Assembly (NCBI RefSeq): GCF_033153115.1
Contig: NW_026889800.1
Coordinates: forward strand, 2,852,001 to 2,916,000
Length of the DNA: 64,000 nucleotides
Reading direction: 5' to 3'
DNA from: Saccostrea echinata
Lineage: Eukaryota
This document shows positions 1 to 64,000 of the stretch, one piece after another. Under the pieces are notes generated by a model. That model was not told the DNA's origin and searched no databases. It worked only from the letters and a program-made list of their open reading frames with translations. The translations under genes were made by a program, and so were the position numbers. Every line of letters begins with the position of its first letter. Position 1 is the stretch's first letter.

Positions 1-26952: not shown

Positions 26953-27156
26953 GGAGGCTGGGTGGTCAACAAATAAACCACCAGATTTAACTTAATTTTT
27001 TAGATATGATATCTTAAGCTGTCAACTATCATTTGGCAAAGAAAAATTGCAAAAATTTTAGTTTTAAAATTTGATCATTTTCTATATCTTCATATGGAGC
27101 TCTTCTTCTAAAGGAGATCAATATAGTCTAAAAATGGCCACAACCCCCCAGCCTCT
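26953..27156. mobile_element. Short TTAA-flanked (Kolobok-like) MITE
   Basis: TTAA|GGAGGCTGGGTGGT ... CCCCCCAGCCTCT|TTAA. Confidence 0.65.
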
Positions 27157-28197
27157 TTAAGATAGAATACTGATAAAGATATCTTATCCAAGGTCTATGG
27201 AGATGATTCTAATCAGGGGCTAATGACAGCAATATTTCATAGCTGAAATGTTCAATCATTTTATGCTGTCCAGCATTGAAGAAAATATTTTGGAAAAGTT
27301 GGATATTCATAGTATATGTAGTTCTGATAAAGTAAAAAATCTATTTGGAAACAGGAAAACGGGAATACTTATAAACTATATAAGATATTTAGCCTAAGAA
27401 CAAAGCTACCTTGATTTTTTAACAAAGAAAATCATTTGATATTAAAAGTATTTTTATCTTGTTGTTTTTTTTTTTAAATATATGTTCTCAATGCAAATTC
27501 TTCTATTATTGTTTTTTTTACCTGGGGAGGGGGAGGGAAAGGGACAGGGGAATGAGTTGAGGGTTAAGATGCGGCAACTAAGTTATAAACCAATTTCAGG
27601 AATTCTCATTTAAAAAACAAGAATGGATAATGAATGAGCATACTGTTTGAAAGCATCATTACATCATGGTCAATGTGTTTTTCGCTCCACAAAGAATTGA
27701 ATTTAATTGCTTTTAAATTTCTTACGATTTTTATCAATTAATTATTTCCACAATATTTCTGGAAGGTGTAAATTATACGATGTTATTTAATACTTCCTCT
27801 CTCTCTCTCTCTCTCCCTCTCTCTCTCTCTCTAGCGATATCAGTAGAAAATTAAACTCTTCTAGGAAAATTTATGTTCATCAAATAAATGATATATTTAG
27901 TGAATAAATTACTACTGTCATCAATATCTGCAACTTATCGTCCCATATACAAACGCTATCCAATGTATGTTGTTAACATTTTTAACATCTTCACAGAGAG
28001 CTTTTTTATATCTTCAGTAATTTTTCCACAAACACTTATACACTCTGTTTTTGATTATGTATAAAATAAATTAAAAACACTTGATTTAATATTCATAATT
28101 TTTCAACAATCAGTCGAAGATGTACTCTTTACAGCATGTTGAAACTTTCACCAAATTTCAATCAATATATTCAGTCAAAAGTGTGAATAAAATACAC

Positions 28198-29858
28198 TCA
28201 TGGCATTGGGTTAGAAATAGGTGATCCAGAAATGATTGGCAATGAAGTTGGAGTAGTACATCCAGCTCCGGTCTGATCAAATCCGTATACAGGTACTGAA
28301 GCACACGCCGTCCGGATTTCTGTGGTGAGATGATCTATACTGTGATGGCCGACTTCATGAATATCTGTGCTACAGTTTAATCTGTCGATCATCTTAGTCT
28401 GTAAAAGATATTAATACTGTAATATTTATAGTATATAGATATCTGAGTGCGATCTACTGATTTAGTCATATCAGTTTGAAATAAGACTGGAAACCTATTA
28501 ACAAAAATAAGATTTTTTTTTTTGATTTCGAGTATTTCAAAAAACAACTATAGCTGATTTTTTTGATATGCTTACTCGAGGAGTACAATATATAACATAC
28601 CTATAAATAAACACTATTTGCTTCATTATATGCTCCAATGATAAAATGATATGAGCTCGTTTAACAAACCTTGAAATCTTTCTTGGTTGCTTACATTTGC
28701 TGAAATCACCAAAGAGGCAGGAAAAGAAGCAATTGAATGAATGACAAAAATGAACACATCCAATATCTTAGTAATTTCCTTTTTAATTTTGGTCCATGTG
28801 AAAAAAGGTCAATGAATATTCATACAAATTGTGAGACCGTTATTTTCGCATTAAAATGTCTACAGATATTTGTGTTTAACCGATCATGACATGTGGCACG
28901 GTGACCGGTCGACGGGGGATTCTCGCTTCTTCAGGCACCTGGTCCCACTTCTGTTTCCAAAACTCTACGTTTGCTCTAATCACAATTCGTATTGCTTAAT
29001 TGGACTTTGAGCACGAATACTGCCCTTTGTCTTCACATTTCGTGTCTGATTTCCAGCATGTTTGATTTCAGCCAATCAGAAAGGTTTCAAAAGAAGGATA
29101 TGCTAATACAAAATCTAGTAGACAAGATATGGTAGCTGTGTTTTAACAATAACATTTAAAGATTTTAGTAGAGTACACTAAAAAATAGAAAAATGCAGTA
29201 ATACAAAGGAAAGTACCTCAAGAGCTGGCCTCAGAGCATCATCAAAAGAATCCTGAGATTCCTGGTGATTCATGTGATACTCATAACATCCGGTTCCGGG
29301 CCGTAAAATGATGGCTTTGTGCTACAAACATTTGTTAATATTTACAGTTCAGAAGTAATACCTTATATAAAATTTCCTGTCGGAGAACAATAATCTAAAA
29401 CATGAGGGGATATACACTTTTAAAATACGTAAAACGTGTTCATAAAAGTTCATTGATTCATAGTTTAGTCTAAATTGTGAATATTTTCAATTGATTATTA
29501 GTAAAAGTCAATACTAATGTGTTACTCATTTTTTCAGTAAACATTGCCTTCTAGAAAAGCATGTTTTTAAATATGTGTAATCTTAAAATATCAAGATATT
29601 ACAAATATTTATTACAATGTACTCACGTGTTTCCTGTCATACAGAACTTGTTCACAAAGAACATAGTTCACCTAGGAATAATCAAGAGCAATAACATTCT
29701 ATAATTGTGAGTGTTTTTAAAAGCAAAGGTTTTATGCATTATCTATTTAATTTTAAAACATGTTCCACTTCCTTTTATTTAATATGAAACATTGAATATA
29801 CTATAATATTGTAAACCCTTACCGCAAGCAGTAGTGCGAGTGCTGTCAATGTCTGCAT
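28198..29858 (-). CDS. Small secreted His-rich BRICHOS-like protein, paralogue A (4 exons, 128 aa)
   Basis: Exons 29858-29823, 29671-29627, 29321-29217 and 28398-28198, all GT-AG and phase 0: MQTLTALALLLA|VNYVLCEQVLYDRKH|HKAIILRPGTGCYEYHMNHQESQDSFDDALRPALE|TKMIDRLNCSTDIHEVGHHSIDHLTTEIRTACASVPVYGFDQTGAGCTTPTSLPIISGSPISNPMP*. Paralogue B has identical exon sizes. The gene model is strong; the BRICHOS call is an inference. Confidence 0.88.
28885..29045 (+). mobile_element. Naiad-type 3' end fragment in intron 3 of paralogue A
   Basis: GGTGACCGGTCGACGGGGGATTCTCGCTTCTTCAGGCACCTGGTCCCAC is a degenerate copy of the 3' motif. Confidence 0.65.
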
Positions 29859-29895
29859 TTTGTCAAAGTGAGGTAACGATGAAATGATATGCTAA

Positions 29896-30026
29896 TTTTA
29901 TAATCAGATAGTCTGTGAGAGCAAAGGGTATCACAAGAAATTGATAAGACGCTTGGTTCTGTCTTAAAAACTGAAGCAATATCGTGATTGGTTATTAAAC
30001 ACAATTAGTTCCTTAAATCACCAATG
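29896..30026 (-). promoter_or_regulatory. Proximal promoter of paralogue A (TATA, GATA and CCAAT motifs)
   Basis: TATAAAA on the - strand at 29896-29902. TGATAAGA (~29942), ATCGTGAT and CACCAAT are conserved in the same order upstream of paralogue B. Confidence 0.65.
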
Positions 30027-30479
30027 TGATCCATTACCAGACTTGTATAATTTTCATTGATTATATTCTTTATAACTTTTGTTTTGTGTTCTGGTCTCAA
30101 GACCATGCACTGGGATCAGACTTAAGTCAAAATTGCCATTTTAAAAATCTTATTTTTATTTCATACATGGTGTTATTATTGGAATATTTGGAGCAAAGAA
30201 AATAATTTCAGTCTGTACAATATATAATAAAAGCAAAAACATGGTTGTTTCATTATCATAATAATTTCAAATTTTTTTTTTTGATAATTTCAAAATTTGA
30301 TTCATCTGTTTTAAGTTGGAGTCCGAGGCCTTAACTATACCAATTAGTCCAGATTACAATTGTATTGTATGAAATTACTAGGATGCTATTGCCTTCTTTA
30401 CATGGTGATCATATCTCCTTTTGAAATAGGGGTATAAATAATATTTACTGATCGAATGGACATTGTAGAATTTTTAATC

Positions 30480-32235
30480 TTTATCATAAAAATGTCATTC
30501 TTGCATTCCGCCTTTAATCCGGTTGACTTCTACACCCAGCGTTTCCTGCGGATGTTCCCATACTGTTGGTTCCAAACTTTTCAATTATAAACAAATCTTA
30601 CAGTGTCTTGGAATTGAACATCTTAAACAAAGTACTCTTAAGTGTACTTTTCTTCTTTTTTTTCAACAGCAGTCCCACTGGACACGTCATTACCGGTGAT
30701 GTTAATATCCTTAAAAATGACGCCTAAAAGCAATCACCTTAAAAGGTCCTAAATAAAGAGATTCTTGATCTTTCAGTTGGCGACAGAGCTTAATTTCTAC
30801 TCTGAAATCTGTCTTTGTCAAAAATTATGCACGACTTTGGGCGGAGTGTGAGGGGTAGGACTTGAACACTTTTAAAGAACGGATTGGGCGTTTTAGAAAA
30901 GTGTTTGGGAATCGTGTTTGAGGGTTGGGAGGCAATATGCGAACGATCCGTTTTTGCTAGATCGGAAATGAAAATGGAATTGAAAGAATGCATAAACAAT
31001 ATGTTATGGTTCCAGCAGGCATGGCTTGTAACATTAGTGTTTGAAAGGCTCATTATTGTAACTGTATTTTAGAACTTTGCTTAATTCTACATCTGGAAAT
31101 CCAACTTATATTCACAACTATCTTTCTGAGAATGAAATTCTTCAAAGTCGCATTTCAATCCTTGATACTTTCAACATTCAAATCAACCAAGGTGGAATTG
31201 ATCTACCCTACTATACTGGACTCCGCATTTTCATAAAAAGTCTTTCAAACAAAGATACATTTCAGTGTCCAGCGAATGCTCTACCAAACCCTTTCTTTAC
31301 TCCTCACAAAAAATATTAAGTGCAGCAAAGGAGACATTTCAGACGTACTGTGCTACAGCAAATTCTAGAGATGGTGTAAATCAGATGTGGATTTTCAAGA
31401 ACTTCAAAGAACTTTTGGATAATTCAAAATCACCGAACTTTTTTGAAAAGTCATTAACATAAAAACGCACGACTTTTCTATACTTTATACAACCATTCCT
31501 CACAATAAACTAAGAACTATAATTTTTAGTATAATAAAACAACAGCTTTTTTCAATTGAAAACGATTTCGGAATATTTTCAAGTCTTGTGATTGGTCATC
31601 GACAAAATATGAATGTTAAAAATCACTCTGATTATCAAAAAAGTTACTATGATTATCACAAAAGTACTCCGAAGTTGATATCATAAGGATGCTGGATTTT
31701 CTCATTGACAAGAAATTGATTGTACTTAGAGCGAGCATGCTCTTATCGAAAAAGTTTGGAGACGTAAACATCATATGCAGGTGATAGCGGAATATAACTA
31801 CAAAATAAGGAATGTTGACGATAGAAACGCTGAAATCATCTTGTTTGACATACAAATTAGTTGTTAGTTGGCATCCTCCCATAGTCAGTAAAATATCCAA
31901 ATATGAAACAGATGTTGCAGACTCCATGGTGTCTTCTATTTCGAGTTCACTTGGATATATCGAGTCGACATATGAATGAAAGTAACTAGGTATCGTTAAT
32001 TGATTAAAAAGTCGTCGATATATCAAAATGTGAAGTGTTCTCTTCTTATCATGTAGAAGTTTTGAAATAAATTTTGCTTAGGAATATAAAAACAGGTCGG
32101 CTTATAATGGAACACAATGAGTGTCCAATGCAATTACTACAGTTTTTTGGAAGAACTGGTCTCCGAATTTATCAATGAGGAACTTCAGCATCCTTTTAAT
32201 AACAACTTCACAGTACTTGTGTGTAGAAGTCTGGT
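30480..32235. mobile_element. Decayed Naiad-type Penelope-like element: + strand linker and RT N-half, followed by an inverted RT segment
   Basis: Plus strand: PTGHVITGDVNIL, KGPK*RE, GVNQMWIFKN, DFSILYTTIPH. Minus strand 32235-31715: decayed GTxC.P, YLDI and DDFSVSIVNIPY region. Confidence 0.8.
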
Positions 32236-33049
32236 GGAACCTGGCTACAGCAGTAAAGACATTTATAAAATCCCTCTCTAATTCTGTGTTTATTGTTGTT
32301 GGTGATGTTATCTATCCTTTTTATCCATTCCTTTTACTTTTTATTTTGGTTTTGTCTTCTTAGGCGTGTAAAATAGGGAAACAATTATTCTGAATGAAAT
32401 ACTAATAATCACTTGTCTTCAATAAACTTCAATATTAACACGAATGCTTTGGTCTATATTTTACAGAGACATGACAAAGAAATCCTTGATAGAGATATCT
32501 AATCCAGAGTTCCTTAAATGTCAACACTAACTACGAATTTTAAGTACATTATTTGAAATAAATAGACTAAGAGAACTAAGATCATTTATTTCAACAATTT
32601 ATTAAGTAACTCTGCCAAATAGGATTTCTTTGAAGATCTTTTTATTTTAGTTAGTTATTTATTCATTTATATTTTTATTTACCTACTTTATATTTTTTAA
32701 TTTAATTTTTTTTTTTAAATTTTATGTCTCTTTTTATTCGATTTGTTTAAAATTTGAAAATAACGATCAGATATCATCTGATAAATCTAGTGAAGTATAT
32801 GTAAACACGCCAAAAAACTGATCCCTTGGAAACACAAGACGTTAACTTCCCCTGTCGACCGGTCACACCCGCTGTGAGCCTGTATGTCTTAAGAGGAGTT
32901 GTTAGGTGCCCAAAATGTCTTAATGTACATATTTTTTTTCCTACAGAACGTGATATATGTTTCTTTACTTCTGGAAAAGCAAAATTAAAGTGTTTCTCTT
33001 TTCTCCTTTGACAAAATCATTATATCACATTTAAGGAATAAACATGAAA

Positions 33050-33965
33050 TATTGAAATGACGAACAGTTTTCAAGCTCATAGGCCATTGAAATAATAAAA
33101 ATCGGGAAGAAAGCAAACACGGACCTCCAAAAACATCATAGGCCGGATCAGATGCCATGGAAGAGTAAGCATCCCCTACCAACCGGTCACATCGGCCTTG
33201 TGCTCCTGGTCATGATCGGGAAATAACGGAAAAATCCGTAGAAATGTCAGTGTGTAAATAATGGATTAACAATTAGTACGGAAAAAAAGTCAGTCAAAAT
33301 TTGAATAAATGATAGATTATATTTGCTGATGAGGTCATTGTATCGGCGGTAGAACTTGCCAAATGATGACTTCAAAAAAGACTGTTGATATTCTTTTTTC
33401 ATTAAGGTTTTGTTTAATAGCTTGCCTCGTTTTAAGAATTGGTCGTACGTAGAGCATGCTATTGCGTATTGAATCAACTGGGAGACATAAACCCCGTATT
33501 GTTGTGATAAGGGTATACTGCTACATAATTAAGGGAAGTTGACGACAGAAAAGTTGAAGTCATCATATTTTTCTTTAAGTTATGTTGTTAGGTTACCATT
33601 AACGTTTTTTTCCAGTAAAATATCCAAATATAAGACAGATGTGTCAGAAAGTGGTGTCTTTTATTTCAAGTTCATTAAGATTTATCGATCTACATATGAA
33701 TGGAAGTACTTTATTGTTAATTGATAATACGTCTTCGATATATCTAAATCCCGAGTTGAAGGCCACAGCATGAATGGAAGTACTTTATTGTTAATTGATA
33801 ATACGTCTTCGATATATCTTAATCACGAGTTGAAGGCCACAGCAAGTGTTTTCTTCTCCTCATGTAGCAGTTTTTTAAAAAATAAATTCGGCTACATATG
33901 AATACAAAAATAGGTCTGCTAAAAATGGCGCGCATTTTTTTTTACCCGTGGGAATTCCAACAGAT
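33050..33965 (-). mobile_element. Naiad-type Penelope-like RT C-half and 3' end, with an internal ~74-bp tandem duplication
   Basis: GIPTG..CAPFLADLFLYSY and IQYAIACSTYDQFLKRG..SSFGKFYRRYNDL; ~33696-33769 is duplicated at ~33770-33843. Confidence 0.8.
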
Positions 33966-34524
33966 ATCTTCACAGATATTGTCATTCGGAAACTAAAGCA
34001 TATTTTTAATATCAACTTCAGAGCGCTTTTGTATAGAATAGGATTTTTTTTAAACAAATTAATTTTGCAAATAAAGCAAAATGACAAGTTTCATTTTTAT
34101 TGAAAAAGCAACTATCTATGATGTCAAAAAGCCTGAATTTTAATTCATGGCCAATGGTTGTTTAAAGTATTGAAAAGTCGTACGTTTTGATATTATTGAT
34201 TTTGGTAAAATTTTGTGATATTTATTATTCCAAGTTGAAATAAATTTATTATTTCTTTTTTATTTATTTTTTTAATTTCATTTTTTAAATCTATTTTATT
34301 TTTTGCTACAAAATATGTCTCGGTCATGTTTATTTAAAAGAATTCTCTGATTTTTCTTTCTTTTAACTATTTAGCGTTGTAATTGATCTTTTTATATGCA
34401 TTGTAGAACATGTACACTTCAAGACTTTTCTATGGTTACAATTCAGGATATTACAATTAACTGTCTACTAATAAATTTCAATATGAAATCTCTCTCTCTC
34501 TCTCGGTGTCTGTGTGTGTGTGTG

Positions 34525-34555
<31 letters not shown>

Positions 34556-34802
34556 TCAAGAAAACGTCATTATTTACAGTTATATTATAGATTCAATACT
34601 GAAAGCAGCGTCATAACAACGTTTTAATAACAGTGTGGATTTTTTTTAAAGACAATCAGATTTTTAAAAAGTCATTTAATATTCAAAAACTATGATGCAT
34701 TCAATTTTATTCAAAACAATTGCATATGTATCATATATAGCAAGTTGAAAACTTTATTAACTCCCTCTCAATATATCCAGTCAAAACTGACTTTAAACAC
34801 AC

Positions 34803-36061
34803 TTATGGCATTGGATTAGAAATAGATGAGCCGGACATGGTTGGCAATTCAGTTGTTGTAGCACATCCGGATCCCGTCTGATCGAATCTGTATACAGGTA
34901 CTGAAGCACAAGCGTTCCGGATTTCTGTGGTGAGATGATCTATACTGTGATGGCCGACTTCATGGATATCTGTGCTGCAGTTTAATTTCTCGATCATCTT
35001 AATCTGGAAGAGATATCAATAATGATAATATGACATAATATTTGTGTTCAAATTCTTTTAATCATTTCAAGCTTAAATAAGAAAACTTTATTAAGAAGTT
35101 TCTTATTGGGAAAGTAATTACAGAAGCTTTAGAACTGATTGAAAGATAAGGACACATTTGATTGTTTTTTTTTTAATATTTATGGTGGAAAATTAATTGA
35201 TGACAGATTAGAGTGAGGGATGTATTCATATTTTGTCTTCAATTTAATTTTTCATCAAATGGGCTCTTTCTTCAATTTTATCAAATAGAAGTTATCATTG
35301 AATCAAGAAAATCTGACAGACAAAAATTTCGATTGTGTTTAAAAATACATATTCCTTGTTTTGCAGAATGCAGCGCAAAATAGAGGATGTAGTAAGAATA
35401 GTAAAGTACCTCAAGATCTGGTCTAAGTGCATCATCAAAAGAATCCTGAGATTCCTGGTGATTCATGTGATACTCATAACATCCGGTTCCGGGACGGTAT
35501 ATGATGGCTTTGTGCTAAAACATATTTTGTTAATATTTACATTTCTGAAACATATTCTTTTAAATTTCATCATGAAGACATAGGAGAATATATAATCTAT
35601 GTTCAGTAATAAAAGTTCTAAAATTTTATTGATAAAATTAATAATTTTTCAGCCTAATTGCTTCAATTGGCTGTGAATATATGACAATTCATATTGATAT
35701 TGTGGTTCAATTAGATGTATCATTTGTAAAATGAACATAAAGATTTTACATGACTTAAAAGTATTCTCAATGAAATGATATGATAAATATCTACATGATA
35801 CTTACATGCTTCTGATCGTACATAACTTGTTCACAGAGAACATAGTTCATCTAAAAAGAATAGGATAATCAGTTATTACAAAAATAAGTTTCTACAAGCA
35901 GCAATATGATTTTTCAAGAGAGAAAAAAACATTTTGCTATATTAGTACAAAAATATAAGAACTTTCTATAATAAAATTTAAAAAAAGAAGAAGATACAAA
36001 TAAGTACAATTCTGAAAAGACTTACCGCTAGGAAGAAAACGAAAACCGCGAATGACTGCAT
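34803..36061 (-). CDS. Small secreted His-rich BRICHOS-like protein, paralogue B (4 exons, 128 aa)
   Basis: Exons 36061-36026, 35850-35806, 35514-35410 and 35003-34803: MQSFAVFVFFLA|MNYVLCEQVMYDQKH|HKAIIYRPGTGCYEYHMNHQESQDSFDDALRPDLE|IKMIEKLNCSTDIHEVGHHSIDHLTTEIRNACASVPVYRFDQTGSGCATTTELPTMSGSSISNPMP*. Confidence 0.88.
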
Positions 36062-36098
36062 TTTGTCAAACTGAGGTATGGATGAAGTGCTATGTCTA

Positions 36099-36231
36099 CT
36101 TTATAATCAGATTTTCTGTGAGAACATGATGTATCTCAGACAAATGATAAGATGTTTAAGGCAGGCCTTGAGAGCTTAAGCATTATCGTGATCAGTGTTA
36201 TTTAACAAAATTAGTATTAAAGGTCACCAAT
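36099..36231 (-). promoter_or_regulatory. Proximal promoter of paralogue B
   Basis: TATAAAG on the - strand at 36099-36105; TGATAAGA, ATCGTGAT and CACCAAT match paralogue A. Confidence 0.65.
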
Positions 36232-37400
36232 TTGATTTATTACAATTCTTGAATATTTTCATTATTTATAGTGTCAAAGCTTTTTTTTTTTTTTTACATT
36301 TTGGTCTTAAACAATTTGTATAAAATATCTATGGAATTATAGGACTTTGCGAGTAAACGACATTGTTTAGATTTTTTAAAGAGAGATACAAAGAATGCTT
36401 AAAAAATACGTCTTTGAAATGTGGCGTTTTTTTAGAAATAAAACCAAAACACCAGTCAGAAACAAATTTACTGATGTGAAGGACTACACAATGAAAAACA
36501 TAAGCCTACAACAATGAAGAAATTTTACAAATTTTATAGATATATTTGATTATGAATTGTATAATGTAGTCTTCTGAAAAGCGAAACACGTGTTCTGAAC
36601 ATTAAGTATTTACCTTATATCATGATCAAGGGGACCTTGATGATAACATCGAAGGTTGTGTATGAAAGCCGGGTTTTCATTAAATATTATAGTTATTTCA
36701 ATGGAAAATAATGTTGTAAGGTAAAGATCTAATAAATGGAAGGGGTCTTAAGTTTTCTGAAAATCGAGAATTGAATTCCTTTAATGATTTATAATTATTC
36801 AGAAAAAGAACACACAAATAAAAGTTGTTTCTAGATTTTTATTAAAAGTATTAAGTATTTCTTTCCAAAGATGATAAAACTTTTAACAAAAACTTTTTGA
36901 TTACTGTTATGGAATTTGAATTCTTAAGAGAGACAGCTATTTTTGTCTAATTCATTTTGTTATGTCGATATTGTAATGATCTTAATAATCAGAACTAGAA
37001 TCGTCCACATCAGATTTTATATTTATATTTTATGTTTATATTTTATTCTTATATTTTATGGATACTTTAACGTAAGTTCCTGTGAATAGTTAGATATGTA
37101 TGATTTATGTGCAATATAAAAACAAAAAAAGTTAAAAGTTGATTTATTCTACGACGTTGTGATTTCGTATGATACAGAATCCATGCATTTCTTTTGAGAA
37201 GAGGTTTGTTTTCTTTTTCTACTGGAAAGACAACTTTTTCAGTAACTATGCAATTAACACAGAATGCTTTTGCAAGTGAAACATTTAATTTGTCGTTTCA
37301 TATCAACAGATATGTTGATAGTTTGTGTGTGTGTTAATTTCTATCCGAGGTTCATCACAAATGATTCAAGTGCTTATTTCTATCACATGTTTAACACGTT

Positions 37401-40400
37401 TCAGTAAAAGTATGATGATTGATTTTCGCCAGTCGGTGTACGAATCCAATTCCTGACTTTTGTCTGTGGATCCTCTTCATAAATCCATCCAGTTACTGTA
37501 AAGGATATTTAACCTTTAAGGTACCTTTAAAAAGTATAGCCACGGAGCAGATTCTTTTTAAAAAAGTATCTGACCCATATTAGGACCTAACTTTCTAACC
37601 ACAAATACCCATGTTTAAAATACTCATATTAATTTAAAGCATTTTAAAGTAGAAAAGGATTTATCAAGAAGAAAAGTTCAAAAAATGTAATTATCTAAGC
37701 AATAAATAATCAATAAAGATTGCATCAATATCTATGAGGACAAGCAAATTTTTGAAAATAAAAAATAATAAAAGAATAACAAGAAATGCTGTGCTGGAAA
37801 GATGTAATTAATCATGAGGGATAGAAAACAATTGAAAACTATTTTTTAACCAGCTAGATTTTTTTAGAATAGATTTTTATTGCTTAAAATCATAGGGAAA
37901 TAACTCTTCAAGGACAGGACAAGGTCATAAAATAGGGCATGTTGTGCTCGTATATACTGATACTTAACATGAAAATGATATCTAAATAAAATGATATTCA
38001 GTCAAAACATATCTATTCTCTGAGGCTATGATGGGTCGTGCGGATATGTAAAGGCTGCACTCAGATATCCTACTTGGCTATACAGTATGACGTCATAGTA
38101 AGCTGTATGACGTGAACTTTAGAGATACTGATTTCTTAACATCTATATTTAAAGTTTAAATTCGTCCAAGAAGTGAATGGAATCATTCAAAAACATAATA
38201 TAAACTAAATCTTGTCGTTTTGGGTGGTATAAATAGCTTAGTATTTACCACGGTGGTTAAATACCAAACCCATGACGTCATAACTATTGATCAAATATTT
38301 GCCGGGTGAAAATTAAACGTGACGAGAATTCGTGTAAAAAAATATGAAATGGGGGTCTTAAAGCACACATGTATACCCTGAATGTCATGTGTGATTCATA
38401 AGGAATAAAAGATTAAGAATCAGGTACGCTGATTTATACTTACCATTTTTTTCTTATAATGATCACAGGCAGTTTTCCCCTGCTTTCTAACAACAAAGAT
38501 GCGAAAGTTCAACACTACGTCGCATACTTTGAAACATAATTTTTGTTTGTATCGAAAGCTTATATTCTATGTTACTTGGAAAATGCTGCTAGAATCGTGT
38601 GGTTCACATGAATTGATGACAATTCCTAGATCGTATGTAAAAAATGTGAAAATTATGGTAAGGTTTCGTGCAAAACTTTGGAACAATTTTTTTTTCTGTT
38701 TCGGGCGAGTAGAATTCTAGCAGCACTTTTCATTTTTTTTCCCCATGATTTTTCATAATTATTTTCACAAAAAGAAATAAATTATCCCCGGGGCAGTATT
38801 GAACTTTTCACTTTTTCGTTAAGGCAATTTTTCTATTCATAGACGTCACGTGATGACGTCGTAGTGGAGTGCTTCTATTTGCTCAAGACTCAATGACGTC
38901 TATACAAAGGATAATAATAGTAAATGTTTAAATCTATGGCTATTTATCTATGGCTTTTCCGATTGATCAATGTTACATTTTATGAAAAATAGTCTAAATT
39001 CGCCGAAAAATGATCTGAGCACTGCCTTAGTATTATACCTGCACGGCTACTTTAAATGTCAGTGTGGTATGTTCTTGCATAATAGTTACACGTGTAGTTA
39101 CCGATATCTTTCCCGCGCTTTGTCGTTTTTGGAGAAGTTGCTAATACATAATTGGTCAACTTTTCACCATTAGTCGGTACGGGGTTAACAATTTCGTTCC
39201 CTGAATAAGCCGGGGATACAAGGCTCCTCTTGGCAAATTTAGAACTATTGAAAGGGCTGGGTTCTGAAATGATAACAAAGGAATATAAGATAATATATAC
39301 TTTATGCATTTCAAAATATAATATTTTTAAAAGCAAAAAATGGAGAAAACATTGTCAACTACTAACCACTATTTCTATTGTCTTCCCCTTCGTGTCCCTT
39401 TCCAGCAGACGTATTTTCTGTATTTTTTGTGGGTTTTAATGGCTCGTCAACTGTGTTAGCAGAAAGGAACGCAGTAGAAAATGTTGGATTAATTGTTGAT
39501 GGAACCCTTTCCATTTCCTTCTCAAAGACTGTTCCATCATTTTCCTGACCCATTTTTTCTATGATATGTGCTCGGGTTTTTAAATCTTCCTTTTTTCTGA
39601 AATACATATGACACAACAGTGGAAAACTCTGGATCAGATGTTCATAGTTTCTTTCTTTTCATCTCATCAGTGAATTGGCAGAGATTACTCATTTGATAAC
39701 AGGATATTTTAAACACATCAAATGTACAATGTGATAAATTATGTACTCTTCATTTACTTTTAAATTTGTGTACAAATGATTCCAGCACATTCATTTTTAG
39801 CAATAAATTCAGATTTCAAAATGCAAAGATCTTAAAAAACTACAACATCAACATCATATTGATGACCTGCTATCCTAAATTTATTCATTCTTATTTTGTT
39901 TCAAAATAGTCTGAAAGCACACAAAAATTTTACTTTTTCTTTCGACACCATCGCTTTCTCCAAGCCAGACATAGTATCAGAACTGCAATTATTATTCCAA
40001 TGATTAAGAGCAGAGATAAGGCCAGAGGTACCGCTAAACTGGTGTCACTCTCTTCCACAGGGGAGACCACCGGGTCAGCATTAACACGTTTACCTCCGTA
40101 AGGAACAACCTTTTCAATCTTGTATTCATCCCACCTCTCATCTGAAATGATTCACATTAAGCATATTATATATACGTCAACATCGATTTTATGTAGAAAA
40201 ATACAATGCAATTATCCATTCATCCATCCTCCTTGTTTTTCGATACACAGTTTTGAAATTCATATTCATAATCCTATCACAAAGTTACCTTCTATAAATG
40301 GTCTACCATTGACATCGATTTCAAGGAGGTCTAGAAATTCGCCATTAGTTAAGAATGCCTTGTTTCTGTGCAAGTTTTTAATGTCGTTCGTGAGTTCAGT

Positions 40401-43400
40401 CTTTACGGCATAGATATAAACAAGAACTGATCTGAAATAGTACACCATATATTGCACAGAGAAGTGTGAAATTGTTGAATATTTTCCTTCTGTTTTTAAT
40501 TTTTTTTTTTAATTTTTATTTTACTTCAATGACTGTACAGTACAAAAAAAGATAAAAAAGATAAAAATCTAGTCTATTTTTATGAAACTTACTCCTTATT
40601 CTCTAGCACACACCATCTTTTAACATAAGGAGTAACATATTTAACCAGGAGCGCTTCCTCTAGTTGCTGCAGAAAGTTCGTTTCCATTTGATAAAATGAT
40701 GCTAAGGTCATACCAAGATGAAAGGTGATGACAACTTTATTAGGGTCAAATCTATCAACCCTGACCAGGGCTGGATCTGATGACGTCAGAAAGGGATTAC
40801 CATTATCATGTGCCATGATTTTGAAAACGTATTTAGAATCAACCAATTTCCCGTTAGCTTTTACTTTTCCTAAAATAAAATGGCAGGTATTATAAAAAAA
40901 TTATGCAAATGTTAAATTGCCGATAATGATAAAAATGAAACTATAAATAACTCGATAAGCTTTTACCAAGTGGAGACACGACAAAGGGTAGATCTTTTGT
41001 TTCCAGCTCAAAATTTATGGCTGCGTTTTTTCCTAAATCTGCGTCCGTTGCTGTAATTTTTGTTACTTCAGCATCACAGAGTTTAACGGAGGAGACTTCA
41101 GAGTTATAAAACACAGGGGAGAAAACAGGCCTGTTATCATTGACGTCTTGGATCTGGACAGTTACGTTTGCTGAGCTGGATAATGATGGTACACCTGTGT
41201 CTCTGACTATAACTGTGAATGTCAACTCGTCATAGGCTTCCCTGTCTATTCTACGTTTGAGGAAAATGTCTCCTGTATTTCCATAGACACCAAAATAATA
41301 ATCAGCGAGTAAGCCATTTTTGTTCGAAATGTCAAGTTCATATTTAATTATAGCGTTTATTCCTACATCTCGGTCGGTGGCTCCAGTCGTGTGAATTTTA
41401 CTGTTTACAGCAAGATTTTCAAAAATAGCCGTTGAAAATTCTTGTCGTCTGAATATTGGTGGATTGTCATTAATGTCGTCAATTTTAATTTTTACGATTA
41501 CATCAGAAAATAGGGTGGGTGTTCCACTGTCCTTAGCTCTCATCAGTAAGGAATATTCATCATAAGCTTCCCGATCCACTACCCCATTGGTTAAGATCTC
41601 ACCAGTCATTTCTTTTATATCGAACACTCCCGTGTTTCCTTTCCAAATTGTAGCTATACTATATTTCAGTTTAGCATTTTTACCAATATCTTTATCTGTG
41701 GCTTCAATGTTCCCGACAAGGGTATTTTGTCTCACGTGTTCTTGTATGCTGAATTCGTATACAGATTTCGATAAAACGGGAGGCGAATCATTTTCATCTC
41801 CTACATTTACCACTGCGGTCACAGTAGACGACCTTGGAGGGACACCATTGTCGGTGACCTTTACAATCAACTCATATCTGTCTTTATACTCTCTGTCTAA
41901 TGTTGTTGCTAATTGCACGACTCCCGTATTTGATTCAATCTTGAAGATTGAGTTAAGGTTCCCCAAAATGATTTCATAGTTAAGTTTTCCAAATTTCTCT
42001 GTATCAGCATCGTATGCACTAATATTGAAAATAACTGAGTGTTCCGGGGCGTTTTCAGATACAGTGGTGACGTAGCTCCCAGTTATGACTGGGTCGTGGT
42101 CATTGACGTCAGATACAATTATTTTTAGTGACAGGGTTCCCGTCATACGTGGGTTTCCGCCATCAGTGGCAGTTATAACCATTTCATATCTGGAAATAAA
42201 ATTTAAAAACTTATCGTATACCTATCATGTCTGTAAGAGAATCAACATTGCGGTTGTTTTAAATATCCCGAACAGTGATAATCCTACATTTCAAACTATC
42301 ATCATTTGTACTTTTTTTCTTTAAAACAAATTGTTGTCTATCTCAAGGCTAAATATTTTTTTTTCAAAATGAAATAGGAGTAAACTACTAGTACTTTATG
42401 TCAATAAAACTAACTTGTCTTTGGTTTCCCTGTCTAGATCACCTGTAACAGTTACAGTACCATTGACTGGGTTCACCTGGAAGGGCACTAAAGAGGCGGA
42501 GAAATATGTAATCTTATTGTTATCATTAAGTGAGGAATCGGCGTCTTCAGCAAACACACTGATAACTGACTGACCAATCAGAGCACTTTCTGAAACTCGC
42601 TCTTGTAAGACAGTTTGTAATAACTCTGGTGCATTGTCATTTTTGTCCAATATTTTAACAATTACCGAACACTCTGTAGACAATGATGGAGAACCAAGAT
42701 CAAAGGCTTCAATTGCCATAACAACTGTTTTAATATCTTCATAATCTATAGGCGTAACGACGGATATAATGCCTTTAGATATATCGATGTGAAATTTAGA
42801 ATCGTCATTCCCCGATACAATCCTATAGTGGACTTGTCCATTGATTCCTTCGTCATCATCAACAGCGGAAATACTACCGACTGTCGTCCCTGTCGCTGTA
42901 TTCTCCGAAACCAGTAACCTGTAAACAAACACAGACATGTACCAAAAACAAACAGTAGAATCATATAATCAGACAAACACAAGTTTACTACGTATCGTAT
43001 GGTTTGATATCGATATTTTTAGTTTTATTAGGAATATTTTTTTCTCGAAATTTGCTCGAGCAATTGAAGAACGTTCTTCTTATTCTTGTTTGTTTTTTTT
43101 TTAAATATTCATCTTGCAGAGAATTATCAATTATATGACCAACTTAAAAGAAAAAAGAGATTTACTGATAACTGGATTGTTTAAACACAGGGTGTTCGTT
43201 AATGTCCTCTACAGTCACAGAGACGGTGGCAGTGGAACTCTTCTCTCCATCAGAAGCCAAGACATACAGGATAAAAGTAGGACTGGTCTCCCTATCAGCA
43301 GGTGCCCGGAGGATGATTTTTCCACTTTTAGGATTGAGCACAAAATGTGGATAAAGTTCCAGGAAGGAATATGTGACTGTATCGTTATCGCTATCTGTAG

Positions 43401-43535
43401 CAGAAACAGTAGCGACAGACGTTCCAATGGTGGCTGCTTCACTCACAGTAGACTGGAAATCTTCAAAAAGAAAATCATTTCGTATTTCATTTCATAGATG
43501 CATAGTTTGCAAGACATATACTAGTCAAATAATTC

Positions 43536-43575
<40 letters not shown>

Positions 43576-46500
43576 TTACCTTGCTTAATAAATTGAGGAG
43601 CAACTTCGTTAACGTTTAAAATGTTAATTGAAAGCTTGAGGGACGTAGAAAATATCCCATCTGATATGGTAATTGTAATCTTGTAGAAAGATGTGCGCTC
43701 ATAGTCAAGGGTACCTTAAATTATATCCATTACATGAACGACATACATCTTTTTCTTTAATTAATCATAACTGAATCATAAAGGAAGCATTTTAATGATC
43801 ATTGTTTTAACATTGTTATTAGGAAAAAGATGGACACCGAACGTTTGATACATGCACGTTCAAGGCACATCTTCCAAGTGTTTAAATGTAGCCTTAAAAG
43901 AATTGAACCAAAGCTTTGAGTTTGTTTTCAGGTGATTTTAAATGAACGATCTGCTTCCTTTGCTACTAGGGTTTAGGTTATAAAACTTTTAGAAGTAGAA
44001 AATAGAAGTAGAAATATCAGATTGTTTTTATTTCTAAACACAATCCTTAGTCACCTACTACCTTTCACTTTGAGTTGTTTAGTTGCAGGGTCCAACACGA
44101 AGGTGTTATCTGATGGATTCTGACTCAGGGAGAAGGTAAGAGGATTATTGTCCACGTCATAACATCCAAAGTCCGCCACTACCACGTGACCTATAGCTGG
44201 AGTCACAGAAAATAACATTTAACTTTACGGAGGATAATTTCTTTCTTTTACTACTAGTGTCCAAGTGGAGAGCTTATAAATAGCAATAACTCGGACAGTT
44301 TATTGTCATGCTTCTTTAAGTAAATCCGATAAACACTTTGCGGTTTACGCCAATGATCGAGAAGAACAACACCAAATAAAGATTTGTTTTTTTTTCTTAT
44401 ATTTTTAAACCTGAAGTGAAAGATAAAATTATCATTAAGACTTACCTTCAGATTCAGATACACTGATTGCATCTGATGACTTTTTGCAAAAGGGGGCGTG
44501 GTCATTTCCGTTATCTATATTGATTGTCACTGTGCCGGTAGTCTGATGAACATAGAATTAAATTAGGCATAGCTAATGAAACGATCATGCTTAAGACTAA
44601 AATAATTTTGAGATATAAAAACATGCAATAAAAATTCTTGCATAATTCTCTTATTCTATTAACCTTTCAAGTACATTAACGCTGCTGGTTAATTTCCAAG
44701 AAAATCCACAAACTGATGAGAAGTTTTATTTCAAGCATTACTATTTTTTCCTTTTTTCATATTTGTATTATTATAATAATTAATCATCTTACTGTGTCCC
44801 GACCGCCATCTGTTGCCATGACAACAACTTCATATTGTTGTATTTTCTCAAAATCGAGCTTCTCTCCCAGGAAGATTTTTCCAGATGTTTTGTCCAGTAA
44901 AAAATAATTTTGGTTTCCGTTTTTCACTTGGAAAAGAAATGTTTTATATGAAACCAATTTTATTTAATATTAATTTTACGAGTTTACTACCGTTTTGATT
45001 TTGAAAATACATTTTTTATAACTTAAGAAATGTACCGTTTAATATCTTATATGACGTCACCCCATGAGGTGGTGCGTCACCATCGTCTGCTTCATATTTG
45101 AAAATCATTGTTCCAATAGCAGAATTCTCATTTACGGTAATTTTTGGATTTGATAGAAACCCTGGTCTGTGTTCATTTACTGCAGAGAGTTGAATCAGAA
45201 CCCATACATATGTTGATTGAATACCATCTGAAACCTGAATCGTCATGTAGTAAGCTGTGATACCTTGATCATAGTCCAGATCTGAATAGGAAAGGAACAT
45301 TGTATACTTCATAGGGACTAAGAAAGAAACAACTATAAAGAAAATAATTTATTTTTTTCTTACCTTTAGCTATTTCTAAATCACCATTGGACGAGACATG
45401 AAATTTATTTCCATCCCCAGATAATATCTGATACGTGAAAGAGGGATTAGCATCACCATCAGTACACGAAATGGAAAGAATCTAACAGGAAGAAGAATGG
45501 GAGTAGTTATTGTATGTTAAATTTAATTTCTTCAATTCTTATTTATATAAAACAAATACAACGAATTGAAATATACTAGTTTGTGCACTGATTTTTAATC
45601 CTTTATAAATGAGAACAATTTTTGTTACCTTTTAGATTTTCATACCTTGGTCCCGCCTTTCGCTGCATCTTCTCTGAGAGTTTTGTTGAATTCGTTTGGT
45701 AAACAAATTGGAGCGTTATCATTGACGTCATCAATTGTGATGTCAACAGTAGCTGTGGAACTCAATCCTCCTCCGTCAACTACTTCTATTGTTAGAGTAT
45801 ATGTGTTGCTTGCCAAGGCCTCGTAGTCAACAAACTTCCGTAAGTAGATCTTCCCTGTGTTTTTACTCATCAGAAATATATTGGTGGGATCCCCTGCTTT
45901 TCATACATTAAAAAAGTACCGTTTAGATTATGAAAAAAATAAATATGACATCTTGAAAACATGCAAATCACAGTTTTGTGATGTATTTCATAAGTAGTTA
46001 ATATCAAAATTTCATCTCTAGAAAATAAATCTAACCAGATACTTTATTTTTTTTCTGAGACGTTCTGTTTCCTAACAGACTTCAGTAAGTTTGTCTTGTA
46101 ACCCAAGGCATCAAGTATTATAAACTCTATCATATGAAAACTATTTCATGATTGTTAGTATGAATTTGTCCAAAACGAAACATTTTTGTGAAGACGAATG
46201 TATGAGTTGCAGGTGGCATCGAGCTAGTATTTAATGTCTTTCTGTGGTTACTGGTTCTAATTCTCTATTTCTGTAATAATATTTTAATACATAGCGTTAG
46301 GAGTGTGGAGTGAGATGACAGATGGGGGTGGAGGTCAAAATATAAGAAAAGAATATATTGTTTTAAAAAATAATATGTAAAAGGTACTCTTAAAGGTGCT
46401 TAGACACAGATTTGAACTTTATATTTTCTCAAATTTTCTGTATAATATCACGACTTATATATTGCAATAGCATTTCACACGAAAATATATTTAAAAACTT

Positions 46501-49500
46501 ATATTATCTGGAAATCATGGGAACTACAAATTCCGGGACGTGTTTGATTAACACATCTTTGCACTTACACAAATTTTAACTTCATCCTTAGTTAATATTT
46601 AAGAAAAGAAGCGATTTTGTTATGTATTAATGAAAAATATTACATCTATAATCCAGAAAATTCAGAGTAGAAATGTTCGAAAGCAAAACCAACTCACCAG
46701 TATTGTCAGTCCGCGCTCTGTGATGTGTATATAGTTTAACAAATTGAACACACCTGTGAAACGTAAACTGTTTTTGTAAACAGGGCACGAGCTTTGTTAT
46801 TGTTAATGTTTACGATTCACCGGGTGTGTTCAATTGTTAAACTCTGCACACACCACTGAGCACGGACTTACAATAATGTTAGTGGGTTTTGCTTTCGAAC
46901 ATTTCTACTCTGAATTTTCTGGGTTATAGTTTTAATATTTTTCATAAATACACAACAAAATTACCACTTTTCTTAAGTATTAAGAATAAAATTAAAATAT
47001 GTGAAAGCGCAAAGATGTGTCAATCCAACGCGTCCTGAAATTCGAAGTTTTAATAACTTCGAAATGAAATAAGATTTTTAATATATTTTAGTATGAAATG
47101 CTATAGCAACATATAAGTCATGAAATCATACAGAAAATTTGAGAAAATATTAACTTCAAATCTGTGTCCAAGCACCTTTAAGAACAGCACAAACACCTTT
47201 AGTTATATTACTATTCGTGTATTCCTAAATAGTAAAGAATCAAATTTGTTCAAATCAGGGTAAACAGGACAGGACACAATTGAAGCCTCAATGAAGGAAA
47301 AAGTATTACATGTGCATATATCGGGATAATCTTGAAATCAGGATCAAAAACAATGATCTGAGACCAAAATAAAGTCAAATTATAAGTTTTGAATGTGTTG
47401 ATTTTTATTTAACAAACAGGGTTAAAAATTGCAAGTTTGAATATAATTCCAATCCAAACTATTTTTAATTTTTAAATTCGTTTCAGTCGCCCGCGCGGCG
47501 CAGTGGTTAGAGCGTCTGGTCTAGAGTTGCGGAGTAAGGAATCCTTACCTCGCGGGTACGAATCCACTGCGGGACGTGGAGACCGGTCCTTAGGATGAGA
47601 CTGTATAAACCGAGGTCCCGTGTTGCAGTCGGTGTTGGCACGAAAAAGATCCCTCACTGCTCAACGTCTCTGAGTGCCGAGTATGGGTATAAATTTGCAG
47701 CCCTCCACCGGTAAGTGGTGGTGTCTCCATATGAATGAAAAATTCTCGAGAGAAACGTTTAACATCAAACAAACAAACGAAAATTCGTTTCAAATTGATA
47801 TAAATTTGAAATTCGACGAAAATTTATCAATTCATGGATTTAAGGCCTGTTTTAAGAACATCATGCCCAGGACCACACTTTGCAGGACTCGGCCACTGTG
47901 GCTTAGTAAAGTCTTAAAAGGCTATTTTTTTTCTAAAGTACATACTGAAAAAAATACCTTTTAAAAAAAATATCTTCTCAGGGATAAATAATGCCAGTTT
48001 GCAAAAAAATAACTATGTCCTGTACAATTCAAAATCAAAATCAAATGTTCAGATCCCCGGTGATTGGACAAGGTCACGATAGAATTTTTTTTTAAATTTA
48101 TTTATTTATTTTTTTTTACATGCAGACTATCATATCATCTTGTGCAAGAAAAACACGGTACTTTTGTAAACGTTATGCTTAACATGTTGTTAAAATCTAA
48201 TTTGATGAGATAATAGGCTTTACAATGGATGAAATAATACATGTATTAAATTTGCGTAATTGTCTATGTTTTAGTCAGAAAGAGAAAGGTGACTCGACGC
48301 AGATAATCGTTGTTGTCATTTTTTTTAAACAGCTTCATCTGAATGTTATATAAATTGACATGCAATAGCTGTATTTTTTCTCTTAATCATAACCTTTATT
48401 ACCAACAAAGAAGTTTTTATCAATTTGACAGAATTTTGTTTTTTCCATTTACTTCACTTTAAATTTTTTGTCAGCAATGTGCTTTGATAATAAACACTTA
48501 ATATTTTTTGGGATAGGTATAAGGACTGAATTGACAAAAAAGGCATTGTTAGGCATCTTTTTACTTGTATATGGCGCATTTCAACATGCAGTTATACATA
48601 TAATTTGTTTGTGCCTTAATTTTCATCTTTGATGTTCATGTAAGAAGTTTCAACTTTAGCTCCAGGTCCATTAAGGATATCCGTGATCGTATCAGTCTCA
48701 GTTACGCAATTCTTATAGAACATGCCTTGATTTACACATAAAGATTCAAATATATTTACAACAAATGAGAGTATCGCCGTAAATGAAGGAGGCACTACCT
48801 GTGATCTTGTACGTCAATTCTCCGTGGATATCTGTATCGTTGTCTGTAGCTGTCACAGGTAGAATCTCTGTACCTATCTGTGTAGTCTCCGGGATCTGTA
48901 ATAACATGGTTGCATTCATTAGTGTATGATTGGCACAAATATTCCTTTCTGTTTCAAACAAAATTGGAACAGAAATATCAGAATTTTATTTGTTTTGAGG
49001 AAGAAAACCTGGCCGCCTAATCATGAAACAGTTTAAGAATTAATCAAAAGATTGCAAATTGTCTGAAATATTTACATAGAGACAAGTACAATTTGAAATG
49101 TTATTAAAGTTTGTCTCGTCGCCCGCGTGGCGCAGTGGTTAGAATGTCTGCTCTAGAGTCGCGGAGAAAGGAGTTGATCCTTATGTCGCGGGTTCGAATC
49201 CAACTGTGGGACGTGGAGACCGGTCCTTCGGATCAGACCGTATAAACCGAGGTCCCGTGTCGCAGTAGGTGCTGGTACGAAATAGATCCCTCACTGCTCA
49301 ATGGCCGTAAGTGCCAAGTATAGGACAAAATTTGCAGCTCTCCACCGGCAAGTGGTGGCGTCTCCATATGAGTGAAAAATTCTCGAGAGGGACGTTAACA
49401 TTCTTTGTGCCGCGGGCCTATGTTGGGCCTATTTTCAAAAACTACGTTAAGTGCCATGGGCCTATTTTGGACCTACTGTTAACTCATTACGTCACAAGTA

Positions 49501-52500
49501 AAACTGATTATGACGCTCCGTCATTATTCTGAGTTTCGCGCCATTTTAGCCTCTTGATGCAGAAAACAATCAATTATTTTACAATTATATTACTGAAAAT
49601 TGTGAGAAAAATTGTGAGAAAGAACAGAGATTTTAAACAGGCATTTCATTTGTCTTAATCTTTGGAAAATGTAAACAATGCATTCTAATTTAAAATTAAG
49701 GAATTTCATCAACATCTTCAATCCTTGTCTGAACGATACAAGTAATCAAATTAAGTTCCAGTGTGAGAAAAAATATTAATTATTTACCTTAAACATGTTT
49801 TGATCGTGGTAAATATGAAATACTAGTAATGCAATATCATTGTAATTTCTGTAAAAAATTTTTTTATCTAAAATCGGCATTATATACCATACAATTTAAC
49901 AATATAACATGTAAGCCTTGTAGAGCTTTTTAACCGACTATAAAACGTTTTATCCTTGGGAGCATCGCAAATTTATACAAAGAAATGCAGATTACAACAG
50001 ATTACTTAATCTGGAAATAGCAAAAAAAAAAAAAAAAATAGCGACTGTGTAAAATGTATGGTATACATGATTAAAAAGTCTAATAAATATAATTTGTGGA
50101 GGAAAACACTCCTAATTATCCCGGGATTGTATATCGGCGAAAAGGGGGGTGAAAATATCTTCAAAATCGGAGCAAGCCCCCCCCCCCCCCCCGCAAATAC
50201 CCCTAAGCCCTAAGATCTTGATTTCCTCCAAATGTAACTTAACCAAGTATAGTAATACATTATTTACTTTATTTTCTAACAGCTAAGCGAGGCATTTACG
50301 GTCAACTACTACTTACATATAGATGCACATTGTAAGTGTTGACGGAATATTTAGTTTTTCCAAATGGTTTGTTTCTTAATTCTTTAAGGTCCTTGAATAT
50401 ATCTAGCACCAAATACAAAGCACAGACTCCAGTTTCAATTATATTTTTTAACCCATAACAGAAAAATAACATTATTATACTATGGGTTAAATAATTATTA
50501 CAGAAAGAAGTACCTGTGATACAAGTAATACATATTGTAGAAAAATGTTGTAGTAAAATCACAAAAAGAACAAGTTTTTATTATTATTTTTTTTATAAAT
50601 CTAAGTCTCTTCATTTGATTGAATCAAAAAATCCGCAGAATGCATTCGAGTTGCCGATCAAGATCAACATAAAAACAAACAAACAAAAAAGTTTGTCTCC
50701 CTTTGTTAATTTCAATTTTCAAAAATGAGTTTCTAATGTTCATTATTTGAATGACTGAAAATTTTTGAGAATGTTCTGAGCTTGATATGAAAAGTCAAGA
50801 AAATGGTTTACCGTTCACGATGATCTTAACAGATAATGAAATACATGAAGATATCTTTCTTAAGAATGTATATAATTGAATTGTTTAAGCGTGTTATACT
50901 GTTTAAATGTATCATATGTCATTGTTAATCGTAGCATTTCATCGAGCCACCAAAATTATCAAATCATAAAATTGACTTATGCAGATCGGGATTTTTGAAT
51001 AACTTAGTGGAATCGCAAAAAATTGTCTTCAAGAGAGATCAATTAAATTTGCAATAAAAAATTTAAGTTCTGCACACAAATTATAAGACAGGGTTAAATC
51101 ATTGATTGAAAAAGTCGAATAGTGATCAATTTCATAAAGGTCATAAGGAATACAAATCGAAAACAGCGCTATTTACCAAAACAATTATATTACTTGTTCA
51201 TGCACAAATGATGTAAAATGATAAGTGACTAAAGAAAAGTTTTTAAAGTTTGATTACAAATTATAGTCTTTTAACGCATTTACTTACATTTATACTTAGT
51301 TGTTGTCCATCTATAAAAGGGGTAAACTCATTTACTGGTTCAATGTGGACGGTTACAGTCATAGATCCTGTTTTCTGAGGGTCAAGGGTCGAGCTGTCAA
51401 CACCAACCACAATTAGCGTGTACATGACGTCACCATTGTCGTAATCAATGACATTGTTAGTGGTGTAGATTGTGTTATTATTAACTATTTTAAACTTTGG
51501 TAGGGGATCATCTCCTGACTCAATATAAATTGATGAACAACCAGCAGGATTACCGTCTGGTTCCTTGTCTTTATCACTGCAGTTAAACGTGGCTACGAAT
51601 TTATCTGAAAACATAAAAGCCAATTCTTCTTCTACCGTACACTTTTTGTTGCAACTTGTTTTCTAAACTCTCTATAATATGTATGGCATCAGATCTTGAA
51701 AAAGGAGTTGCAATTAGTATATATGCTATGTAAAAAAAAAGAATAATTCATATTTAGTCTTTTATATGCTGAGCATGTCAGCTACATCAGCTGACCAAAA
51801 ATCTAGATGTATAATACATTCAAAAAAAGATACTTGTTGTTTGTATACGAATTTAGTTGCAGAAAATGATGTACCATTTCCTTCCCCCAATCTTCATCTT
51901 TAAATTTACATTTACAAATATTTTTTGCTTAAGTAACACTATTTGAACAATGCATTTATCAAGCATTGAATTATTATTTTTTTGATTTTTTTTATGTCGT
52001 CGGTCATATAATAGCATCTGGTCTGTACGACAAATAGAATACCACGCGTTTGCGCGGTATGATAATTTGTTGGCCAGCCAGGTGCTGTAATTTGACTGAC
52101 GACATCCAAAAATAATAATACAATGCTTATATTTATTCTTTTATTCTTTCTCTTTATAGATGTTATTTTTCATTTATCTTTATTTAAATTTAGCGTCTTT
52201 CAGAACTGGTTTGGCAGGCACGAAGTATCATTTTTAATAGTGGGGAAGTGGGGACGGAAAAATAATTGACAACTTACATGAAAATTCTTTGTCAAGCAGA
52301 AAAATGTAATAGTCCAAACTTGAACTGTTTTGGGGTGAAGGTGGGGGGTTGGGGGAGGGTATATTCCAACTTTTTCTTCATTTTTTTTTTCAAAACATTT
52401 ACATTGGAGGATTTGGCTATGCTACAAAAAAGTGTGGGGGCCGAGCGCCCTTTCAATAAAGATTTTCATATTAAAATAACAGTAGAACATTATTTTGAAA

Positions 52501-64000: not shown

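What the first reader, a model, noticed from the sequence alone, without database searches (positions are those of the whole stretch)
28198..36061. Tandem pair of hidden 4-exon genes encoding a minimal, secreted, His-rich BRICHOS-like protein
Seen: two intact 128-aa genes with identical exon sizes (36/45/105/201 nt), a hydrophobic N-terminus with a likely cleavage at VLC|EQ, and the pattern YD24-x14-C39Y...HL-x3-I-x3-C94-x2-VPVY. Both also keep a second Cys pair (C71, C109), an N-glycosylation site (NCS), 8 His and a Pro/Ser/Thr tail. Known: BRICHOS domains (proSP-C, Bri2/ITM2B, gastrokines, annelid arenicin/alvinellacin precursors) have a conserved Asp ~16 residues before a Cys, and a second Cys ~60 residues later in an I..LC...P.Y context. 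They are anti-amyloid chaperones that normally sit between a linker and a beta-prone C-terminal client peptide. Inference: here the domain would start right after the signal peptide, with no dibasic site and no beta-hairpin client. That would make it a stand-alone secreted BRICHOS-like chaperone or metal-binding protein (mucus, gut, shell or immunity), possibly an undescribed bivalve family.
Basis: partly seen in the sequence, partly recalled or inferred. Interest (0 to 1): 0.8.

Follow-up and report, generated by a model that had tools for sequence, protein, structure and literature searches.

The report
Two small secreted BRICHOS-type oyster genes
Two neighbouring oyster genes encode small secreted proteins that are very divergent, stripped-down relatives of the BRICHOS anti-aggregation chaperone domain, from a mollusc family that carries only uncharacterized or hypothetical labels.

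Summary
Two minus-strand genes have four exons of 36/45/105/201 nt, GT-AG introns in phase 0, and each encodes 128 aa. They are not hidden. Gene A is exactly RefSeq XP_061195514.1 of Saccostrea echinata, and gene B exons 2-4 are XP_061195515.1; both are labelled "uncharacterized". Intron-less contigs in 4 of 4 public runs carry gene A's predicted junctions.

The BRICHOS reading is supported by sequence. The window's own proteins miss Pfam. A family profile finds only 30 representatives among 1.84 billion proteins; every hit that carries a source name is a mollusc. Of 17 members, 8 match PF04089 in one register, and two Solemya proteins exceed the curated cut-off. hhalign links the oyster profile to one of those two at 96.5%. 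The Asp and the first Cys are invariant; the second Cys is kept in every row that reaches it.

The architecture is unusual. About 84 residues start right after the signal peptide, with no convertase site and no conserved C-terminal peptide. Function is inferred.

The parts
29823..29858 (-). Gene A exon 1 (12 codons, start of the signal peptide)
   Evidence: It sits at residues 1-12 of XP_061195514.1. The junction to exon 2 is seen in one contig of run X1 with only 25 letters on this side, plus a matching 8-letter loose end in X4.
29627..29671 (-). Gene A exon 2 (15 codons: end of the signal peptide, likely cleavage after VLC, then the strand ending in invariant Asp24)
   Evidence: The junction 29321>29627 is seen in 2 of 4 runs.
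29217..29321 (-). Gene A exon 3 (35 codons: strand with Cys39, His43/His46, first helix)
   Evidence: The junction 28398>29217 is seen in 4 of 4 runs.
28198..28398 (-). Gene A exon 4 (66 codons plus stop: His/Asp cluster 76-85, Cys94, VPVY strand, Pro/Ser/Thr tail with Cys109)
28062..28197 (-). Gene A 3' untranslated region, as far as contigs reach
   Evidence: Contig pieces end at 28062 (X4), 28115 (X2), 28140 (X3) and 28141 (X1). Contigs cannot fix the true end.
29859..29954 (-). Gene A 5' flank conserved with gene B. It holds a TATA-like box (29896-29902) and a GATA-like site (29942-29948).
   Evidence: Repeat D2 is 72% identical over 29802-29954 versus 36005-36157. The upstream 200 nt give 0.78 matches against 0.61 when shuffled, and both motifs sit at identical spacing in A and B. 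The motif names are recalled; function is not tested.
36026..36061 (-). Gene B exon 1 (12 codons, hydrophobic). It is missing from the RefSeq model.
   Evidence: ATG, 12 codons, GT donor. It is not contained in P0001. It is paralogous to gene A exon 1 within repeat D2. No RNA evidence was obtained.
35806..35850 (-). Gene B exon 2
   Evidence: It is residues 1-15 of XP_061195515.1.
35410..35514 (-). Gene B exon 3
34803..35003 (-). Gene B exon 4 plus stop
36062..36157 (-). Gene B 5' flank with a TATA-like box (36099-36105) and a GATA-like site (36145-36151)

Best explanation
The two genes are a tandem pair of paralogues in the oyster Saccostrea echinata. Transcription is shown for gene A only. 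Each encodes a protein of about 12 kDa.

Each protein has a cleavable signal peptide, followed at once by a very divergent, shortened BRICHOS domain of about 84 residues, and then a short Pro/Ser/Thr tail. The domain keeps the family's hallmark Asp and its Cys pair. It lacks the usual N-terminal strands, the convertase site and the aggregation-prone C-terminal peptide that BRICHOS domains normally chaperone within the same chain.

The most likely mode of action is therefore an ATP-independent extracellular chaperone that works on other secreted proteins, as gastrokine-type secreted BRICHOS proteins may do. This step is inferred. A further inferred step is that the conserved His/Asp cluster next to the predicted disulfide gives pH or metal control.

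Shown here: gene structure, splicing of gene A, purifying selection, homology to BRICHOS by sequence, and restriction of the family to molluscs. Inferred: fold, disulfide, secretion, chaperone activity, metal or pH switching, and tissue.
For: - Gene models and identity to RefSeq proteins.
- Spliced contigs for gene A. Intron 3 is skipped in 4 of 4 runs, intron 2 in 2 of 4 and intron 1 in 1 of 4, with no depth in the intron bins. All runs come from one study and at most two samples.
- The genome has only these two loci and no intron-less copy.
- dN/dS between A and B is 0.24, and the introns are unalignable.
- The family profile finds 30 representatives at E<=0.001 among 1,835,955,588 proteins. 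All named members are molluscs.
- Pfam BRICHOS PF04089 is hit by 8 of 17 members. P0020 scores 34.4 bits and P0022 27.9 bits against a cut-off of 25. P0007 scores 20.7 bits (E 5e-4); P0005, P0009, P0008, P0006 and P0015 score 14.5-17.5 bits. Each of the other nine families is hit by one member only.
- Four of the six single-domain hits (P0005, P0007, P0009, P0015) start 3-6 residues before the invariant Asp. P0006 and P0008 start downstream of the Asp (profile positions 20 and 18). All six end at the conserved Tyr at profile position 90 (ranges read against the sequences).
- hhalign of the oyster/ark-shell profile A3 against P0020 gives 96.5% probability, E 7.9e-10 and 81 columns, with Asp on Asp and Cys on Cys.
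- Atlas: the nearest named clusters are GKN1, GKN2 and SP-C-like at 0.87/0.87/0.79. With the mature domain alone they score 0.85/0.85/0.84. All ten best named hits are in the BRICHOS/OAF clan.
- Asp24, Cys39 and His43 are invariant in 17 of 17 rows. Cys94 is present in every row that reaches it.
- A hydrophobic N-terminus (10-residue Kyte-Doolittle mean 2.5-3.4) is present in 12 of 13 members checked. The exception is the exon-1-less RefSeq model of gene B.
Against: - The window's own proteins give no Pfam hit at E<=10, whether searched exon by exon or as P0001 and P0014. The same is true of P0002, P0003, P0004, P0011, P0016, P0024 and P0025.
- No PDB chain, including solved BRICHOS entries, is matched by sequence or profile. 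The best E-values are about 0.5, to unrelated proteins.
- hhalign of the family profile against the one canonical BRICHOS exon that Pfam finds in this genome is not significant (probability 0.08%, E 0.64).
- Atlas scores are below 0.9, which the tool itself calls leads only.
- The runs' RNA label is the tool's guess. The exon 1-2 junction rests on 25 letters in one contig.
- No expression evidence exists for gene B, and no tissue information at all.
- Chaperone activity, secretion and metal binding are untested.
Confidence: 0.75

Rival explanations
1. The protein is primarily a secreted histidine-based metal-binding protein. It would buffer, carry or withhold Zn, Cu or Ni from microbes, and uses a BRICHOS-derived scaffold with no chaperone role.
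For: There are eight His in 110 mature residues and the pI is 5.3-5.7. H27, H28, H43, H46, H80, H81, D84 and H85 are invariant in the 11 oyster/ark-shell rows. H43 is invariant in all 17 rows. By geometry (inference), His43 and Asn45 share a strand face with Cys39 and would face the helix carrying His81, Asp84 and His85.
Against: Most of these His are not kept in the divergent members from Solemya and Gigantopelta. There is no match to any metal-binding family. No structure and no assay exist. This reading does not exclude the best explanation.
Confidence: 0.25
2. It is a fold unrelated to BRICHOS. The Asp and two-Cys pattern and the weak Pfam hits would be convergence or chance.
For: There is no direct Pfam hit for the window proteins. 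No PDB hit exists. hhalign to a canonical oyster BRICHOS exon is negative. The domain is some 25-65 residues shorter than the human BRICHOS cores quoted in PMC9714404.
Against: Eight of 17 members hit the same Pfam family, and all six single-domain hits end at the same profile position. Two members exceed the curated cut-off. The link from the oyster profile to those two is E 1.4e-11 and 8e-11 library-wide and 96.5% by hhalign. The atlas neighbours are all in the BRICHOS/OAF clan.
Confidence: 0.07
3. It is a pro-peptide precursor of the polychaete BRICHOS antimicrobial-peptide kind, and the C-terminal tail is released as the active product.
For: BRICHOS precursors in polychaetes carry C-terminal antimicrobial peptides (passages of PMC9756803 and PMC10745061). 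The oyster proteins have a tail of about 26 residues with one Cys.
Against: There is no dibasic site after the domain. The only dibasic pair in gene A lies at residues 25-26, inside the domain, and gene B has none. The tail is Pro/Ser/Thr-rich, not cationic, and variable in length. It is absent or only 2-5 residues long in the Tegillarca, Dreissena, Gigantopelta and Solemya members.
Confidence: 0.05
4. It is a zincin-type metalloprotease remnant, read from the H-E-x-x-H string at residues 76-80.
For: The five-residue string is present in both window proteins. The zincin motif itself is recalled.
Against: His76 is Thr in the three type-2 oyster proteins, and Val or Gln in Ruditapes and Dreissena. 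The protein is far too small, and no peptidase family matches.
Confidence: 0.01

Closest known systems
Gastrokines (GKN1/2/3), the secreted vertebrate BRICHOS proteins
   Same: They share a signal peptide followed directly by a BRICHOS domain. They are soluble secreted products rather than type II membrane proteins. They are the nearest named clusters in the atlas search (0.87 with 179-180 of 256 features for the whole protein; 0.85 for residues 19-105).
   Different: No sequence-level hit to gastrokines was obtained. The GKN2 BRICHOS core is quoted as residues 20-151, about 132 aa (PMC9714404, passage), against about 84 aa here. Gastrokines keep a C-terminal segment after the domain. The His/Asp cluster is specific to the mollusc family.
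Pfam BRICHOS PF04089 (proSP-C, Bri2/ITM2B, chondromodulin/tenomodulin, BRICD5, OAF)
   Same: The conserved Asp sits 15 residues before the first Cys. A second Cys lies 55 residues later, in front of a hydrophobic Pro-x-Tyr strand. There is an N-terminal hydrophobic targeting segment. Relatives match the profile over positions 4-20 to 90 of 91.
   Different: Only five residues precede the Asp in the mature chain. The N-terminal strands counted in the conserved core by PMC9714404 therefore cannot be present. There is no linker, no furin-type site and no beta-hairpin or amyloid-prone mature peptide. The window proteins fall below Pfam detection.
Polychaete BRICHOS antimicrobial-peptide precursors (arenicin, alvinellacin, capitellacin, nicomicin, HfBRI)
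   Same: They are lophotrochozoan secreted BRICHOS proteins with an N-terminal signal (passages).
   Different: Those carry a cleavable C-terminal antimicrobial peptide, which is their reason for being. The mollusc family has none, and its review literature describes BRICHOS-AMPs as found only in polychaetes.
Solemya velum tandem proteins KAL5019866.1 and KAL5020026.1 (P0020, P0022)
   Same: They are members of the same mollusc family (E 1.4e-11 and 8e-11). They carry the same Asp, Cys-Tyr-x-x-His and Cys motifs.
   Different: They have two domains in one chain (216-218 aa). They pass the Pfam BRICHOS cut-off. They lack most of the oyster His cluster and the second Cys pair.

Membership tests
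BRICHOS (PF04089) | Direct match of the window's own proteins to the Pfam profile. This is a detection criterion, not a biological feature. | tested here: not met
   There is no hit at E<=10 for exons 3 and 4 of both genes, for P0001 or for P0014. A six-frame search of the genome with PF04089 at E<=1 finds one other locus and not this one.
BRICHOS (PF04089) | Significant sequence relationship to the family through intermediates | tested here: met
   Eight of 17 family members hit PF04089, 2 of them above the 25-bit cut-off. Profile A3 reaches P0020 at E 1.4e-11 and P0022 at E 8e-11 among 1.84 billion proteins. hhalign gives 96.5%. The regions overlap: P0020 residues 28-114 for the family profile against 38-106 for Pfam.
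BRICHOS (PF04089) | [quoted passage not shown] | tested here: met
   Asp24 is invariant in 17 of 17 aligned members. By my reading of the ranges, it falls at about profile position 10 in the four hits whose aligned range includes it (P0005, P0007, P0009, P0015). Its position on a strand is inferred.
BRICHOS (PF04089) | Cys pair forming the disulfide between beta-strand 4 and alpha-helix 2 (feature iv) | tested here: inconclusive
   Both Cys are conserved: Cys39 in 17 of 17 rows, and Cys94 in every row that reaches it. A crude hydrophobic-moment scan gives strand-like periodicity around 36-44 and helix-like periodicity around 70-90. The bond itself needs a structure or mass spectrometry.
BRICHOS (PF04089) | Fold: central beta-sheet flanked by two helices | not testable with these tools
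The atlas holds no model of this protein.
BRICHOS (PF04089) | N-terminal signal peptide or signal anchor (feature i) | tested here: met
   A hydrophobic stretch starts at residues 3-8 in 12 of 13 members checked. Val at -3 and Cys or Ala at -1 stand before a conserved Glu-Gln in the eight oyster proteins. This is heuristic only; no SignalP tool was available, and the -3/-1 rule is recalled.
BRICHOS (PF04089) | Convertase site followed by a C-terminal beta-prone mature peptide (features ii and iii) | tested here: not met
   There is no dibasic pair after the domain in either protein. The tail is Pro/Ser/Thr-rich, and is missing or 2-5 residues long in the Tegillarca, Dreissena, Gigantopelta and Solemya members.
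BRICHOS (PF04089) | N-terminal strands of the conserved core (beta-1', beta-2', beta-1 in PMC9714404) | tested here: not met
   Only five residues lie between the predicted cleavage site and Asp24. In other members the preceding segment is a low-complexity Pro/Thr linker. This is read from sequence, not from a structure.
Gastrokine subfamily | Detectable sequence similarity to GKN proteins | tested here: not met
   There is only embedding similarity of 0.85-0.87. No vertebrate protein is among the 30 profile hits that could be named.
Zincin metalloproteases | Conserved H-E-x-x-H | tested here: not met
   The first His is replaced in 5 of the 11 to 17 aligned members.

The most novel reading that the evidence does not exclude
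Molluscs carry the smallest natural BRICHOS domain, at about 84 residues. It has lost both its N-terminal strands and its in-chain client. It works as a free extracellular chaperone whose activity is switched by pH or by Zn/Cu through a His/Asp cluster packed against the conserved disulfide. In Solemya the same unit is doubled in one chain.
Probability: 0.3. Interest if true: 0.65.

Novelty: new variant of a known kind. Interest (0 to 1): 0.5.

Why it matters
BRICHOS domains are studied as anti-amyloid chaperones. In the passages I read, they are described as intramolecular chaperones tied to a client peptide in the same precursor.

A natural, conserved family consisting of signal peptide plus a shortened BRICHOS domain and nothing else would show that the domain can be kept by selection without a client in the same chain. 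It would also offer a very small scaffold for structural and anti-aggregation work.

For oyster biology, it puts a testable label on a set of "uncharacterized" genes in commercially important species: Crassostrea, Ostrea, Saccostrea, Ruditapes, Tegillarca and Dreissena.

Tried and rejected
- Exon-by-exon Pfam scans gave nothing.
- The exon-4 word search found one protein.
- PDB sequence and profile searches gave only chance-level hits to calmodulin, galactocerebrosidase, uL4 and an antibody chain.
- hhalign of the family profile against the single canonical BRICHOS exon that Pfam finds in this genome (L003) was negative.
- A maximum-likelihood tree of 14 members was unresolved, with 1 of 11 inner branches well supported. 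It cannot date the A/B duplication. I left out of that tree P0011 (truncated), the two-domain proteins P0020 and P0022, and all fragments.
- From alignment A4 I left out the fragmentary or intron-read-through hits: P0010, P0012, P0013, P0017-P0019, P0021, P0023 and P0026-P0040.
- The zincin reading was rejected on conservation.
- The hydrophobic-moment scan is crude and is only consistent with the expected pattern; it is not a test.
- Literature: ten locus names, one protein accession and one locus tag gave 0 papers. "BRICHOS" with "oyster" gave 11 papers and with "mollus" gave 20, none describing this family by title or by the passages I read. One search was badly framed, because min_terms 2 let through papers without BRICHOS, and it gave nothing usable.
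- Supplementary tables were not opened. Gene lists with these loci, and hence tissue or response data, may sit there.
- Earlier notes of this scan mention other BRICHOS-type genes elsewhere in this genome. I did not test them.


Full report
WHAT IS THERE. The window is G000:C51:2852001-2916000 of a 923-Mb, 425-contig assembly. Two genes lie on the minus strand. Gene A has exons at 29823-29858, 29627-29671, 29217-29321 and 28198-28398. Gene B has exons at 36026-36061, 35806-35850, 35410-35514 and 34803-35003. In both, the exons measure 36/45/105/201 nt, every intron starts GT and ends AG, all junctions are in phase 0, and the products are 128 aa. My first guess for exon 3 was off by two bases and was corrected.

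NOT HIDDEN. Searching exon 4 alone returned one protein, P0001. It is XP_061195515.1, "uncharacterized protein LOC133203749 [Saccostrea echinata]", 116 aa. It equals gene B exons 2-4 exactly and lacks exon 1. Its neighbour in the numbering, XP_061195514.1 (LOC133203748, P0014, 128 aa), equals gene A's four exon peptides in order. So the window is S. echinata and both genes are annotated, without a function. Gene B's exon 1 supplies the hydrophobic start that the 116-aa model lacks. The support for it is paralogy with gene A (repeat D2) and a GT donor. No reads support it yet.

REAL, SPLICED, UNDER SELECTION. Four public runs hold parts of gene A. They come from one study and at most two samples, are kept as contigs, and carry an RNA label that is only the tool's guess. 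Laid on 28000-30100, their contigs skip 28398>29217 in 4 of 4 runs and 29321>29627 in 2 of 4 runs. They skip 29669>29821 in 1 of 4 runs; this joint fits equally when shifted by 2, which gives the predicted 29671>29823. There is no depth in the intron bins. The last junction has only 25 letters on the exon 1 side, under the tool's 31-letter rule. An 8-letter loose end in X4 agrees with it. The genome holds no intron-less copy: searches with exon 4 and with the family profile find only these two loci, exon by exon. The intron-less contigs are therefore best read as mRNA. Between A and B, dN/dS is 0.24. The three introns align no better than shuffled sequence. The 200 nt upstream keep 0.78 matches against 0.61 for shuffles. 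Direct repeats are confined to the exons plus 6-21 flanking bases and to the 5' flank.

THE FAMILY. With P0001 as query, the word search found 13 proteins at E<=0.1 among 15 candidates, all without precomputed Pfam domains. They come from Saccostrea cucullata, Ostrea edulis, Crassostrea virginica, C. gigas, the ark shell Tegillarca granosa, and unnamed contigs. A profile of 11 members (A3) was scored against 1,835,955,588 representatives. It found 30 proteins at E<=0.001, 12 at 1e-10 and 3 at 1e-30. The named hits are Ruditapes philippinarum, Dreissena polymorpha, three proteins of the protobranch Solemya velum (two of them with two domains in tandem) and the vent snail Gigantopelta aegis. No named hit lies outside molluscs. 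In the 17-row alignment A4, Asp24, Cys39, His43 and Leu61 are invariant. Tyr40, Asn45, His46, Glu62 and Cys94 are nearly so. Cys71 and Cys109 occur only in oysters; the sequon at 70-72 is oyster-only too, but three type-1 oyster members (P0003, P0004, P0005) have Asp in place of the Asn, so it is not kept even there.

IS IT BRICHOS? Direct tests on the window's proteins fail. There was no Pfam family at E<=10 for the exons, P0001 or P0014. A PF04089 search of the whole genome at E<=1 finds one other locus and not this one. The family as a whole gives a different answer. Scanning the 17 members one by one, 8 hit PF04089, and each of the nine other families was hit by a single member at E>=0.015. 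Solemya P0020 (34.4 bits, E 2.6e-8) and P0022 (27.9 bits) exceed the curated 25-bit cut-off, each through two stretches. The single-domain hits are:
- O. edulis P0007: 20.7 bits (E 5e-4)
- C. virginica P0005: 17.5 bits
- Tegillarca P0009: 17.5 bits
- C. virginica P0008: 17.0 bits
- C. gigas P0006: 14.8 bits
- Ruditapes P0015: 14.5 bits

These hits cover profile positions 4-20 to 90 of 91. I read the ranges against the sequences. P0005, P0007, P0009 and P0015 start 3-6 residues before the invariant Asp, while P0006 and P0008 start downstream of it. All six end on the conserved Tyr of the Pro-x-Tyr strand, so they share one register. The link from the oyster proteins to the two Solemya proteins is strong: E 1.4e-11 and 8e-11 library-wide. 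hhalign gives 96.5% probability, E 7.9e-10 and 81 columns, with Asp on Asp and both Cys on Cys.

Independently, a protein-language-model atlas puts gastrokine-1, gastrokine-2 and SP-C-like BRICHOS clusters next after the protein's own cluster, which holds 118 mollusc members. The scores are 0.87 with 179-180 of 256 features. With residues 19-105 alone, the top three named clusters are again BRICHOS, at 0.84-0.85. The tool calls scores below 0.9 leads only. Against the reading: no PDB chain is reached by sequence, and hhalign to a canonical oyster BRICHOS exon is null. My initial impression that the motifs resemble proSP-C and gastrokine strings was recalled from memory and counts only as a lead.

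WHAT COULD NOT BE DONE.

HOW IT DIFFERS FROM KNOWN BRICHOS PROTEINS. Passages of PMC9714404 list five features common in the family: a signal or anchor, a convertase site, a disulfide-stabilised hairpin mature peptide, the strand-helix disulfide, and the conserved Asp. They quote human core domains of about 110-150 residues, with extra N-terminal strands in all but proSP-C. A passage of PMC10745061 states that all known BRICHOS proteins except proSP-C have a C-terminal region of high beta propensity. This family differs on each architectural point.
- The mature chain starts five residues before the Asp.
- The domain ends about 84 residues later.
- No dibasic site follows it.
- The tail is a variable Pro/Ser/Thr stretch that is missing in several members.

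Three of the five features are met at sequence level and two are not. The N-terminal strands cannot be present.

HOW IT PROBABLY WORKS. This paragraph is inference. After signal cleavage (Val at -3, Cys or Ala at -1, then a conserved Glu-Gln) the cell secretes an acidic protein of about 12 kDa (pI 5.3-5.7). With no client in the same chain, the simplest role is a chaperone that acts on other aggregation-prone secreted proteins, as the BRICHOS literature describes for the isolated domains. The oyster, ark-shell and clam members add an invariant set of His27, His28, His43, His46, His80, His81, Asp84 and His85. If Cys39 and Cys94 bond as in BRICHOS, His43 and Asn45 would face the helix turn carrying His81, Asp84 and His85. 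That would make a plausible pH or Zn/Cu switch. The conserved 5' flank carries a TATA-like box 38-44 nt upstream of the ATG and a GATA-like site 84-90 nt upstream, at identical spacing in both genes. GATA factors often drive gut expression (recalled), so digestive epithelium is a guess worth testing.

NOVELTY. None of the ten locus names, one protein accession and one locus tag searched occurs in the searchable full texts. Papers combining BRICHOS with oyster or mollusc terms are reviews of polychaete peptides, the OAF paper, and a mussel transcriptome that lists one "BRICHOS domain-containing protein" in a table. I saw only listings and the quoted passages, and no supplements. I rate the finding a new variant of a known kind. 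It is a mollusc-restricted, shortened BRICHOS family with no client in its own chain, and it is currently unlabelled in databases. Other notes of this scan report different BRICHOS-type genes elsewhere in this genome. I did not test them, and they do not overlap this locus.

VERDICT. Fold and function remain open. Interest is moderate at 0.5: a useful and somewhat surprising architecture for BRICHOS specialists, but so far a refinement of annotation without experimental or structural proof.

Noticed in passing
window 28198-29858 versus 34803-36061: Synonymous divergence between the paralogues is very uneven. pS is 0.64-0.72 in exons 1-2 and 0.23-0.24 in exons 3-4, while all introns are unalignable. 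This could reflect constraint on synonymous sites or short exon-limited gene conversion.
   Followed up: partly
window 40941-42938 (-): Two long open frames (413 and 180 aa) encode multiple cadherin repeats, with PF00028 at E 9e-63 and 4e-33. They are probably exons of a large protocadherin or FAT-like gene next to the pair.
   Followed up: partly
window 2469-2984 (-): A 171-aa open frame carries a Myb/SANT-like (MADF-type) DNA-binding domain, PF13873 at E 1e-18. It may be a domesticated or transposon-borne gene.
   Followed up: no
window 33696-33843, and about 31760-32110 versus 33500-33920: There is a 74-nt unit duplicated in tandem at 97% identity. By eye, two diverged copies of an intergenic repeat of about 300 nt lie between the two genes.
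   Followed up: no
window 27800-27835 and 34488-34556: (CT)n and (GT)n microsatellites lie just downstream of each gene's 3' end.
   Followed up: no
P0020 and P0022 (Solemya velum, not in the window): The chemosymbiotic protobranch Solemya has proteins with two of these short BRICHOS units in tandem, as well as a single-domain one (P0025).
   Followed up: partly
G000 genome-wide: S. echinata shows only the two type-1 genes. No counterpart was found of the second oyster subgroup represented by C. gigas LOC105346800, O. edulis LOC125665613 and C. virginica LOC111110511. The one weak extra hit is at C16:9414564-9414674 (E 0.74).
   Followed up: partly
window 28119-28360: Contigs of runs X2, X3 and X4 differ from the window at 2-10 places in exon 4 and the 3' UTR of gene A, while X1 is identical there. 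These are presumably alleles.
   Followed up: no
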